Shown: piece after piece, positions 1 to 64,000 of the stretch
Position numbering within the stretch: the stretch's first letter is position 1
Layout: the number at the start of each line of letters is the position of its first letter
Source: Phormidesmis sp.
Lineage (GTDB): Bacteria; Cyanobacteriota; Cyanobacteriia; Leptolyngbyales; Leptolyngbyaceae
DNA length: 64,000 nucleotides
Assembly (NCBI GenBank): GCA_965248535.1
Contig: CBDFJR010000005.1
Coordinates: 2,144,001-2,208,000, forward strand
Direction: 5' to 3'
Translations under genes and position numbers: made by a program
Notes under the pieces: model-generated
Told to the model about the DNA's origin: nothing
What the model saw: only the letters and a program-made list of their open reading frames with translations
Databases searched by the model: none

Positions 1-2
1 AG

Positions 3-404
3 CAAATTAGAATTTCTCGCACAGGGCTGGGCTGGATCTGTCGCAAGCGCAGCGGCCCCGATGAAGAAACCGCGAAAAGAATTGCTCAAGCTATTGGGAT
101 TGATATGACAAAAGTGGCGCGGCTGGTTTACGAAAACAAATTAGAGAATCTGGCTAACTTAGGCGGATTGCACTATCTCGCTAAACTCGAAAATGACCCC
201 GTGAAAAGACCGATTCCGATCGAGGATGCGATCGCGGGTCTAAATTCCGTTTTTCACGCTTTTCACTACGTCACCCGCAGCATTCCTGACGTAGAAAAGC
301 CGTCAGACTTTCAGATTTATAGACAATCATTTGAGGTTGTGAAAACTCAATTTCTTAAAAGCAAAAAAACTCTTAGACGACAAAAGATGCCAGATCTGAG
401 TTAA
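3..404 (+). CDS. XRE-family HTH protein, 5' end outside the window
   Basis: The frame of ORF 105..404 is open back to the window edge. It reads QIRISRTGLGWICRKRSGPDEETAKRIAQAIGID, which resembles an XRE helix-turn-helix. Confidence 0.6.
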   Translation, partial: QIRISRTGLGWICRKRSGPDEETAKRIAQAIGIDMTKVARLVYENKLENLANLGGLHYLAKLENDPVKRPIPIEDAIAGLNSVFHAFHYVTRSIPDVEKPSDFQIYRQSFEVVKTQFLKSKKTLRRQKMPDLS

Positions 405-506
405 CTCGCCGCCGTCGATCGCTGCCCACCGCTCTCAACCTCCCTGAAACAGAGAGTATCATTGCAATAATTACTCGTTTATGCGGGCGGCAGGGAGAAT
501 CGTAAG

Positions 507-3500
507 ATGAAATCTCGTCAAACTGAGCAGCTTTTTGCTGGCAGCGGTGAGATGGCGATGCGGATGCGATCGCACGACTGGTCAAAAACTTCATTGGGCG
601 CAGTCGAAACTTGGTCGCAGAGTTTGAAAACCGCCGTCCGCATTATGCTCACCTCTAGTCAGCCGATGTGGGTGTGGTGGGGTGAAGAACTGCTCAACCT
701 CTACAACGATTCCTATATCCCGATTATGGGAGGCAAGCACCCTGCCCTCTTTGCCAAGCCCGGCTCAGAAGTGTGGCGAGAAATTTGGGATGAGCTTTAT
801 CCCAGAGTTGAATCGGCAATGCTCAACAATGAGGGCACTTATGATGAGTCGATGCTGCTGATTATGGAGCGCAACGGCTACCCCGAAGAAACCTACTATA
901 CGTTTTCCTATAGCCCCATTCCCGACGATCAGGGCAACCCCGGTGGGATCATCTGTGCCAACACTGACGACACTCAGCGAATGCTCGGAGAGCGACAGCT
1001 AGCCCTCTTGCGAGAACTAGCAGCCCAGACGACCGATGCCCGAACCTTGGATGAAGCCTGCACCATGAGTGCAAAATGCTTAGAGACTAACCCCTATGAT
1101 CTCCCCTTTGCGCTGATTTATCTGGTCGAACCCGATCGCCAGCAGGCTGTTTTGGTCGCCACCAGCGGCATTAGTCCCCACCATGCTGCCGTTCCTCAAA
1201 CGGTCGATCTAGAAACCGATTTTGCTTGGTCATTGGCTGAGGTGATGCAAACCCAAAAGTCGGCGATCGCAGAGTTAGCCACCCAGGTTAGTGATCTGCA
1301 TGATTGGCCCACCGGAGCCTGGGATCGCGTCGCCCATCAAGCGGTGGTGATGCCCCTTGGCGCAAGGCGCAGCGCCGAAGGAGTCGCCCTTGCGGGATCA
1401 AGCGGGCAATCGGGAATGATGGTTGTGGGGTTAAACCCCCTCAGACTTTTTGACGACAACTACCGCAGCTTTCTCGATCTCGTCGCCGGACAAATCACCG
1501 CCACGATCGCCAACGCCAACGCCTATGAAGAAGAACGCAAACGGGTTGAAGCCCTCGCCGAACTCGATCAAGCCAAAACGTTATTTTTCACCAACGTCTC
1601 TCACGAGTTTCGCACCCCGCTGACGCTGATGCTGAGTCCGTTAGAAGAACTTGCTAGGACGCTTGATGATCGCTTGCAGCCTGACGAACGAGAACAGTTA
1701 GATCTGGTGCAGCGTAACGGGTTGCGATTGCAGAAGTTAGTCAATATGCTGCTTGATTTTTCGCGAATCGAAGCCGGACGCATGCAGGCGGTTTATGAAC
1801 CGATTGATCTGTCTACCTACACAGCCGAACTCGCCAGCGCTTTTCGATCGCTGATTGAGCAGTCGGGGCTGTCGCTCAACGTTGAGTGCCCGCCCTTGCC
1901 CGAAGCGGTGTTTGTCGATCGCGAGATGTGGGAAAAAATCGTTCTCAATCTGCTATCAAACGCATTCAAATTTACATTCACTGGAGCGATCACGGTGCGA
2001 TTGCGGTGGTTAGAAAACCGGGTTGAACTCAGGGTTTTAGACACCGGGGTTGGCATCGCCTCTGACGAGGTGCCGCATCTGTTTGAGCGCTTTCATCGGG
2101 TCGAAAACTCCCAAGGTCGCAGTTTTGAAGGCTCAGGCATTGGTCTATCTCTCGTGCAAGAACTTGTCAAACTCCACGGCGGCACGATCGTGGTTTCTAG
2201 TACCTTTGGGCAAGGCAGTTGCTTTACGGTTTCCATTCCCACCGGAACGGCGCACTTGCCGCCTGAGCAGATTCGGGCTAGTCACACCTTAGCGTCAACG
2301 GCGATCGGGGTGATGCCCTTTGTCGAAGAAGCTCAACGGTGGTTGCCTCATGGCGAACAGGATGCCCTCACGATCGATCAGAGCGTTCCACCCTCCCTAG
2401 TGTCTCAAAGCCGCATTGCCTCACCCGTCCCACGGCCTCCGCAGGCTCACATTTTGCTGGCAGATGACAACGCCGATATGCGCGACTACATCCAGCGATT
2501 GCTTCAGGGTGCTTATACGGTTCAAACCGTTGCCGATGGCAGGGCCGCTTTGACGGCCATTCAAACTCGCCTCCCTGATCTGGTCTTGACTGATGTGATG
2601 ATGCCCAAAATGGATGGGTTTGAGTTGCTGCGCTGGCTGCGGTCTAACGCCACCACTCAAGAGATTCCGATCATTCTATTATCGGCCCGCGCAGGCGAAG
2701 AATCTCGCATTGAAGGGCTAGAAGCCGGAGCCGATGACTATCTGATTAAACCGTTCTCAGCGCGAGAACTGCTGGCGCGAGTCGAAGCAAGTTTGAAGCT
2801 GGCTCAGTTAAGACGGGAGGCGACTGAGCGAGAGCAAACCATCTTGAAGCGCGTCACCGATGCGTTTGCGGCGCTAGATCTCGATTTTCGCTTTACCTAT
2901 GCCAACGAAGCCGCTCAACAACTGTCGCAAACGCCCTTGTCAGCCCTATTGGGCAAAACGATCTGGGAAGCATTTCCCGCGACGATCGCGACTCAGTTTG
3001 AGGTGCAATATCGCCGATCGCTAACGGAGCAGATTGCGGTGGAATTTGAAGACTATTATGCTCCTCTTGACTTGTGGGTTGAGGTTCACGCTTATCCGTC
3101 TCCCACGGGGTTGTCTATTTTCGTTCGAGATATCAGCGATCGCAAGCGCGTCGAATCGGTGCGTCTGCGTCTAGCCGAAGAACGCGAACAACTCCTGCAC
3201 CGCGAACAAGCCGCCCGCGAACAAGCCGAGACGGCCAACCGCATCAAAGACGAGTTTCTAGCCGTGTTATCACACGAACTTCGCACTCCCATGAATCCGA
3301 TTTTGGGCTGGTCGAGTCTGCTGCGTCAGGGCAGGTTAGACCCTGCAAAAACCACTCAGGCGGTGACCATCATTGAGCGCAACGCCAAACTCCAGGTGCA
3401 ACTGATCGATGACTTGCTGGATATTTCTCGAATTTTGCGCGGCAAGCTAGTGCTGAATATGTTTCCGGTTGATCTAAACTTCGCCATTAGTGCGGCGTTA

Positions 3501-4379
3501 GAAACGGTGCGGTTAGCGATCGATGCAAAAGCGATCAATCTACAAACTCAGCTAGACCGAACTATAAAAACCGTAATGGGCGATGTGGGGCGGCTCCAGC
3601 AAGTGATGTGGAATCTGTTGTCAAATGCCGTCAAGTTCACGCCTACTGGGGGGCAGATCACCGTAGTGCTCAAGCAAGTCGGAGCCACCGCCCAGATTCA
3701 AGTCATCGACACGGGCAAAGGCATTCATCCTGATTTTTTGCCCTATGTATTTGAGCATTTTCGTCAAGAAGATGCCGCTACAACGCGAAAATTTGGCGGG
3801 CTGGGGTTAGGGCTGGCGATCGTGCGCCAAATTGTCGAGATGCACGGTGGGCAGGTAGAGGTTGCCAGTCAAGGCGAAGGACTCGGCACCACTTTTACAG
3901 TCAAGATTCCCCTTCGAGATCATTCAGACTTGACGGCTGACGATCGGGCCCGGTTGGGTGATTCACCGATCGCCGATCAGCACTCACCGCTAGCAGGTCG
4001 CCACATTCTTGTCGTGGATGATGAGGCAGATTCTTTAGAGCTAATTGGGTTTGTCCTAGAGCAAGCGGGCGCGATCGTCAGCCTTGCGCCGTCGGGCATC
4101 GCCGCCCTACAGTCGCTTACCCCTGCGGAGAAGGGCCTAGCCGTTTTTGACCTAATTGTGAGCGATATTGGGATGCCAGAAATGGACGGTTATCATCTGA
4201 TGCAGCAGATTCGGCAGCTAGAGCTAGCCCGGCCTATGCCCGCGATCGCTCTAACGGCCTATGCGGGAGAACTGGATCAACAACACGCGATCGCTGCTGG
4301 GTTTCAACGCCACTTAATCAAACCGATCGAGCCTGATGAGTTGGTGAAAACTATCACGGATTTGCTGCGATCAAAGTAA
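507..4379 (+). CDS. Hybrid sensor histidine kinase (PAS/GAF-HisKA-HATPase-REC-PAS-HisKA-HATPase-REC)
   Basis: Two H-boxes ([16 protein letters not shown]), two NAxKF/GxGLGL ATPase motif sets and two receiver domains (LADDNAD..DVMMP, VVDDEAD..DIGMP). Confidence 0.95.
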
Positions 4380-4526
4380 GTCCAGCATTTCGCGACTCAT
4401 GATCAGGGACAATTTCTTGCCGGAAAGCCACGATCGCTTGCAGCTTTGGTCGAACCATGAGCTTTATAGACCTCGTGCATGAATAGAATTTTAGAGTAAA
4501 CTTGCGCTGCGTTGAGTTCTGTTTGT

Positions 4527-4606
4527 GCCCCCTAAATCCCCCATTCTGGGGGACTTTGAGCCAAGTTCTGATTTCAAAGTCCCCCAGAATGGGGGATTTA
4601 GGGGGC
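4527..4606. repeat. Perfect 33-bp inverted repeat with a 14-nt spacer
   Basis: gccccctaaatcccccattctgggggactttga (4527-4559) and its exact reverse complement (4574-4606), lying between convergent genes. Confidence 0.9.
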
Positions 4607-4670
4607 GTTCCTAGATTCGTGGAGGAGGTTTTATACCAATTTGATTTGTGAATGCGACAGATCCGCACGA

Positions 4671-4862
4671 GGGCACGGCAGTGCCATGCCCGTACAAAAA
4701 GCGTAGGGGCATGGCATGCCGTGCCCCGTCGGATTGAACGATCAGTCGCAATTGCATCCGAAATTGGGGCACGGCAGTGCCATGCCCGTACAAAAAGCGT
4801 AGGGGCATGGCATGCCGTGCCCCGTCGGATTGAACGATCAGTCGCAATTGCATCCGAAATTG
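4671..4862. repeat. Two 96-bp tandem copies, each carrying an inverted pair of REP-like palindromes
   Basis: 4671-4766 equals 4767-4862. Each copy has gggcacggcagtgccatgcccgtac-aaaaagc-gtaggggcatggcatgccgtgcccc. Confidence 0.9.
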
Positions 4863-5860
4863 GTATTATGATCAGCCAAAAAATCGCCAACCCGATTCCA
4901 CACTTGATCTACAAGATCAGAACGATCGGCATCAAACCATTCAATGCTAGAGTCTGCCCGAAACCAAGTCCGCTGTCGTTTAGCAAATTGACGAGTGTGC
5001 AGCACAATCAACTTTTCGGCTTCTGAGAGAGAACTATCACCCTTCAAATATTGCTTCATTTCGCCATAGCCCAGCGTGTTTAAGAGCGGTAAATCTTCGC
5101 CATATTTTTTGCACAGCATTTTCACCTCCGTTTCAAATCCCATTTCCAGCATTTGTCGGGTGCGTTGCTCAATGCGCCGATCGCTTGCCTCGACATTTTC
5201 ACAATCCAACCCGATCTGAAGAATCGGATAACTCGGCGGATATTCGCCCTGTTGCTCGGTGATCGGGCGACCCGTGACGTAATAAACCTCTAGCGCTCTC
5301 AGCGTTCTCACCTGATCGTTGGCGTGAATTCGGTCAGCAGACTCCGGATCGACCTGCCGCAGGAATGAATAGAGTTGAGGTTGCCCCAAGGTTTTAAGCT
5401 GCGATCGTAGCTCCATCTGCGGCGCAACTCTAGGGATCTTAAGACCCCGCACGATCGACTTTATATAGAGTCCTGTGCCGCCTACCAAAAGTTTAGATCC
5501 AGGGGTTTGAATGATTGACTGCGCTAGCCCTTGATATTGGGCGAGAGTCAGAGTCTCGATCGGGTCGCAAATATCAATCAAATCGTGAGGAACCAGCGCT
5601 TGTTCTAAAAGAGTCGGTTTGGCTGTTCCGATGTTAAACTCTCGATACACTTGACGAGAATCGGCGCTGATAATCCTTGCATTGAGCCGCTGGGCTAGAG
5701 AAGCCGCCAAGCTAGACTTCCCCGTTGCCGTGGCTCCACACACTATAATGAGAGATGGTACAGATGTATTAAATTCTGAAAAGATGCGATCGGAACTGAC
5801 TTCTTCAGGCAAAATAAGCTGATCCATCCCTCTAATAAACTTGGCTTGATAGTGGCTCAA
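4838..5860 (-). CDS. miaA: tRNA dimethylallyltransferase (true start may be further downstream)
   Basis: GATATGKS P-loop, SADSRQVY, GGTGLY and AKRQRTWF motifs. Confidence 0.95.
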   Translation of the reverse strand: MSHYQAKFIRGMDQLILPEEVSSDRIFSEFNTSVPSLIIVCGATATGKSSLAASLAQRLNARIISADSRQVYREFNIGTAKPTLLEQALVPHDLIDICDPIETLTLAQYQGLAQSIIQTPGSKLLVGGTGLYIKSIVRGLKIPRVAPQMELRSQLKTLGQPQLYSFLRQVDPESADRIHANDQVRTLRALEVYYVTGRPITEQQGEYPPSYPILQIGLDCENVEASDRRIEQRTRQMLEMGFETEVKMLCKKYGEDLPLLNTLGYGEMKQYLKGDSSLSEAEKLIVLHTRQFAKRQRTWFRADSSIEWFDADRSDLVDQVWNRVGDFLADHNTNFGCNCD

Positions 5861-5954
5861 AATCGCTTATAAGCCTTTTGTGTTAAAATTTTTATAGATT
5901 CTGTCCTCTGAATCCATTAGAGAGTTTCAGACCGCCCAAGGGAGCGCTTCAACT

Positions 5955-7895
5955 ATGACGACAAATTACGGTGCTGATCAGATTCAAGTCCTCGAAGGTC
6001 TTGAGCCTGTTCGGAAGCGACCGGGAATGTATATCGGCACCACAGGGCCACGAGGACTTCACCACCTAGTTTACGAGGTTGTAGACAACTCGGTTGACGA
6101 AGCGCTGGCGGGCTATTGCAAAAACATTCAAGTTGCCCTCAACGAAGACGGCTCGGTGTCAGTCACAGACGACGGGCGCGGCATTCCGACCGACATTCAC
6201 CCGCGCACGGGCAGGTCAGCCCTTGAGACGGTGATGACCATCCTCCACGCAGGCGGCAAGTTTGGCGGCGGTGGCTATAAAGTCTCTGGCGGTTTGCACG
6301 GGGTCGGCATCTCGGTGGTTAACGCCCTGTCTGAGTGGGTTGAGGTGACGGTTTGGCGCGAGAAAAAAGTTCATACCCAGCGCTTTGAGCGCGGCATCGC
6401 CATCGGCGAACTGAAGAGTAAGCCCAGCCCTGAGCCGACGCGCACCGGAACCTCGGTTTCGTTTTTGCCCGACACGACGATCTTTTTGGGTGGAATTGAG
6501 TTTGACTATGCCACGATCGCCGGACGGCTCCGCGAACTCGCCTACCTCAACGGTGGCGTGAGAATCACCTTCACCGACAGCCGCCCCGCCTCCCTCGAAG
6601 ACGGACAGCCCCACGTCGAACTCTTCTTCTATGAAGGCGGCATCCGCGAATATATCAGCTACATGAACCGCGACAAGCAACCTCTGCACGAGGAAGTGAT
6701 CTACGTGCAGGGTGAGCGCAATAACGTTCATGTCGAGGTTTCGCTGCAATGGTGTGTCGATGCCTACACCGATAATATTCTCGGTTTTGCCAACAACATT
6801 CGCACGATCGACGGCGGCACCCACCTCGAAGGTCTCAAAGCCGTCTTGACGAGAACGCTGAACGCGATCGCCCGCAAGCGCAACAAAATCAAAGAAGGAG
6901 AACCCAACTTAGCGGGGGAAAATATTCGGGAAGGACTGACGGGCGTGATCTCAGTCAAAGTCCCTGATCCCGAATTTGAAGGGCAAACCAAGACCAAGCT
7001 GGGCAACACCGAAGTTCGCGGCATTGTCGATTCTCTCGTCGGCGAAGTCTTGACCGAGTATCTACAATTCCGTCCGGCTGTATCGGATGCGATTTTAGAA
7101 AAAGCGATTCAGGCATTTAACGCTGCCGAGGCTGCAAGACGGGCGCGAGAACTCGTTCGTCGCAAGTCGGTTCTAGAATCATCAACTCTGCCCGGAAAGC
7201 TGGCAGACTGTGCCTCTCGCGACCCCAGCGAGTCAGAAATCTTCATCGTAGAAGGGGATTCTGCGGGCGGATCTGCCAAACAGGGGCGCGATCGTCGCTT
7301 CCAAGCCATCTTGCCTCTGCGGGGGAAAATTCTCAACATTGAGAAAACTGATGACTCCAAAATCTACAAAAATACCGAAATTCAGGCGCTGATCACGGCG
7401 CTGGGGTTGGGCATCAAGGGCGAAGAATTTGACTCGTCTCAACTGCGCTATCACCGCATTGTGATCATGACGGACGCAGACGTAGACGGCGCGCACATTC
7501 GGACGCTATTGTTGACCTTCTTTTATCGCTATCAGCGTTTGATGGTTGACCAAGGCTATATCTATATCGCCTGTCCGCCGCTCTATAAAATCGAGCGCGG
7601 GCGCAACCACTACTACTGCTATAGCGAACGCGAACGCGATGCGCGAATTGCAGAGTTTCCGGCCAACGCCAACTACACGATTCAGCGCTTTAAAGGTCTC
7701 GGTGAAATGATGCCCCAACAGCTTTGGGATACCACCATGAATCCTGAGACGCGCACCTTTAGACGGATTGAAATTGAGGATGCCGCCGAAGCCGATCGGG
7801 TGTTTACGGTGCTGATGGGCGATCGGGTGGCTCCGCGTCGTGAGTTTATCGAAACCTATGGCTCTAAGATGAATCTGGCAGACTTGGATATCTAA
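5955..7895 (+). CDS. gyrB: DNA gyrase subunit B
   Basis: [39 protein letters not shown] and QRFKGLGEM motifs. Confidence 0.98.
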
Positions 7896-7930
7896 GATTT
7901 GTCGGTTGCAAACTCAGTGACATTAGGATC

Positions 7931-7962
7931 AAAGCAGCTATCTTCAGAGGATGGCTGCTTTT
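7931..7962. terminator. Likely bidirectional intrinsic terminator
   Basis: Hairpin aaagcagctatctt-cag-aggatggctgcttttt between gyrB and the convergent gene. Confidence 0.7.
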
Positions 7963-7984
7963 TATGGTTAGAACGGATTAAGCC

Positions 7985-8245
7985 CTACTTCTGTTTCGAC
8001 TTGGGCGGCGATCGGTGGGCCCCAAAATATTTCTCACTGCGATAGCGCAGCCACACCCGCAGCACTTGCGGAATCTGCTCTTTTTGCTCTTTTGTCAGCG
8101 TGTTGTAGAGGGCTAATGCCCGCTCTCGCTCTCCCCGACAGGCAGCGTTATTGTGGGCATCCCAATAGCTGCGGGCAACTCGAATCCGCCGACAGACTTC
8201 TTTGACGAGCGCTTCTCCAGTGAGCGGATTCTCCTTTTTTGCCAT
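7985..8245 (-). CDS. Conserved small cyanobacterial hypothetical protein
   Basis: 86-aa ORF starting MAKKENPLTGEALVKEVCRRIRVARSYWDAHNN, co-oriented with the yqeG cluster. Confidence 0.7.
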   Translation of the reverse strand: MAKKENPLTGEALVKEVCRRIRVARSYWDAHNNAACRGERERALALYNTLTKEQKEQIPQVLRVWLRYRSEKYFGAHRSPPKSKQK

Positions 8246-8327
8246 ACTCAACTTTGGTCGCTTTTCTGCCCGATCGTAGCTTGTCAACGATCGCCTAGCC
8301 ACAATTCAAAAACACTGTCGCGCAGAA

Positions 8328-8852
8328 TCACGGCTTGTGCGGAGTCAAGGAGGCTCCTAGCATTTCAGACAGCCACACCTCAAAATTGTGAATTGGATAG
8401 CGTCGAACCGCTTCGGCCGGGTCTACCATCGGCTTGACCAAAACCGTAAACATTCCCAATCGGTTTCCTGCCAGCACGTCAGTAAACAAGCGATCGCCCA
8501 CCATTCCCACCTGATGAGGGGGTAGATTCATCCCCGCTAGGGCCCGTCTGAGTTTGCGACGCGACGGCTTTCCGGCCCCAACGATATAGGGCAGACGGAG
8601 CGGCTCGGCAATGCGCTTGATCCGCGCTTCGCTGATGTTGTTGCTGACCAACCAAAGTGTTGCCACCTGCTGAACCGCTTCAATCCACGGCTGTAGCTCT
8701 TCAGGAGCGTGAGCCGAGGTAATCGGCACAAGGGTTTCATCAACATCCAACACTAGCCCTTTGAGACCAGAACGGCAGATGATTTCGGGAGTCAAACTGA
8801 GAATGGAACTTTCTAAAATCAGGTCAGGTTGAAGGAGGTTGCCCCAAGACAT
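8328..8852 (-). CDS. yqeG: YqeG-family HAD IIIA phosphatase
   Basis: DVDETL motif I, LVSNN and GDRLFTD motifs; conserved position after mltG. Confidence 0.9.
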   Translation of the reverse strand: MSWGNLLQPDLILESSILSLTPEIICRSGLKGLVLDVDETLVPITSAHAPEELQPWIEAVQQVATLWLVSNNISEARIKRIAEPLRLPYIVGAGKPSRRKLRRALAGMNLPPHQVGMVGDRLFTDVLAGNRLGMFTVLVKPMVDPAEAVRRYPIHNFEVWLSEMLGASLTPHKP

Positions 8853-9006
8853 AAAACGCAGCCTATTGATAAGGGAATCTTAACTTAGTTGAACGAGTGC
8901 TCTGCTTAACTTCTATCTAGAGATAGAGATCGGTGTAGAGTAAAATATGATAGCAAACGTGTCTGCGATCGCTTCAAGACAGACCTCAAAGTCCACCCTC
9001 CCCTGT

Positions 9007-10116
9007 CTAATTTCCAGGTTTTTTACCCTTCTCTGGGCTGGTCGCTCGTTGAGTGTCGATCGTATCGCGAATCGTGCCCTGGGCTGATTCATGCTCTCCT
9101 AATGTGCGGCTAAAGACATGAGTGCCGTCATATTTCGCAACAAAATAGAGATAATTAGTAGCTTCGGGTTCCAACGTGGCTTTGAGACTAGCCACACCGG
9201 GGCTGGCGATCGGGGCTGGCGGCAGTCCCGCATTCACATAAGTGTTGTAGGGAGATGGCACTCTGACTTGCTCTAAGGTCAACGGCTGTTCTTTGGTCTG
9301 TTGAATGCCCAGAGCATACTCAACCGTGGGATCAGAGCCTAACGGAATGTTTTGCTTGAGGCGATTGATAAACACGCCCGCAATGCGAGGTCGTTCAGCA
9401 GAAACTACTGCCTCTTTTTCGACAATGCTGGCTAACGTCACCCACTGCGCGAGGGAAAATCGAGTCCGATCGCGGTCTCGATTATAAAGGGGTAACGCCA
9501 CCTGCTCAAAGCGATCGAGCATTTGGGTGATCACCTCAGTCGGCGTAACCTGCGCCCCCGCCGTGATCTGGTAAGTATCTGGGTAGAGAAAGCCCTCTAG
9601 GCTGGCAAAACCCGTTGGCAGCCAGGGATATCGCCCGGTTGGGAGTTGGCTTGCGGCCGTCAAAAAGTCTTGGGCTTTAAAGAACCCCTGCTGCTCAAAA
9701 TAGCTGGCCATCTGTCTCAGCGACCAGCCTTCAGGAATCGTAAAACTGCGTTGAGCGACTTCACCCTGCCAAATTTTTTGGGCGATCGCTTGCAGCGATT
9801 CGGTCGGCGATAGATTATAGTTCCCTGCCTGAAAGCCTCCGTCTGGGTGCTTCCACATCAGCCAGCGGGCCCACAGTTCCCACGCTTTTGCCGATTTAAT
9901 CAGCCCGGCGGTCTCTAAGTCGTGTCCAATCTGCTGGGCTGACGTTCCCGAAGGGATTTGCACCATGACCCGCTTGTCTGGCTGAGAGGTAGGCGCGATC
10001 GTCGGCGCACTGGCCCAACTCCACCAAGATTGTGCTTGCCAGGCTGACAGACCCACCGCCGAGCACATGATCAGCAGATAAAACGACCCTTTCGCAATTC
10101 GCTGGACAGCTTTCAT
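9007..10116 (-). CDS. mltG: Endolytic transglycosylase MltG
   Basis: N-terminal TM segment; TIPEG, LEGFLYPDTY, ASIVEKE, SDPTV and SPYNTY motifs. Confidence 0.95.
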   Translation of the reverse strand: MKAVQRIAKGSFYLLIMCSAVGLSAWQAQSWWSWASAPTIAPTSQPDKRVMVQIPSGTSAQQIGHDLETAGLIKSAKAWELWARWLMWKHPDGGFQAGNYNLSPTESLQAIAQKIWQGEVAQRSFTIPEGWSLRQMASYFEQQGFFKAQDFLTAASQLPTGRYPWLPTGFASLEGFLYPDTYQITAGAQVTPTEVITQMLDRFEQVALPLYNRDRDRTRFSLAQWVTLASIVEKEAVVSAERPRIAGVFINRLKQNIPLGSDPTVEYALGIQQTKEQPLTLEQVRVPSPYNTYVNAGLPPAPIASPGVASLKATLEPEATNYLYFVAKYDGTHVFSRTLGEHESAQGTIRDTIDTQRATSPEKGKKPGN

Positions 10117-10284
10117 GAGGATGCTCTGAATTGAACAGGTGGGCGATCGCCCCAGTCAGAACAAATAATCCACCCTCGATCGCTCCTAGTCAAGATTGAT
10201 TAGAAGTTCTGATACTCAAAACGGCGGCTTTAGGGACGCTCGATCAACCGCCCCCAAACGCCCCAGATCAAGCCTGACAGGAGG

Positions 10285-10881
10285 CTACTCCATATCGTCA
10301 AAGAGTTGATCTTCGATCATCGGCAGCATTGGCTCGATTTTTTTCAGTTCTTCCGGCGAGAGCAGGTGAGGTTGCCCGTCTTCATCCATTCTGGCCAGAA
10401 TGAAAAAGGGATCGAGCGGCGCATAGATGGCATACTCTTGCTCCTCGTGATAGAAACTAGACAGCAGTTGAAGCTCTTCTTGCTCGTCTTCTGAGTCAGA
10501 CTCAACGCCCGCCCACTCTTCTTCATCTTCTACAAAGTCGGGCAGATCGCCCTCAACGGTCAGCACGACGGCCGTGCGCTTTAGGGTTAGGTTTTGCTCT
10601 TCTAAAACCGCTCTAGCCGTCGGAAAGACTCGATTCAATTCTTCCTCGTCTTCGACTAAGACAGCTTCGTCCTCCTCGCCATCTTCTTGCCAAGCAAACA
10701 CTTCTACCGGAGAGTCTACTGGAAGCAGCAAGACATATTCTTGCTCTTCGACCTCTAGGGAGTGCTCGATGTAGCAGGTAAGGGTTAGCCCTGCCTCGTC
10801 GGTCAGGGTGACGGTGGGAGCATCCATATCAATGCTATCTTCATCCATTGGACTCTCTCTATCTTGATTCGACTTGGGCAT
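10285..10881 (-). CDS. DUF1292/DUF3727-type acidic protein
   Basis: Highly acidic, with YVLLLPVD and YAIYAPLDP motifs; lies between ruvX and mltG as in other cyanobacteria. Confidence 0.8.
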   Translation of the reverse strand: MPKSNQDRESPMDEDSIDMDAPTVTLTDEAGLTLTCYIEHSLEVEEQEYVLLLPVDSPVEVFAWQEDGEEDEAVLVEDEEELNRVFPTARAVLEEQNLTLKRTAVVLTVEGDLPDFVEDEEEWAGVESDSEDEQEELQLLSSFYHEEQEYAIYAPLDPFFILARMDEDGQPHLLSPEELKKIEPMLPMIEDQLFDDME

Positions 10882-10977
10882 ATTGATCCTTAGCGCGATC
10901 GCACTTAGCTCTCAGAAAAGTATCCCTCAGAATGGCACCTTCTCTAAAGAGTGCAGCGTAAAGGGGAAAGGTTTTGT

Positions 10978-11433
10978 TTACGCATTGTCTCTGGTTCGCT
11001 CTTTGAGTTTTCGTTCATCTAACCATTGTTGCAAAATAAGGGACGCTGCTTTGCGATCGATTAAGCCTTTATTGCGAGAAGGTGAAATATTTTCGGCGTG
11101 CAGCAGTTGCTCGGCCTGGTAGCTGGTCAACCGCTCGTCTACAAACTCGATCGGCAGATTCAGGGCATGAGAAATGGCTCTGGCAAACTTTTGCACTTGT
11201 TTAGCCTGAAACCCGATCGCTCCATCCATCGTGTAGGGCAGCCCAATCACAAGGGTTTGCACCCGACGATCGTCAATCATGGACTGCAATTCATCAATCA
11301 CTTGCTGAAATGATTTGCGCTCGATCGTCGTCAGCCCAGTTGCGATCAGCCCGGTGCCATCGCAGCCTGCCACCCCAATTCGCTTTTGCCCCACATCTAA
11401 GCCCAAGGCAGAGACAAACCCCATACTCTCCAC
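10978..11433 (-). CDS. ruvX: Holliday junction resolvase-like / pre-16S rRNA maturation nuclease YqgF
   Basis: LGLDVGQKRIGVA, VIGLP, VDERLTS and IDRKAA motifs. Confidence 0.95.
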   Translation of the reverse strand: MESMGFVSALGLDVGQKRIGVAGCDGTGLIATGLTTIERKSFQQVIDELQSMIDDRRVQTLVIGLPYTMDGAIGFQAKQVQKFARAISHALNLPIEFVDERLTSYQAEQLLHAENISPSRNKGLIDRKAASLILQQWLDERKLKERTRDNA

Positions 11434-11455
11434 CCATTAGTGTCTAAATAGCCAA

Positions 11456-12727
11456 TCAACAGCAGGGATCTTCACCACGAGGCTCTGGTTTAGACGCTAG
11501 GGGCGAAGCAGGTGGTTTTGTCTGGGACGATTCTAGCTTAGACTCATCTCGCTGGATAGATTTGAGCAGTGAAATGCGCCCAGGCACGGGTTTGCGAGAC
11601 GGTTGCAGCCCTTGCAGCACGTCAGAAAGCTGTAGCCCTTCTGCGACCGCTGGCTTGGCTTCTCGGAGCTTGTGCCACACCGATCGAGACATCAGCAGGG
11701 TGTGAGCAATGCGATCGGCTCCGACTCGCTCTAGATATTCTTCGCGCTCTGGCTGATAGTCTGACGATGACAGATGCAGCGCTTGAGCCGGAACTTCTTG
11801 GGTGACGCGAGCCATCTGCGCCATTAGCTCAGGGTAAAGCCAAGTATAGGCAGGGTTGACGGTCAGTTGAGCGACGTGAGGCTGAGAGCCATCGCGACAC
11901 AACTGCACCTGAAAATAGCCGATCGCGGCTTTGCGCTGCGGCTCAAACACATAGCCACTCACAAACTCAGTCCGGCTAAATAGCTGTCTGATCCCTTCGG
12001 CGACGGAGCTAAAGAGGCTCGTTTTAAAGTCTTGAATGTGACGATCGAAGACTTGGCGCACCAAAGGCGGCATCGCCATCGTGTCGAGTTGATAGAGCAA
12101 CTGAGCATCAGCGTTGCTGACGGGGAGCAGATTGGGTAGATCGGGTTCTCGGTGGGACAATTCTTGCAGAAGCTCAGGAGAGATGCCCCAATAGGTCATG
12201 TGAGCCAGACGCTGAAACCCATTTTTGCGGTAGAGCGCTAGGGCTGAGTTGTCGTGAATATCGATCTCTAAAATCCAGGTGCGGGCTTGCCAAATTTTTT
12301 CGAGGCAATAGCGCAGCAGCAGAGAGCCAATATCGCTAGAGGTGACTAGAGACGAAGCGGCAGGCGGCGTTTCGGACTCAGAATCTGCCTCATTTTGCAA
12401 AATCACGGGATCAACGGCAACGCGATCGATGCGCCAAGTTGTCCCCGTCCGGTTAAAGGGCGAGACTTGAATCAGCCCTTGAATTTGCTGATTGAGTTCA
12501 GCAACGTGGATGCAGAAAGAATCTTGAAACGGATTAGGGAACAGACTAAGAACTTTAAGAATTCCATACCAGCGCCGAATCGCTAAAGGCTTTTCTCTAA
12601 CCATTGAGCAATCGGGGCTTTCTGCTTCGGCCGCCTCTGCACAAAGCTGCTCGACCGATTCTAAATCACGGTATTGGATCGGGCGAATCACAATATTATT
12701 GGCTGTCTGAGGAAAGGCTCGAATCAT
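11456..12727 (-). CDS. GNAT-family N-acetyltransferase (start taken at MIRAFP)
   Basis: IRPIQYRDL N-terminus, DIGSLLL and NSALALYRKNGF GNAT motifs. Confidence 0.8.
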   Translation of the reverse strand: MIRAFPQTANNIVIRPIQYRDLESVEQLCAEAAEAESPDCSMVREKPLAIRRWYGILKVLSLFPNPFQDSFCIHVAELNQQIQGLIQVSPFNRTGTTWRIDRVAVDPVILQNEADSESETPPAASSLVTSSDIGSLLLRYCLEKIWQARTWILEIDIHDNSALALYRKNGFQRLAHMTYWGISPELLQELSHREPDLPNLLPVSNADAQLLYQLDTMAMPPLVRQVFDRHIQDFKTSLFSSVAEGIRQLFSRTEFVSGYVFEPQRKAAIGYFQVQLCRDGSQPHVAQLTVNPAYTWLYPELMAQMARVTQEVPAQALHLSSSDYQPEREEYLERVGADRIAHTLLMSRSVWHKLREAKPAVAEGLQLSDVLQGLQPSRKPVPGRISLLKSIQRDESKLESSQTKPPASPLASKPEPRGEDPCC

Positions 12728-12808
12728 GGTGTTAAAGCGGCTATTCACCCTCAGGGTATGAGTTTGGCAGAAAATCTGAGTCAACCTTAAGGGATATTCG
12801 TTACTCAA

Positions 12809-14044
12809 CTAAACCGATCCCTCAAGGAGGTCGGCAGGTTTAGGGTCGGCAGCGCGATCGAGGCGCGACTCAGTAGGACGGAGGAGCACGACAGGCGTTT
12901 GCTCGTCGGCGTTTCCAGCAGGGTTAGTGATCAGCGCCTGCTTGAGAAAGTTGATCGATAAATCAGAGGTCGCTGCCAATATCTTAACTGCTTTCAAGTC
13001 ATTCACGTCTACGATCGCGGCCGATAACCCAGTTTCGCGCTGAATTTGATCAACGATCCCCTGAGAGTTGTTGGGGCCGAGCACGATAAATTTGTCATAA
13101 GGCGGCAGCGTTCCGGTCACGTCATCGATCAGCCGAGCTTGATCACCCGCCACTCGATAAAAGAAGCCGGGTTGGCCAAAAAGTTTCCCGATCGCGCCTG
13201 CCACAAAGGCCAAAAACACGCGCACGGGGCCGACGATATCCACTAAGGTCTGCAAACCGCAGGCAGTAGCCAAGCTCGAAGTTGGCAAAAACAGATAGCA
13301 CAAGCGGGTTGCCAGCCAGCCGGGGTGAATTTCACTAGGGTGAATGAAGCGGCCCTGCATGATGGCCAGGGGCGACTCTCCGATCGTCACGACATCTCCG
13401 GGTTGAGCGTGGGGCACGACGTAGCGGCGCACGACTTCAACCGGGTCATCTAGCTCGGTCAGCAGGTGGGTGCGAATCGGCAAAACATCTGAGTTGGCAG
13501 CAGGTCGCCAGCGTTTAGAGTCGTCGCTGCTGGGAAACTTGAGCGGCACAACGATATGGCGAGTTTTAGGAATTCGCCCTTGAGGGCCATAGGTGACGTA
13601 ATCAATTTGCACCCAAGCCACTTTAAGCTCGCTCAGGTTTTGTCCCTGTAGGTCGATCGAGATCTCGATCGGGGTTTCTCCGCCGACTTTGACAATTTGC
13701 CCCTCCCAGTAGTCATCGCTTCTAGGCTTTGCTTCGGCGTTGCGAGGAATGACGCGAGTCGTGGTGGTGACTCCATCTAGGCTGCCTGAGGAGAGGAGCG
13801 TTACTTTGGTACGGATCTCTGGCACCATGACTTCGAGGCGACGGGTGCGATTGAGAAATTCTAGATTGCCCACTAGTAGGTAGCGCTGCGGCTCATAGAG
13901 GTCAAACTCCCATTTGCCAGCCGTCAGTTCTAGATCGTTGCCGGGGCGCTGCCGATATTGCGCTTCGAGTGCTACAAGGATCAGTATGACCAAGGCGATC
14001 GTGCTGCCGATGATGCCAATTAAAACGCTCCCGATGATTCCCAC
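12809..14044 (-). CDS. Membrane-anchored F420-0:gamma-glutamyl ligase-like protein
   Basis: N-terminal TM; GDVVTIGESPLAIMQGR, IDDVTGTLPPYD, AIVDVNDL and NPAGNADEQTP motifs. Confidence 0.8.
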   Translation of the reverse strand: MGIIGSVLIGIIGSTIALVILILVALEAQYRQRPGNDLELTAGKWEFDLYEPQRYLLVGNLEFLNRTRRLEVMVPEIRTKVTLLSSGSLDGVTTTTRVIPRNAEAKPRSDDYWEGQIVKVGGETPIEISIDLQGQNLSELKVAWVQIDYVTYGPQGRIPKTRHIVVPLKFPSSDDSKRWRPAANSDVLPIRTHLLTELDDPVEVVRRYVVPHAQPGDVVTIGESPLAIMQGRFIHPSEIHPGWLATRLCYLFLPTSSLATACGLQTLVDIVGPVRVFLAFVAGAIGKLFGQPGFFYRVAGDQARLIDDVTGTLPPYDKFIVLGPNNSQGIVDQIQRETGLSAAIVDVNDLKAVKILAATSDLSINFLKQALITNPAGNADEQTPVVLLRPTESRLDRAADPKPADLLEGSV

Positions 14045-14204
14045 GAGTTCTGACTCTAATTAACGCTGTAACAAAGTCTAGAACAAAAGGGGGCAGCGAT
14101 CGGGTTTCCGTCAGACTCCTGCTTCCCAATCTCGGTTAAGATTTCGCCGATTAGGAACCAGAGGTCTGTGGGGCCTCGCGTTCAAACTAGATGAGCATTA
14201 AATT

Positions 14205-15605
14205 CTATTTGCCAATGCAAAATCGGCTGAAGATGCGATCGAGCACTGATTCGGTTACGTCTTCTCCGAGAATTTCGCTGAAGGCTTGAATGGCACTGCG
14301 AAGGTCGATCGTCCAAAAGTCTAGCGGCAGTTGATGGGCGATCGTGGATTGCACTTGCTCAAGAGAGGCTTTGGCGCGAGTCAGGGCAGCGGCTTGGCGT
14401 TGATTAATGGCGAGATCTAAATCTGCGGCTTGCACTCCGTCTGCGTGGGCGATCTTGAGAATGGCGGTTTCTAAATCGTCAATGCCTTGGTTAAGGGCGG
14501 CAGCAGTGCCAATGACTCCTGATGCCCCAGGAAATTGGGGATCAGAAGAATGCGCCTCTAAGAAAGACTCTGCCAATGCTCCCAACAGATCAATTTTGTT
14601 GAAGACCAAGATTAGAGGACGATCGTGCACTTGTTCATAAATTTCTCGATCGTCTGGGGTTAAGTTTTCTTGAGCATCCACCACGAGCAAAACGAGATCC
14701 GCAGACTGAGCCGCCGATCGCGATCGCTCTACTCCCAGTTTCTCAACCCGATCGTCTGTCTCTCGAATGCCTGCCGTGTCGAGCACCTGAATCGGAATGC
14801 CGCCCACGACAAGCTGAGATTCGACGATATCGCGAGTTGTGCCCGGAAGATCGGTGACGATCGCCCGATCGCTGCGGCTCCAAGCATTAAGCAAACTCGA
14901 TTTGCCCACGTTGGGGCGGCCCACGATCGCGACTTTTAAGCCCGATCGCAGCAGTTCGCCTCGATCGGCGGTTGCCAAGAGTTGGGCCACGTCCGCTAAC
15001 AATTTTTCTAGCTGGGCTTGAATGTCTGGCTCATTGAGCGGCGGCAAATCTTCTTCAAAATCAATTCGGGCTTCGACTTCTGCCAAAATATCCAGGCAAA
15101 TCGTTTGCAACTGTCTGATCGGCTGGGCGAGTTTGCCCTGCAAGCCAGCCAGAGCGGTTTGAGCAGCCTGGGGCGATCGTGCGCCGACGAGATCAGAAAT
15201 GCTTTCGGCTTGGGTGAGATCGAGTCGCCCGTTGAGAAAGGCTCTCAGGGTAAACTCCCCAGGCTGGGCCAGGCGGGCCCCCTGCTCTAGGCAAAGCTGC
15301 AACACCTGCTGAACGGCCATGATGCCCCCGTGACAGTGAAACTCGACCACATCTTCGCGGGTGTAAGAGCGAGGCGCAAACATCAGCAGCAGCAAGGCTT
15401 CATCGACCACGCGCTGAGTGTGCGGCACTCGCACATAGCCATAGAGAATGCGATGACTTTCCCAAATTTGACCACCGGGCGCGTAAAACAGCGATCGGGC
15501 GATCGGCTCCGCTTGAGCACCCGACAATCTGACAATGCCAACGCTGCCCTGTTGAGGCAGAATGGCCGTCGCGATCGCGGCAATAGTTTCTCCAATTCCA
15601 GCCAT
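14205..15605 (-). CDS. mnmE: tRNA modification GTPase MnmE (start [10 protein letters not shown])
   Basis: [17 protein letters not shown] and NKID motifs, and C-terminal FCIGK. Confidence 0.97.
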
Positions 15606-15607
15606 AG

Positions 15608-16174
15608 TTATCGCTCTGCCCAATGGGGATTTGTGAGACTGGTGAGAATGTGATCTTCCCACTTTCCATTGATCAAAATGTAGTTTTCGGCATAGCCTTC
15701 GACCACGAACCCTAAACGTTTTAAGACTTTGGCGCTGCGGCGATTGTGAGGCATGTAGTTGGCACAAATTCGGTGCATATTTAGGTCGTTGAAAATGTAC
15801 TCGATCGCCGCTTGAATGGCTTCAGTCATATAGCCATGTCCCTGTTCTGATTCCGATAGGCTATAGCCCAAACAGCAAGAATGAGAAACGCCCTGAATCA
15901 TTTGCGTAAAGTTGGTGCCGCCAATGATTTTATCGGGTTGGCTTTTGTTAAACATAAAGAGACGCAAAGAGCGATCGTAGCTAAACTCAATCAGACTCTT
16001 TTCGATTTGATGAGACCAAAACTCTCGGCTATAAAAGTTTTTGGGTTTAATCGGTTCAAACGGCTCTAAAAAGGCTCGATTTTCTTTGTAATAGTGAATC
16101 ACTGCCGGAATATCGCGTTGGGACAAGAGCCGCACAATCAGCCTTGATGTGACAAATATAGGCGCTTCGATCAT
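15608..16174 (-). CDS. RimJ/RimL-family GNAT acetyltransferase
   Basis: [33 protein letters not shown] and INGKWEDH motifs. Confidence 0.9.
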
Positions 16175-16188
16175 GACTAAATGGATAA

Positions 16189-17643
16189 CTAAAAAGAAGT
16201 TTTAAACGTAGGTTGAGCTTGAATCTGACGGAGCAAATCATTAAACGGGAGCCAGTCATCGTCTTGAGTGATGGGCTGCCAGATAGCTTCGATCGTCGGT
16301 CTAATCAGGTTCACTGTGGGATTGTGCTGATAGAGCCGATTGGCAATCTCTAGCATCTCATGGTCTGGCAACTGATTAAGAGCCTGATGATAGATGGCTT
16401 GCCAATCTTGAAAACAGGATTTGAGCAACTCATTGGGAATTTCTAATTTGGTAAAAACATGATTTTTTGACTCTCGCCAAGTGTTAGAAAACTGGGTAGT
16501 TAGCTCCCAAAAGAAACTTTGATATCCGACCTGAGAGACTTTTAAGAATTCGACGGTGCGATCGACGAGTTGTTTTGCCAGAGATTCTTCTAAGTGGCTA
16601 AATCCCAACCGATCGAGCATTCTTTGCTGATAGGCTTTTTCATAATGAGAGTCAAAGTTCGCTAAACTAGCCTGCATTGTGGCGGGATCAATGACTCGCT
16701 TAAAAGGAGCCTGAAGCATTTCTAAATTTAACCGACAAATTGCAGGCTGATTGCCATAACAATAGCGCCCTGAATAGTCAAAGTAAGCGGCCGTAAATTG
16801 AGGATTATAGGTTTCGATAAAGGCAAAAGGGCCGTAATCAAAACTCTCACCCGTGATTGACATATTATCGGTGTTGAGAACCGCGTGACAAAACCCCGAC
16901 GACATCCACTGGGCGACTAATTCGGCAACTCGCTGCACCAATTCTGCATAAAACAGGGCGTAGCGATCGCGATCCCCCATCAAATGAGGATAGTAAATCT
17001 CGATCACATGATCGAGCAAAATAGCGATCAGGTCTTTACGATCGAGGGTTCCCAATCGCTCAAAGGTGCCAAATCGAATATGCGATCGACTAAAGCGAAT
17101 CATCACTGACGATCGGGTGGGTGATGGCTCATCGCCGCGCCAGAGCGGTTCGCCCGTCTCAACTAAACTCAAGCAGCGCGAAGTCTTAACGCCCAACCGA
17201 TGCAGCATCTCAGAGGCTAACACTTCACGCACACCGCCCTTTAGGGTCAGCCGCCCATCGCCGCCTCTTGAATAGGGAGTGGTGCCCGACCCTTTGCTGC
17301 CAAAGTCATAGAGTTCGCCATCGGTGCCCCTAACTTGCCCATAGAGAAACCCTCTGCCGTCTCCCAAAAAAGCGTTGTATTCTCCAAACTGATAGCCGTG
17401 ATAGCGCAGGGCCAAGAACGGCTGCCGCCCCTGAAATTTGCCAAATGCTTCAATAAAGTCTTGATCAGAAACGGTTTCTGGAGTCAGCCCCAGTTGAGTC
17501 AACACCCGATCGTTGCGAAACCGCAAAATCTGTCGCGGAAACTCAGCCGCCGACACGACATCAAAAAAATCATCCCCCAACACTTCTAGAGCCGATTCAT
17601 AACTGAGATTAAGCAGAGGGTTTAAAGATTGGGTAAGGGCCAT
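16189..17643 (-). CDS. selO: Protein adenylyltransferase SelO/YdiU
   Basis: [37 protein letters not shown] and DYGP motifs. Confidence 0.93.
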
Positions 17644-17875
17644 CAAACATCCGATCACGACTTCTCTCTAATCCTACCGACTCATGCGAGATGAAGCAGT
17701 GACGGTTGAGCGAATTCTGGTGAACGATCGTTCTCCCGCCCAATTTTATTTGACCCAAAAAATGTGTCTCAGAGAAAGACCAGGTTAAACCGCCACAAAT
17801 AACGACTCTCACCAATAACCTCTCGACGGTCGGCTTCAACGGCTTGTTAGATGGCGATCGCTACTAAATTAAGGT

Positions 17876-19009
17876 CTACTCCTCTTCTATGCCCGTCTCC
17901 GCTGCTTGCCTCATGGCCAAAAAGGCTTCCTTGACTGGCTGGCTTACGGCGCTTTGAGGCTCTGCTAAAATCAGGGCTTGATAAGCCTCAAGAAATCTAC
18001 TCCTCAACCGATGAAACAGGTGTAGAAAATGCCGGATGAAACTAATACAGCCTAAAATGACGAACTCAATGCCGATCGCTTCATGATACAAAGATCGGGC
18101 GTAGTTTTGAACTTCCTCGTCCACGGTCTCAGTTGTGATGAAAATATAATTATTGATCTGCCTGCCGCTTAACAGCAATTTCTGTAAGGCGCGGTCTATA
18201 TCTTCACAAGTAACTCGCTTGTTTTTCATCTCATATGCGGTTATCATTTCATCGTCTGCGAGAAGAATAATTTCAACATCCCCTAGAGCACCTGTCTGTA
18301 GGTCAGCAGCGTTATGTGCTCTGAGTGTGAGAACTTTTTCTCCGAGAAACTCTTCAGCAGATTGATAAGCAGCCGCTACAACAAGGATAGAAAGACGGCT
18401 CGTTCCTTTGAGGCTCATGTGTTTTTCAATCAAATTGACAATATCTTCAGAAGACAAAGGCACAGCATCTTCAGCAGTGTTCAACGTTGCAACTAATGCC
18501 TCAATCCGCCGTTGCCGTTCGTTTCTATCGATCAAAAGCAATCTGACTATCTCAGCAATAAGCGTATCGGCTGCAATGCGACCACAGTAAACATCATCCA
18601 GCAGATTGAGAACTGCTTGATATAACTGCGGTGGCTTGCCAACGAGGTTAACATCTTTGGTTAGCGTCGTATTTCGATTTCTTAGCGCAGGTGTGAGAAA
18701 AGCAGTTGTGCTATTGCATGGCAAATTGTGTTGATTGATAAAGGTCGTAATGTAGCGCTCATCGTAAGTTCTGCCTGAGAAAGCGTCGGCATCTCCGATT
18801 TCTGTATATGGTTTCCTAATATCGACATCAGGGCGGTGAAGTTTTGCTAGTAAGCACGCCATTAAAAGGCGCACTCCTGCCCGATTCTTGAGATTATGGG
18901 CAACATAGTCGGCATATTTCCTAATCTGCTGATCTGTGACGAGTGACTGTTCTAAGTTTGCGTTAGCACGTCGAAGAGCGGCGTTGAGGATTTCAATGGG
19001 GTCTGCCAT
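17876..19009 (-). CDS. Type II restriction endonuclease, SacI-family-like
   Basis: PD-(D/E)xK-like core HNAADLQTGALGDVEI...AYEMK; lies downstream of and overlaps a DNA methyltransferase gene. Confidence 0.7.
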   Translation of the reverse strand: MADPIEILNAALRRANANLEQSLVTDQQIRKYADYVAHNLKNRAGVRLLMACLLAKLHRPDVDIRKPYTEIGDADAFSGRTYDERYITTFINQHNLPCNSTTAFLTPALRNRNTTLTKDVNLVGKPPQLYQAVLNLLDDVYCGRIAADTLIAEIVRLLLIDRNERQRRIEALVATLNTAEDAVPLSSEDIVNLIEKHMSLKGTSRLSILVVAAAYQSAEEFLGEKVLTLRAHNAADLQTGALGDVEIILLADDEMITAYEMKNKRVTCEDIDRALQKLLLSGRQINNYIFITTETVDEEVQNYARSLYHEAIGIEFVILGCISFIRHFLHLFHRLRSRFLEAYQALILAEPQSAVSQPVKEAFLAMRQAAETGIEEE

Positions 19010-19827
19010 TCGCTCATAGTCCCTGGAACATCATAATTAGTCCAAAGTATCTCGGTTCGAGGTTGTTTAACGGAGAGACATTGTTTTGACGGAGATTCGA
19101 TACAGTTCCAGTCTTTGTAGAGCTTATCCAGTAATTCACAACGATAGCCAGACAGAGCCACCTTACCTTTAAGACTAGTCAGTACCTCAGCGAGTTCTCG
19201 GTGATCGTTGTCAGTCATTTCATACCCATAGGCGTGACTATCGCCCCGTGAATCATGAGGATAGGGAGGATCGCAATAGAATAAAGTTTCTGCACTATCG
19301 TATCGTTGAATCACTTCGATCGCGGGCGCATTTTCAATCTGAATCCGCAAAAGCCTTTGCACAATTTCAGATAGTCCTTCAACGCTTCCAAGCCAGCGGG
19401 AAACGGCTCCTGCCATTCCTGCCCGACTGGTTAGCTTGCAATGTGCCCATCTTCCAGCACTGGCTGTTTGTGCAAGACCTGTTCTAACTTGACGGGCACG
19501 AACAAAGAAACGACGCGCTCTTTCTAGTTCCGACAAATTATCAATGGGTTCTTCGGCTGCGATTCTGAGTTCTTCCCTGGAAAACGGTGTTAGCCCGATC
19601 GCTCGGATCAGGTCTTCTTGCCTGTCGCGAAGAACTCGAAAAAAGTTTACAACTTCTCCATCAATATCATTGTAGGTTTCAACTGGGGAAGGTTCCCTGT
19701 TGAGTAGTACAGCCGCAGATCCTGCAAACGGCTCACAGTAATGGGTTGCCGGAGGCAACAACGGGAGGAGCCAGTTTAAATGATTAAACTTTCCGCCATA
19801 CCACCCAAAAGCGATTACCTTGCCCAT
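18952..19827 (-). CDS. Dam/D12-class DNA adenine methyltransferase
   Basis: WYGGK, EPFAGS, NDID and DPPY motifs. Confidence 0.93.
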   Translation of the reverse strand: MGKVIAFGWYGGKFNHLNWLLPLLPPATHYCEPFAGSAAVLLNREPSPVETYNDIDGEVVNFFRVLRDRQEDLIRAIGLTPFSREELRIAAEEPIDNLSELERARRFFVRARQVRTGLAQTASAGRWAHCKLTSRAGMAGAVSRWLGSVEGLSEIVQRLLRIQIENAPAIEVIQRYDSAETLFYCDPPYPHDSRGDSHAYGYEMTDNDHRELAEVLTSLKGKVALSGYRCELLDKLYKDWNCIESPSKQCLSVKQPRTEILWTNYDVPGTMSEWQTPLKSSTPLFDVLTQT

Positions 19828-20083
19828 CTGCTTTCCCAACGTTGACTCTGGACAAGAAGTATACACGAACTAATGTCGTTGGGTTAGGGATCGTTTGGAG
19901 ATTGTATTCTCAACCAATCGCTTCGGCTAATCACTTGAAGCCACTTAACAAAGGTGTGGTTGAATTGTGAGGATGCGATCGGGCTTAAGTAACAAATTTT
20001 ACGACTGCTCTAAGCCAAGTTTTTGCATAGCTTCTTGTCTAGCCTGCCTGCTGGTAATGAGTTGAAATCAGGGTTGTGACTGA

Positions 20084-21814
20084 ATGTATCTAAAGTGTTT
20101 AAGAGCTTCTCACCGGATCAAAGCTCTAGTTGGGTGGCTTGTTTGGTCTGTGGCGATCGTGACTCCGGCGATCGCGCAAAAGTCTTCGATTGAGATTCCG
20201 CCTCGACCTAACCCCAACCTCGATCGCATTCCCCAGTCGTCGCCTGCCCCAGACCCTCTGCCCAGTGAGTCGCCCACCCTTTCGGTGCCGCCTGCTTCCA
20301 TCTCGCCGCCGACATCGCCACCGATCAGAATTTTTGTTCGCAATATTAACGTGACGGGCAACACGCTATTCAAGCAGGAGATCCCGGCGATCATTCAACC
20401 TGCTGTCGGTCACGTTGTCTCCCTCGACGATCTGATCAAGATTGCAAACGACATCACTCAGCTTTATCTCAGTCAGGGCTACATCACTTCTAGAGCGGTC
20501 TTGGTCGATCAGGTGATTGTCGATGGCGTAGTGCAGATTAGGGTGATTGAAGGGTCGCTCGAAGAACTGATTATTGATGGGTTGCAGCGTCTCAAGCGCT
20601 CCTACATTCTCAGTCGCCTTCAACTCGGTCTCACAAAGCCGCTCAATAGAGACCAGCTTGAAGATCAGTTGAGATTACTCAAAGCTGACCCGTTGGTTGC
20701 CACGATCGAGGCTAGCCTTCGCCCCGGCAAAGAGTTAGGTCAAAGCATTCTCATCCTGCGAGTTAAAGAATCTCTGGCTATCAGCGGCTCGATCGGAGTC
20801 GATAACTACTCTTCGCCTAGCATCGGGGCAGATCGGCTAGGTGGTGTTGTCAGCGATCGCAACCTGACGGGAATCGGGGACGAGTTGAGCGGGGCCTATT
20901 ATCGCTCTCTGCAAGGGGGGGTTAGCCTCTTTGATTTTGCCTATCGCGTTCCTGTCAACCCCATGAACGGTACGATTCAACTGCGAGTGGCTCCTAGTCG
21001 CAGCAAAATTATTGAGCCTCCCTTTGATGTCTTTAACATTCGCAGTCAAACGGATCTGTATGAACTGAGCTATCGCCAACCCCTCCTTCGGACTCCTCGT
21101 GAGGAGTTGGCGCTGTCATTGGGGTTCACCGTGCAAAATAGTCAAACCTTTTTAGACGATGTGCCCTTTGGGTTTGGGGTGGGTGCAGACGCAGAGGGCA
21201 AAACCCAGACGCGGGTGTTGAAGTTTGGGCAAGACTATGTGAAGCGAGATCCCAAAGGGGCTTGGGCGCTACGATCGCAGTTCAGTCTCGGTCTAAATGT
21301 TTTAAATGCCACCCTTAACGATGGCTCTGCTCCTGATGGGCGCTTTTTTAGCTGGTTTGGTCAGGTGCAGCGAGTGCAGAGACTCAGCAATGCTCAGCTA
21401 TTGATCATTCAAGCCGATGGGCAACTGACCCCAGATGGTTTGCTGTCGTCGCAGCAGTTTGTGATCGGCGGTGGGCAGTCGCTGCGCGGCTATCGACAAA
21501 ATGCCCGATCGGGCGACAATGGGTTTCGGGTCTCGATTGAAGATCGCATTGCCCTTCAGCGTGATGCATCGGGTGTGCCCATGCTGCAACTTGCGCCCTT
21601 TGCTGATCTTGGCTCAGTTTGGAACCAGTCAAACAACCCCAACCAGTTGACGAATGAAACATTTTTAGCCTCGGCCGGGCTAGGGCTGATTTGGGAACCT
21701 GTTCCTCGCTTTTTGATCCGATTAGACTATGCAGTGCCGATCGTGCCCTTGAGCGATCGCGGCAACAATGCTCAAGATCGCGGCTTCCATTTCAGCGTTG
21801 GCTACAGTCTATAG
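20084..21814 (+). CDS. ShlB/FhaC/HecB-family (TpsB/Omp85) outer-membrane transporter
   Basis: Signal peptide, Pro-rich linker, POTRA motif YLSQGYITSRA, GGGQSLRGY motif and a beta-signal-like C-terminus. Confidence 0.9.
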   Translation: MYLKCLRASHRIKALVGWLVWSVAIVTPAIAQKSSIEIPPRPNPNLDRIPQSSPAPDPLPSESPTLSVPPASISPPTSPPIRIFVRNINVTGNTLFKQEIPAIIQPAVGHVVSLDDLIKIANDITQLYLSQGYITSRAVLVDQVIVDGVVQIRVIEGSLEELIIDGLQRLKRSYILSRLQLGLTKPLNRDQLEDQLRLLKADPLVATIEASLRPGKELGQSILILRVKESLAISGSIGVDNYSSPSIGADRLGGVVSDRNLTGIGDELSGAYYRSLQGGVSLFDFAYRVPVNPMNGTIQLRVAPSRSKIIEPPFDVFNIRSQTDLYELSYRQPLLRTPREELALSLGFTVQNSQTFLDDVPFGFGVGADAEGKTQTRVLKFGQDYVKRDPKGAWALRSQFSLGLNVLNATLNDGSAPDGRFFSWFGQVQRVQRLSNAQLLIIQADGQLTPDGLLSSQQFVIGGGQSLRGYRQNARSGDNGFRVSIEDRIALQRDASGVPMLQLAPFADLGSVWNQSNNPNQLTNETFLASAGLGLIWEPVPRFLIRLDYAVPIVPLSDRGNNAQDRGFHFSVGYSL

Positions 21815-21820
21815 TCGGGG

Positions 21821-22432
21821 TTAAGGCTGCTGGTAGTCGGTGCCCCAAGCTTTAATGCCAGACTCGATCGGCTCAATGTCGATGCCAGTTGTGCTGTTGG
21901 TGATTTTGAGTTGAGTGGTGCCTCGACGAATCATGGAAGCTTGATAGGCCCGCCCATCTTTAGTCGATAGATAATTCTCCCGTCCTCCTGAGTTGGGCAA
22001 CTTAGTTGCAAAGACGTGATTTAACTCGGTTGAGTTGGTCTTTTTGTTGTAGATATTCATAAAAATGCTGGCCCCTTCTTCAAACACTCTCACCGATCGC
22101 GTGGTTGTCTCAAAAAATAAGCGGGTGCGGGCATCAAGCGGGTTTTGAGTCGGGGTTGGAGTCGGCGCAGGGGTCGGGCTAGGTGACGGTGAAGCGGCTG
22201 AGACATCAATCACATCATCTCTCACCCAGCCGTCTTTGGTGGTGTCGAAGCTGACTCGATACCAATAGAAGCCAGACGCATCTGCCCCCAAGGTTTGGTC
22301 GGTGACTGCAACGCGAGTGCCAACGGGTTTTGAGACAAAATCAGAGGCTAAATCTGGGCTGGTGCGAATTCTAACCATTGTCACGCCAGGGGTGTTGCTC
22401 TTGAGTTGACCGACTTTTGGGGGATTAAACAT
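21821..22432 (-). CDS. Bacterial SH3-domain protein
   Basis: VRIRTSP...WYRVSF...GWVRDD SH3b pattern followed by a PT/PS linker. Confidence 0.75.
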   Translation of the reverse strand: MFNPPKVGQLKSNTPGVTMVRIRTSPDLASDFVSKPVGTRVAVTDQTLGADASGFYWYRVSFDTTKDGWVRDDVIDVSAASPSPSPTPAPTPTPTQNPLDARTRLFFETTTRSVRVFEEGASIFMNIYNKKTNSTELNHVFATKLPNSGGRENYLSTKDGRAYQASMIRRGTTQLKITNSTTGIDIEPIESGIKAWGTDYQQP

Positions 22433-22591
22433 TAGAAGGGTCTCTTATGGTTAATGGCTTGGGGAGAAGACAGACTTAGTATACCGGACGACCCCGTTCA
22501 CCTGCCGCTATCATTTCTCAGACTCAATTGAGCGGCTCAACACAGTCGGCGAGCAATGAGGCTGTTGGGCTGTGATTTTTCGCCAACAGGT

Positions 22592-23044
22592 TCACATAAT
22601 AGATTGCCAGTCTAAGGCTTTAATAAACCAGGACAGATGAACCACATTGGTGGTTGCAACAATGACTTCTGTTGTCTCATTGCAGAGAAGGCGGGCTTGA
22701 GCAGACAGAATTACATCTCCATCTAACGCTTTAGCATCTGCGGTCGGTCGTCCAGCTTGCCTGGCTTCTGCCCACAATTCAGCCGCTAAGAGCATAGTGT
22801 TTGTTTGAATCGGAATGTAGTCGAGAGTTTGCTTCAAATTGTCAAGCCGACGCAAACTTTGCAACAGCCCTGCGCGAAGGAGTTCACGGCGAACTTCGTA
22901 ATCTGAAATTTCGGGAATGGCAACTCTCTCTCCGCGTCGTAAGACGGATTTTAGCCACAGTTGACAATTTAAGGGAGTGCCTGTGGCTTTAGGATTCGTT
23001 ACCATCCCTAAGGGGCCAGAATCCAGCAAAATTAAACGAGTCAT
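22592..23044 (-). CDS. PIN-domain (VapC-like) toxin
   Basis: ILLDSGPLG, YEVRREL, DGDVILSAQA and ATTN PIN motifs; ATGA overlap with the upstream gene. Confidence 0.85.
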   Translation of the reverse strand: MTRLILLDSGPLGMVTNPKATGTPLNCQLWLKSVLRRGERVAIPEISDYEVRRELLRAGLLQSLRRLDNLKQTLDYIPIQTNTMLLAAELWAEARQAGRPTADAKALDGDVILSAQARLLCNETTEVIVATTNVVHLSWFIKALDWQSIM

Positions 23045-23346
23045 GGGAATAAGGGGCGATCGGACAACCGATCCTCATCGAGAGCAGTTTTCAGAAATTC
23101 CCACGCTTGCTGATGCTCTGATGCGTCTTCAGTGTCATCTAGCCACGAGTCTAGAAGGTCGATCGCCGCTTGATTTTTCTGTGCTTGCTCGGCATCGACG
23201 ATGGATAGAGCCGTTGATGGAATCTTTTGTCGAAACTGGCGCAAGGTATCGAGTAAATCTGCCCAATATTCTCTGGGAGTTGCCTCAATTTCTTGGAGCA
23301 GAACTTCGAGAGTGGTTGGAGGTGAGCTAAAACGGTCTGTTGCCAT
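23041..23346 (-). CDS. Putative antitoxin (start MATDRF)
   Basis: 101-aa acidic protein with a NQAAIDLLDSWL...ALDEDRLSDRPLF tail, translationally coupled to the PIN gene. Confidence 0.7.
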   Translation of the reverse strand: MATDRFSSPPTTLEVLLQEIEATPREYWADLLDTLRQFRQKIPSTALSIVDAEQAQKNQAAIDLLDSWLDDTEDASEHQQAWEFLKTALDEDRLSDRPLFP

Positions 23347-23584
23347 ATTGTGAAGGTTGCCGTTGAAGGATTCCACCTCAACTTTAACTGAGTCAGCCTT
23401 TGGGCACAACAATCGGCAGAGCCTAATCAAAATGAGGTTTTTGGCTAAAATCAGGTCAAGGCTTATTCTTTAGTTTCTGGCGCTACTGAAGTCAGATGAT
23501 AGGCATTTGCTGATAGGTCTGTGGAAACTGCCCGACAGAGAACGCGCTCTGGCTTATTTTGCAGGGCGTAGTGCGATCGTGACT

Positions 23585-23773
23585 TTCCCCAATGCCATTG
23601 TCACTGCTCAACATGCAACCGTGTGTCAATGCAACGCCATTGTGCGTTGATACAGCGCCATTGTGGCCCAATGCAACGCGACTGCAAGCTGATGCAATGC
23701 CATTGTCGCCGCTCAATGTTTAATTGTGCGTCGATGCAACCCTATTGTGCATCGATACAACCCTATGGTGACC
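23585..23773. repeat. Degenerate 21-bp minisatellite, about 9 units
   Basis: In-register units such as caatgcaacgccattgtgcgt, tgatacagcgccattgtggcc, cgatgcaaccctattgtgcat and cgatacaaccctatggtgacc. Confidence 0.75.
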
Positions 23774-23927
23774 CTAGGCAACGCTAGGGCAAATCATGGG
23801 GTTGCTCGATCGTGCCACTCCTAATCTCATCGGGGCGCAATCAACGGTAGCTTTTCTAAAAACACACAGTGCTGAGAAGCCGATAGAATAAAGGATGGAA
23901 TTCAGACGATCAGCGGAGAACATCATT

Positions 23928-24671
23928 ATGGCGCAGTTGACCGCGCAGCCCAGCAGCGAACTGGATATTTCTAGCCTCAATGCAGACCTCGCTAACCAAA
24001 GTCCGCAAAAGATTCTTGCCACTGCTCTGAGTCAGTTTGACAGCATCGCCATCTCGTTTAGCGGGGCTGAAGATGTCGTTTTGATCGACATGGCGCACAA
24101 GATCAACAAAGACATCAAAGTGTTTAGTCTCGATACGGGTCGGCTTCATGCTGAGACTTATCAGTTTATTGAGCGAGTCAGAAAGCACTATGGGATCACG
24201 ATCGAGGTGATGTATCCCGATGCGACGCAGCTTGAAACGTTAGTCACCACAAAAGGCCTCTTCAGCTTTTATGAAGACGGGCACCAAGAATGCTGCGGCA
24301 TTCGCAAAGTTGCCCCATTGCGCCGCAAACTGTCCACGCTAAATGCTTGGATTACGGGTCAGCGCAAAGACCAAAGTCCGACCCGATCGAATGTGCCTGT
24401 CGTGCAGATTGATCAGGCATTTTCAACTGACGATCGGGCTTTAATCAAATTCAACCCGCTAGCAAACTGGACTTCGGCAGACGTTTGGATGTATATCCGA
24501 TCGTATGAAGTGCCTTACAATCCTCTCCACGAGCGCGGGTTTATCAGCATTGGCTGTGAGCCATGCACTCGACCGACTTTGCCCCAACAACACGAGCGAG
24601 AAGGGCGCTGGTGGTGGGAAGATGCCACCAAAAAAGAGTGTGGGCTGCACGCGCCAACGCAGGAAGATTAA
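23928..24671 (+). CDS. cysH: Sulfonucleotide reductase of the [4Fe-4S] APS-reductase type
   Basis: [31 protein letters not shown] and C-terminal ECGLH motifs. Confidence 0.93.
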
Positions 24672-24677
24672 AGCTTC

Positions 24678-25784
24678 TCAATGCACTAGCTGATGCTGAA
24701 TTTTGATGCCTCGGCTCTGCATTACCTGCTCAAACAAATCAGTCGGGAGGGCTTGCTCGATCGCCCACACTCCCGGCTTTTTTAATTGCCCCGATAGCAA
24801 TAGCTCCACCACGGTGCCCGTGCCGCAGCCTGCCGCGATCGCCGTGTCGTCATGAATCAACGTCGAGCAGCAGCGCATCGGCTGCCCATCTTTGGTGCCC
24901 GTCACCTCAGAGCGAATCGCCACCCCAATGCCGCTAAAGCGATCGCTGACATCGGTCATAAAATGGCTAACATAAGACAGAAACTCAATCACGGCGGCGT
25001 TGCGTAACCAGCTAGGATGCCACCAGCGCGCCACGCTCCAAGTTAGATAGTTATAAAACGTCGGCATCGTTGCAAACTTAGTGATCACCGTTTTGACCGG
25101 AAAGGTGTCGGGCAGCGTAAACGCTTCGGGCATATCAAACCAATACACGCCCACTTTGCCATAGGGAGCCGGAAACTCAATCACTTCGCGATCGCTATAG
25201 GGTTTGACCGATCGCCATTCGCCATTCATCCAAACTTCAAACGGGCGCTGTAACCCTAAAAATGTGGTTCGCATGACGGTAACGCCTGCGCCGCCTGAAC
25301 CTGACACCACATAGCTCAAATGAATCTTTTCAGCCGTGTCTAACTGCTCAACACCCTGACGCACCATGCTGTTAGAGATGCCCGGAAAGATGCCTGTGTT
25401 GATCACCGCCGTCACCCCCGCGGCTTGAGCTTCGGCTCGATAGTCTAAAACTTTGCGAGTAAAGGAAGGATGATCGCTGACATCGACATAATCTGCGCCT
25501 TGCTGAATGCACAGCTTTAGCACTTCAGCATCGCGATAGTGAAACGGCCCAGCGCAGTGCACGACCACATCAGTTTGAGCGATCGCCGCTTGCAGGGCTT
25601 GTTGATCCGCCAAATCGATGGTCACAAACTGAACTCTTGACCCTAGATCATCACTTTTCTGATTGCCCTTGGTGAGATTGCGTCCGGCGATCGTCACCGA
25701 TGCTTGGGTATGAGCCAAAAGGTCTGCCGCCACTTTGCTGCCAATTCTGCCACTGCCACCGAGAATCAAAACCTGATTTGTCAT
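24678..25784 (-). CDS. Saccharopine dehydrogenase-like oxidoreductase
   Basis: GGSGRIG Rossmann motif, HCAGPF, YVDV and GIFPG motifs. Confidence 0.88.
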   Translation of the reverse strand: MTNQVLILGGSGRIGSKVAADLLAHTQASVTIAGRNLTKGNQKSDDLGSRVQFVTIDLADQQALQAAIAQTDVVVHCAGPFHYRDAEVLKLCIQQGADYVDVSDHPSFTRKVLDYRAEAQAAGVTAVINTGIFPGISNSMVRQGVEQLDTAEKIHLSYVVSGSGGAGVTVMRTTFLGLQRPFEVWMNGEWRSVKPYSDREVIEFPAPYGKVGVYWFDMPEAFTLPDTFPVKTVITKFATMPTFYNYLTWSVARWWHPSWLRNAAVIEFLSYVSHFMTDVSDRFSGIGVAIRSEVTGTKDGQPMRCCSTLIHDDTAIAAGCGTGTVVELLLSGQLKKPGVWAIEQALPTDLFEQVMQSRGIKIQHQLVH

Positions 25785-26015
25785 GCCGATCGCTACCGAA
25801 CTCTAGATTTATCGTTTATGGGCGCAAAGAGAATCGATGCATCGCTCTCTTTGCGATCGCCGATCTTTATTAGAGCCTAGAAGCTGTTTGAAAAGTTATC
25901 GCCACCCCAATTGGACTTGGGAAACATCACAATCGTCAATAAGACATAAGTTCTAGCGGTTTTGGATTAACTGCGAAAGTTTGTTCTATCCTGAGAATGC
26001 TAGGGAGTTCAGAAT

Positions 26016-27611
26016 GTGTCTGGTATGACGGTTCAGTTGCGCCGATCGCTGGTTTTAGGAGGAGTCGGTCTGACCCTTGTGGTTGGGTTGCTCGAAGGTG
26101 TGTCTCACAGCCTCGGTGAGTGGGCCCCTGCAATCGTCTTGGGCAGTGGCGTGGCCTGGCTGTTTCTGCGATTTCAGCCCAGCAGTGACGCTAAACTAGC
26201 CCCCGTCCCCGTCAATTTAACGAGCGTTAAGACCGCCCTAGCAGATGCAGAAGGGGTGATCAATCAACTGGCGGTTGAGGTGAGCGATCGCCCGATCAAC
26301 GGCAGCGATCAGCAGCTATTAGACCTACGATCGCAGATCAATCAAATTACAACTGAACTGCAACGTGACGAGATTCGTCTAGTGGTTATGGGCGGCAAAT
26401 CGGTGGGCAAAACGTCGCTCACGCAGCTTTTGCAGTCAACTTGGGCTTCAAAATTATCTCAAAAGTTGACATTAAGCGACACCCCAGAATTGTTTGCCGC
26501 CACCGAAGATAGAATCGTGGCAGAACGTGACGCTTGGAAGTTAGCCCGATCGGCCGATCTCATTTTGTTTTTAACGAATGGCGATCTAACGGCATCACAG
26601 CTTCAGGTTATGCAAAAATTATCAGCCGCGCACAAGCGCATCGTGCTGTTGTTGAACAAACAAGATCACTATCTGCCAGACGAACAGCAACAGTTGTTGC
26701 ATCAGCTTCGACAACGGGCAGAAAAAATTCTCGCACCGCGAGATGTGATGGCGATCGCGACCAATCCCAAACCCCAAAAAGTGCGGCAGCATCAAGTCGA
26801 CGGTTCCATTAGAGAATGGTTGGAAACGCCCGCACCCCAGATTTCAGAGTTGACCGATCGCTTGAGCGAGATTCTGCTGCAAGAAGCAAAGCAACTCGTT
26901 TTGGCTAGCTCGTTTGGCACCGTCAATGAGATCAAGGCAGAAGCAAAAAAAGCATTAAACACAGTGCGCCGCGATCGGGCAACTCCCCTCCTTGATCAAG
27001 CTCAGTGGATTGTCGCCACCACCACCTTTGCCAACCCGTTTCCGGCGTTAGATCTGTTGGCAGCCGCCGCAATCAATGCCCAAATGGTGCTCGACCTGAG
27101 TCAGCTTTATCAACAAAAATTCTCTCTCTCTCAAGCCAAAACCGTTGCGACAACCATGGCGAGTCTGATGGTGAAACTAGGAGTGGTCGAGATTTCGACG
27201 CAAGCGATCGCCACCGTGCTTAAAACGAATGTGGTTACCTATGTCGCGGGTGGCGTGCTGCAAGGGGTCAGCGCCGCTTATCTGACTCGCCTCGCCGGGC
27301 TGACGCTGATCGAATATTTTGAAAGTGACATTGCTGAAGGGACGGTGAAACGCGATCGGCTTCAGCAAATTATGGAGAAGATCTTCCAGCAAAATCAACG
27401 GATTCCGTTTTTGCAAGCATTTGTTAAGCAAGCGATCGACAAACTCAAATCGACGACATCAGCCCCTAAACTAGAGCCGTGGACAACTGAGCCAATGGCA
27501 GAGCTTCCGGCTCCGCAAGAGCAGCTTTTGCAAATAGGGGCAAAACTTGAAGCTGAACCGTCCCAGATTCCGATCTTGTTAGAGATGCCAGAAGAAATCA
27601 TTGCGTCTTAA
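26016..27611 (+). CDS. DUF697/YcjF-type GTPase-like membrane protein
   Basis: N-terminal TMs, GGKSVGKT, DTP, NKQD, and C-terminal NPFPALDLLA region. Confidence 0.8.
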   Translation: MSGMTVQLRRSLVLGGVGLTLVVGLLEGVSHSLGEWAPAIVLGSGVAWLFLRFQPSSDAKLAPVPVNLTSVKTALADAEGVINQLAVEVSDRPINGSDQQLLDLRSQINQITTELQRDEIRLVVMGGKSVGKTSLTQLLQSTWASKLSQKLTLSDTPELFAATEDRIVAERDAWKLARSADLILFLTNGDLTASQLQVMQKLSAAHKRIVLLLNKQDHYLPDEQQQLLHQLRQRAEKILAPRDVMAIATNPKPQKVRQHQVDGSIREWLETPAPQISELTDRLSEILLQEAKQLVLASSFGTVNEIKAEAKKALNTVRRDRATPLLDQAQWIVATTTFANPFPALDLLAAAAINAQMVLDLSQLYQQKFSLSQAKTVATTMASLMVKLGVVEISTQAIATVLKTNVVTYVAGGVLQGVSAAYLTRLAGLTLIEYFESDIAEGTVKRDRLQQIMEKIFQQNQRIPFLQAFVKQAIDKLKSTTSAPKLEPWTTEPMAELPAPQEQLLQIGAKLEAEPSQIPILLEMPEEIIAS

Positions 27612-27633
27612 TTGTTTAGAAAGGGTGGGAGAG

Positions 27634-28098
27634 ATGAAATTAAGAATGCTAATCGCAACGCTGTTGAGTAGCGGAATAGCAACCGCAGCAACCGCAACTG
27701 GATTGCCTCTGCAAGTCGGAATGTATCACATGGGAGCGAGTAATTACATTCAAATTGCGGTGAAAGGCGATCGGCTTTGCTATAACGGGTTTTCGTCTAG
27801 AGGGTCGGCGGTTGGCTCGATCGTGCCTGACTCAAAACTCCCAGATGTCTATCGGATCAATGGGCTTGATAATCTGGTGCTCTATCAGCAAGACATGAAA
27901 ACGCTGTTGTATGGAGAAGTCCATCAGATGAATGCCTACGAAGCCGATTATGGGGCTGAACGCACGATCGGCACAACGTTGCAGCAGTGTCTCGACTCAA
28001 ACTCTGCATTTTTTAAGCGAGAAGGGATTTCGCCATCGTCTTTGTCCCCACGATCGCCCTCACCACTCTTCAAACGACAAAACCCACTGCCTCGTTAG
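27634..28098 (+). CDS. Secreted hypothetical protein
   Basis: Signal peptide MKLRMLIATLLSSGIATAATA, purine-rich RBS, two Cys residues. Confidence 0.65.
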   Translation: MKLRMLIATLLSSGIATAATATGLPLQVGMYHMGASNYIQIAVKGDRLCYNGFSSRGSAVGSIVPDSKLPDVYRINGLDNLVLYQQDMKTLLYGEVHQMNAYEADYGAERTIGTTLQQCLDSNSAFFKREGISPSSLSPRSPSPLFKRQNPLPR

Positions 28099-28446
28099 CA
28101 AATGAGTAGTCCATACCTGTAGCAGAGATTGTTTGCAACCGCTCAGTTGGAACGATGATTTTGCGGCTGTTAACTATGAGGATCAAATTGACGTGACGAC
28201 CTTAATCCATCGTCGTGTGCAACTCGCCCGTCAACGCAGCAATTCAACTGTGACTAGCCGTTAATGAGTGAGATTGCAGAGGTGATAAAACCATATCGAA
28301 GTAATTCGTGATAGCCAGCAGCACAGCGATTTGTTTACAGCGGACGTGCTCTAGCAGATCGCTAGGTAGGGTTTTCACGATCGCCACATCCATCCCCAAA
28401 CCCGCCATTCTGCACGAAAATAGATTTAGCGTTCATCGGTTTCACC

Positions 28447-29865
28447 TTGAGTCAAGCTCAATCTTCTCGATCGACTCCCCGCCCCACGCCTCAAGAGACG
28501 CAGCTTATTCGAGCGCGGGCCAGTTTGCGGCAAGCCGTCGCCAATTATTCGCAATGTCTGCGATCGTCCAAAAATCCTGCTCTGCAAACGGCGCTCAAAA
28601 CAGAACTCGATCGCTTGTCTGCCAATCTTAATAAGCTAGATCAGGCGATCGTGCGAATTGCGGTCTTTGGTTTAGTCAGTCGAGGCAAGTCTGCGATTCT
28701 CAATGCGCTGCTGGGCGAGAAAGTCTTAGAAACCGGCCCGATTAATGGGGTAACGCTCAAACCCCAGGTGATTCGGTGGTCGCCAACTGGGGGAATTGTG
28801 CCGCCAGAGCGGGCGATCGTGCCTCAAGGTGCCAAGGTGCAAATCGAACTGATCGATACCCCCGGACTGGATGAAGTTGACGGACAAACCCGTGCAGACA
28901 TGGCGCGAGACGTGGCAGATCAGGCAGATTTAATCCTCTTCATCGTCGCTGGAGACATCACCCGCACTGAATACAAGGCGCTCTGTGACTTGCGCCAGGC
29001 CCAAAAGCCGTTGATTTTGGTGTTTAACAAAATTGATCTCTACCCCGATCAAAGTCGCCAAGCGATTTATGAAAGCTTGCAGCGATTGGGCGCACGCACC
29101 GGAAGCGGAGCACAACTTCAGCAGTTATTAACGGCGGATGAAATTGTCATGGTGGCAGCAGAGCCAGCCCCGTTGCAGATGCGGGTTGAGTGGGCAGACG
29201 GACGAGTGACGCACGAATGGGAAACGCCGCCGCCCCAAATTGATGAATTGAAATACAAAATTCTCACCATTTTGAATCGGGAAGGACGATCGCTGCTGGC
29301 GCTGAATGCGCTCTCTCAGGCAAAAAATGCCGAGACCCGCATGGCAGAAGCGATCGTCGAAATTCGCAACGCTGACGCAGAGGCGCTGATCTGGAAATTC
29401 ACCCGCTATAAAGCCTTAGCGGTGGGGCTAAACCCGATCGCCATTCTCGACTTAATCGGTGGCACTGTCTCAGATTTAGCCATGATCCGAGCGTTGGGCG
29501 AACTGTATGGGTTGCCGATGACTCGCTATGAGGCGGGCAAATTGCTGAAGACAATTCTCGTTAGCTCTGGCAGCCTGCTGTTGAGCGAGATTGGCAGCGG
29601 CGTTCTGTTGGGAATGGGCAAAAGTGTATCGGCGATCGCGACCAGCACTGACACCTCAGCCGGGTTTTCGGCCTTAGCAGGTGTGGCGATCGTGCAGGCA
29701 GGCATTGCAGGCTACGGCTCTTATTCCGTCGGTCGGGCGGCACAAGTTTATTTACAACAGGGCTGTACGTGGGGTTCGCAAGGTGCCAGCACCGTGATTC
29801 GCGAGATCCTCAACCAAGTCGAACCCAACACCATTATTTATCGATTGCGCCAAGAGTTGATGTAG
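28447..29865 (+). CDS. DUF697-domain GTP-binding protein
   Basis: GLVSRGKS, DTPG, NKID and NPIAILDL motifs. Confidence 0.88.
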   Translation: MSQAQSSRSTPRPTPQETQLIRARASLRQAVANYSQCLRSSKNPALQTALKTELDRLSANLNKLDQAIVRIAVFGLVSRGKSAILNALLGEKVLETGPINGVTLKPQVIRWSPTGGIVPPERAIVPQGAKVQIELIDTPGLDEVDGQTRADMARDVADQADLILFIVAGDITRTEYKALCDLRQAQKPLILVFNKIDLYPDQSRQAIYESLQRLGARTGSGAQLQQLLTADEIVMVAAEPAPLQMRVEWADGRVTHEWETPPPQIDELKYKILTILNREGRSLLALNALSQAKNAETRMAEAIVEIRNADAEALIWKFTRYKALAVGLNPIAILDLIGGTVSDLAMIRALGELYGLPMTRYEAGKLLKTILVSSGSLLLSEIGSGVLLGMGKSVSAIATSTDTSAGFSALAGVAIVQAGIAGYGSYSVGRAAQVYLQQGCTWGSQGASTVIREILNQVEPNTIIYRLRQELM

Positions 29866-29873
29866 AAACGCGT

Positions 29874-29910
29874 TTAGATCCCCAACTTCTCTAAGAAGTT
29901 GGGGATCTAA
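29874..29910. repeat. 17-bp perfect palindromic element, probably also a bidirectional terminator
   Basis: ttagatccccaacttct-cta-agaagttggggatctaa between convergent genes. Confidence 0.8.
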
Positions 29911-29925
29911 CTCCCGTGGTCTGCC

Positions 29926-30801
29926 CTACGCTTTCTCCCAAATCGCTCGAATCTCGTCAGGCAAAAAGCCAGCAATCTCTTGAATCCGCGATTCAGATAG
30001 CTCATCTTTAGTCGCTGAAAAGACCGCCTCGACTGCCTGTTCTGGAGGAATCGTGATCGCTAAACCCGCTTCTTGTCGAATGCGGAACAAAAACGTGCTG
30101 GATTTAATTTTGAGCGGCGGACGCACGCGACTGAGAAAATGCACGATCGGGTTCGTGTCTTCCCATAGGTCAGCAACTTCGGTGGCTAGCGGGGTCGCCG
30201 CATAGAGCGTTTTGTCGGTGTTGCCCGCTTCCATCGGCTCGTGGAGTTCTTCGGCAACGTGATCGACGGCTTCGTTAGTCATCAGGTCGCGCATGGTGCG
30301 AAACACAACTTCGGTGATGTCTCTCGCGTCATAGTGCTCTTTTAAACCAGTTTTGAGCATCACCTTTTCTAAGAACGGCATATCTTTGCTATAGACCGGA
30401 ACTGCCGCACCCTGATTCATATTTTTGGGAGGGTTCGCCTCCATATCTTGCAGCATTTTTTCCCCTTTCTCAGTCAGTTCTGCCTTTTTAAACTCGATTA
30501 AATGGGGCAAGGGGCCATCGGGCGCGCCGTAGGTATTGGCAATTCTCAGCCCAAACTCTTTTTCATCGATCAGGTTAGGAACATCATCTTGATTAGCGTA
30601 AGCGTTGCCCGAAAACTCAGCGTTAATATAGTGCCGTTGATTGAGATAATCTAAGTGCCCCAAAATGTCAGCAATAGACATCTCAATGCCTGCAAAATCG
30701 GTCTCTGTGAAATTCACCGGGTCAGGTTCAGGGACACGATCGCTTTCATGAATTTTTTTCAGCATGATATAAACCACATCATCTCGAATGGCGATCGGCA
30801 T
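29926..30801 (-). CDS. DUF2267-domain protein with a putative winged-helix N-terminus
   Basis: C-terminal FLEKVM..VFRTMRD..AVFSATKDELSE..FLP; N-terminal LGHLDYLNQRHYI...LTEKG. Confidence 0.75.
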   Translation of the reverse strand: MPIAIRDDVVYIMLKKIHESDRVPEPDPVNFTETDFAGIEMSIADILGHLDYLNQRHYINAEFSGNAYANQDDVPNLIDEKEFGLRIANTYGAPDGPLPHLIEFKKAELTEKGEKMLQDMEANPPKNMNQGAAVPVYSKDMPFLEKVMLKTGLKEHYDARDITEVVFRTMRDLMTNEAVDHVAEELHEPMEAGNTDKTLYAATPLATEVADLWEDTNPIVHFLSRVRPPLKIKSSTFLFRIRQEAGLAITIPPEQAVEAVFSATKDELSESRIQEIAGFLPDEIRAIWEKA

Positions 30802-31069
30802 AACAAGTCTCCTGTATTAAATGTTGTCGAAAGTGTAATCTTTGCGACACCAAAACTATTACGCAAGGGTAGCGATCGCTTCATCTGTCAGGAGTGACAT
30901 TGGGGCGGTTGTGATTTCTGTCATCAGGCAGATTGATTCTCAAAACCAGGCGCAACTAAGCGACTATTGCAAAGCTAAAGAAATATAAAAAGCTGAGAAA
31001 CGATCGCCAGAATCAACGATAAGGTAGACTCAACGCTGATTGTGCAATAACGCTAAAACGAACGTACTT

Positions 31070-31555
31070 ATGGTAAATTATCAATCCAATCCTGAAATGA
31101 CCCCAACCTTGACGCTATCAGGCGAAGAGTTAGTGGGAGGTGCCAACGGCATCAACATTAATGAAGTGATTGAGACGGTCATCGACAGCCTTGACCAAAC
31201 CAGCAGCGCCATGGTTAGCCACAACGACAGTGGCAACGTCTGGAAGTTTAAGTATGGCAGCGTCGAAGTGTTTGTGCAGCTAACGGGCATGACGGATGAT
31301 GACACGTTTACGGCTTGGGCAGCGGTGCTCAAATTGCCTGCCAAAAATGAGCCGCAGTTGATGAGAAAGCTGCTCGAAATGAATTGGAAAACTACCTTTG
31401 AGTCTGCGTTTGCGATCTTTGACAATCAGGTAGTGGTGTTGTCAAGCCGCACCGTCGCTGAGTTGTCGCCCGGTGAAATTTCACGGTTAATCACGGTGGT
31501 GGCGACGATCGCAGATGACAATGACGATGCTCTACAGGCAGAATTTGCAGGTTGA
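31070..31555 (+). CDS. YbjN-domain protein
   Basis: WKFKYGSVEVFVQL...LMRKLLEMNW..EISRLIT..ADDND pattern. Confidence 0.8.
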   Translation: MVNYQSNPEMTPTLTLSGEELVGGANGININEVIETVIDSLDQTSSAMVSHNDSGNVWKFKYGSVEVFVQLTGMTDDDTFTAWAAVLKLPAKNEPQLMRKLLEMNWKTTFESAFAIFDNQVVVLSSRTVAELSPGEISRLITVVATIADDNDDALQAEFAG

Positions 31556-33373
31556 CTATAGAGGCGATCGCTGACGAGACAGGCGATCGTAAGCCGCCCT
31601 AAAATCATCGGTTGTTAAGTGAATCGAACTCGGATCGCTCAAGCCCTGACTGCGATAGCGACGCACCGCTTCTAAGGCAGCTTGGTTGCTGAGAAGAGCC
31701 AGATCAGCCCCGTTCCAGCCTTCGGTTTGAGTGGACCAGGTTTCTAAATCTACATCGTCTAAGGGACGATCGTGATTGTGCACCTGCAAGATTGACAGTC
31801 GGCTGGTTTGGTCGGGCAAATCGATTTTGATCTGCAAGTCTAACCGCCCCGATCGCAGCAGGGCAGGGTCGAGCGCCTCTGGGCGATTAGTGGCCCCGAT
31901 CAGCAGCACGTTAGAACAGTCGTGTAAGCCATCCAGTTCGGTGAGCAGTTGACCGACGACGCGATCGCTGACTCCTGAATCGCTCTGAAAACCGCCTCTC
32001 GCTGGAGCCAGAGTGTCAATCTCATCGACAAACACCACGCAGGGGGCTGCCTGCCGCGCTTTCACAAACAGTTCTCGCACGGCTTGCTCAGATGCCCCCA
32101 CCCATTTGCTCATTAGCTCAGGGCCGTTGACCGCGATAAAGTTGGCTCGTGCCTGAGACGCAACGGCTTTGGCCAGCAGCGTTTTGCCCGTGCCCGGCGG
32201 GCCCCACAGCAGAATGCCCCGCGGGGCTTTGGCTTTGGTGCGCTGATAGAGTTCGGGGTAGAGCAAGGCCCCTTCTACCGATTCTTGCAGACTTTGTTTG
32301 ACCGATTCCAATCCCCCGATCGAGTCCCACGCAACATTAGGTGACTGCACCTCGACCGATCGTAAGACCGCAGGTTTAATCTGCTTAATCGCCTCTAGAA
32401 AATCGGTCTGCGTGATGCTCATCGTAGGAGGAGTGGGATCGGTGAGCGCAGGCACCAAGCGGCGCAGCGCGATATAGGCCGCTTTTTGACAGAGGGCTTT
32501 AAGGTCTGCACCAACCATGCCTCCGGCGAGATCGGCGATCGCATCCAAGTTCACCGTTTGATCGAGCGACATGGCTCGCGTCAAAATGCGAAGAATGTCT
32601 AATCGTCCTGCCCGATCGGGAATGCGAAATTGAATCTCGCGGTCAAACCGCCCCGGACGACGCAGTGCGGGATCGAGGTGATCAGCCCGATTAGTCGCTG
32701 CCAAGACGATCACGCCTTTGGTCTTGGCAAACCCATCCATCAAGCTCAACAGTTGGGCGACGACGCGCTTTTCGACCTCGCCTTCGACTTTGGAGCGATC
32801 GGGGGCAAGACTATCAATCTCGTCAATAAAGACAATGCAGGGCGCAGAGCGGGCGGCTTTTTCAAACAGACTTCGCAGTCGCCCTTCGGCTTCGCCGTAA
32901 TATTTGCCCATAATTTCGGGGCCGACGATCGCAATATAGTTCACGCCCAAATCTTCGGCTAGCGCACGGGCGGTGATCGTTTTGCCTGTGCCCGGAGGCC
33001 CGACCAAAAGCACGCCCCGCGGCGGTTCTAGCCCTAGTTTGGTGAGCAAGTCTGAGCGTTTGAGGGGCAGTTCTACCAGTTCGCGCAGTTCTCTGACGAT
33101 CGCCGACAGCCCGCCGATGCCGCTCAACGATTCTTGAGAATAGCTGCCAACCGGGGGCGGCGTGATCAGCACGTCATTGACTGATGGGGCAGAATTTGTC
33201 TGAGCAGAGTTGGTTTCGTCATTGGCTTCATGACGAGGTGGCCGGACTTGCGTTTGCACATCTACTCGAAATCCGCCGCTTTCGCTTCTGCCTTCTAAAT
33301 CTCTGACCAACTCTAGGAGATCTTCAAATCCCCGATCGATAAACTCTTCAAATTCCTTTAACAGGTCGCTCAT
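31556..33373 (-). CDS. CDC48/p97-like double AAA+ ATPase
   Basis: Two GPPGTGKT Walker A and DEID Walker B modules, plus LRRPGRFD and LLRSGRLD motifs. Confidence 0.92.
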
Positions 33374-33673
33374 ATCAGTGTTCTCGCCCCAGTGACTTTA
33401 GTATAGACATTCCTATCGGGGGACGGAGTGCTGCTACGATCGCAGAAATATCCTCTGTCAGCAGAATGGGCTTTATTCAGTTCTTAACCATTCATTAGCA
33501 AGTTGATTAACTCAGCGGACTATTGTTCAGACTGATGTGTCAATCAAATTTAACCTGTGTGCCCCAATTTATTAAGGATGGTAGATTAATTTATCTCTAA
33601 GATTTAAACAAAGTCATTGGGTTGCCATTAAATCTATGCTGAATTTTAGGCTCTAGTTCTTTTCTAATAGAAT

Positions 33674-35470
33674 TTGATGAATTATGTCGCTCTGCCTCAA
33701 GTTTCTATTGTTACCAATCATCCTAGTACGTCTCTTCAAATTAGTAGCGATCGTCAATTTGCAGCCTCTCCAGATTCGTCAGTGCGGTTCGATCGGCGTT
33801 CTTATTTAATATCCGCTAGCAATCTCAAAACTTACACGCCGAAAAAATCAGATGCTCTAAAAACCATTCCCGGCTCCAGTCCAGGCAGTCATATTTTTGT
33901 GCTGACTCAGGGCAAAGGCACGGCTCTGATCAAAGACTTCAGCCTCAAAAACAAAGACCAAATCGGGCTGACAGGAAAGCTGACCTTTGAGCAACTAGCG
34001 ATCGCCGCAGGCACCCGCGCAACCGCCAACGATACGGTGATTCGAGTGGTCAACACGGGCGAAATTTTAGCCATTGTCAAAGGAGTTAAATCCAGCACGA
34101 TCGACGACACCACGTTTGTTAAATTAGACGACCACGATCGCATCCTTGCAACGGGCATCAGCCAGCTATTAGGACGAGCCATTCTCCCGGCGACGACGTT
34201 TGCACGGGGGCCGATTTCTGGACAGTTCTTGACCCTCAACAGTGATGGCACGATCGGAACCCTCAACGTCCACGGGCAGCCTGTCCCTTTTAAGGCGCAG
34301 CCTGTGCAAGGCTTTTCTGCCGTCTTGCCTGGTGCAAAACCCGGAACTTATCAGGTGCTGGTTGACAATGGCTATGGCGCAAAATCAACCTCTGCTGACT
34401 CGCTGCTGCGATTTTATGCGGTCGAGCCAGACTTTAAGACAGGCAAGGTCTATCCGGTGAGCGTCAAAACGGGCGATCGCTTAAACAGTTTTACGAGAGA
34501 TTGTCTGTTTCAACTCAACGACCAAAACAAACTGCTCAAAGGGTTTCAGACAATCGTCGCTGATCTCAACACCTATCCCGGTAGTGAAAAGCTCAAGCCT
34601 GGCGGCACTCCGGTCGATGCGGCGATCAAAGCGGGTCGGCTGCTCACAGGCGCAGATTTTGACTTAGAATCGTTTCGGCGATCGCCCGATGGCACCTACT
34701 GGTTTGGCGAAGAATTCGGCCCGTTCTTGCTGCACACCAATGCCATCGGTACGCTGCTTGAAGCTCCAATTCCCACACCAGCCCCCGATTTTGCTCATCA
34801 GCCGTTTGTACGATCGCCCGACCATCCCGCTTTTGCCCAACTCTCAGACCCAGACAGAATCAAATCGGCTAACCTGGGCAGATCAAATGGATTTGAAGGA
34901 CTGGCACTCAACGCCACGGGCGATAAGCTCTATGCCATGCTAGAAGGCGCTCTCGTCAGTGATTCTAATCAAAACCGACTGCTGATCAGTGAATTTGATC
35001 TCAAAACTAAAAAATACACTAGAAAAACATTCTCTTATCGTTTAAACACACCCGGACGATCAATCGGAGATCTGACTGCGATTAACAATCATGAATTCAT
35101 TGTGATTGAAAGAGATAATGGACAAGGGAACGCCAATGATCCGGCATTTCCTAATCCTGCCCGGTCTAAAAAGCTCTACAAAATTGATTTGCGGGTGCTC
35201 GATCGCGATGGCTTTGTCGAAAAAGTGCTGTTAGCAGATTTGCTGAATATCTCTGACCCACAGACGATTGGCGGCAGCGCGACCAAAAATGGCGTGTTTA
35301 CCTTCCCGTTTGTGACGATCGAAGACGTGCTGCCGATCGATGCTCAAACGTTGCTAGTGATTAATGACAACAATTACCCCTACAGCATCGGCCGGACTCC
35401 CGGACAAATCGACAACACTGAGTTCATTAAACTCAGATTAAGCAAGCCCCTTGATTTAACCGTGCGCTAG
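33674..35470 (+). CDS. Esterase-like activity of phytase family protein
   Basis: PVQGFSA, VDNGYG, DFDLESF, EEFGP, SNGFEGL, IERD and NDNNYP motifs. Confidence 0.85.
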   Translation: MMNYVALPQVSIVTNHPSTSLQISSDRQFAASPDSSVRFDRRSYLISASNLKTYTPKKSDALKTIPGSSPGSHIFVLTQGKGTALIKDFSLKNKDQIGLTGKLTFEQLAIAAGTRATANDTVIRVVNTGEILAIVKGVKSSTIDDTTFVKLDDHDRILATGISQLLGRAILPATTFARGPISGQFLTLNSDGTIGTLNVHGQPVPFKAQPVQGFSAVLPGAKPGTYQVLVDNGYGAKSTSADSLLRFYAVEPDFKTGKVYPVSVKTGDRLNSFTRDCLFQLNDQNKLLKGFQTIVADLNTYPGSEKLKPGGTPVDAAIKAGRLLTGADFDLESFRRSPDGTYWFGEEFGPFLLHTNAIGTLLEAPIPTPAPDFAHQPFVRSPDHPAFAQLSDPDRIKSANLGRSNGFEGLALNATGDKLYAMLEGALVSDSNQNRLLISEFDLKTKKYTRKTFSYRLNTPGRSIGDLTAINNHEFIVIERDNGQGNANDPAFPNPARSKKLYKIDLRVLDRDGFVEKVLLADLLNISDPQTIGGSATKNGVFTFPFVTIEDVLPIDAQTLLVINDNNYPYSIGRTPGQIDNTEFIKLRLSKPLDLTVR

Positions 35471-35589
35471 CTCGCCAGACTTTTAGATCGGGAATTGAAG
35501 AGATCGCCATTCATCAAACCAGAATCGATCTTGAGGCATCGCCGTGCCTATTGCTCGTGCCAGTGACCGATCGGGTTTAAGGTACAATC

Positions 35590-35979
35590 CTAAAGGCCTT
35601 CGACCTGATTGCGATAATCAGTCGCCGTCATCGCATCATCTAAATCGTCAAAATGGTTCACTCGAACTTTGAGCAGCCAGCCTTCGATATAGGGATCGTC
35701 GGCAAGCTTTTCTGGTGCGTCTACCATCGCGGTGTTGCTCTCAATGACAGTGCCCGTCACAGGAGACTTCAAATCTTCGACCGCCTTGACTGACTCAACC
35801 GTGCCAAAGCTTTCGCCTTTTTCGATCGCAGCGCCCACGTCAGGCAACTCTAGAAACACAATGTCACCGAGTTGATCGATCGCAAAGGCGCTAATGCCCA
35901 CGGTGGCAATTTCGCCTTCGAGCCGCACATATTCGTGAGTGTCGAGATATTTCAGATCTTCGGGATATTCCATCGCCAT
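35590..35979 (-). CDS. gcvH: Glycine cleavage system H protein
   Basis: [15 protein letters not shown] and lipoyl-lysine motif ESVKA. Confidence 0.96.
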
Positions 35980-36044
35980 TGGGGGTGCTCGATCGCTAAA
36001 TTCATCCTGCCTCAAAATCTTACCCTTGCCCGCAGATTTTTGGG

Positions 36045-36587
36045 CTAATCAAACTCAGGTGCCCACAAATCTACCACAGGCACTTCCCAGCCCGGCAGCA
36101 CATCGGGAAGGGTTAGCATATCTCCGTCGCGTAGCGTTACGATCGCTTGCCCCAATCGGTGTACCTCGACCGTATGATCATCAGGGTTGATCAAGATTCC
36201 CACTCTTGTTCCCAGCGATAAGAACTCTTGAATCTTGGTTCTGATTGCTTCTAGAGAATCAGTTGGAGACTTCACCTCTACAGTCAGGTCGGGGGCAAGT
36301 TGGGCAAAAGACTTCGGGCTACGGCGCAATCGTTCTGCCAGCACAAAGGACGCATCTGGGGCCCGTAGATCTGAGTTTGGCAGCCGAAATCCGGCACTAG
36401 AAGCCGCGATCCGTCCTAGCTTTCGAGGTCTTACCCAGTTTCCCAGCACTCGGATCACTTCGGCGGCCACTTCGTCTGACTCATAGCCCGATGGACTCAT
36501 AACGACAATTTCTCCCCTAATTAGCTCCATCCGCCAATCGGGATGATCTGCCTGCAAGGTGCTCAAATCCTCAACCGTAAGACCCAT
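36045..36587 (-). CDS. Uma2-family endonuclease
   Basis: MELIRG, APDASF and [10 protein letters not shown] motifs. Confidence 0.9.
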
Positions 36588-36602
36588 ATGACCTCCTGGA
36601 AG

Positions 36603-37730
36603 TTAGACTTTTTTAGCGCGATAAAACGGTCGCTTGACCACGATCGCTGGATAGGGTTTGCCCCGAATCTCCACGTCGAGCGATTGCCCCACCTGAGCCA
36701 GCGCGATCGGAACGTAGGCTAGGGCGATCGCGCTGCCCACCGTTGGGGCCAACGTGCCGCTTGTGACCCTGCCGACGGCTTGACCCTCGTGCAGCACCGG
36801 GTAGTCATGACGGGCAATGTTGCGACCCTGCATTTGCAGCCCGACCAGTCGTCGAGTCACCCCCAATTTTTTTTGCTGTTCAAGGGCTGACCGCCCGATA
36901 AAATCGCCCTTGGTATCGAGGTGCACAATCCAGCCCAGCCCAGCTTCTAGGGGCGAGGTGGTGTCGTCGATGTCTTGCCCATAAAGGGCCATTGCAGCTT
37001 CTAGTCGCAGGGTGTCGCGGGCCCCCAACCCACAAGGAGTCACACCGGAGGCGAGGAGCGATCGCCAAAGCCCGATCGCAACTTCGGGGTCAAGCATCAC
37101 CTCAAACCCATCTTCCCCGGTGTAGCCTGTGCGGGCCAGAAACGCGGGTTGACCCAAAACCTTCGCCTCTAGATGTCCGAAGGCTTTGATCGGCGTAAGG
37201 TCAGCCTCTACTAACGCTTGCAGATGACGCACGGCATCCGGCCCCTGCACTGCAATCAACGCTTTTGAGAGTGACTGATCTTCAAAGCTGATCTGAGGGC
37301 GATCGAGATGTTCGAGCATCCAGGTTTTATCTTTGAGCGTCGTGGCGGCGTTGACAATGATCATCCAGCGCTGATCCCCGTCAGCATCCAACCCTTGGTT
37401 ATAGAAAATTAGATCATCAATGATGCCGCCCTGCGGATTGAGCAAAACCGTGTATTGAGCCTGTCCAGACTGCAAACGGCTGAGATCAGACGGCACTAAA
37501 GATTGAATCTGACCCAAAACATCCCTGCCCTTGAGCGCAAACTTGCCCATGTGAGAGATGTCAAACATCCCCGCCGCCGTGCGAACTGCTTGATGTTCTT
37601 GCCCAATGCCGCTGAACTGAACGGGCATCTCCCAGCCTGAGAAGCCTGTCATGCGGGCCTTGAGTTCGATTGCAAGGGCAAAGAGAGCCGTGCGAGCTAA
37701 GAGATCTGGGGTGTCGGTTGGGTCAGTCAC
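36603..37730 (-). CDS. gcvT: Glycine cleavage system T protein
   Basis: [24 protein letters not shown] and [12 protein letters not shown] motifs. Confidence 0.97.
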
Positions 37731-37909
37731 GCGGCGATCGTCCTCTCTCTATTTTTCATTCTTAAGGTAGCAGGGAAAAAGAACTGATCCCTGACTCTGC
37801 CTCAATTGTGATCCCCCTTGACAATCTTCTTCTATTTACCCCTTGTCAACGGCACCATACAGACAGACACTATTGATGGGAGTTGAAGTGGCAGCAACGA
37901 GGTCTCTTT

Positions 37910-39208
37910 GTGAAAAAAGTATTAGCAATCATTTTAGGCGGGGGAGCCGGAACTCGCCTCTACCCGTTAACCAAGCAGCGCGCAAAGCCTGCGGTTCCTC
38001 TCGCTGGCAAATATCGTCTGATTGATATCCCGGTTAGTAACTGTATTAATTCAGAAATCTTTAAAATTTACGTTCTGACTCAATTTAACTCTGCTTCTCT
38101 CAACCGACATCTCACAAGAGCCTATAACTTTTCATCTGGGTTTAACGACGGCTTTGTTGAAGTTTTAGCCGCCCAACAAACTCCCGAAAACCCCAACTGG
38201 TTTCAGGGCACTGCTGACGCGGTGCGGCAATATCTCTGGCTGCTGCAAGAATGGGATGTTGATGAATACATCATTCTCTCTGGCGATCACTTATATCGGA
38301 TGGATTATCGCCAGTTTGTGCAGCGTCACCGCGAGACCGGGGCTGATATCACTCTGTCAGTGGTGCCGATGGATGAGCGCCGGGCCTCTGATTTTGGCTT
38401 GATGAAAATCGACCAAGCAGGGCGAGTGATCGACTTCAGCGAAAAGCCCAAAGGCGATGCGCTCAAAGATATGCAGGTCGATACGACCGTTTTAGGGCTG
38501 ACGGCTGATCAGGCGAAAGAAAACCCCTACATTGCCTCTATGGGCATTTATGTTTTTAAGAAAGAGGCCTTGGTCAAACTGCTGCGGCAAGCGCCCGATC
38601 AGACCGATTTTGGTAAAGAAATTATTCCAGCTTCGGCCCTGACCCACAACGTTCAGGCTTTTTTGTTTAACGATTATTGGGCCGATATTGGAACGATCGA
38701 GGCCTTTTATGAGGCTAACTTGGCGCTGACTCAACAGCCCAACCCTCCCTTCAGCTTTTATGATGACAAAGCTCCGATCTATACTCGTCACCGTTTTCTG
38801 CCCCCCAGCAAATATTTTGACTGCAAAATCACCGAGTCGTTAATCGGCGAGGGCTGCATTCTCAAAGACTGCCGCATTAGCCATTCGGTTTTGGGCGTGC
38901 GATCGCGCATTGAGGGCGGAGCCACGATCGAAGACACGTTGATCATGGGGGCTGACTTCTATGAAGACTATGCCGAACGGCAATCAGAACTCGACTGTGA
39001 CAATGCTCAAGTTCCCTTGGGCATTGGCAAAGACTCGGTGATTCGACGGGCGATCATCGACAAAAACGCCCGCATTGGCTGCAACGTTCACATTGTCAAC
39101 AAAGATCGGGTCGAAGAAGCCAATCGAGAGAATCAAGGGTTCTACATTCGCAGTGGCATCGTCGTGGTGTTGAAAAATGCGACGATTCCCGATGGAATGG
39201 TGATTTAG
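37910..39208 (+). CDS. glgC: Glucose-1-phosphate adenylyltransferase (GTG start)
   Basis: [34 protein letters not shown] and SMGIY motifs. Confidence 0.97.
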
Positions 39209-39224
39209 AAACGATGACGGCTAT

Positions 39225-39272
39225 AAAAAATGAGAGATGAAGCAGATAGGTTGGTTTCACCTCCCATTTTTT
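39225..39272. terminator. Probable bidirectional terminator between glgC and aroF
   Basis: Imperfect hairpin aaaaaatgagagatgaagc...gtttcacctcccattttttt with A and T tails. Confidence 0.55.
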
Positions 39273-40128
39273 TAAGCGATCGCTAACTGGGGGCTTTGAG
39301 CCTCATAGACCTGACGACCGATCGCTTCGGCAACGGGCTTGAGACTGCGGACTAGACTCACCATGTCGTTGAGAGCTAACGCTTGACGGGCATCAGAAAC
39401 AGACTTTTCTGGCTCTGGGTGACACTCAATGATCAGACCGTCGGCACCACACGCGATCGCGCCACGAGATAGATCCGCGATCAGTTCTCGCTTTCCGGCG
39501 GCATGGCTGGGATCGACCATCACAGGTAAATGAGTGATTTGTTTGAGGGCGACGACGGCTCCTAAATCCAGCACGTTGCGAGTGTAGGGGTCAAAGCTGC
39601 GAATGCCTCGCTCGCACAGCACAACATTGGGGTTGCCGTGACTGACGATATATTCGGCGGCCATCACAAACTCCTCGATCGTCGCCGCCAACCCTCGCTT
39701 GAGCAAAATCGGCTTGTTGGCTTGTCCAACGGCTTTGAGCAGATCGAAGTTTTGCATATTGCGGCTGCCGATTTGCAGCATATCGGCATAGGCAGCGATT
39801 TCCTCGATCTGTGAAATGGCCATCACTTCAGTCACGACAGGCATCCCCGTAGCTGGTTGCGAACCTCTGCCAAGATTTCTAGCCCCTCGATGCCCATGCC
39901 CTGAAACGCATAGGGCGACGTGCGCGGCTTATAAACGCCACCTCGCAACGCTTGCACGGGCGCAAACTGAAGGTGACGGGCGACGGTTTCCATTTGCGTC
40001 AGGCTTTCGACGGTGCAGGGGCCGCCGATGACGACGATTTTTTGACCCCCGATCGCCACTCGCTCAGAGAGTTTAACGATCGTGTTCTGATTTGATTGAG
40101 ATTTAGCGACCAATTTTGCATCTTTCAT
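39272..40128 (-). CDS. aroF: DAHP synthase type I-beta, catalytic domain only; frameshift near 39845-39855 (error or pseudogene)
   Basis: ORF 40128-39832 (GGPCTVES, RGGVYKPRTSPYAFQG) plus ORF 39844-39272 (QIGSRNMQN, LKRG, CERG, DPSH, IECHP); AGGAG RBS at 40137-40141. Confidence 0.9.
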
Positions 40129-40148
40129 GACCTAGACTCCTAAATAAT

Positions 40149-40178
40149 AAAAAAGCCCGAAACCTTTGGGTTCCGGGC
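40149..40178 (-). terminator. Attenuator 2 intrinsic terminator
   Basis: RNA GCCCGGAACC-CAAA-GGUUUCGGGC-UUUUUU, immediately upstream of the aroF RBS. Confidence 0.9.
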
Positions 40179-40202
40179 CTGACGAACATTTGCACGACAG
40201 CT

Positions 40203-40265
40203 TCACCCAGAACTGGTTGGGATAAAAAAATAAAATCTAAATCGCCAGGAATTCAGGTGGAGCAT
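40203..40265 (-). CDS. Leader peptide 2, MLHLNSWRFRFYFFIPTSSG (Trp/Phe/Tyr-rich)
   Basis: 20-codon ORF with 6 aromatic codons in a run of 8; its 3' end is complementary to the left arm of the terminator. Confidence 0.8.
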   Translation of the reverse strand: MLHLNSWRFRFYFFIPTSSG

Positions 40266-40304
40266 CAGAGAAAAAACCGAATCAGGACATTTAATCAGGA
40301 CATT

Positions 40305-40332
40305 AAAAAACCGCAGAGGTTAGTCTGCGGTT
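40305..40332 (-). terminator. Attenuator 1 intrinsic terminator
   Basis: RNA AACCGCAGA-CUAACC-UCUGCGGUU-UUUU. Confidence 0.9.
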
Positions 40333-40359
40333 CACTGGGGCGCTCACAACGAACGACAT

Positions 40360-40413
40360 TCACCCCAAGTGAACCGCCTCGCGCCAAAAAAAGAAAAACG
40401 TGTTGTGAGACAT
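40360..40413 (-). CDS. Leader peptide 1, MSHNTFFFFWREAVHLG (Phe4-Trp)
   Basis: 17-codon ORF containing UUU UUC UUU UUU UGG; its 3' part pairs over about 16 bp with the terminator-proximal segment. Confidence 0.85.
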   Translation of the reverse strand: MSHNTFFFFWREAVHLG

Positions 40414-40445
40414 AAAAGGGTGCCGCTCGAAAACTGATTACTCTG

Positions 40446-40474
40446 AACTTAACAGAGGAACTCGATCGCGTCAA
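40446..40474 (-). promoter_or_regulatory. Sigma70-type promoter of the leader-aroF transcript
   Basis: TTGACG (40474-40469), 17-nt spacer, TAAGTT (40451-40446) preceded by TGn. Confidence 0.65.
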
Positions 40475-40525
40475 GTACCTTAGATGAGGTTTGAAAAGTA
40501 TCGAAAGTTTCTTCGCTTCGTTGCC

Positions 40526-40583
40526 GTCCCGCCCGTGACTGCAAGTCCGGGCTAACGGGGCGAAACCCGTTTCAACGGGTTGA
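40526..40583. repeat. Cluster of short palindromes, REP/MITE-like remnant
   Basis: gcccg..cgggc and aacccgtt-tc-aacgggtt hairpins next to the truncation point of a vapC fragment. Confidence 0.45.
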
Positions 40584-40585
40584 AT

Positions 40586-40669
40586 TCAACTGCTACTAGG
40601 GATGACGCTGGGATTCGGTTGTTTCGCTGCGCCTTCTGAAAGGATACGGGTGTCGAGCAGATATATCAT
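40586..40669 (-). pseudogene. Truncated VapC/PIN toxin, N-terminal ~23 codons
   Basis: MIYLLDTRILSEGAAKQPNPSVIP matches the PIN start pattern YLLDTxxLSE..K..PNP.V; ATGA overlap with the upstream gene. Confidence 0.75.
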
Positions 40670-40902
40670 AGATTGACGCGATCGGGAATGGGACTTTGAT
40701 CGCGGGTGAGGTCGAGTTCACCACTGGCAAGCGCTTCAGCGAGGGGAGAATCTTGTAGGAATTCGACAAGACTTTGGTGAGTAGGTTGGGGAGTTGAGGC
40801 TGGATTGGAGGCGGAGAGACTTTCGCTGAGGAGTTGAATGAGCCGCTGTTTTTCTGCGGGTTCAAGACCAAGGAGTTGTTGTTCTAATTCTTGGGTGAGC
40901 AT
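40666..40902 (-). CDS. Putative VapB-like antitoxin
   Basis: 78 aa with a SLVEFLQDSPL...ELDLTRDQSP tail, coupled to the PIN fragment. Confidence 0.7.
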   Translation of the reverse strand: MLTQELEQQLLGLEPAEKQRLIQLLSESLSASNPASTPQPTHQSLVEFLQDSPLAEALASGELDLTRDQSPIPDRVNL

Positions 40903-40946
40903 GGGCGACGGGAATACATATTCACTTTCAGTTTATCGCTTCTGCT

Positions 40947-43900
40947 TCATTTCCATTGATTGCATACGTCGCGCATGGCATCGACCATGCCTCGGATGGC
41001 GGCGGCTCCGCCGAGATGTGCGATCGGGGGATGCAGCGTGGCGAGGTCTTGCATAAGATCGGCGCGGGTGCAGTGGGCAAGGAGGTGAAGGTGGGATTGC
41101 CAGTCGGGATACGGGAGTGTAGCAAGAGAAAGGCGAGGAAGATAGGATCGGAGGGTTGTGGCGCGGGTGAGCTTGTGGATGATGGCATGGATGGCATCAA
41201 GGGCTTGGGGCAGAAACACTTCAGGTAGCTCTTCAGCTAACCCACACAACCCTTCTGCACGCGCTTGCTCATTTTGGAATAGCGACAATATTTCTAGAAG
41301 TGCGGGCAGTAATGCTTCAGGCAATTGCTTAGCTACACCACCATCGCAAAATATATCTCCAAATTCCACATACTTTCGCTCAGTCTGAATCAACAACCAT
41401 AGCGCCTCAAACGCTTCAGTTAAATAAGCTGGGTCAGTTTGAATTAGAGCATAGAGAAACTCTAAAACAGCACGTTTAAACTCATCTTGGACTAATCGCG
41501 CCAATTCTAACCCTTTAGTAAAATAAGTTGAATCAATTTGTGCTAGGGAATGCAATGCCCACGCACGCATGAATTCATCCTGAATTGATCGTGCAGCCGA
41601 TGACAACTGGGCAAGGTCAGCATTGCTAACCTTAGCTAGATCACGCAATGCAGGGGCACGGTCTGTGATTTTAGACCATGCAAAGGCTTGCTCATCCTCA
41701 ATAGACTCGCCGCACTTAATGCTTCTGCAAAATATGTTTCGTCAATTTCCGCTAAGTCAATCAATCTAAGTGTACGGTTGTAGTTGTTCTGTTGTGATCG
41801 AGCCACGCTTAAAGCTTCTGCAAAGCAGATTTCGTCAATTTGGGCTAGGAAAGTGCTTAATATTCCTGCACGATCGGACTCATCCTGAATTAATCGTGCA
41901 GTATTCAATGCTTCCATGGAGTACGTTCTGTCAATTCGAGCTAAGACGCTCAATGCTCTTGCACGATCGGACTTATCCTGAATTAACCGTGCAGCATCCA
42001 ATGCTTCTGCAAAATATGCTCTGTCGATTCGAGCTAAAATGCTCAATGCTCTTGCACGATCGAACTGCATCCGAATTGAGCGGGCAGCATCCGATGCTTC
42101 TGCAAGATATGCTCTGTCGATTCGGACTAGTTTGAAGAGTGCCCTTGCCTGCTTGTCCTCATCGTGAATTGAGAATGCCACGTCCAACAATCTAGCAATA
42201 TCAGCAGTGTTCACTTCGGCTAAGATACTCAGTATCTTCACTTTTCGCATATTCCAAGGCTCAATCAACCTCTCCTTCTCAATTGCAAGAAATGCCGCTA
42301 ATGCTTCTGCAAAATAAGCTGGGTCAATTTTGGCCAAGACACTCAACGCCACCGCGCTCTCATGTTTATTTCTAATTGTTCGTGCTGTTGTCAATGCCTC
42401 AGTAAAATGAGTCGAGTCAGTTTTAGCTAGAGCAGTTAATATCATCGCCCGCCAGTACTCATCTTGAAGAGATCTCGCTGTCTCTGCTGAAAGATAAGTA
42501 TGGTCAATCTCAGCTAAGGTATCCATCACTTCTGAATGAAAGAATGGATGTTGAATTGACCGTACAGCATCTAATGCTTCTTCAAAATATGCGTTATTGA
42601 TTTTAGCTAGCGTACACAATGCTGTTGCACGGGCGGACGCGTTTTGAACTGACCGTACAGCGTCTAATGCTTCTTCAAAATAGGAATTATCAATTTTGGC
42701 TAGATCACTCAATGCCGATGCTCTATGACATTCGTCCTGTATTGATCGTGAGACCTCTATGGTCTCTGGCAAGTAAACTGAGTCAATCTGAGCTAATTTG
42801 TTCAATGATCTTGCGCGATCTCTCACATCTCGAATTGACCGTGCCACCCTCACCGCTTCTAACAGGTAGGCTGAGTCAACCTGGGTTAAGGCAGTCAATG
42901 CCATTGCAATGTTACTCTCATTCCGCAGTGATCGCGTCTTCTTAACCGCAAACCCAAAGATCGCCTTAGGCAAATACGACGCAAGTTTCTCAATCGCCTC
43001 AACAATATTCTCCTCATCCTGCATTTGCTCTACATATGCCCAAGCTTGCTCTGGTGTCCAATACTTACGCTTCACAAACTCTGCCATCATCCCGATCGGT
43101 AGATTCCCCACCAAACTATTCAGCGTTGCTGTAATCAATGCATATCGACACTGCAACACAATCGAGCGAGTATTATCTTGCTCATAACTTTCCTCTGCAA
43201 TTTGCCACCCTCGCTTCACATCCTGTACAAAAATCGCAGGTTGCCCCAGTCGATCGCACGCCTCAAACCAAGCATTCCGCCCCTGCTCATCACTCATCGC
43301 CATCAGCACATGAATCTCATCCTCTCGCCCCGCCTGCTGGAGATGCCACGTCAAATGGCGATGAATATATCCATCATTCGGCAACCGATCCCAGCGATCG
43401 CACTTTTGGCGATAGCGATCCAAGAATTGAGCATGAGCATCCGCAAGCGTTCGGATTGGAGCGCTGAGGGTTGCTTGTTCGATCAATCCCCGCGCCGTAT
43501 CGTGCATCAAATCATGCACCCGATAGGTTAGCTCCCCTTCCAATGTCTCCGTCCCACTGGTCAGAAACGATCGATTCCGCAGAGCAATTAATGCCTTCTT
43601 CGCTTTCAAGGGCGACAACTCCCACAGTGTCACCGCCATCCGCACATCCAGACTCACATCCTCTGGCAACACTCCTAACCACGCAAACTGCCGTAACTGT
43701 TCCGCACTCAACCGCCGCAAACTCAAATTAAAACAAGCCCGCAAACTATACTTGCGCTGCTGATTCTCATCCAGACAATCCCAAGCCTCCGAAGAATCCA
43801 ATACCTCCAACGCTACTGATCGCCGCTCTGTCTCAAACTCCGATCGCAACTCCCCCCAACTCAACCCATCCCGCACCTGATTCGCCGCCAAATCTAACGC

Positions 43901-44959
43901 CAACGGCAAATATCCCAACGACTTCGCAAACGCTTTTACTTCCGATTCCTGTTCCGGTTTCCACTGTCGTTTTAGCTTTTGCCGCACTAGCTCGATCGCT
44001 TCCACTTCCGACATCAAATCCAACAGATGATACTCCGCTCCCTCAATCTGCGCCTCCCGCGTCGTCACCAACACCCGACACGCTGCACCGCCCACCCGAA
44101 AATGCTCCACATGCGCCCCATTCCACACATCATCCACCACCAGCAACATTCGCTTTTCCAGTAGCACCGTCCGCAAATAACTTGAAGCCCATTCCAACGT
44201 CGTCGCCGAATAACTCTCCCGCGACTTATCCAACGTCCGAATCCAATCTCCCAGCAAATTTTGAAGGTCGGGATTCTGTCCCAGCGTCACCCACAAGATC
44301 CCATCTGCAAATCTCGTCTGCACCTCAGCATCTAGCACCAACGCTGTTGCCAACACCGATTTGCCCAATCCGCCTAAACCTGCGATCGCGCTCACCACTA
44401 ATGCCCGATCGTCCGTTGCCAACAGCTTCTGCTTCACCGCATCAAACGCTTTAGGACGCGGCACATAGTTCTCCGGCAACCGCACCCCTAGAGACGGCGC
44501 ACCCACCTTCAGTCCTGATTTCGGGCTTTGCTCTGGTAGAGCCTGCAATTTCGACTTGGGCGATCGCTTACTTTCCCAGAGCTTATCAAACGCTTCGAGA
44601 TTACGACTGATGTGTGTTGAACTTAACGTCAGCGTAAAATCCCACTGCGCCTCACCCTTTGTTTTCACGCGATGGTCATGCAAAATCCCCAGAAAATCCC
44701 GCATCGCCTCCAAGGCTTCCCGCACATTTGCGGTCGTCACAGTTGCCTGTCCGTCTTGATTGGTGACGTGCATCAAAGCTTGCAGTGTCGTCTCGATCGT
44801 CACCTTCTGACTTCCTGCTGCTTCATCCTGCCAGCGAAACTGTAATTTTTTTGAATCGCTGATCTCTCCTACTTTTGTCGCCTCCAAAATCCCCTTCAAC
44901 ACTTGACGGACACGAGCTTGCACGATCGGACCATGGGATTTTTTCTGAGAGCTAGGCAT
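40947..44959 (-). CDS. NLR-like STAND NTPase (N-terminal domain, NB-ARC, APAF1-like helical domain, 31-aa helical repeats); frameshift near 41705
   Basis: GLGGLGKS, LLVVDDVW, VLVTTR, GYLPLAL and VHDLMH motifs. Repeats such as ARSIQDESDRARALSxLAxID continue in ORF 41648-40947, and one added base restores AARSIEDE. Confidence 0.88.
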
Positions 44960-45147
44960 AGCTGGGTCAGTCTACAAACATCAAAAAGTTTGGGGGAAGT
45001 TTGGGGGATTGCGAGCAAATTCCCCTCCCCTAATGTAACCAATCCTACTCAGGTCAGTCGATTCCGAGAATAAAATTCTGCTCTTGCCTTGGGAGATCCC
45101 CCAAATCTTTTACTAGATTCATCAACCCAATACGAGGCAACTCAATC

Positions 45148-45378
45148 ATGATGAATCTTCAATCCACCCAACCCATCCAAACGATCGAGCCTCAACTCCC
45201 CACGACTTTGCCTCAGATTCCGATCGATCCAACCAATCCGCTTTCCTGGGTGCTCGTCCTAACTCTACTTCTCGGCACCACCGAAAAGCCCATCAACGCC
45301 ACCGCAAATCTGTTTCGTGCGATCGCAGCCCTTCGAGTCACGATCGTTAAAACTCAGAGATCGCGTCGAAATAAGTAG
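45148..45378 (+). CDS. Small hypothetical protein divergent from the NB-ARC gene
   Basis: 76 aa with GAGG RBS, Pro/Gln/Thr-rich N-terminus, hydrophobic core and basic C-terminus. Confidence 0.55.
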   Translation: MMNLQSTQPIQTIEPQLPTTLPQIPIDPTNPLSWVLVLTLLLGTTEKPINATANLFRAIAALRVTIVKTQRSRRNK

Positions 45379-45541
45379 GTATGGTGTGTCTTCCAATGCC
45401 CAGCAAGATAGCGATCGTGATCCAAAAAGTTGAATCACCTCGCTCTCTGCCAAATGCTTAAGTAGATGAAGCCAAACTGAAATGGAAGAGTGTTAGCCCT
45501 GGTAAACAAACTGGGGCTGTCTTTTTGGGCAGTCGATCGCG

Positions 45542-47476
45542 TTAATCGGCCACCAGTTCTGCCAGTTCTAGCCAGCGCTCTGTTGAGGTCTCGATCGTTT
45601 TTTCTAACTCTGCCATCCGCGCCGAAAGTTTTTCGACCTCCGAAAAGCTGTCAGGCGGAGTGCGATATAGCGTCTTTTCAAGGGTGGCTTTTTCAGCTTC
45701 CATTTGCGGAATTTTAGCTTCCAACGTTTCAAACTCACGCTTTTCTTTATAAGAGAGCTTTCGAGTCTTGTTAGTGATCGCCGGGGTTGCCGCCGTTGGT
45801 TGCTCTGGTTGTTTTGCAGACTTCTTATCAGACGCGTCCGTTTTTCCGCTAGCTGCGTCTTCTTCGGCTTTTCTATAGTCTAAATAAACCGAGTAGTTAC
45901 CGGGATATTGACGAATGTTGCCCCCTGGCTCAAGCGAGAAGATTGTATCGACCGTGCGATCGAGAAAGTAGCGATCGTGCGAAACCACAATCACGCAGCC
46001 GTTAAAGTCTTCTAAATATTCTTCTAAGATGGCTAACGTTTGCACATCTAAATCGTTAGTCGGCTCGTCTAAAATCAGCACATTGGGCGCACTTAAAAGA
46101 ACTTGCAGCAAAAATAATCGTCGTTTTTCGCCCCCAGACAGTTTGCTAATGGGCGAATATTGCTGACTTCCGGGGAACAAGAACTTCTCTAACATTTGAG
46201 ATGCTGTGATCACCGTCCCGTCTGCTAAAGTCACTAACTCTGCGGTTTCTTTAAGATAATCAATGACGCGCTGATCTTGATTGAGTGAGTTCAGCAAATC
46301 ATCCGAATGTTGATCAAAATAGCCAATGTGAATCGTGCTGCCGATGTCTACGGTGCCAGAGTCGGGCGTTAACCGTCCCGTTGCTAGATTCATTAACGTT
46401 GATTTTCCCGCACCGTTTGCGCCAATGATGCCCACCCGATCGTCAGGGCTAAACTCGTAGGTGAAATCTTTGATCAAAACACGATCGCCAAAGGATTTTG
46501 AGACATTCGTGATCTCAATTACTTTTTTACCAATGCGGCGACCTGCTGTTGCGATATCAACTTTGCCGTTGGCTTGTTTAAATTCACGATCGCGCATTTC
46601 GTGAACTCGATCAATCCGCGCTTTTTGTTTGGTGCTTCGCGCTTTGGGCCCTCGACTCAGCCACTCTAATTCACGCCGCAACACGCCCTGATGTTTGCGC
46701 TGAGTGCTGGCCGCCGATTCTTCAGCCAACACTTTTTTCTCTAGATAATAGGAATAATTTCCAGAGTAGGCATAGAGATCGCCGCGATCGATTTCTAAAA
46801 TGCGATTGGTGACGCGATCGAGAAAGTAGCGATCGTGAGTAATCAACAGCAGCGCCCCGCGATAGCGATTGAGATAGCTTTGCAGCCACTCGACCGAGAG
46901 CGCATCTAAATGGTTAGTCGGCTCATCCATCAGCAGCATTTCGGGCTGAGACAGCAGCGCCGTGGCCAGGGCAATGCGCTTGCGATAGCCGCCTGATAGG
47001 TCACCAATTCGGGCGCTCAGATCTTCGATGCCTAGCTTGGTGAGAATAATTTTGGCATTAGTTTCGAGTTCCCAGGCTCCGGTCGAGTCCATTTTTTCAG
47101 ACACGTCTGAAAACCGCGCCATGATTTGGGCTTGGTCGCCTTGCCCGTGGGCTAATTTGTCAGAAAGCTCTTCATATTCGCGCACTAGTGCCATTTGGTC
47201 GCCGCTATCGGCAAACACTTGCTCAAGCACGGTGTGGTTTTCGTCGATTTCGGGCTGCTGTGGCAGATAAACGAGTCGCGCACTGGGGTTGACGAGCCGT
47301 TGTCCAGCGTCGATCGACTCCAATCCGGCGATCATTTTGAGCAGGGTTGATTTGCCAGACCCGTTGGTGCCAATCAGCCCCACCTTGTCGCCTTCTTCAA
47401 CGGTGAAGCTGGCATCTTTCAGCAATTCTTTAATGCCGAAGTCTTTTTTGATCGATCGAAGGGTAAGCAGACTCAT
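45542..47476 (-). CDS. ABC-F family ATPase (Uup-like)
   Basis: Two ABC cassettes (GTNGSGKS/LSGG/DEPTNHLD and GANGAGKS/LSGGE/DEPTNDLD), no TM domain, KLSYKEKRE C-terminal coiled coil. Confidence 0.93.
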   Translation of the reverse strand: MSLLTLRSIKKDFGIKELLKDASFTVEEGDKVGLIGTNGSGKSTLLKMIAGLESIDAGQRLVNPSARLVYLPQQPEIDENHTVLEQVFADSGDQMALVREYEELSDKLAHGQGDQAQIMARFSDVSEKMDSTGAWELETNAKIILTKLGIEDLSARIGDLSGGYRKRIALATALLSQPEMLLMDEPTNHLDALSVEWLQSYLNRYRGALLLITHDRYFLDRVTNRILEIDRGDLYAYSGNYSYYLEKKVLAEESAASTQRKHQGVLRRELEWLSRGPKARSTKQKARIDRVHEMRDREFKQANGKVDIATAGRRIGKKVIEITNVSKSFGDRVLIKDFTYEFSPDDRVGIIGANGAGKSTLMNLATGRLTPDSGTVDIGSTIHIGYFDQHSDDLLNSLNQDQRVIDYLKETAELVTLADGTVITASQMLEKFLFPGSQQYSPISKLSGGEKRRLFLLQVLLSAPNVLILDEPTNDLDVQTLAILEEYLEDFNGCVIVVSHDRYFLDRTVDTIFSLEPGGNIRQYPGNYSVYLDYRKAEEDAASGKTDASDKKSAKQPEQPTAATPAITNKTRKLSYKEKREFETLEAKIPQMEAEKATLEKTLYRTPPDSFSEVEKLSARMAELEKTIETSTERWLELAELVAD

Positions 47477-47509
47477 GCGATTTTGGGTGGAAGCAGTTAT
47501 GTGAGCACC

Positions 47510-47650
47510 TTAGCACTTCATAGATCGTAACGTGGAAAAGTGGGGCGATCGCATCGTTGTAACCACGTTCCAGCCTCGCTGTTGAAATCGCTTTGCAGTT
47601 GCAAGCCCGATTCCTGTCGAAGCGCCAGTAATGAGAACAGTTTTTGCCAT
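47510..47650 (-). pseudogene. 5' remnant of an SDR oxidoreductase
   Basis: MAKTVLITGASTGIGLATAKRFQQRGWNVVTTMRSP (TGxxxGIG motif), then unrelated sequence and a stop at codon 47. Confidence 0.8.
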
Positions 47651-47799
47651 TGGTTCCTAAATAAGGTGGGAAAGTGTTCTTCAACTTTACCGGAACGAAG
47701 GGGTGGAACACGTTTGAATGGTTGGATAAGTTTTGGTTATCTGGCTAAGGGCTACGTGCATTAAAATTGTTCGGGACTATTGTTTTTAAGGAGTTTAGC

Positions 47800-47982
47800 T
47801 TGCCAACTCAGCAACAATCCAATACAGCGATATTTCTGTGTCAGTTGCTATCTAACCTGTACTAACCAATCCAGGTTTTTCGTTATGACCAGAATCTAAA
47901 GACAATTTATATCCAGGCTGGGGCGGCTGATGAAACTGCGCTGATAATAAAAGAAGATGGCAATTGGGATTTTGTTCTATGA
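47800..47982 (+). pseudogene. DUF6888-like small gene with an in-frame TAA at 47863
   Basis: AAGGAG RBS, TTG start, MPTQQQSNTAIFLCQLLSNLY*PIQVFRYDQ...IYIQAG...IIKEDGNWDFVL; ATGA overlap with the next gene. Confidence 0.7.
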
Positions 47983-48191
47983 CACATGATCTTCACCAAA
48001 TGACCAACGCTGAACTAAAGCAGTATATTTCGGCTCATAGGAATGAGGCTCAGTCCTTTCGAGCCGCGTTGGAAGTCCTTATGAGTCGTCGTGATCCAAA
48101 CGCTCCCTATCAACCTTATCCCTTTGACCTTCGTGATCCTGAAGGTGAAGTGCAAGCCATTTTTGTGGAGAAGCTTAGAAAATCTGAGTAG
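47979..48191 (+). CDS. DUF6887-like small protein
   Basis: MTHDLHQMTNAELKQYISAHRNE...AALEVLMSR pattern, coupled to the upstream gene. Confidence 0.7.
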   Translation: MTHDLHQMTNAELKQYISAHRNEAQSFRAALEVLMSRRDPNAPYQPYPFDLRDPEGEVQAIFVEKLRKSE

Positions 48192-48355
48192 CAGCGGTTT
48201 CCAGAATCTACTAGAAAAGCGATCGCTCTCAGCTTGAGTTAGTGATGCTTTAAATAGGATCGGTTATGCAGTCTCGATCGAGCCTAGTTGATCTAAACCG
48301 CTCACGGACAATCAGCCGCCATTTCGGCGATCGACTACACTAAAAAGCAAGCTTA

Positions 48356-48931
48356 ATGGTCACTCTCATGGTCGCCAACTCGCTCCGCTGGACAACTCGT
48401 GATCTCGATGCCATGCCCGACGATGGCGGCTGGAAACGCTATGAAATTATTGATGGAGACCTGCTTGTGACCCGTGCCCCTCACATTCGTCATCAAGGTG
48501 CAGCAGGCAAACTGCACGTTCGCCTAGAAACCTGGTCAGAGACAACTGAGATGGGGAGCGCCTTTCAGACACCGGGCGTTATTTTTACTCCAACAGATGC
48601 GGTGATTCCTGATGTCGTTTGGGTTAGTCGAGAAAGCCTTGCCAAGGGCGTTGATTCAGCAGGTCATCTCACCGTTGCCCCTGAATTAATCGTTGAAGTG
48701 CTTTCCCCCGGTGATCTCAATGAGCAGCGAGATAAGGAAGTCAAACTCAAACTCTACTCGTTACACGGGGTTCAGGAATATTGGATCGTCAACTGGCAAC
48801 TCAAGACTTTAGAAGTTTATCGCCGTAATCAAGCCCAACTTCAGCTAGTTGCCACTCTGCTCAATGGAGATAGCCTCATGTCTCCCCTGCTGCCGGGCTT
48901 TAGCGCCCCCATTGCTCAGATTTTTCTCTAG
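48356..48931 (+). CDS. Uma2-family endonuclease
   Basis: RYEIIDG, IPDVVW, PELIVEVLSP and GVQEYWIV motifs. Confidence 0.92.
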   Translation: MVTLMVANSLRWTTRDLDAMPDDGGWKRYEIIDGDLLVTRAPHIRHQGAAGKLHVRLETWSETTEMGSAFQTPGVIFTPTDAVIPDVVWVSRESLAKGVDSAGHLTVAPELIVEVLSPGDLNEQRDKEVKLKLYSLHGVQEYWIVNWQLKTLEVYRRNQAQLQLVATLLNGDSLMSPLLPGFSAPIAQIFL

Positions 48932-49053
48932 ACGCTAGGCTTCAAAAGGTCAGTCTGTTCAAAAAAACAGTAGCCTTCTCAAACTGACCGCTAGGGAAGT
49001 AGTTTGAGGACATCGGTCTGGATGAACGGCTCTTGCGATCCTAAAATACAACC

Positions 49054-49461
49054 TTAGGTCTCTGCATTGCCAACCCCATTTTCGAGCCGCAGTTTGGCTT
49101 CTTTCTCAAACCAGGCGACAACTTGAGGAACGGTCAGATCCTCGATCGCAACCCCAGAATCGATCGCCGATCGCTGCAACGGCTTGATCGCCGAAATCGT
49201 CAGTTGTGTGAAGAATGGTTTAAAATTGCTGTCTATTCCCTGCTGCAAACCGGGATCGTTAGCTACCCAATCGGCGATTTGCTGCGGGTCTAAATCTGCG
49301 ATCGCTTGATCAGATTTCTGAGCCACCTGCTTGAGCGATCGCAGTGCATAGATCGCAACTCTGACTGAGAAGCGATCGCGTGAAGTCAACAGGGCTTTGT
49401 CTACCTCAGCACACTCATCCGGCGTGAGAAACTCTGTAGGCGATGGGGGCAGATCAGTCAT
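49054..49461 (-). CDS. Conserved cyanobacterial hypothetical protein
   Basis: FLTPDECAEVDKALLTSRDRFSVRVAIYALRSL...WFEKEAK; plausible codon usage. Confidence 0.65.
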   Translation of the reverse strand: MTDLPPSPTEFLTPDECAEVDKALLTSRDRFSVRVAIYALRSLKQVAQKSDQAIADLDPQQIADWVANDPGLQQGIDSNFKPFFTQLTISAIKPLQRSAIDSGVAIEDLTVPQVVAWFEKEAKLRLENGVGNAET

Positions 49462-49726
49462 AAAAAGTAGGGAAAACCGTAACAACTCACGTCTAAATTC
49501 TAGACTACCCGCCTAATCTCCTCGACCTGTTTACCCTTTATCCTGCACACTTTACCCGTCACAATTTACAATAAGTAATAGAGCCAAAGCCAGGGAAGAG
49601 ACATCCTGAATCGTTGACATAATTGCAATTCAGCCTCTAATCGTTATGAAAGCACTATTGAATGCTTCTGAATGACCCTTGTAGGGGCTTATTCCCGGTT
49701 TGTCGCGTTTAATTTAAAGAGCAACC

Positions 49727-51811
49727 ATGAAAGACCTCACTCGCTATCGTAATATTGGCATCTTCGCGCACGTCGATGCTGGCAAAACAACCACTACTGA
49801 AAGAATTCTGAAGCTGACGGGCAAGATCCACAAAATCGGTGAGGTGCACGAAGGCGCGGCAACCACAGACTTCATGGCACAAGAGCAAGAGCGCGGCATC
49901 ACCATTCAGTCTGCGGCCACCACCTGCTTTTGGAACGAGCACCAACTTAATATCATTGACACGCCCGGTCACGTCGATTTCACCATTGAGGTCTACCGAT
50001 CGCTGAAGGTGCTTGACGGCGGCATTGGGGTGTTTTGCGGGTCGGGCGGGGTTGAGCCACAGTCTGAAACCAACTGGCGCTATGCCAACGATTCTAAAGT
50101 CGCTCGGATCATCTATATCAACAAGCTCGATCGCACAGGTGCCGATTTTTATCGGGTCGTCAAGCAAGTTGACAAAGTGCTGGGCGCAAAACCGATGGTG
50201 ATGGTGCTGCCGATCGGCATCGAAGAAAAGTTTTGCGGCATGGTCGATTTGCTGACTCGCAAAGCCTGGATCTGGGATGAGTCGGGTGACCCGATGGGCT
50301 ATCAGATCACCGATGTGCCTGCTGATATGGTCGATGATGTCGAAGCTTATCGCGAGCAGCTAATCGAGCTAGCGGTTGAGCAAGACGATATCTTAATGGA
50401 AAAATATCTAGAGGGCGAAGAGCTAGATATCGAGTCGATTAAGCGATGCGTTCGCAAGGGCACCCGCGACCTGGCATTTTTCCCGACCTATTGCGGTTCG
50501 TCGTTTAAGAACAAGGGCGTGCAGTTGGTGCTAGATGCCGTGGTTGACTATCTGCCCAACCCAATGGAAGTGGTTCCGCAGCCAGAAGTTGACCTCGAAG
50601 GCGAAGCGACTGGCTCTTTTGCGATCGTAGACCCCGAAAAACCTCTGCGAGCGCTAGCGTTCAAAATTATGGACGATCGCTTTGGGGCACTCACCTTCAC
50701 TCGCCTCTATTCTGGCAGGATCTCTAAGGGCGACACTGTGCTCAACACCGCCACGGGCAAGACCGAGCGGATCAGTCGCCTCGTTGAAATGCACGCCAAT
50801 TCTCGTGAAGAGATTGACTCGGCTCAAGCGGGTGACATCATCGCGATCGTCGGCATGAAAAACGTTCGCACGGGTCACACCATTTGCGATCCCAAACATC
50901 CGGCGACGCTAGAGCCAATGGTTTTCCCCGACCCGGTGATCTCCATTTCGGTCAAACCCAAGGTCAAAGGCGGCGAAGAAAAAATGGGGGCTGCCCTGAC
51001 CAAGATGGTGCAAGAAGACCCGTCCTTCCACATGATGACTGACCAAGAGAGCGGCGAAACCATTCTCAAGGGCATGGGCGAACTGCACCTAGATATCAAA
51101 GTAGACATCCTCAAGCGCACTCACGGGGTCGAAGTCGAAGTGGGCGAACCTCAAGTTGCCTACCGCGAGTCGATCACCAAGCGCCTCGAAGACGACTACA
51201 TCCACAAAAAGCAGTCGGGCGGTTCGGGTCAATATGCCAAGATCAGCTATGTGGTTGAGCCGGGCGAACCCGGCAGCGGCTTCCAGTTTGAGTCAAAGGT
51301 GACCGGGGGATCGGTGCCCAGAGAATACTGGCCTGCTGTCGAAAAAGGCTTTGAAAGCTGCATCGACAAAGGCGTGCTGGCTGGCTTCCCCTGCATGGAC
51401 TTAAAGTTCACGCTGATGGAAGGCGGCTTCCACCCGGTTGACTCGTCGGCGATGGCGTTTGAGATTGCGGCTAAGGCGGCCTATCGGCAGTCCATTCCCC
51501 AAGCGGGGCCTCAGTTGCTCGAACCGATCATGAACGTCGATGTGTTTACCCCGGATGACTATATGGGCGATGTGATCGGCGATCTCAACCGTCGTCGAGG
51601 CATGATGAAGTCTCAGGAAACTGGGCAAACTGGGGCGCGTCTTAAAGCCGATGTGCCGTTGAGTGAGATGTTTGGCTACATTGGTGACCTACGAACTATG
51701 ACTTCTGGACGCGGACAGTTCTCGATGTCGTTCTCTCACTATTCACCGTGCCCTAGCAACATCGCTGAAGAGGTAATCAAGGCTGCCAAAGAGCGTCAGG
51801 CTGCTGCGTAG
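49727..51811 (+). CDS. fusA: Elongation factor G, stand-alone paralogue
   Basis: [33 protein letters not shown] and EPQVAYRE motifs; not flanked by rpsL/rpsG/tuf. Confidence 0.96.
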
Positions 51812-51856
51812 GACTGAATGAGATTGACCGCTCTGTGAATTAGGGCGGATGGTTTA

Positions 51857-51899
51857 AGCTTCCTGATTGGTAGATTACCGATCGGGAGGCTTATTTCTT
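51857..51899 (+). terminator. Probable terminator after fusA
   Basis: aagcttcctgattggta-gat-taccgatcgggaggctt hairpin (with G-U pairs) followed by a T-rich tract. Confidence 0.65.
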
Positions 51900-51942
51900 A
51901 GAAAACGTGGATGAGGTAGGGCGGGTTGTTGGCAGAGTCAAT

Positions 51943-51967
51943 GGGCGCGGCAGTGCCGTGCCCTTAC
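51943..51967. repeat. REP-like palindrome, same family as 4671-4862
   Basis: gggcgcggcagtgccgtgcccttac. Confidence 0.65.
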
Positions 51968-51981
51968 GCATGGGGTTGGTT

Positions 51982-52770
51982 ATGGTGACTCACACGACTG
52001 AGACGGTTCACACGGCTTCTGCCCGATCGTGGGTTTACCAGCCGCCAGCGTCGGCTTATGGTGCTCGGCGCATTTTGGTTAAACCTAACTTGGGCTATCC
52101 TGTTGGGCCGCCTGTGACGGTGAGTATGGAGGTTTTGGGTCACGTCTTAAAGGCGCTGCGTCAAGCTAGCCCTAATGCTGAAATTCTAATCGTAGAGGGG
52201 GTTTGCTCTCCGGTGAGTTTGGCTGACATCGCGGCAAAAAATGGATTTTATGGGCTGCTCGATGAAGGGATGCAGCTTTTAGATGCCGACACGCTGCCGA
52301 TCGTTGAATATACCAATCGATCCCCAAATCCGGTGCGCTTTAGCAAAATGTGGGCCCCTGCTCTACTGCAAGAAGTCGATTGTCGGATTACGATCGGCAC
52401 ACTCAAACGAACGGTCTTGAAAGACGAAGCCTTAATTTCTGCTTCGCTTAAGAATTTATATGGACTGTTTCCGCGATCGAAATATAAAGCTCGTAGCGCC
52501 AACTCACGGGGACAGCTTCATCGCCCCTCAGTGCCCCAAGTGTTGCAGGATGTCTATTTTTGCATCGGGCATCTGTTTGACGGAGCCGTCGTGGATGGCG
52601 ATCGCCGATTAATTAGCCCTGACTGGAAGCCTGATAAAGGTCAGACGGTTGCGTTAGAGAAAGTTTTTTTTGGCGACGATCTGATCTCGGTCGATCGAGT
52701 GGCCTGTCAGACCGCCGGAGAAGAGATTCCGAGTTATTTAGAGGCGATCGAGCAGCTACGATCGTGCTGA
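51982..52770 (+). CDS. DUF362-domain protein
   Basis: ILVKPNL, IVEG, SLKNLYG and D.VSVD-like motifs. Confidence 0.82.
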   Translation: MVTHTTETVHTASARSWVYQPPASAYGARRILVKPNLGYPVGPPVTVSMEVLGHVLKALRQASPNAEILIVEGVCSPVSLADIAAKNGFYGLLDEGMQLLDADTLPIVEYTNRSPNPVRFSKMWAPALLQEVDCRITIGTLKRTVLKDEALISASLKNLYGLFPRSKYKARSANSRGQLHRPSVPQVLQDVYFCIGHLFDGAVVDGDRRLISPDWKPDKGQTVALEKVFFGDDLISVDRVACQTAGEEIPSYLEAIEQLRSC

Positions 52771-52810
52771 AGAGCGCAGATTAAATCTAGGGGTTATTTG
52801 CAAAGATAAA

Positions 52811-52835
52811 GGGCACAGCGGTGCTATGCCCTTAC
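52811..52835. repeat. REP-like palindrome
   Basis: gggcacagcggtgctatgcccttac. Confidence 0.6.
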
Positions 52836-52866
52836 GGGGTTTTACTCAGGATGTGCTCCGTGGAGG

Positions 52867-53605
52867 TTAGGCTGCTACGCCTAGATATTCGGCTAACGCC
52901 TCAGACCCACCGATCAGTTTGCCATCGATAAACACCTGAGGGGCGGTGACGGCTCCGGTGATGGCGCGCAACGCTCTTAAGTTGGCATCGCGACCTAAGA
53001 CAATTTCTTCATAGTCCATGCCGTGGTCAGTCAACATGGCCTTGGCGCGGGCGCAAAACGGACAGCCCTCTTTGACAAACAGAGAGACGACTTTGGGCTT
53101 TTCGGCTTGGGCGTTGATGTAGGCAAGCATCGTGTCAGCATCCGACACTTTAAAAGGGTCGCCTGGCTCTTCTGGCTCGATAAACATTTTCTCGATCAGG
53201 CCATTTTTGACCAGCATTGAATAGCGCCACGATCGCTTGCCAAATCCTAGATCCGACTTTTCGACCAGCATCCCCATGCCTTCGCTAAACTCACCGTTGC
53301 CATCGGGGATCAGGGTGATGTTGTCAGCTTCTTGGCTCTTAGCCCACTCGTTCATCACAAAGGTGTCGTTAACCGACACGCAGAGAATCTCATCAACGCC
53401 GTTGGACTTTGAAGGTTTTTGCCAACTCGTTATAGCCCGGCAAGTGAGTCGATGAGCACGTCGGTGTAAAGGCACCGGGCAACGAAAAAACGACGACCGT
53501 CTTGTTAGAAAACAGTTCATCGGTGGTCAGATCGACCCAGTGATTATTTTGCCGGGTGTGAAAAGTCACGTTAGGAACGCGCTGTCCTTCTCGGTTAGGC
53601 AACAT
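52867..53605 (-). CDS. Hybrid peroxiredoxin-glutaredoxin (Prx5-Grx); +1 frameshift near 53410
   Basis: [15 protein letters not shown], then [19 protein letters not shown] and CPFC Grx domain. Removing one A from TTCAAAGTCC gives FKSNGVDE. Confidence 0.9.
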
Positions 53606-53635
53606 AAAAGTTAGCTCCTCGACGGTTACTAGTAG

Positions 53636-53665
53636 AGCGTACTCGTAATGATTATGAGTTGTCAA
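53636..53665 (-). promoter_or_regulatory. Promoter with a PerR/Fur-like inverted repeat in the spacer
   Basis: TTGACA-N18-TACGCT, with the near-palindrome ACTCATAATCATTACGAGT (53641-53659). Confidence 0.6.
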
Positions 53666-53730
53666 GCGGATAGGAGAGGGTTTTTTGACTAAATCCTGTC
53701 AACAGTCCGAACGTCTTTAAAAATTAATCA

Positions 53731-54687
53731 TCAGTCCGCGATCGTGGATCTCGCTTTGCGAATCGGCAAGATCACCCGACCTGATAGACTCTGAAAATAA
53801 AGGCTGCCGATCGTGATCAAAAACACGCCATAGCCGATCGCCTGCACCAGATAGAGCCGCTGCGTATAGCCAAACAAAGCGTTGAAAATGACCCCAGGAA
53901 AGCGATCGTCGGGCAAGACTTTGCTGGCATTCCACACCATCGGGCCTAAAATGCAATCGCGGTCTTGAGGCTTAGCAAATCGCTCTTGAAAGAAGCACAG
54001 CCCTTCAGATTGGCGATCTAACTGCGCCAGGGTTTGCAAAGCGGTGTCAAAGTGCCCCAACGAGGTGACGACTAAGCCCGACACGATCAGCAGCAGCAAG
54101 GCCCCCATCACCATAAAAAACAGCCGCAGATTGAGCCTAACGCCCCATTTAAACAGCAAGGCTCCAATTCCCGCAGCGACAGCGATGCCGCTTAGTGCGC
54201 CCAAAGCCGGAACTAGACCCTGCTGAAACTTGGCCGCGATAAACAGCACCGTTTCAAACCCTTCTCGCAGCACGGCAAAAAAGATCAGCGCAAAAATGCC
54301 CCACCCAGCCCCGGCTCGATTGCTGAGAGCAGACCCGATCGCGCCCTCAACGTTGGACTTCATCATTCGGGCGTTTTGGGTCATCCACACCAGCATCCAG
54401 CTTAAAAACCCGATCGCCAGTAGGCTAAAAACGGCTTCTAGCAGTGGCTCAATCACCGGAGAATATTTTTGATTGACCGTGCCCAAGTTGGCGATCAGCC
54501 AGCCAAACAACTGCCCAATCACCGCGCTCACAAATAGACCAACGGCGACCCCGCCATAAACCCACGAATTTAAATCGGTCTGCTTGGCTTTTTTGAGATA
54601 AGCCAGCACGATGCCAACAACAAGCGCCGCCTCAACGCCCTCTCGGAGGGTAATCACAAACGTCGGTAATGCAGAACTAAAATCCAT
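53731..54687 (-). CDS. FTR1/EfeU-family iron permease
   Basis: Two RExxE motifs (REGVE, REGFE) and multiple TM segments. Confidence 0.93.
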   Translation of the reverse strand: MDFSSALPTFVITLREGVEAALVVGIVLAYLKKAKQTDLNSWVYGGVAVGLFVSAVIGQLFGWLIANLGTVNQKYSPVIEPLLEAVFSLLAIGFLSWMLVWMTQNARMMKSNVEGAIGSALSNRAGAGWGIFALIFFAVLREGFETVLFIAAKFQQGLVPALGALSGIAVAAGIGALLFKWGVRLNLRLFFMVMGALLLLIVSGLVVTSLGHFDTALQTLAQLDRQSEGLCFFQERFAKPQDRDCILGPMVWNASKVLPDDRFPGVIFNALFGYTQRLYLVQAIGYGVFLITIGSLYFQSLSGRVILPIRKARSTIAD

Positions 54688-54765
54688 GAGTCGCTGTTAA
54701 GAAGTAGTGGGGTGATTGAACACTGAAGGGACGATCGTTGAGTCCATCCCCTTATTATTGATAGG

Positions 54766-55779
54766 TCAGGAGGATTTTGCAGTCTTCTGAACGGTTTGCT
54801 CGATCGTTTTAATCAGCTTAGAGACTTCGACGGGCGTTTTGACCGGGGCAGATGGAGGTAAGACAGAGGGCCAAACCTTGATTAAATCAGCCATCGTTGT
54901 CTGGATTGTGGTATCTGCTGCGGCTTTGTTTTTTGACATTTGGGGCCCGATCGCTTTATAAAGCTCGCTGGCATAGGTCACAAACCCGCGAGAGTCTTGA
55001 TATTCGATCGCCTGAGCGATCTTGCCATCGGCAACGGCGGCCCCATATTCTGAACTGGCGGTGTCTAATAACCCCGTCACCACTTGCAGCACAAAGTCAG
55101 ATGAGGAGCGCTGAGTGTTGGGCAGGGCCGCGATCGCGCCATCAACTGCTTGCATCGCCGTCTTAAACTCTGTGCCCACTTTGTTAGCATCTTTTGCGCC
55201 CGCCTTGACGGTATCTTGCAGGGCAATCAACGTTGTCTTAAATTCTTTGATGCTGCGCTCGTTGAGTTGGTCTTCGACATCGGCGTAGATCTCTTCAACC
55301 GGGTGCCCAATATGGGGTTCGGCTTGAGCGGGCTTTTGCAGATCTAATAGCTCTTTTGCAACTAGCAGGTGCCCTTTCATTAGCCCTAGCTTGGTCATAT
55401 AGTCTACGTCTTTTGCTTCGCCCGTCAGCTTGATGTCTTCGATCGTCACCAAGTCTTTGATCTGATCAAATTGCCCGGCGGTGATCACCTTTTTAGTGAC
55501 CAATTCATCGACTTTTGCGTAGGGGCGGCTTGCCTGAATGCGGTTAGACAAAGCCGGAACCCCCAGCGTTGCCTCAATTTTGTCTAACTCAGACAGAATT
55601 GCATTGTTGATATTGATCTTGGGCTTGCCGCCGTGCATTGAGTGAGACGACATCTCTGATTGAGCCACAGGACTCACGGGCGCAGACGGGCTTGGCGCAG
55701 AAGTCTGCTGACTGCACGCAATCAACACAGACAAACTGAACGCTGAAACGAACAAAGTGAGGAAACGAAAGACAGACAT
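54766..55779 (-). CDS. Lipoprotein with an HhH-like domain and a His/Glu helical domain, a putative periplasmic iron component
   Basis: Lipobox LIAC; ININNA...RPY HhH-like segment; MKGHL, PHIGHPVEE and EYQDSRGF motifs. Confidence 0.75.
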   Translation of the reverse strand: MSVFRFLTLFVSAFSLSVLIACSQQTSAPSPSAPVSPVAQSEMSSHSMHGGKPKININNAILSELDKIEATLGVPALSNRIQASRPYAKVDELVTKKVITAGQFDQIKDLVTIEDIKLTGEAKDVDYMTKLGLMKGHLLVAKELLDLQKPAQAEPHIGHPVEEIYADVEDQLNERSIKEFKTTLIALQDTVKAGAKDANKVGTEFKTAMQAVDGAIAALPNTQRSSSDFVLQVVTGLLDTASSEYGAAVADGKIAQAIEYQDSRGFVTYASELYKAIGPQMSKNKAAADTTIQTTMADLIKVWPSVLPPSAPVKTPVEVSKLIKTIEQTVQKTAKSS

Positions 55780-55867
55780 AATCTTATCCAGGTGAGAGCG
55801 GTTTAGGGTTTAGGTCTAACTAAGAGCAAAAGGGGCATCAGAAAATCGGGGCTAGAGAAAATCACTT

Positions 55868-55886
55868 AATGAAAATAATTGCTATT
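55868..55886. promoter_or_regulatory. Fur-box-like site
   Basis: AATGAAAATAATTGCTATT upstream of the lipoprotein/FTR1 genes. Confidence 0.65.
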
Positions 55887-55986
55887 AATTGAAGTGAGCG
55901 CTATTGTCACCCTTTATGGGAATACTTGTCAATAACTCCTAATTACTTTTCCCTAATTTCTATCGGTTATCTCTAAAAAAGTCGGA

Positions 55987-56994
55987 TTAGGCCTTGTTGC
56001 CAATCACATCAAAAAAACCCATGCAGCCTGCTTCGGCAATGGTGTCTTGGTGCGGATGAAACATGAATTTTCCAGTGTTGTGATAGCTAAATTCAAGAAT
56101 GTGTCGCTCTGCCGTTCCCATTGTGATCACGTCGGTTTCATAACTGGGAGCGAGCGATCGCCCGGTTTGATTAACCCGAAACATATTGGCGTGGAGGTGA
56201 AACGTCGCGACGGGATCAAACTCAATCAGGTTCAGCACATAGAGCCGCACTAGCTGATCTTGCTGAATCGGGATCGGATTTTTCATGTAATAGTGGGGCA
56301 AGCCATTGAAGGCATATAGCTCGTTTTTTTGATCGTCGTTTACGTCATAGCCCGCCATAATCAGCACGATTTCGTCGGCAGGGGGGCGCGGCTGCGGCGG
56401 ATCGATGATAAACATTCCATATAAGCCTTTGCCGATGTGACGAGTCACCGGGGCAACATGGCAATGATAGAGATGCACCCCAAAGGGTTTGGCATCAAAC
56501 TCATAGATCATGACGCTGCCGTTTTTAACGGGCTTAATGCCATCCATATCAGCCGGATGGTCACCGTGAAAGTGCAGCGAGTGGGAGTGTCCAGCCCGGT
56601 TATAAAAAATGACTCGAATCCGATCGCCCTCAGTGGCTCGAAGGGTGGGGCCAGGCACTCGTCCGTTCAGGTTCCAAGTGATGAAGGTGTGAGCGTTGTC
56701 AAGCTTGAGGGTGGAAGTCTGGGCCTCGACTCGAAACTCGCGCACCGTGCGGCCGTTTTCTTGGGTGACCGTGCCATAGTCAAAGTCACGCAAGATGGAC
56801 ATCGGATCGTTGCTCGATCGGGCCTTTTCAACCGAGGGCAATGGCGGAATGATTACGGATGATCGCTCCCGCCCTGCTAAAAACCGAGTCGCAGCGATCG
56901 CGGATGCGGCCACGCCAGCCCCGCCGATCAGCCCCCACTGCAATAATTGACGACGATTAAGGCTGGATTTTTCTAGCCTTTTTTGATTTGACAT
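55987..56994 (-). CDS. Tat-exported two-domain multicopper oxidase (start MSNQKR)
   Basis: NRRQLL Tat motif; HSLHFHG, YHCH, FHLHA and MFHPH copper motifs. Confidence 0.9.
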   Translation of the reverse strand: MSNQKRLEKSSLNRRQLLQWGLIGGAGVAASAIAATRFLAGRERSSVIIPPLPSVEKARSSNDPMSILRDFDYGTVTQENGRTVREFRVEAQTSTLKLDNAHTFITWNLNGRVPGPTLRATEGDRIRVIFYNRAGHSHSLHFHGDHPADMDGIKPVKNGSVMIYEFDAKPFGVHLYHCHVAPVTRHIGKGLYGMFIIDPPQPRPPADEIVLIMAGYDVNDDQKNELYAFNGLPHYYMKNPIPIQQDQLVRLYVLNLIEFDPVATFHLHANMFRVNQTGRSLAPSYETDVITMGTAERHILEFSYHNTGKFMFHPHQDTIAEAGCMGFFDVIGNKA

Positions 56995-57073
56995 CGTGAC
57001 TGACGAGAACAGCGCAAGGGCTGCTCGATCGGCGCTAAGACTTACCTTTAGCAGCATAGAACTTCTGTCAGTT

Positions 57074-57092
57074 TTTAGCAAATATTCTCATT
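57074..57092. promoter_or_regulatory. Fur-box-like site
   Basis: Minus strand AATGAGAATATTTGCTAAA, closely matching the 55868 site. Confidence 0.6.
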
Positions 57093-57306
57093 AAGAGGCG
57101 TTTGCGCAAGAATCTAGCGCAGCATTCGCAGAGAAGCCTTTCTTAACAGCATCCTTTTAAGAATTTGTGGATTTGTGGATTTAATTCTGTCGGTGATTGG
57201 CAAAGATTTGAAATTTAGGGTTCTTCTAATTTCCTCACAAGTTCCTCAACTTCTGTTTTTACACTGTTTGTATAGTCCGTAAACAGATAGACAAGGAGAG
57301 ATTTAT

Positions 57307-57459
57307 ATGGCAGCTTTTAATAAACTTAACGATCTAAAAAAACAGATCGGTTCTGATTCGGCAAGTTGGGGATCTTTGGCAATTCTCGCGATCGGGATCA
57401 TCGTTTTGATGCTGCTAATGGTGTCTTACTCACACGCTGATACAGCCCTTTATCTGTAG
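57307..57459 (+). CDS. 50-aa single-TM small protein, not in the ORF track
   Basis: AAGGAG RBS; MAAFNKLNDLKKQIGSDSASWGSLAILAIGIIVLMLLMVSYSHADTALYL. Confidence 0.7.
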   Translation: MAAFNKLNDLKKQIGSDSASWGSLAILAIGIIVLMLLMVSYSHADTALYL

Positions 57460-57810
57460 ATAAATATGGACTAGATAACACTTGAGCGATCGCTGCTAGC
57501 AGTGGCGCTATAGACTGACGCGATCGTCAAAATCAGTTGCTAAATTCCTGGTCTGTTAGGCAGATAGGATGCAGACTCCACAAGAGACTTGGGTTTTGTG
57601 AAGGAGGCGTTTTGTCTGCCTAATTTCATGGCAAAAATCGGTTAGAAATCCCTGCAAAACTAAGTTTATAAAGATTCGTAAAACTGTCGGGATCTCGATC
57701 GAACTATCTCGTTAGAGGAACTACAGAAAATTAAAAAGCTAATTTTCTAGGACGATTAAATATCCGCTTTGTCTTATAAAACGGTTTCTAACTTATTTTT
57801 GACAGATTCC

Positions 57811-60800
57811 ATGAAACGATTACCAGACCTTAGAGGATCTGACTTTTCGGTAACTTCTGATCACACTGATACACGATTGGCTGACATTTTGCTCAGTCTA
57901 TTTCCTGAAGAACGATCGTGGGTTTTAGACTTGAGTCGATCGTTCAAAATTCGCGATATTCAACTGGGCGATGACTTGACTGAACTGTTAAGAAATGAGT
58001 CATCAGACGATCAGCATTTCTCGATCGTGTGTCAGGGTCGCGTGCGGTTGGTCAGCTTTGATCCAGCACATCAGCGAGACGTTCCGGTGGCGCTGCTCGA
58101 AGTTGGAGAAGGTTATGGCGCAGATGGGCAGTTTAGTTCTGATCCGTTGCCCTATCGAGCCATTGCGGCCAGTGCGGGGATGGTGGCTGAGATCCCGATC
58201 GCCGCCTTAGAACCCTGGCTACAACACCATTCTTCTCTGCAAAGTTATTGGCGCGATCGCACCTTAGCTCTACAGCGACTGATTTTCTTTAAGGTTTCGA
58301 CGGCGCTGCGATCGCAGTCTAGCCACGCGCTCAAACAACTGATGCCGTTGTTGACGGAGGTTGAGATTCCGGCTGGGTCGCGGCTAGCTCAAGCAACGCC
58401 TACTGCTGAGGGTCGCTTTTGGCTCCGCAGCGGTCAGATTCACAGTCAAGCTTCGCCCGCGCCAGCGATCGGAGCCGATTGGGGCTATCCCAACGCGATT
58501 CCAGACGACTGGATCGCCACGACTAATCTGTGGGTCTATCACCTCGCGGTGAGTCACTGGGAGACGGCTCAAGCGATTCTTCCGTCGCTAAAACTTGGGT
58601 CATCCCAGGGTGAACCGATCGTGCCTCAACGCAGCCATCAAAGAGCTTCTCGCACGATCTCGCCTCAGTCTCGCTCTGAGACTTCTAGCCGATCGAATTC
58701 GCTTCAGTCACCCTTACCGATTTCAGCCCAGCCAGCCGCGATCGAGTTTGCTAAACCCAGTCAACGTCGCAGATTTGGGCCGTCTTATCCGTTTATTTCG
58801 CAGCAGAGCAGTTCAGACTGCGGGGCGGCTTGTCTGGCGATGATCGCGCAATATTGGGGCAAGCGATTTAGTTTAAATATGCTCAGAAATCTGGCAGGAG
58901 TCGGACGATCGGGGGCATCGCTCAAAAGTCTCGCCCTCGCTGCTGAGAATTTAGGATTTCAGTCACGCCCAGTCCGATCGAGTTTTGGCCGTCTAGCCGA
59001 GCAATCGACCCCCTGGATCGCTCACTGGCAGGGCGATCACTACATTGTGGTCTATCGGGTGAGGCGAAATCGCGTGTTGGTGTCTGACCCGGCCCTGGGG
59101 CGACGATCGCTGACCATTCCCGATTTTCAGGCGAGTTGGACGGGCTATGCGCTGCTGCTCAACCCCACTGAGCTACTACAAGCGATGCCCTCGTCTAAGC
59201 CTTCGTTGGGGCGATTTTTGGGCGCGTTTATGCCCTATCGATCGATGCTGTGGTCGATCATTCTGGCCTCGATCTTGCTGCAAGTGTTTGGCTTAGTTAC
59301 GCCGCTGTTTACGCAGATTATTTTAGATCAGGTGGTCGTTCATAAAAGCTTGCCAACGTTGCAGGTGTTTATTATTGGACTGCTGCTGTTTGGGTTGTGG
59401 CGAATTGGCTTAACGTGCATCCGTCAATATCTATTAGATTTCTTTTCTAATCAGGTCGATTTGACGATGATCAGTAGCTTTATTAGTCACGCGCTTAACT
59501 TGCCTCTTCAGTTTTTTGTAACCCGCCATGTGGGTGACATCATCACACGAGTTCAAGAAAATCACAAGATTCAATTATTTCTAACTCGGCAAGCGGTGAC
59601 TGCGTGGCTAGACGCGATTATGGCGATCTTTTATGTCGGCTTAATGCTGCACTATAACTGGCAGCTAGCCTTGCTGGTGCTGGCATTGCTGCCGCCGATC
59701 GTGATCTTGACGGTGGTCGCGAGTCCGTTTTTGCGACAAACGTCGCGACAGATTTTTCATGAATCTGCTAAACAAAACTCAACGCTGGTAGAAATGCTAA
59801 CTGGGATTGCAACGGTTAAAGCGACAGCATCAGAGCGAGAACTGCGCTGGCAATGGGAAGACGATTTAACAGGATTATTCAACGCTCAATTTCGAGGACA
59901 GAAGCTTGCCAATGGTCTGCAAAGCATTGGAGCACTAATTAATATGCTAGGTAGCACAGCGCTGCTCTGGTATGGGGCAACGCTGGTGATTCAAGATCAA
60001 CTCAGCATTGGTCAATTCGTCGCCTTCAACATGATGATTGGCAGTGTGCTCAATCCGGTATTGTCTTTAGTGGGGCTATGGGATGAGTTTCAAGAAGTGT
60101 TGGTATCGGTTGAGCGATTGGATGATATCTTTAGCGCTGAACCGGAAGAAAGTCCCGATCGCCCGTTGCTCATTCTCCCGCACATCAAGGGCGACGTGAG
60201 CTTTGAAAATCTGACATTTCGCTATAACGCAGACGACGATCGCAACATTCTGCAAACCATTTCTTTTACCGCTCACGCTGGAGACACGATCGCCCTAGTC
60301 GGTCGCAGTGGTTCTGGCAAAAGCACCCTGGCAAACCTGATCCAGGGCTTGTATCAGCCCACCAGCGGACGGATCACGATCGACGGTAATGATCTGCGCC
60401 ATGTGTCTCCGCAATCGCTGCGTCAGCAGTTGGGCATTGTGCCTCAAGAATGCTTTCTGTTTTCGGGCACGATCCTAGACAACATCACCCTTTATCGACC
60501 GCAATATAGTCTCGAAGAAGTCTTAGATGCGGCAAAACTGGCCGAAGCTCACGCATTTATTCAGACGCTGCCGCTGGGATATCACACCAAAGTTGGCGAG
60601 CGAGGCACCTTGCTTTCTGGCGGGCAGAGACAACGCATCGCGATCGCTCGTGCCCTGTTGAGCAATCCGCGCATCCTGATTTTAGATGAAGCCACCAGTT
60701 CGCTCGATACCGAGTCAGAGCGCCGATTTCAGAAAAATTTGCAGCACATTAGCCGCCACCGCACCACCTTTATTATTGCCCATCGCCTCTCGACCGTTCG

Positions 60801-60921
60801 CAGCGCTGACTGCATTTTGGTGCTCGATCGCGGCATCCTCGTCGAGCAAGGCACCCATGATCAGCTTATCGCCAAAGGAGGACTCTATGCTCAACTGGCC
60901 CAACAGCAATTGGATCTTTAA
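57811..60921 (+). CDS. HetC-like peptidase C39-containing ABC exporter with a cNMP-like N-terminus
   Basis: QQSSSDCGAAC, GDHY and VSDP (C39 triad), TM domain, GRSGSGKS, LSGGQ and DEATS motifs. Confidence 0.93.
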   Translation: MKRLPDLRGSDFSVTSDHTDTRLADILLSLFPEERSWVLDLSRSFKIRDIQLGDDLTELLRNESSDDQHFSIVCQGRVRLVSFDPAHQRDVPVALLEVGEGYGADGQFSSDPLPYRAIAASAGMVAEIPIAALEPWLQHHSSLQSYWRDRTLALQRLIFFKVSTALRSQSSHALKQLMPLLTEVEIPAGSRLAQATPTAEGRFWLRSGQIHSQASPAPAIGADWGYPNAIPDDWIATTNLWVYHLAVSHWETAQAILPSLKLGSSQGEPIVPQRSHQRASRTISPQSRSETSSRSNSLQSPLPISAQPAAIEFAKPSQRRRFGPSYPFISQQSSSDCGAACLAMIAQYWGKRFSLNMLRNLAGVGRSGASLKSLALAAENLGFQSRPVRSSFGRLAEQSTPWIAHWQGDHYIVVYRVRRNRVLVSDPALGRRSLTIPDFQASWTGYALLLNPTELLQAMPSSKPSLGRFLGAFMPYRSMLWSIILASILLQVFGLVTPLFTQIILDQVVVHKSLPTLQVFIIGLLLFGLWRIGLTCIRQYLLDFFSNQVDLTMISSFISHALNLPLQFFVTRHVGDIITRVQENHKIQLFLTRQAVTAWLDAIMAIFYVGLMLHYNWQLALLVLALLPPIVILTVVASPFLRQTSRQIFHESAKQNSTLVEMLTGIATVKATASERELRWQWEDDLTGLFNAQFRGQKLANGLQSIGALINMLGSTALLWYGATLVIQDQLSIGQFVAFNMMIGSVLNPVLSLVGLWDEFQEVLVSVERLDDIFSAEPEESPDRPLLILPHIKGDVSFENLTFRYNADDDRNILQTISFTAHAGDTIALVGRSGSGKSTLANLIQGLYQPTSGRITIDGNDLRHVSPQSLRQQLGIVPQECFLFSGTILDNITLYRPQYSLEEVLDAAKLAEAHAFIQTLPLGYHTKVGERGTLLSGGQRQRIAIARALLSNPRILILDEATSSLDTESERRFQKNLQHISRHRTTFIIAHRLSTVRSADCILVLDRGILVEQGTHDQLIAKGGLYAQLAQQQLDL

Positions 60922-61220
60922 TCTCAGAATCTCTAACGTCAGAGCTAATCAATAATAAAATCTGTGAATATTCTCGAATTAGTGATTTGAAGAACACTAC
61001 CATGAAGATCAGAAGTAACGCTACTAAATATTTCTAGCACCAAGATAAGGCAAGTCTAAGACACAGGGGTTACGCTACCAGACTCACTAAATCTCCACAC
61101 CAGCGATCGCTTGTAAAGAACTGTTAAAACGCTTCGATTATATCAAGGCCGTGATTTTTTAATCGGCCCTTGAATCAGTTCTCTAACAAGCGGCTGATCC
61201 TCATACCCCTTTGAACTACC

Positions 61221-62783
61221 ATGACTATTCGGATTGAATTATTGTCTTACGATCGCGCTCATCTCCTCGTCGCCCCACCAGAGACGACCGTCTATGCCCA
61301 TCGCTTTCATGATCTGCCGCCCCCCTTAGCGATCGAGACTGAGATCGCCCAGCTTTACGGTGGCACGGTGGCATCTAGTCCCGTCATGTCTCAGCCCGTG
61401 ATTGCACCGCAGACTCGCCCCGAAGTGACTCCCTCCCCCACTAGCCGCTGGTCTACATCACTGCAAACCGTTCTAGATCGCCCGTCTCCGACCTTGCCCG
61501 ATCGCCTAGTGATGGGCGGCGTGATCTTCTGCGCGGCGTTTGCAACCTGGGCCATGACCAGCCAGATGGAAGAAGTCGGACGAGCACAGGGGCGTTTGGT
61601 GCCCCAAGGAGCACCCTTTAAAGTTCACCCGGTGGTTGCGGGCAAGATTTCTCAGGTCTATGTCCACGAAGGTCAAGTGGTCAAGGCAGGTCAACCGATC
61701 GCCGACTTAGACAACGAAATCGCCCTCAATCGCCTAGAAGGGCTGCGCCAAGAACGCGCCAGCTATGAAAAAGAACTGCTGCAAACGGGTGCCCTGATTG
61801 ACAAAACTCAGCTAGAGGCTCAAACGCGGGTGGCGATCGCTCATGCAGAAATTCGTGCTCAAGAAGCGGCGATCGCTCAAGCTCAAGCCAAAATCGAAGG
61901 TCAAGACACCACCATCCATCAAGCCGAAGAGCGAGCCGTCACTAGTCAAGCGGTGTTGAGCCAATTGCAGACCGATGCCACTGCTCAAAAAGAGCGGCTA
62001 ACGCGACTGAAATATTTGGTGGATGAAGGGGCACTGGCGAGAGAACAACTCTTTCAAGCGCAGCAAAACTTTGGCGATCGTCAGCGCGGCATCACCCAGC
62101 AAATGGGCGAGATTCGCCAGACGGTGGCTGACTCTAATCGCTCACGATCGGACTTGCAGCAAGCGATCGCCGAATCTCAGGGCTTACGAGCACTACTTGC
62201 CCAGCGCTATGCAGAAGGGCAAAATGCTCAAGTGCAGTCTCAGCAAACCATTCAGCAATTGCTGGTGCAGCAGACACAGCTTCAAGCTAAACTTCAGCAA
62301 AGTGAAAAGCAGCTACAGCAAGCCCAGACTGAGATCAAGCAATTAGTCCTCAAAGCTCCGGTCGATGGAGTGGTGCTGGCGCTCAACGTTCGCAACCGAG
62401 GTGAAGTGGTGCAATCGGGTCAAACGATCGCTGAGGTGGCCTCTCAAACTGCGCCTCTGATGCTGGCGGCGGCCCTGCCAACCCGCGAAGCTGGCTTTGT
62501 CAAAGTGGGTGACCCGGTGCAGATCAAGTTTGATGCTTATCCCTATCAAGACTATGGAATCGTGACGGGCAAAGTCACCACGATCGCTCCTGATATCAGA
62601 GTTGACGAGCGATTGGGAGCCGTCTATCGCGTTGAAATCGCCCTCGATCGCCCATCGTCTCAAACCACTCGACTCAAAATCGGTCAAACCGCCACGGCCG
62701 AAATTGTGATTCGTCGTCGTGCGGTGGTCGATATGCTGCTTGACCCGATTCGACAATTGCAAAAAAGTGGTCTGAGTCTATAG
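61221..62783 (+). CDS. HlyD-family membrane fusion protein
   Basis: TM segment, GQVVKAGQ, long Gln-rich coiled coil, LKAPVDG and KFDAYPYQDYG motifs. Confidence 0.93.
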   Translation: MTIRIELLSYDRAHLLVAPPETTVYAHRFHDLPPPLAIETEIAQLYGGTVASSPVMSQPVIAPQTRPEVTPSPTSRWSTSLQTVLDRPSPTLPDRLVMGGVIFCAAFATWAMTSQMEEVGRAQGRLVPQGAPFKVHPVVAGKISQVYVHEGQVVKAGQPIADLDNEIALNRLEGLRQERASYEKELLQTGALIDKTQLEAQTRVAIAHAEIRAQEAAIAQAQAKIEGQDTTIHQAEERAVTSQAVLSQLQTDATAQKERLTRLKYLVDEGALAREQLFQAQQNFGDRQRGITQQMGEIRQTVADSNRSRSDLQQAIAESQGLRALLAQRYAEGQNAQVQSQQTIQQLLVQQTQLQAKLQQSEKQLQQAQTEIKQLVLKAPVDGVVLALNVRNRGEVVQSGQTIAEVASQTAPLMLAAALPTREAGFVKVGDPVQIKFDAYPYQDYGIVTGKVTTIAPDIRVDERLGAVYRVEIALDRPSSQTTRLKIGQTATAEIVIRRRAVVDMLLDPIRQLQKSGLSL

Positions 62784-62815
62784 CCCGTTAGCCAACTTAA
62801 CCAGGAGATATTTTC

Positions 62816-63211
62816 ATGCACGTTCAAAGTGGCGGCACTGCTCAAAAGCGAAATAAAGTCATGAGTCCCGATCAGTTTAAGCAAGTGGTTGAGGCAATCA
62901 CCGAAGGTCGATATTCCTGGGCGTGTGTGCTGATTTTGCGATTTGCTGATTACAATCCCATTTACTTTATTCCTCACCGCACCTACAGTCGGCTGATGAA
63001 AGAAAACCGTCTGTTTAACCAGATCAAGGATCGGCAGTCTCAACCAGACCAAAACCCGATCGTGACGACTGGAGTCACGCAAATTAACGAACTGGCGTAT
63101 TTGGAAGCGATCGAGCCGTCAGAAACCACGCCCCACGGGGGCAGTCTCCCAACCTGGTTTGACGACAGGGTGAGACACTTCTACCGTCCGGGTGGGGTTT
63201 GGTCGCCGTAG
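62816..63211 (+). CDS. HetP-family protein (start may be 62861)
   Basis: QFKQVVEAITEGRYSWACVLILRFADYNPIYFIPHRTYSRLMKEN HetP motif. Confidence 0.88.
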   Translation: MHVQSGGTAQKRNKVMSPDQFKQVVEAITEGRYSWACVLILRFADYNPIYFIPHRTYSRLMKENRLFNQIKDRQSQPDQNPIVTTGVTQINELAYLEAIEPSETTPHGGSLPTWFDDRVRHFYRPGGVWSP

Positions 63212-63999
63212 GGTTTTGGTTGCAGGGTGAGAGAATTTGAGATCGTGTCATAGAGTCGATTAGCGATCGTGGCGTTGGCCCCATCGGTCAGATGCACCGT
63301 GTCATAAAACGTTTCGCCCTGAAAGTTGCTGCCCTCATTGAAGTTGAGCGTCATCACCCCTTGAGGAAACTGCTGTTTGACCTGGGTTATAGCCTGCCGA
63401 AGCTGGCTATAACCTGCTTTGACTCGCTGCGGATAGGCCGGCCCTACCTGGTCGAGAATTTTCTTCTCTCGTGAGGTGAGCGTGTCAGGGCTGCGACCCG
63501 TGATCTCAGGCTGCAAGGCGAGCACGATCGGAATTTTTGCCCCCGATGTCAATCGCGCAATTTGTTCTAAGTTATTGCGATAGCGAGAGACGCGGCGATC
63601 GAGTTCATCAGTGTTGGCTGAAAGCTTTTGTGAAAGCGAACCCTCTGTCTCAGTGACCGGAGGAATCACAAGCTTGAGAGCATCTTGCGGACGCAACACC
63701 CAATATTGAACGCTCTTAATTAAGAATGATTGACCCATCCAATTCTTAAACCGCTCTGATAACGCTGTGGTGAAATGCCCAAATGAGTCATCTAACAGAG
63801 ACTCAATGCCCGGAATGTCGGCTCCTTCTTGAGTGCTAGGCAACAGCAAATCAGCATAGCCGTCTAGCACGATAATCAAGTCAGGCTTATAAGACAAGAC
63901 CTGAAGGGCAAGCTGTGACAACTCATTGCTAGAGGTATAGCCCGGCACGGCGGCATTGATCACCCGATAGTTACCATCGCGAATGCGAGGCGGCAGGGC
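63181..63999 (-). CDS. SGNH/GDSL-like hydrolase, 5' part outside the window
   Basis: VINAAVPGY, LDGYAD, LQP and DTVH motifs; the frame is open to the window end. Confidence 0.8.
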   Translation of the reverse strand, partial: ALPPRIRDGNYRVINAAVPGYTSSNELSQLALQVLSYKPDLIIVLDGYADLLLPSTQEGADIPGIESLLDDSFGHFTTALSERFKNWMGQSFLIKSVQYWVLRPQDALKLVIPPVTETEGSLSQKLSANTDELDRRVSRYRNNLEQIARLTSGAKIPIVLALQPEITGRSPDTLTSREKKILDQVGPAYPQRVKAGYSQLRQAITQVKQQFPQGVMTLNFNEGSNFQGETFYDTVHLTDGANATIANRLYDTISNSLTLQPKPYGDQTPPGR

Positions 64000-64000
64000 C

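Follow-up and report, generated by a model that had tools for sequence, protein, structure and literature searches.

The gene for a short DAHP synthase of the cyanobacterium Phormidesmis sp. is preceded by a leader region which very probably contains two ribosome-mediated leader-peptide transcription attenuators in series, controlling an enzyme devoid of a regulatory domain. This reading was obtained from the sequence of the window, i.e., the whole stretch of 64,000 nucleotides that was analysed, and from its comparison with related loci. The features expected from an attenuator are present, namely a positioned leader ORF, an enrichment in cognate codons, an intrinsic terminator and an antiterminator that is mutually exclusive with it. 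The anatomy of both units, their conservation, the covariation of their helices, the in-frame starts and stops of the leader ORFs and the occurrence of a terminated transcript in a relative, Nostoc sp. PCC 7120, are matters of observation and bear out the two serial attenuators that the original prediction had placed before the DAHP synthase.

Organization of the leader region

Along the minus strand, from 40474 to 40126, the promoter is followed by leader ORF 1 (uORF1), terminator 1, leader ORF 2 (uORF2), terminator 2, an AGGAG motif and the start of the DAHP synthase. This order had been proposed beforehand, and reading of the sequence finds every element in place:

40446..40474, minus strand: promoter, with a -35 box TTGACG (40474-40469), a 17-base spacer ending in TGT at its 3' end, and a -10 box TAAGTT (40451-40446)
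40360..40413, minus strand: uORF1, 17 codons, MSHNTFFFFWREAVHLG, stop codon TGA
40329..40375, minus strand: antiterminator 1, formed between its 5' strand 40375-40363, made up of the last five sense codons of uORF1, and 40340-40329
40302..40333, minus strand: terminator 1, stem-loop 40333-40308 plus a T run; 10 pairs, loop of 6 bases
40203..40265, minus strand: uORF2, 20 codons, MLHLNSWRFRFYFFIPTSSG, stop codon TGA
40170..40213, minus strand: antiterminator 2, formed between the 3' end of the leader, 40213-40205 (GTTCTGGGT), and 40178-40170
40147..40180, minus strand: terminator 2, stem-loop 40180-40153 plus a T run; 12 pairs, loop of 4 bases
AGGAG 40141-40137 and ATG 40128-40126, minus strand: ribosome-binding site and start codon of the DAHP synthase, as read from the sequence
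39272..40128, minus strand: short type I-beta DAHP synthase without N-terminal regulatory domain, split in this assembly

The predicted promoter TTGACG-N17-TAAGTT is present in the window. Of 72 related loci, 65 possess the corresponding motif TTGAC-N17-19-TAnnnT within the 110 nt that precede uORF1, compared to none of the 72 control stretches located 220-330 nt upstream. A simple consensus promoter scan of the window gave no site at this promoter. The gene located 5' of the leader in the window lies on the strand that also bears the DAHP synthase, and the conserved promoter motif lies between them.

Leader peptides

The candidate sensing codons of the window consist of F6-F9 and W10 in uORF1, and of W7, F9, F11, Y12, F13 and F14 in uORF2. 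In the alignment of 73 uORF1 homologues, which range from 16 to 21 codons, the in-frame ATG is invariant (73/73), 60 leaders count 18 codons and 70 end with a TGA stop. The uORF2 homologues start with an in-frame ATG in 67 of 71 cases, with GTG or TTG in two others, while two show no start within 75 nt; their length extends from 16 to 24 codons, with 20-21 codons in 54/69. No Shine-Dalgarno motif is visible upstream of uORF1 or uORF2 in the window; the main gene possesses its AGGAG.

Phe, Tyr and Trp together make up 37% of the residues of the aligned leaders in unit 1 and 39% in unit 2, all three occur in 70/73 unit-1 and 67/69 unit-2 peptides, and unit 1 contains 521 aromatic residues in frame, whereas its two alternative frames contain 286 and 187, all of these figures being inflated because the loci were selected by a script requiring aromatic-rich uORFs before terminators. 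Both synonymous codons are used in unit 1 for Tyr (TAC 73, TAT 104) as well as for Phe (TTT 193, TTC 34), and the synonymous and Tyr/Phe exchanges that distinguish the aligned homologues preserve the aromatic identity. The leader codons correspond to the pathway served by the gene, since Phe, Tyr and Trp are the three end products of the pathway to which DAHP synthase belongs.

Mutually exclusive helices

In the folds, antiterminator 1 comprises a small upper hairpin (40355-40341), which is both conserved and covarying, and an internal loop that harbors the stop codon of uORF1. Its lower helix of 13 bp is paired in 89.8% of the cells over 73 sequences, compared to 29-47% for slid controls, and both sides change in a compensatory manner at 6 of the 13 pairs. 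At columns 86/128, for example, 60 sequences have A-U and 13 have G-C, the leader codon CAC (His) being changed to CGC (Arg) together with the matching partner base, so that the RNA pairing rather than the peptide is the conserved feature. Terminator 1 shares part of its 5' arm with the 3' strand of antiterminator 1 and is itself paired in 92.9% of the cells (73 sequences), with far lower values for slid controls. On 135-nt segments, the terminator and antiterminator states of unit 1 differ by a median of 3.3 kcal/mol and are thus almost equal in energy, in line with the expectation for a kinetic switch. On segments of this length the terminator 1 state of the window is better by 2.9 kcal/mol, and antiterminator 1 is favoured in only 27/73 sequences; a thermodynamic dominance of antiterminator 1, suggested by a 114-nt fold, was lost on the 135-nt segments. 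In each unit of the window, the distance from the last aromatic codon to the antiterminator strand amounts to 9-10 bases. Many species show just 3-5 bases between the last aromatic codon and helix 1, a spacing at which stalls might partly block antiterminator 1.

In unit 2, the leader end pairs with terminator 2's 5' arm (40178-40170), and it mimics the 3' arm of this terminator. Antiterminator 2 appears in the fold of the window when the terminator 3' arm is left out, and is paired in 91.6% of the cells over 70 distinct sequences (slid controls 11-61%). Terminator 2 reaches 96.2% of the cells (70 sequences), with changes on both sides at 5 of 9 pairs and slid controls far lower; it ends about 10 bases upstream of AGGAG in the window. 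The terminator state is the more stable one in 67/71 cases, by a median of 10 kcal/mol, and because of this energetic advantage antitermination in unit 2 must rest on the order of folding alone. The complementarity between leader end and terminator arm on which the original prediction was built is found in both units and covaries across homologues; conservation of the layout in other genera, together with the covarying pairings, places it far beyond chance.

Distribution among cyanobacteria

Both uORFs and both terminators occur in 12/12 loci from relatives, the window's own locus included. Among 80 loci that precede a short DAHP synthase in Nostoc, Calothrix, Microcoleus, Coleofasciculus, Stenomitos and other genera, covariance models detect unit 1 in 75 and unit 2 in 78, both units recurring in 75/80; these same loci had served to build the models. 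A separate sample of 151 genomes, spread evenly over the phylum, contains each of the two units in 21 genomes, and in 19 genomes they lie adjacent, on the same strand and in one copy per genome. The genome of the window contains a single copy of unit 1 (model R1) and one copy of unit 2 (model R2, run on the phylum sample including that genome). All loci examined have the element immediately before a short DAHP synthase and on the same strand, at a distance of 24 to 261 nt between terminator 2 and the gene in loci with both units. Alignment of the regions upstream of aroF across cyanobacteria, recommended at the outset as a check, accordingly displays conserved F/W/Y-rich uORFs and covarying stems.

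An HMM of unit 2 matches 15/73 unit-1 sequences at E up to 10, the best match being collinear with an E-value of 7e-6; searching with unit 1 against unit 2 gave 3 weak matches, and model R2 gave one weak match on a unit 1. These similarities are suggestive of a common origin of both units, although a shared U-rich composition could also account for them.

A genome scan for short ORFs enriched in one class of residues and followed by a terminator yielded 72 candidates, among which this crude and insensitive approach revealed no convincing attenuator beyond units 1 and 2. A Met-rich candidate (contig C5, near 1957395) turned out to be an out-of-frame reading of the acidic C-terminal tail of an upstream gene, followed by the terminator of that gene, and a Cys-rich candidate (C5, near 233115) is contained within a long ORF.

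The regulated DAHP synthase

The DAHP synthase gene expected downstream of the leader is confirmed by profile matches. In the window, two extra bases near 39851 split it into two pieces, 40128-39832 (98 aa) and 39844-39272 (190 aa), which match positions 67-156 and 159-337 of the DAHP synthase profile. The enzyme of an intact relative covers positions 67-337 of 338 and exceeds the NCBIfam cut-offs, with scores of 401.8 bits with NF006421 (cut-off 335) and 361.1 bits with TIGR01361 (cut-off 267.75). The gene is intact in 11/11 relatives (282-292 aa), and the 2-base insertion is the sole indel of the window gene with respect to 7 relatives. The frameshift, overlooked in the original prediction, is probably an assembly error, since public contigs from runs X1 and X2 are identical to the window over 39779-39904 save for the absence of the two bases. 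A paralogue encoded in the same genome carries the N-terminal domain that the short enzyme lacks, and it is therefore plausible that attenuation stands in for allosteric feedback on the short isoenzyme.

A terminated transcript in Nostoc

A 150-nt sRNA of Nostoc sp. PCC 7120, designated '3692672f' and validated by Northern blotting, is listed in Table S3 of Brenes-Alvarez et al. 2016 (PMC4734099), where it ends at the hairpin of terminator 1. Its sequence is that of unit 1, with a Y-F-Y-F-W leader followed by the antiterminator and terminator 1, and a dRNA-seq start site is reported in the intergenic region, just upstream of the homologous leader (PMC4734099). It is thus the same element as that of the window, catalogued in this table solely as a conserved small RNA; the table row and the main-text passages dealing with it neither assign it a function nor mention a uORF or a connection with the gene that follows (PMC4734099). 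A conserved small peptide from the same source, ncl0160, was considered as a possible match to this leader and discarded owing to its different sequence.

The abundance of this unit-1 transcript, sufficient for its listing and Northern validation (PMC4734099, table entry), and the strong conservation of the unit-1 sequence could also mean that the short terminated transcripts are the functional product, as a trans-acting sRNA or as aromatic-rich micropeptides, cis control being secondary or absent. Such a function is improbable for an element which occurs, in all loci examined, directly upstream of a short DAHP synthase, on the same strand and in one copy per genome, and whose two units, one after the other and with their end 23-60 nt short of the ribosome-binding site that serves the gene, fit cis control. 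In addition, the C-termini of the peptides shift along with the RNA pairing, which argues against selection on the peptide. The short transcripts may also play a dual role, in which cis control is combined with a function of the product.

Proposed mechanism

In the proposed attenuation mechanism, transcription would start from the single promoter, with some 27 transcript bases preceding uORF1, and a ribosome would translate uORF1 behind the RNA polymerase. With an ample supply of charged tRNA-Phe, -Tyr and -Trp, the ribosome would reach the stop codon and cover the last five codons, which constitute the antiterminator's 5' strand; the shared segment would then pair with the 3' arm of the terminator, and transcription would stop around 40302. 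When these aminoacyl-tRNAs are scarce, the ribosome is expected to stall on the F/W codons (Y-F-Y-F-W-F elsewhere), leaving the leader end free to pair with the shared segment, so that no terminator forms and the polymerase continues. The formation of the antiterminator would thus depend on the position of the ribosome, as suggested by the 9-10-base spacing and by the location of the stop at the end of the strand. An identical decision would follow at uORF2 and terminator 2, the overall read-through being roughly the product of both.

The original prediction viewed this arrangement as an AND-like or multiplicative gate over three tRNAs. The serial, multiplicative part agrees with the data, while the AND-like gate over different inputs does not, because both units usually carry Phe, Tyr and Trp codons. 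Similarly, the trpL/pheL logic invoked for the leader holds with respect to the mutually exclusive helices and fails with respect to a trp-type 1:2 hairpin: three segments interact in each unit (leader end, shared arm and terminator 3' arm), and neither the folds of the window nor the alignments contain a conserved helix that would join the stretch of aromatic codons to the antiterminator's 5' strand. Lacking this hairpin, an untranslated leader is expected to read through, unlike that of E. coli trp.

The missing Shine-Dalgarno motifs, together with the conserved and covarying upper hairpin of antiterminator 1, to which the ribosome model assigns no role, would be accommodated if the switches were set by something else than a translating ribosome, such as the binding of a protein, of an uncharged tRNA or of a small ligand to the leader RNA, the aromatic uORFs being a by-product of U-rich sequence. 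This trigger is nevertheless quite improbable in view of the ATG codons (73/73 and 67/71), the stop fixed inside the switch and the narrow range of lengths, of the in-frame excess of aromatic residues (subject to the selection bias mentioned above) with exchanges that preserve aromatic identity, of leader codons that designate the pathway's own three end products, and of the lack of any Rfam family, riboswitch or T-box match even at E up to 10. An action of the uORFs on translation, by re-initiation or occlusion of the ribosome-binding site, with the hairpins as ordinary terminators of the upstream transcript, would suit the end of terminator 2 close to AGGAG in the window and is extremely improbable, given that the conserved promoter motif follows the upstream gene and the Nostoc start site listed in PMC4734099 is intergenic, that ending an upstream gene needs no two terminators with their own covarying competitor helices, and that a terminator 2-to-gene distance as variable as 24-261 nt does not fit occlusion.

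Significance

If the two leaders operate as serial attenuators, they would represent the first classic amino-acid-sensing attenuator of the phylum, explain the conserved, Northern-validated "small RNA" of Nostoc PCC 7120, and account for the control of an otherwise unregulated DAHP synthase isoenzyme. They would also offer a simple read-out of transcription-translation coupling in Rho-lacking organisms, no Rho being known from the cyanobacterial phylum. As two compact, orthogonal amino-acid-responsive terminator switches, they would also be of use as parts in the engineering of cyanobacteria that make aromatic compounds. A broader and, as a whole, rather unlikely reading would combine several ideas: leader-peptide attenuation, thought to be missing from cyanobacteria, would be old and widespread in them; its doubling, probably derived from a duplication, would create a two-stage kinetic filter on all three aromatic aminoacyl-tRNAs; and the abundant terminated leader RNA, known as an sRNA in Nostoc, would also act in trans on other transcripts of the aromatic pathway. 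If true, it would be genetic evidence of a direct kind that ribosomes stay near enough to RNA polymerase to steer termination in a phylum devoid of Rho.

Comparison with known systems

In the E. coli attenuators trpL, pheL and pheM, an ORF rich in cognate codons precedes an intrinsic terminator and an exclusive antiterminator, and the position of the ribosome decides between both structures. The cyanobacterial units share these three components with them. They differ by the use of three segments, with no 1:2 pause/anti-antiterminator hairpin found, by the occurrence of codons for three amino acids in one leader, and by the tandem arrangement of two complete units. With E-values of up to 10 allowed, a scan of 39000-41500 against Rfam returned 6 chance-level matches (E 1.3-9.5, far below gathering), with no Trp_leader, Phe_leader or other leader family among them.

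In the mgtCBR leader of Salmonella, the two ORFs respond to signals that differ from one another, and the stops are not known to be classic terminators made of a hairpin and a U run. In contrast, the cyanobacterial units would read the same three amino acids twice, each with a canonical intrinsic terminator. The mgtCBR leader is described in PMC3641672 as 'tandem attenuators' with two short ORFs in one long leader, the translation of each ORF being thought to choose among stem-loops and hence to govern transcription of the coding region. The novelty suggested by the original prediction is narrowed accordingly: tandem attenuators, supposed to be unusual anywhere, are already in print for Salmonella (PMC3641672), whereas none appears to have been described in cyanobacteria. 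In this respect, a comparative study of 2016 stated that reliable data on attenuation were lacking for cyanobacteria (PMC4833913), and a full-text literature search found no later account of leader-peptide attenuation in this phylum.

A small ORF located before a shikimate-pathway gene is also known from another cyanobacterium, Synechocystis 6803, in which Sml0012, a conserved and translated protein of 45 aa encoded upstream of aroQ (3-dehydroquinate dehydratase), has a proposed effect on translation (bioRxiv 10.64898/2025.12.20.695498). Unlike for the present units, the passage of that preprint on Sml0012 describes no run of aromatic codons and no terminator switch.

The closest counterpart occurs in Corynebacterium glutamicum, from which one already knows both the leader-peptide mechanism and its application to a DAHP synthase, no published description having been found for cyanobacteria. 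The relevant passages of PMC11802643, which also mention the leader-peptide attenuators of E. coli, relate after Neshat et al. 2014 that the aroR-aroF system possesses a Phe-Tyr-Phe leader upstream of the DAHP synthase operon, and that ribosome stalling at the aromatic codons raises transcription, the system being reported to respond to Phe and not to Tyr. As far as this description allows them to be likened, both systems place an aromatic leader peptide before a DAHP synthase; the actinobacterial one relies on one leader (PMC11802643), whereas that of cyanobacteria comprises two leaders in series and includes Trp codons as well.

Architecture of the leader region

The short DAHP synthase gene is preceded on the minus strand by a real, conserved and well-formed feature, most likely a pair of ribosome-mediated attenuators, each unit comprising a small upstream ORF (uORF), an antiterminator and an intrinsic terminator. 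The order of elements announced by the original prediction was correct in every detail when the minus strand was read:

40474-40469, minus strand: promoter -35 box TTGACG, 17 bases from the -10 box (sequence reading)
40451-40446, minus strand: promoter -10 box TAAGTT (sequence reading)
40413-40360, minus strand: uORF1, 17 codons, MSHNTFFFFWREAVHLG (sequence reading)
40333-40308, minus strand: stem of terminator 1, a hairpin with a T run (terminator prediction)
40265-40203, minus strand: uORF2, 20 codons, MLHLNSWRFRFYFFIPTSSG (ORF reading)
40180-40153, minus strand: stem of terminator 2, a hairpin with a T run (terminator prediction)
40141-40137, minus strand: AGGAG (sequence reading)
40128, minus strand: ATG of the DAHP synthase gene (sequence reading); the whole array covers 40474-40126

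The complementarity proposed between the end of each leader ORF and the left arm of its own terminator was likewise recovered by folding in both units, the last codons of uORF1 (40375-40363) pairing with 40340-40329 and those of uORF2 (40213-40205) with 40178-40170. Inspection of the upstream sequence revealed no Shine-Dalgarno motif before either uORF, and the leader matched no family in Rfam.

The 131 bases located directly upstream of the promoter (40480-40610) are G+C-rich and hairpin-prone, and correspond to a small dispersed repeat, since a copy of 92% identity occurs on contig C2 of the same genome (145290-145408) and a partial copy on contig C5 (456487-456538); compared with Rfam, this stretch gave a CRISPR-repeat match at chance level only. 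At 40586-40902 on the minus strand, a 78-aa ORF weakly resembles, below threshold, PF09720 ("putative addiction module component", E 0.16). It shares bases with the beginning of a second ORF, of 27 codons, whose product opens with MIYLLDT, a start reminiscent of PIN-domain toxins. As the latter ORF ends early where the dispersed repeat begins, both ORFs may represent a decayed toxin-antitoxin pair.

Distribution among cyanobacteria

A DNA search with the leader matched 12 of 40 relatives (13 of 41 genomes including that of the window), over the full length with 82-86% identity in five genomes of the same genus and chiefly over the unit-1 core in other genera. All 12 loci extracted, the window's own included, contain both uORFs and both terminators. 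A sequence of the type TTGAC-N17-19-TAnnnT occurs upstream of uORF1 in 65/72 loci, compared to 0/72 control stretches.

A search for the short DAHP synthase, restricted to one genome per species, yielded 592 confirmed stretches, the best 80 of which were used; these carry cyanobacterial labels throughout, except for a few MAGs with no label or an odd one. Among these best 80, a script detected two uORF-terminator units in 67 (64, plus 3 to which it added a spurious further unit), a single unit in 11 and no unit in two, each of the latter having less than 110 bases of upstream sequence. Covariance models recovered unit 1 in 75/80 and unit 2 in 78/80 of these loci, counts which are circular because the models were built from those very loci. 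Besides the two loci short of upstream sequence, unit 1 is missing from L074, L086 and L097, where unit 2 alone was found (3 of the 78 loci with enough upstream sequence). These three are apparently natural single-attenuator variants, offering a possible comparison for the effect of doubling. L097 possesses just 365 bases upstream, so that its lack of unit 1 may be no more than a truncation.

In a separate, even sample of the phylum (150 genomes plus the window's own), unit 1 and unit 2 were each found in 21 genomes; both occur adjacent and co-oriented in 19, unit 1 alone in 2 and unit 2 alone in 2, one of these at a weak E of 6.8e-4. The matches are spread over about 9 of 29 family labels; in this sample the element was not found in the largest family label (0/50) nor in others (0/13, 0/10, 0/8 and 0/8). 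From this distribution, lineages with large genomes, mostly filamentous ones, commonly carry the element, and many other lineages gave no match. At locus L084, both units lie at 618-902 and the DAHP synthase match at 1501, some 600 bases apart versus 24-261 elsewhere, so that an insertion may separate the switch from the gene. Locus L096, from a MAG labelled "Proteobacteria bacterium", has both units and a short DAHP synthase of 69% identity; this bin has the wrong label, or else labelled cyanobacteria are not the only carriers of the device.

Coding signals and RNA structure

Regions upstream of short aroF homologues, aligned with MAFFT (73 unit-1 and 71 unit-2 sequences), display the conserved aromatic uORFs and covarying stems expected from the original prediction. 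Unit-1 leaders have an in-frame ATG in 73/73, a length of 18 codons in 60/73 and a TGA stop in 70/73; the 71 unit-2 leaders start with ATG (67) or GTG/TTG (2), or have no start within 75 bases (2). Start, stop and length lay outside the selection criteria of the script that chose the loci. Aromatic residues account for 37% of unit-1 and 39% of unit-2 peptides, and Phe, Tyr and Trp occur together in 70/73 and 67/69 peptides, respectively, these composition figures being biased upward since the script accepted only ORFs with at least 4 aromatic residues close to their end. Tyr and Phe are each encoded by both of their synonymous codons, and unit 1 of the window's genus has lost its Tyr codons (FFFFW).

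Covariation in the helices of both units
Antiterminator 1, lower helix: 13 bp; 89.8% cells paired; 6/13 pairs changed on both sides; slid controls 29-47%, a range obtained with 20 pairs, those of the upper hairpin included
Terminator 1: 11 bp; 92.9% cells paired; 4/11 pairs changed on both sides; slid controls 27-55%
Antiterminator 2: 9 bp; 91.6% cells paired; 3/9 pairs changed on both sides; slid controls 11-61%
Terminator 2: 9 bp; 96.2% cells paired; 5/9 pairs changed on both sides; slid controls 13-63%

In antiterminator 1, which offers the clearest case, 13 sequences have CGC (Arg) where the leader codon is otherwise CAC (His), and in these same 13 the partner U has become C; RNA pairing, rather than the peptide, thus dictates the conserved "VH" at the end of the uORF1 peptide. 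The small upper hairpin of unit 1 varies in sequence among lineages and is poorly aligned (62.7% paired); between it and the lower helix lies the loop that contains the stop codon. In unit 2, the 3' end of the leader (consensus AGTTCCGGG) is a copy of the terminator 3' arm and a rival for the same 5' arm.

Transcript evidence from Nostoc

Among the predicted small RNAs that Brenes-Alvarez et al. 2016 give for Nostoc sp. PCC 7120 (PMC4734099, Table S3) is one with a dRNA-seq start at 3692672 (forward) and an end at 3692822 (150 nt), 2268 reads and 27 homologues. Since its printed sequence spans a Y-F-Y-F-W leader, the antiterminator and terminator 1, this small RNA corresponds to unit 1, and the entry thus shows a promoter and frequent in vivo termination at terminator 1 in a relative. 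For the 3692672f entry, we found neither a uORF nor the downstream gene mentioned. Its reads rise 8 h after nitrogen step-down from 285 to 1402 in wild-type cells, the corresponding counts for the hetR mutant being 209 and 372 (PMC4734099), suggesting that the leader promoter may respond to nitrogen status.

The DAHP synthase gene and its paralogues

The frame starting at 40128 encodes a type I-beta (KDO8P-synthase-like) DAHP synthase, broken in the window into frames of 98 and 190 aa by two extra bases near 39851 (39832-39851, minus strand), the sole indel in an alignment with seven relatives. Contigs from two public sequencing runs of one study, non-independent data from which the assembly itself may derive, are letter-identical over 39779-39904 except that they lack exactly those two bases; none of their contigs spanning the site has them. 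We therefore consider an assembly error the likeliest cause of the frameshift, which would otherwise be no more than a private variant. Similar errors may occur in other genes of this assembly. The enzyme is intact in 11/11 related loci (282-292 aa), and an intact relative scores above the NCBIfam DAHP synthase cut-offs, its alignment covering profile positions 67-337 of 338; beginning at position 67, it is a short enzyme devoid of the N-terminal domain.

The window's genome contains three DAHP synthases of three distinct architectures: an AroF/G/H type, a type I-beta with an N-terminal extension, and the short type I-beta. The two others are located on contig C5 (L001, 2065192-2066064; L002, 1326541-1327263). 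The unit-1 model, searched against the genome, and the unit-2 model, searched within the phylum sample, each found a single copy, and neither of the other two genes has the leader, which belongs exclusively to the short one.

Proposed mechanism

In its anatomy, each of the two units is consistent with a switch of three segments that is read by a ribosome. Both units of the window have 9-10 bases between the end of the last aromatic codon and the 5' strand of the antiterminator, so that a ribosome stalled at any aromatic codon would not block this strand; one that has reached the stop codon would cover it wholly. Stalling would accordingly be expected to result in read-through of the terminator. 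Forced-state folding indicates that unit 1 is nearly iso-energetic (median 3.3 kcal/mol favouring the terminator, the antiterminator being better in 27/73), and that the terminator of unit 2 is favoured in 67/71 sequences. On these predicted energies, the outcome would have to be decided by the order of synthesis and the position of the ribosome, as in known attenuators.

Because each unit usually has codons for all three aromatic amino acids, both would read one signal twice. Control would then be serial and approximately multiplicative, and its basal level low. Of the gate originally proposed, the multiplicative form is retained and the AND over different inputs is abandoned. Attenuation would stand in for the missing allosteric domain of the short enzyme.

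Comparison with known systems

The proposed units would work by classic leader-peptide attenuation, as known from trpL and pheL. In Corynebacterium glutamicum (aroR-aroF), a DAHP synthase operon is likewise preceded by a leader peptide with aromatic residues (PMC11802643), and leader-ORF attenuators in tandem are described for mgtCBR of Salmonella (PMC3641672). A 2026 preprint offers no more than speculation on a 45-aa peptide encoded ahead of aroQ (bioRxiv 10.64898/2025.12.20.695498). A search of the full-text literature, with subscription journals outside its reach, found no published description of the cyanobacterial element. New for the phylum, doubled and three-segmented, this element is a variant of an already known mechanism.

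Follow-up and report, generated by a model that had tools for sequence, protein, structure and literature searches.

Tandem putative attenuators with mixed Trp, Phe and Tyr control codons upstream of a short DAHP synthase gene in cyanobacteria

A short DAHP synthase gene on the minus strand of the 64,000-nucleotide stretch of Phormidesmis sp. DNA analyzed here (the window) is preceded by two leader-terminator units in series. Comparison of homologues and RNA modelling indicate that these are very probably tandem ribosome-mediated transcription attenuators, which would sense charged tRNA-Trp, tRNA-Phe and tRNA-Tyr and control an extra DAHP synthase that has no allosteric domain. Our analysis centers on the unit next to the gene (unit 2), which an earlier note had picked out from the DNA letters. 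This unit is a real element with a defined anatomy, conserved across homologues, with covarying helices and a fixed geometry; the caveats attach to the generality of some of its features and not to its coordinates. From these properties we infer that the leader is translated, that ribosomes stall within it, that transcription and translation are coupled and that termination is regulated in vivo.

Results

Unit 2 begins with a leader ATG at 40265 on the minus strand and its leader stops with TGA at 40205-40203 (Table 1). Sequence reading and folding put the leader ORF, the pairings and the terminator where the earlier note had placed them. GUUCUGGGU (40213-40205) pairs with GCCCGGAAC (40178-40170) and the stretch folds at -18.9 kcal/mol, and CCUGGCGA and UCGUCAGG are likewise complementary in this genome. 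The region 40129-40300 as a whole folds with z = -3.45, one of 200 shuffles being as good, and unit-2 terminators scored on sequence features over 77 loci average -16.2 kcal/mol. Across 75 loci, aromatic residues make up 0.76 of the control block in frame, 0.26 and 0.16 in the other two frames (a comparison that favors frame 0, in which the block was defined) and 0.079 in the genome background. Of the 671 terminator-like sites scanned across the genome, some have an amino-acid-rich ORF upstream; within this set of candidates the two units have the best and second-best antiterminator duplex energies, and this heuristic scan found no other convincing amino-acid attenuator in the genome. An Arg-rich short ORF with a terminator-like hairpin lies before an aspartate-kinase-like ORF at G000:C2:365378 (+); its antiterminator duplex is weak (-7.0) and the arrangement is probably due to chance. 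None of 4227 Rfam families matched the window at gathering score.

Table 1. Features of the two units, their predicted promoter and the downstream gene (window coordinates)
Feature	Position	Strand	Basis
-35 box TTGACG of the predicted promoter common to both units	40469..40474	-	conservation across loci
Putative -10 box TAAGTT, TG before it, 17 nt after the -35 box	40446..40451	-	conservation
Leader ORF 1, MSHNTFFFFWREAVHLG	40360..40413	-	homologous ORF in 76/79 loci
Unit 1 antiterminator helix, 40377-40363 with 40340-40327	40327..40377	-	85.7% of cells paired
Unit 1 intrinsic terminator, stem 40332-40309, plus U tract	40303..40332	-	99.5% of cells paired
Leader ORF 2, MLHLNSWRFRFYFFIPTSSG, 20 codons	40203..40265	-	homologous unit in 77/79 loci
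Control codons W-R-F-R-F-Y-F-F	40224..40247	-	6 aromatic codons among 8
Segment 1, start-codon region pairing with the GGG-stop region; proposed anti-antiterminator	40251..40265	-	pairing across homologues
Segment 2, GUUCUGGGU, 5' strand of the antiterminator, overlapping the last codons and stop	40205..40213	-	93.1% of cells paired
Segment 3, GCCCGGAAC, shared by the antiterminator (3' strand) and the terminator (5' arm)	40170..40178	-	pairing of both helices
Unit 2 intrinsic terminator, stem 40178-40155 and U6 40154-40149	40149..40178	-	-17.0 kcal/mol
'Protector' of the earlier note, CCUGGCGA 40249-40242 with UCGUCAGG 40185-40178	40178..40249	-	complementary here, genus-restricted
AGGAG before the DAHP synthase gene, Shine-Dalgarno-like, not within the terminator stem	40137..40141	-	sequence
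Short type I-beta DAHP synthase gene without N-terminal regulatory domain, ATG at 40128	39272..40128	-	TIGR01361, PRK08673

DAHP synthase is the first enzyme of the pathway to exactly Trp, Phe and Tyr. The genome has two paralogues, one long and one short. With homologues L002 (short) and L024 (long) as stand-ins, the short form has only the PF00793 (and NeuB) match and the long form adds an N-terminal ferredoxin-like domain, PF18152; the short form aligns to 1rzm from residue 67 only (residues 67-337). We take the PF18152 domain to mediate feedback inhibition of DAHP synthase, and the short enzyme is accordingly expected to escape it. NCBIfam models TIGR01361 and PRK08673 match both halves of the short gene, which is split in the assembly by two extra bases near 39851 (window 39849-39854). 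The extra bases are missing in five relatives and in the listed, near-identical contigs of runs X1 and X2 (both from one study) that span the site, and one contig per run shows no other difference over 124 bases around it. Because near-identical public contigs do not have these bases, the frameshift is probably an assembly error, which is the likeliest cause; a strain-specific lesion is a possible but less likely alternative. A Shine-Dalgarno-like 4-mer precedes 70 of 79 DAHP synthase orthologues. We rejected a trp or aro operon context, as no conserved same-strand gene follows the DAHP synthase gene.

Three further features lie on the far side of the promoter in the window. The interval 40475-40930, immediately upstream of the promoter, has partial copies, 91-94% identical, at four other places in the genome. 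The interval 40947-44959 encodes an NB-ARC-like protein of 1107 aa with a long helical-repeat tail and weak AfsR and FxSxx_TPR matches, and then a 233-aa ORF that has similar repeats and matches no family. By sequence appearance, 45542-47476 is an ABC-F-like ATPase ORF of 644 aa.

The distribution of the units was assessed over 79 cyanobacterial short-form DAHP synthase loci, among which related genomes are not independent, and 74 of these have both units. Two loci have unit 1 only (L084, L090) and two have unit 2 only (L088, L089). In L040, leader 2 is interrupted just before FYFW by an insertion (L040:1144-1284), which we take to be unrelated sequence resembling a mobile-element end, and unit 1 was not found within 700 nt. 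Leader 2 of L079 has no clear start codon. The segment-2 stop codon is lost in two loci (L073:2318-2440 and L086:2300-2432), where leader 2 runs into or through the terminator; these two are natural test cases for an attenuator model. The unit-1 leaders of L038 and L081 stop before the VHxE tail and keep the RNA elements. In L108, L110 and L112, leader 2 is apparently longer, at some 54 codons, and keeps the aromatic block and the SSG tail at its 3' end. A decayed locus, L220 (G080:C49:72539-75655), has an intact promoter and leader 1; a deletion after these has taken out the first terminator, the whole of unit 2 and the 5' end of the gene, and a DAHP synthase fragment is retained. The leader-terminator pattern was absent, as judged by eye, at all nine long-paralogue loci.

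Genomes and named loci were also searched with an RNA model for each unit. The unit-2 model matched in 39 of 101 genomes of the class, once in each, and all 17 examined matches outside the training set precede a short DAHP synthase (8 further new matches fall outside this count). Each model matched 78 of 80 named loci from Nostoc, Calothrix, Scytonema, Fischerella, Microcoleus, Coleofasciculus and other genera, some of which may be training genomes and whose kin are not independent; at the two loci missed, the upstream sequence is only 102 and 47 bases long. In the genome of the window both models found only this locus, plus one partial match (E 0.33). The unit-1 model matched twice (E 0.03-0.04) in a set of 67 genomes from other classes of the phylum, neither time with a leader ORF or a downstream DAHP synthase, and divergent versions could escape the model.

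Helices were compared over 53 of 77 unit-2 and 51 of 76 unit-1 sequences, with close relatives from over-represented genera and L040 left out. The unit-2 antiterminator is paired in 93.1% of 477 cells with 14 compensatory cells, compared with 11-62% for slid controls, over which every tested helix is favored because it was taken from the window's own sequence; none of 500 shuffles scored as high. In an alignment-free test (L079 left out) this helix beat shuffles in 52 of 52 sequences. The unit-2 terminator is paired in 92.6% of cells with 28 compensatory cells, slid controls reaching at most 62%, and the U tract after its stem is conserved. The earlier note had proposed a covariation analysis across homologous leaders, and both antiterminator and terminator do covary.

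A different outcome was obtained for the pairing of 40249-40242 with 40185-40178, which the earlier note had presented as a protector. The complementarity stands and is strong only in the window's genus, and as a conserved element the pairing fails: 42.9% of cells are paired across homologues versus 20-47% in slid controls, which is at chance although the choice of helices from the window's own sequence favored it too. In the alignment-free test (again with L079 left out) it outscored its shuffles for 6 of 52 sequences, of which four or more (L001-L003, L005) belong to the window's genus; its modelled probability in the free transcript of this genome is 0.0. A helix between the start-codon region and the GGG-stop region is paired in 71% of cells with 43 compensatory cells (slid controls 31-50%) and has a modelled probability of 0.79 in the free transcript of this genome. 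With five loci without a canonical start or stop left out, it beat shuffles in 23 of 48 sequences and its own pairing exceeded cross-species pairing in 36 of 48; with a narrower window it beat shuffles in 12 of 52. This start/stop helix is a good candidate for the anti-antiterminator and fits better than the proposed protector, while not being universal.

Unit 1 has a comparable set of elements. Its antiterminator shows compensatory change in 10 of 15 pairs, and its pairing (Table 1) compares with 31-49% in slid controls. The corresponding unit-1 protector was rejected as a conserved element (62.2% of cells paired versus 23-66% in slid controls). A small hairpin over the unit-1 stop codon (40354-40375) pairs in 90.4% of cells with no covariation above shuffles. 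The unit-1 stop is TGA in 69 of 76 loci; the hairpin could account for this preference and may serve to pause the polymerase. A TTGAC box stands 30-160 nt ahead of the first leader at 76 of 79 loci, with a TG-(T/C)TA-like box about 17 nt further downstream; between the units, TTGAC is present in 2 of 74 spacers. A consensus promoter scan returned nothing at its threshold. Since the conserved promoter escaped it too, the scan is uninformative on internal promoters.

The unit-2 leader shows signs of constraint both as a coding sequence and as RNA. Leader length changes keep the frame in 50 of 52 unit-2 rows and 50 of 50 unit-1 rows. Leader 2 starts with ATG in 73 of 75 loci, its stop is at a fixed place in 71 of 75, and a spacing of 13 nt separates the end of the last aromatic codon from the segment-2 anchor in 65 of 75. 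Aromatic codons average 7.4 per unit-2 leader (75 loci) and vary synonymously (TTC 49, TAC 84, TAT 78), TTT being the commonest control codon (223/558). At the 71 of 77 loci compared, every codon used for the terminal Ser-Gly keeps the pairing intact (GGG in 70 of 71; TCC, TCT, CCC and ACC), and the Ser switches to Pro or Thr where pairing permits. Because only pairing-preserving codons are used, the tail of the leader is constrained as RNA. Both leaders end in GGG UGA in the window, as had been noted; this is not general, since unit-2 stops are TAA in 47, TGA in 17 and TAG in 11 of 75 loci. An SD-like motif precedes only 17 of 75 unit-2 leaders and one of 75 unit-1 leaders, which weakens the case for leader translation. 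Covariation, frame-preserving length changes and fixed spacing uphold the earlier suggestion that selection has kept a ribosome-dependent attenuator.

To model the effect of a ribosome, transcripts were cut in the terminator loop, a footprint of one of two assumed sizes was masked and the remainder was folded. Averaged over loci, the antiterminator had a modelled probability of 0.57-0.93 as long as the stalled ribosome was at least one codon short of the last aromatic codon; this fell to 0.38-0.59 with the ribosome on that codon and to 0.0 three codons further on. For the genome of the window it was 0.96-0.99 for stalls from W7 to F14, 0.0 at T17 or the stop codon and 0.18 without a ribosome. 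When no ribosome was included, the modelled state was open for unit 1 at 74 of 76 loci and for unit 2 at 37 of 75, the lower figure for unit 2 being due to the start/stop helix. With the complete transcript at equilibrium, all modelled states favor the terminator (P 0.98-1.0). Given this dominance of the terminator in the complete RNA, the switch must be kinetic and dependent on co-transcriptional timing.

The relationship between the two units was also considered. The earlier note had stressed that unit 2 holds all three aromatic codons; this does not set it apart, as Phe, Tyr and Trp are all present in 69 of 76 unit-1 and 72 of 75 unit-2 leaders, and the Tyr-less unit 1 of the window is a lineage exception. 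Because nearly all leaders of both units carry the three aromatics, there is, from their codon content, no general division of labor between the units. The claim that the two share one architecture holds for the leader, antiterminator and terminator but not for the modelled default state (open 74/76 versus 37/75) or for the start/stop helix of unit 2. The further claim, of little sequence identity and no recent duplication, was also partly sustained. Set against locally shuffled controls, the linkers gave the better alignment in only 3 of 44 genomes, and recent duplication or concerted evolution was rejected as unlikely on this basis; whole units gave it in 30 of 44, the functional segments being more alike than had been supposed. 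Cross-matches between the two RNA models are weak (12-25 bits versus 53-113 bits for self). Ancient duplication and convergence are both possible on these sequence comparisons.

Discussion

The mechanism that we favor can be laid out with the four-segment scheme known for trpL and pheL of E. coli. The whole transcript would start from a single promoter ahead of unit 1, which is predicted from conservation. A ribosome would load on leader 2 and, when charged tRNA-Trp, tRNA-Phe or tRNA-Tyr is scarce, stall in the W-R-F-R-F-Y-F-F block. The stalled ribosome would block the start/stop helix and leave segment 2 free to pair with segment 3, in which case no terminator would form and RNA polymerase would continue into the DAHP synthase gene. 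With the tRNAs charged, the ribosome would reach the stop codon within segment 2 and mask that segment, and the terminator would form. In the absence of leader-2 translation, the start/stop helix may hold segment 2, giving termination by default, as modelled here and in about half of the loci. Since both units must be passed, their read-through probabilities should multiply. In this way attenuation would replace allosteric feedback on the short enzyme.

Four other explanations were considered; for each, the agreement with the spacing, the codon pattern or the direction of control is poorer than for attenuation. The first is that a free aromatic amino acid or metabolite arrests the ribosome through the exit tunnel, as with the nascent-peptide-sensing leader TnaC, and that this arrest sets the RNA switch. 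In its favor, residue order differs little between genera (W-F-Y-G-F-Y-F-W), and Pro follows the aromatic block in 45 of 71 leaders. Nevertheless, we consider this quite improbable: stalling leads to read-through, so arrest induced by a product would turn a biosynthetic gene on when that product is abundant. Moreover, the residues after the block vary freely with the tail constrained by pairing, and the shortened unit-1 leaders of L038 and L081 lack the VHxE tail yet keep the RNA elements.

It could also be that coupling is too loose for attenuation and that the switch works on the DAHP synthase mRNA after transcription, the leaders and hairpins setting how well it is translated or how stable it is. 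According to the available portions of two reports, uncoupled 'runaway' transcription may be widespread in bacteria (PMC7858274) and canonical intrinsic termination accounts for a minority of cyanobacterial transcript ends (PMC12642595). We give this post-transcriptional alternative little credence, in that the Shine-Dalgarno sequence of the gene is outside the stem, the distance from unit 2 to the start codon ranges among loci from about 50 to more than 200 nt, and the conserved U tract after the stem fits termination.

A UTP-sensing attenuator of the pyrBI type, in which the U-rich block is a UTP-responsive polymerase pause and the aromatic codons are a by-product, is very improbable. While the block is indeed very U-rich, with TTT its commonest control codon, the TTT share of Phe codons (82%) is about that of the genome (78%; 27834/35624), Trp and Tyr codons interrupt the U run in frame in nearly all loci, and the downstream gene belongs to aromatic and not pyrimidine synthesis. 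Finally, that unit 2 is merely a constitutive leaky terminator, or a source of a functional small RNA or peptide with no switch, is hardly credible despite the terminator being the most stable state of the complete RNA and despite a precedent in Sinorhizobium, where in the available account released attenuator RNA and leader peptide act in trans, because it gives no reason for a covarying competing helix or a fixed codon spacing and because unit 2 is the sole unit in L088 and L089. A trans role of the released RNA or peptide could be additional to the switch.

Returning to tandem attenuation, the modelling raises a more speculative idea, which we consider possible but rather doubtful: in many cyanobacteria the two units may read the same three tRNAs with opposite defaults, unit 1 being open without a ribosome and unit 2 closed unless it is translated and the ribosome stalls. 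If this is correct, the feedback-free DAHP synthase would be made only in a real aromatic shortage and not upon a general shutdown of translation, and the response would be sharpened. It would also amount to direct evidence for functional transcription-translation coupling in a phylum without Rho.

Cyanobacteria lack Rho, and only 22% of the defined transcript ends in the cyanobacterial data of PMC12642595 resemble canonical intrinsic terminators, as given in the available part of that paper; this figure tells against our reading. The accessible text of PMC4833913 states that there are no reliable data on attenuation in cyanobacteria, the corresponding parts of PMC2965389, PMC5314783 and PMC11109978 do not mention cyanobacteria, and the table of putative attenuators in PMC1173090 has no cyanobacterial entry. 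Our literature search, which covered mostly open papers and, of survey supplements, a single file, found no published description of the cyanobacterial element, and it may have been predicted before. Placed ahead of a gene of central metabolism, an attenuator that is conserved and covaries would close this gap and would account for the restraint of an enzyme copy that has no allosteric domain. The leader would provide a ready reporter for ribosome-RNA polymerase coupling in cyanobacteria, and two attenuators in series for the same signal, together with natural single-unit variants, offer a direct test of whether stacking sharpens a response. The mechanism itself is textbook and the surprise is limited to that extent.

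Several known systems resemble this one in part, as judged from the available portions of the papers cited. The closest is the aroR-aroF attenuator of Corynebacterium glutamicum (Neshat et al. 2014), which also has an aromatic-codon leader peptide upstream of a DAHP synthase gene: its leader contains Phe-Tyr-Phe and stalling raises transcription (PMC11802643). That system is a single unit with three control codons and is reported to respond to Phe but not Tyr (PMC11802643), whereas the cyanobacterial system, in another phylum, has two units, each with 4-10 aromatic codons including Trp. E. coli trpL and pheL likewise combine control codons with a U-tract terminator and with an antiterminator that reaches into the last part of the leader ORF; each responds to one amino acid through one unit (PMC11802643, PMC3641672). 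In contrast to these, segment 1 is here the start-codon region and not the control codons. In Acholeplasma, the uORFC-13-1 motif before aroF also combines a predicted uORF containing Phe codons with a terminator, and it is likewise computational (PMC8632094). It is confined in the available text to Acholeplasma and environmental sequences, and it is a single unit with a U run coding for at least one Phe and no Trp/Phe/Tyr block; one supplement file of the same paper held no match to the cyanobacterial element. The mgtCBR leader of Salmonella provides precedent for two leader ORFs, mgtM and mgtP, each with its own RNA switch in one leader (PMC3641672). These respond additively to different signals (ATP and proline) and have no intrinsic terminators (PMC3641672), unlike the two cyanobacterial units, which by codon content carry the same three codon types and each end in an intrinsic terminator. 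Set beside trpL, pheL and Corynebacterium aroR, the proposed mechanism is a known one, and what appears to be new is its tandem, trivalent, cyanobacterial form.

Follow-up and report, generated by a model that had tools for sequence, protein, structure and literature searches.

The window analysed here, the whole 64,000-nt stretch of Phormidesmis sp. DNA, carries on its minus strand a gene for a type I-beta DAHP synthase, and the DNA leading up to this gene holds a predicted promoter followed by two short open reading frames (ORFs) with aromatic codons, each with a terminator behind it (Table 1). Because a second aromatic leader and terminator follow terminator 1, attenuator 1 is the distal half of a tandem pair, attenuator 2 being proximal to the gene. 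Every coordinate and sequence given for attenuator 1 by an earlier reading of the letters alone (the sequence-only reading) proved exact on the minus strand.

Table 1. Positions within the window of the promoter, the tandem attenuators and the regulated gene, listed in the order of transcription
Feature	Position	Strand	Description and basis
Promoter, -35 TTGACG	40474-40469	minus	sequence and conservation; whole promoter 40446..40474
Promoter, 17-nt spacer with 3' end TG	40454-40453 (TG)	minus	extended -10; sequence and conservation
Promoter, -10 TAAGTT	40451-40446	minus	sequence and conservation
Leader ORF 1	40360..40413	minus	17 codons and UGA; peptide MSHNTFFFFWREAVHLG, then stop
Leader start ATG	40413-40411	minus	first codon of ORF 1
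Third pairing, 5' arm CUCACAAC	40402..40409	minus	codons 2-4; inverted repeat
Control codons UUU UUC UUU UUU UGG	40384..40398	minus	Phe6-Phe9 and Trp10
Antiterminator, 5' arm	40361..40377	minus	last six codons of the leader, with the first two stop-codon bases
Leader stop UGA	40362-40360	minus	last codon of ORF 1
Antiterminator apical hairpin (CGUUC, loop GUUGU, GAGCG)	40341..40355	minus	weak; constrained folds
Third pairing, 3' arm GUUGUGAG	40343..40350	minus	adjoins antiterminator 3' arm; overlaps apical hairpin
Antiterminator, 3' arm	40327..40342	minus	pairs with 40377-40361
Intrinsic terminator 1	40303..40333	minus	10-bp stem, 6-nt loop, U-tract; terminator scan
Leader ORF 2	40203..40265	minus	second, proximal attenuator; peptide MLHLNSWRFRFYFFIPTSSG, then stop; aromatic; conserved in relatives
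Terminator 2	40153..40180	minus	12-bp stem, then T-run
Regulated gene, type I-beta DAHP synthase	39272..40128	minus	catalytic core only; domain matches

Aligned to the PRK08673 profile (338 positions), the regulated gene begins at about position 67, and neither an N-terminal ferredoxin-like domain nor a chorismate-mutase domain is present in the enzyme. The genome contains two further DAHP synthases, one (L032) with the N-terminal ferredoxin-like domain PF18152 and one of the AroF/G/H type. Since the regulated isozyme lacks the regulatory domain carried by its paralogue, control at the level of expression would be physiologically sensible. A 2-nt insertion at 39851-39852 divides the gene between two frames in this assembly. 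Both halves are matched by PF00793 and TIGR01361, and a domain model for Bacillus-type DAHP synthases is among the matches of the gene. The two extra bases are absent from the seven orthologues compared and from every contig covering 39851-39852 in two public runs, each of which yielded one contig variant otherwise identical to the window. The insertion could be a genuine loss-of-function mutation or else an error of assembly; because the downstream gene is frameshifted in this assembly, the switch may here control a broken gene.

The promoter was assigned by conservation, as a consensus promoter scan of the sequence called 0 sites: the arrangement TTGACN-16..18-TAnnnT is kept in 42 of 46 related loci, 41 of which also have the TG. 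The predicted -10 ends 32 nt before the leader ATG, placing the probable transcription start site near 40439, in keeping with the start site that the sequence-only reading had predicted about 26 nt 5' of the leader. Upstream of this promoter, a perfect hairpin (AACCCGUU, loop, AACGGGUU) lies at 40565-40589, after an ORF at 40666-40902 of which it is perhaps the terminator; the same hairpin was the source of one chance-level Rfam pseudoknot match.

The Phe4-Trp pattern of leader 1, TTYTTYTTYTTYTGG, occurs once in the 64-kb window, compared to 0.02 occurrences expected from shuffles. Relatives carry runs of Tyr, Phe and Trp codons at the equivalent position, and Phe4-Trp is, by comparison with these runs, a genus-specific and derived form of them. 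The window sequence contains no Shine-Dalgarno-like motif 5' of leader ORF 1, so that the earlier statement to this effect withstood a motif check, and such a motif precedes 1 of the 46 related leaders. Because the motif is lacking, we infer translation of the leader from conservation of the ORF only; ribosome-polymerase coupling and the response to amino-acid supply are likewise presumed in the mechanism described below.

An inverted-repeat search of 40296-40445 returned exactly three repeats, corresponding to the antiterminator, the terminator and a third pairing that had been proposed as a protector. The antiterminator comprises 16 bp, with an ungapped 14-nt core (40377-40364 with 40340-40327) that is extended to the full arms by way of one bulged U. 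The last six bases of its 3' arm, 40332-40327, are shared with terminator 1, where they make up the bottom of the 5' arm; the arms of terminator 1 appear in the inverted-repeat search as 40332-40324 with 40317-40309 and in the terminator scan as a hairpin at 40333-40308 with a T-run. Duplex energies of -29.0 and -15.0 kcal/mol were obtained for the antiterminator and terminator, respectively, with predicted hairpin energies of -28.3 and -14.4 kcal/mol. The whole 141-nt region folds no better than its shuffles (z -0.87). The claim that the antiterminator overlaps the leader stop codon and sequesters the terminator base is borne out by the pairing and by covariation of both helices, as presented below.

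Between the stop codon and the antiterminator 3' arm, a hairpin of at least 4 bp can form in 32 of 36 distinct relatives; its sequence is variable, and its mean energy is -3.8 kcal/mol, compared to -1.4 in shuffles. The version in this genus has an energy of -1.6 kcal/mol (p 0.43). In the relatives, this apical hairpin could act as a stabiliser of the antiterminator or as a pause signal. Directly 3' of terminator 1, the minus strand has two copies of AATGTCCTGATT with a 13-nt period (40280-40304), each containing a start-Ser-stop mini-ORF, ATG TCC TGA. An AATG motif after the U-tract is seen in many relatives, and one of them (L021) has a duplicated unit resembling the AATGTCCTGATT repeat of the window.

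The second attenuator region (40140-40300, minus strand) folds better than its shuffles, with a z of -3.2. The last codons of leader 2, GUUCUGGG, can pair with CCCGGAAC, which is the 5' arm of terminator 2. A covariance model of attenuator 1 did not match attenuator 2 in this genome at E<=1; in three other genomes the model matched attenuator 2 weakly (25-26 bits, E 0.002-0.003), and this cross-match hints at a common origin of the two attenuators.

Conservation of attenuator 1 was assessed by searching 60 relatives with the C-terminal half of the enzyme and comparing the DNA upstream of the 29 orthologue loci. Counting the window's own locus, both aromatic leaders were present in 29 of 30 loci with the orthologous gene, the exception (L015) having just 229 nt of upstream sequence to inspect. 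A hairpin and T-run follow leader 1 in all 29 loci, 27 of them identified by a strict script and two being imperfect, with a bulge or a long loop. Across 46 related loci, leader 1, the antiterminator and the terminator were found upstream of an orthologous core-only DAHP synthase gene in every case.

Both helices are supported by covariation. In a MAFFT alignment of 29 attenuator-1 sequences (A1), 91.5% of 377 antiterminator cells are paired and changes on both sides occur in 7 of 13 pairs (27 cells); the observed value was reached by 0 of 500 shuffles on four measures and by 17 of 500 on a fifth. For the terminator, 99.6% of 261 cells are paired, with changes on both sides in 4 of 9 pairs (17 cells), and its further pair types were not above shuffles (276/500). 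Sliding the partner columns by 1-3 positions reduced pairing to only 32-65% for both helices. The bases common to the two helices (A1 columns 81-84) covary with the antiterminator partner and with the terminator partner, as expected for mutually exclusive helices. A model-fitted alignment (A2) of 46 attenuator-1 sequences and 3 weak attenuator-2 rows, which is biased towards the modelled antiterminator and has the outer terminator pairs outside the model, gave 92.1% pairing for the antiterminator with both-side changes in 10 of 13 pairs (67 cells), and 98.6% for the terminator with both-side changes in 5 of 9 pairs (24 cells).

The geometry of the leader is conserved as well. In each of the 46 related loci, an ORF opens with ATG, contains an aromatic run and ends in a stop codon at a constant position. 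Its length is 15-20 codons in 45 of these; at the 46th (L003), where the script picked an ATG inside the frame, the complete ORF comprises 17 codons. The stop codon adjoins the antiterminator arm in 41 of the 46 loci. The first aromatic codon is situated 20-26 nt upstream of this arm in 43, and the last one starts 5-11 nt upstream of it in 41. Within the aromatic run, composition is kept while order varies and codons are exchanged for synonymous ones; the N-terminus of the leader is variable. Between the promoter and the antiterminator, no conserved feature other than the ORF was found in the related loci.

The covariance model built from A1 gave one match in this genome, at 104 bits. In an even sample of the phylum it matched 21 of 151 genomes, once each and always upstream of a DAHP synthase orthologue, and no match was found in this 151-genome sample outside the window's own class. 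An exact-pattern scan of a public genome collection matched at least 119 stretches. Among the 80 of these with flanks, an aromatic leader ending at the expected UGA was seen in 78, a second aromatic leader downstream in 68, and, inside the 400-nt flank, the beginning of a DAHP synthase gene in 62. Judging by record titles, the carriers among the matches listed include many Nostocales, Leptolyngbyaceae and Oscillatoriales, together with a Gloeobacterales metagenome-assembled genome (MAG) and MAGs of Obscuribacterales and Melainabacteria. Carriers that can be cultured are Nostoc, Calothrix, Phormidesmis and Stenomitos. Two further records, L134 (titled Bryobacterales, a 2.44-Mb contig) and L080 (titled Proteobacteria), have the complete tandem device and the DAHP synthase gene, reflecting either mislabelling or transfer outside the phylum. 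At locus L055 (genome G107), the leader and antiterminator are kept and the terminator 3' arm and U-tract look degraded; the model score of this locus is 49 bits, compared to 75-105 bits in the others.

Combined, these results make it very probable that attenuator 1 is a ribosome-mediated (leader-peptide) transcription attenuator, the distal of two in tandem, which controls a DAHP synthase isozyme. According to the proposed mechanism, transcription would start about 26 nt before the 17-codon leader, which has no Shine-Dalgarno motif. When charged Phe-tRNA is scarce, the ribosome would stall at Phe6-Phe9, which lie 14-23 nt 5' of the six final leader codons; these freed codons would then pair with 40342-40327 to form the long antiterminator, which would take the base of the terminator stem and let RNA polymerase continue into attenuator 2 and on to the gene. 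With aromatic aminoacyl-tRNAs in good supply, the ribosome would reach the UGA and cover the 5' arm of the antiterminator, so that the terminator would form and transcription would end near 40305.

Folds of this sequence constrained by a 27-nt ribosome mask are largely consistent with this mechanism. With the A site on any of Phe6 to Phe9, the optimum is the full antiterminator with the small apical hairpin and no terminator; once the stop codon occupies the A site, the mask covers the antiterminator arm and the full terminator forms. The proposals that a ribosome at the Phe codons would free the antiterminator and that one at the stop codon would block it are thus both borne out in the model by covariation, conserved geometry and constrained folds. 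With the A site on Trp10, the base of the antiterminator is masked and an 8-bp terminator stays, making Trp sensing in this leader doubtful; given a standard footprint, the Trp codon is too near the antiterminator for full relief of termination.

Equilibrium folds of the 46 relatives followed the same pattern in part. The complete antiterminator state was optimal in 27 of 46 when the A site was placed on the first aromatic codon and in 2 of 46 when it was placed on the last; with the stop codon in the A site, the terminator state was optimal in 36 of 46. As free RNAs, 30 of 46 favoured the antiterminator and 8 of 46 the terminator. Equilibrium folds of full-length RNAs are a rough proxy and a poor model of a kinetic decision, and because the real choice is kinetic, these counts show the feasibility of the model only.

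The sequence-only reading had contained a third structure, in which CUCACAAC pairs with GUUGUGAG in untranslated RNA and blocks the antiterminator, making termination the default. The 8-bp helix exists, with a duplex energy of -9.9 kcal/mol. All six genomes of the genus have it, unchanged in five and with a one-sided C-to-U change that yields a G.U pair in the sixth; two records named Phormidesmis priestleyi keep it as well. However, leaders of the genus are nearly identical throughout, so that this conservation says little, no compensatory change in the helix was seen within the genus, and when the 150-nt region was shuffled by mononucleotide, a perfect 8-nt inverted repeat arose by chance 340 times in 5000 (6.8%). 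For this genus, AUG-proximal/post-stop pairing does exceed shuffles (p 0.007-0.027; window p 0.01), but the signal is absent outside it: pairing of the leader 5' part with post-stop bases reached p<=0.055 in 3 of 23 loci outside the genus, and AUG-proximal/post-stop pairing reached p<=0.05 in 12 of 143 distinct loci, 7 of them from this genus. Over the same 143 loci, the pairing of these segments had a median p of 0.52 and a mean energy of -6.4, compared to -6.2 in shuffles. A classical protector, in which the upstream region pairs with the antiterminator 5' arm, was found at p<=0.05 in 0 of 46 loci, the natural pairing being weaker than in shuffles (-6.6 vs -7.8), and no conserved pause or protector hairpin was found across the related loci.

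The energies of this sequence likewise do not favour a protecting role for the third pairing. The free-RNA optimum, at -38.9 kcal/mol, consists of the terminator with a 5'-UTR/post-stop pairing, the best antiterminator state lies at -38.6 kcal/mol, and forcing the third pairing gives -35.3 kcal/mol, 3.6 above the optimum. Of the six genomes in the genus, three nonetheless have the terminator state as their free-RNA optimum, compared to 8 of 46 in the whole set. The third helix and the antiterminator do not compete base for base, which counts against the three-structure model; together they would make an H-type pseudoknot in which 40343 and 40342 are joined without a loop, and hence should exclude each other. 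A topologically equivalent helix is found in the unrelated clade of L098, L111 and L050-L054, where the start-codon region (AUGUUCGC or AUGUUUAC) is complementary to the 8 bases immediately preceding the antiterminator 3' arm (GCGAACAU or GUGAACAU), with one compensatory difference between the versions. Overall, the part of the claim that stands is a genus-specific 8-bp candidate for a region 1:2-type anti-antiterminator; a conserved counterpart in the family was not found, and default termination through this helix is considered unlikely. A region 1:2 anti-antiterminator is not essential to the leader-peptide attenuator class, and the conserved design suggested by the sequence comparisons is one of two hairpins, without a classical region-1 protector.

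Two further explanations were considered. TRAP or T-box systems control aromatic pathways in other bacteria, and a trans-acting factor (RNA-binding protein, uncharged tRNA or small ligand) could set the switch here, the short ORF being incidental; the leader's translation, as noted, is presumed and its Shine-Dalgarno motif is missing. An incidental ORF is hard to reconcile with an ATG, aromatic run and stop codon that keep their position in all 46 loci, with the leaders in 78 of the 80 flanked stretches, with a run that is kept as composition and not as nucleotide sequence, or with the ORF being the sole conserved feature between promoter and antiterminator. Additionally, an Rfam covariance scan of 39000-41500 at E<=10 gave six chance-level matches and no leader, T-box or riboswitch family. 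Trans-acting control is therefore judged highly improbable. The lack of an Rfam leader family match also means that the element is not a member of those families (Phe_leader, Trp_leader and similar ones). Even fainter is the chance that the ORF encodes a functional hydrophobic micro-peptide, or exerts control over translation of the gene downstream only, with the hairpins forming the ordinary terminator of an upstream transcript. The C-terminal residues A/E-V-H-L-E/G of the peptide are indeed conserved, but their codons are the antiterminator arm and covary with its RNA partner, whereas the N-terminus is variable and the element has its own conserved promoter; the gene start, 231 nt further on and behind the second leader and terminator, is too far away for translational coupling.

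Ribosome-mediated attenuation is thus the preferred reading, and on comparative sequence evidence the element is a real, conserved attenuator of known mechanism in a phylum for which no described case was found. A 2016 comparative study states, in the portion of PMC4833913 used here, that there were no reliable data on attenuation in cyanobacteria. No report of leader-peptide attenuation in cyanobacteria was found in a literature search mostly outside subscription journals, and no demonstration of transcription-translation coupling in cyanobacteria was found in the literature consulted for this analysis. The attenuator would offer a concrete, testable case that ribosomes of cyanobacteria keep close enough behind RNA polymerase to govern whether it terminates. 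An attenuator before the gene for the first step of the shikimate pathway would explain end-product control of an isozyme without an allosteric domain. It would also give cyanobacterial engineering a compact native part responsive to aromatic amino acids, and would mark a control point to be deleted in strains meant to overproduce aromatic compounds.

A broader evolutionary scenario is rather improbable and is offered as speculation: that the tandem pair is ancient and undescribed, extending from Gloeobacterales and the non-photosynthetic Obscuribacterales and Melainabacteria MAGs to Nostocales, with a two-hairpin ancestor and a three-state derivative. If true, and if the element works as proposed, coupling of transcription to translation would serve gene control across the phylum. 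The ancestral two-hairpin switch would read through in the absence of translation, and a new start-codon helix, acquired by this genus and, independently, by one other clade, would have converted it to a three-state switch whose untranslated state is termination.

Attenuation by leader peptides is textbook knowledge for Proteobacteria and Actinobacteria, and the trpL and pheL leaders of Escherichia coli follow a 1:2/2:3/3:4 pairing scheme. The features of the class found at this locus are a short ORF with end-product codons upstream of a biosynthetic gene, a terminator between leader and gene, an antiterminator mutually exclusive with that terminator, and the spacing of stall and stop positions, for which the equilibrium folds of the family give partial agreement (27/46 and 36/46). 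As the trpL and pheL (pheA leader) attenuators are described in the portion of PMC11802643 drawn on here, they have in common with attenuator 1 a short leader ORF with tandem cognate codons, and a terminator 5' arm that alternatively pairs upstream, the ribosome position deciding between the two. Attenuator 1 differs from them in having no conserved region-1 protector or pause hairpin, and in using the last six codons of the leader, with the stop, as the antiterminator arm. Its codons form a mixed Tyr/Phe/Trp run in most lineages and Phe4-Trp here, its target is a DAHP synthase, and two different attenuators are placed in series.

Two systems from other bacteria act, or are predicted to act, on the same enzyme. 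The uORFC-13-1 motif upstream of aroF in Acholeplasma (Brewer et al. 2021, PMC8632094) resembles attenuator 1, as far as the cited portion describes it, in being a predicted uORF with Phe codons beside an intrinsic terminator and upstream of a DAHP synthase gene. Compared by description, this motif is restricted to Acholeplasma and environmental sequences, and it has a ribosome-binding site and a U run encoding at least one Phe, with no tandem arrangement described in that portion. The aroR-aroF attenuator of Corynebacterium glutamicum (Neshat et al. 2014), as summarised in the cited part of PMC11802643, likewise places a leader peptide with Phe and Tyr codons upstream of a DAHP synthase operon, and stalling under Phe limitation enhances read-through. 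By that summary, it belongs to another phylum and is a single attenuator, and its run is Phe-Tyr-Phe, whereas the cyanobacterial leader has 5-6 aromatic codons including Trp.
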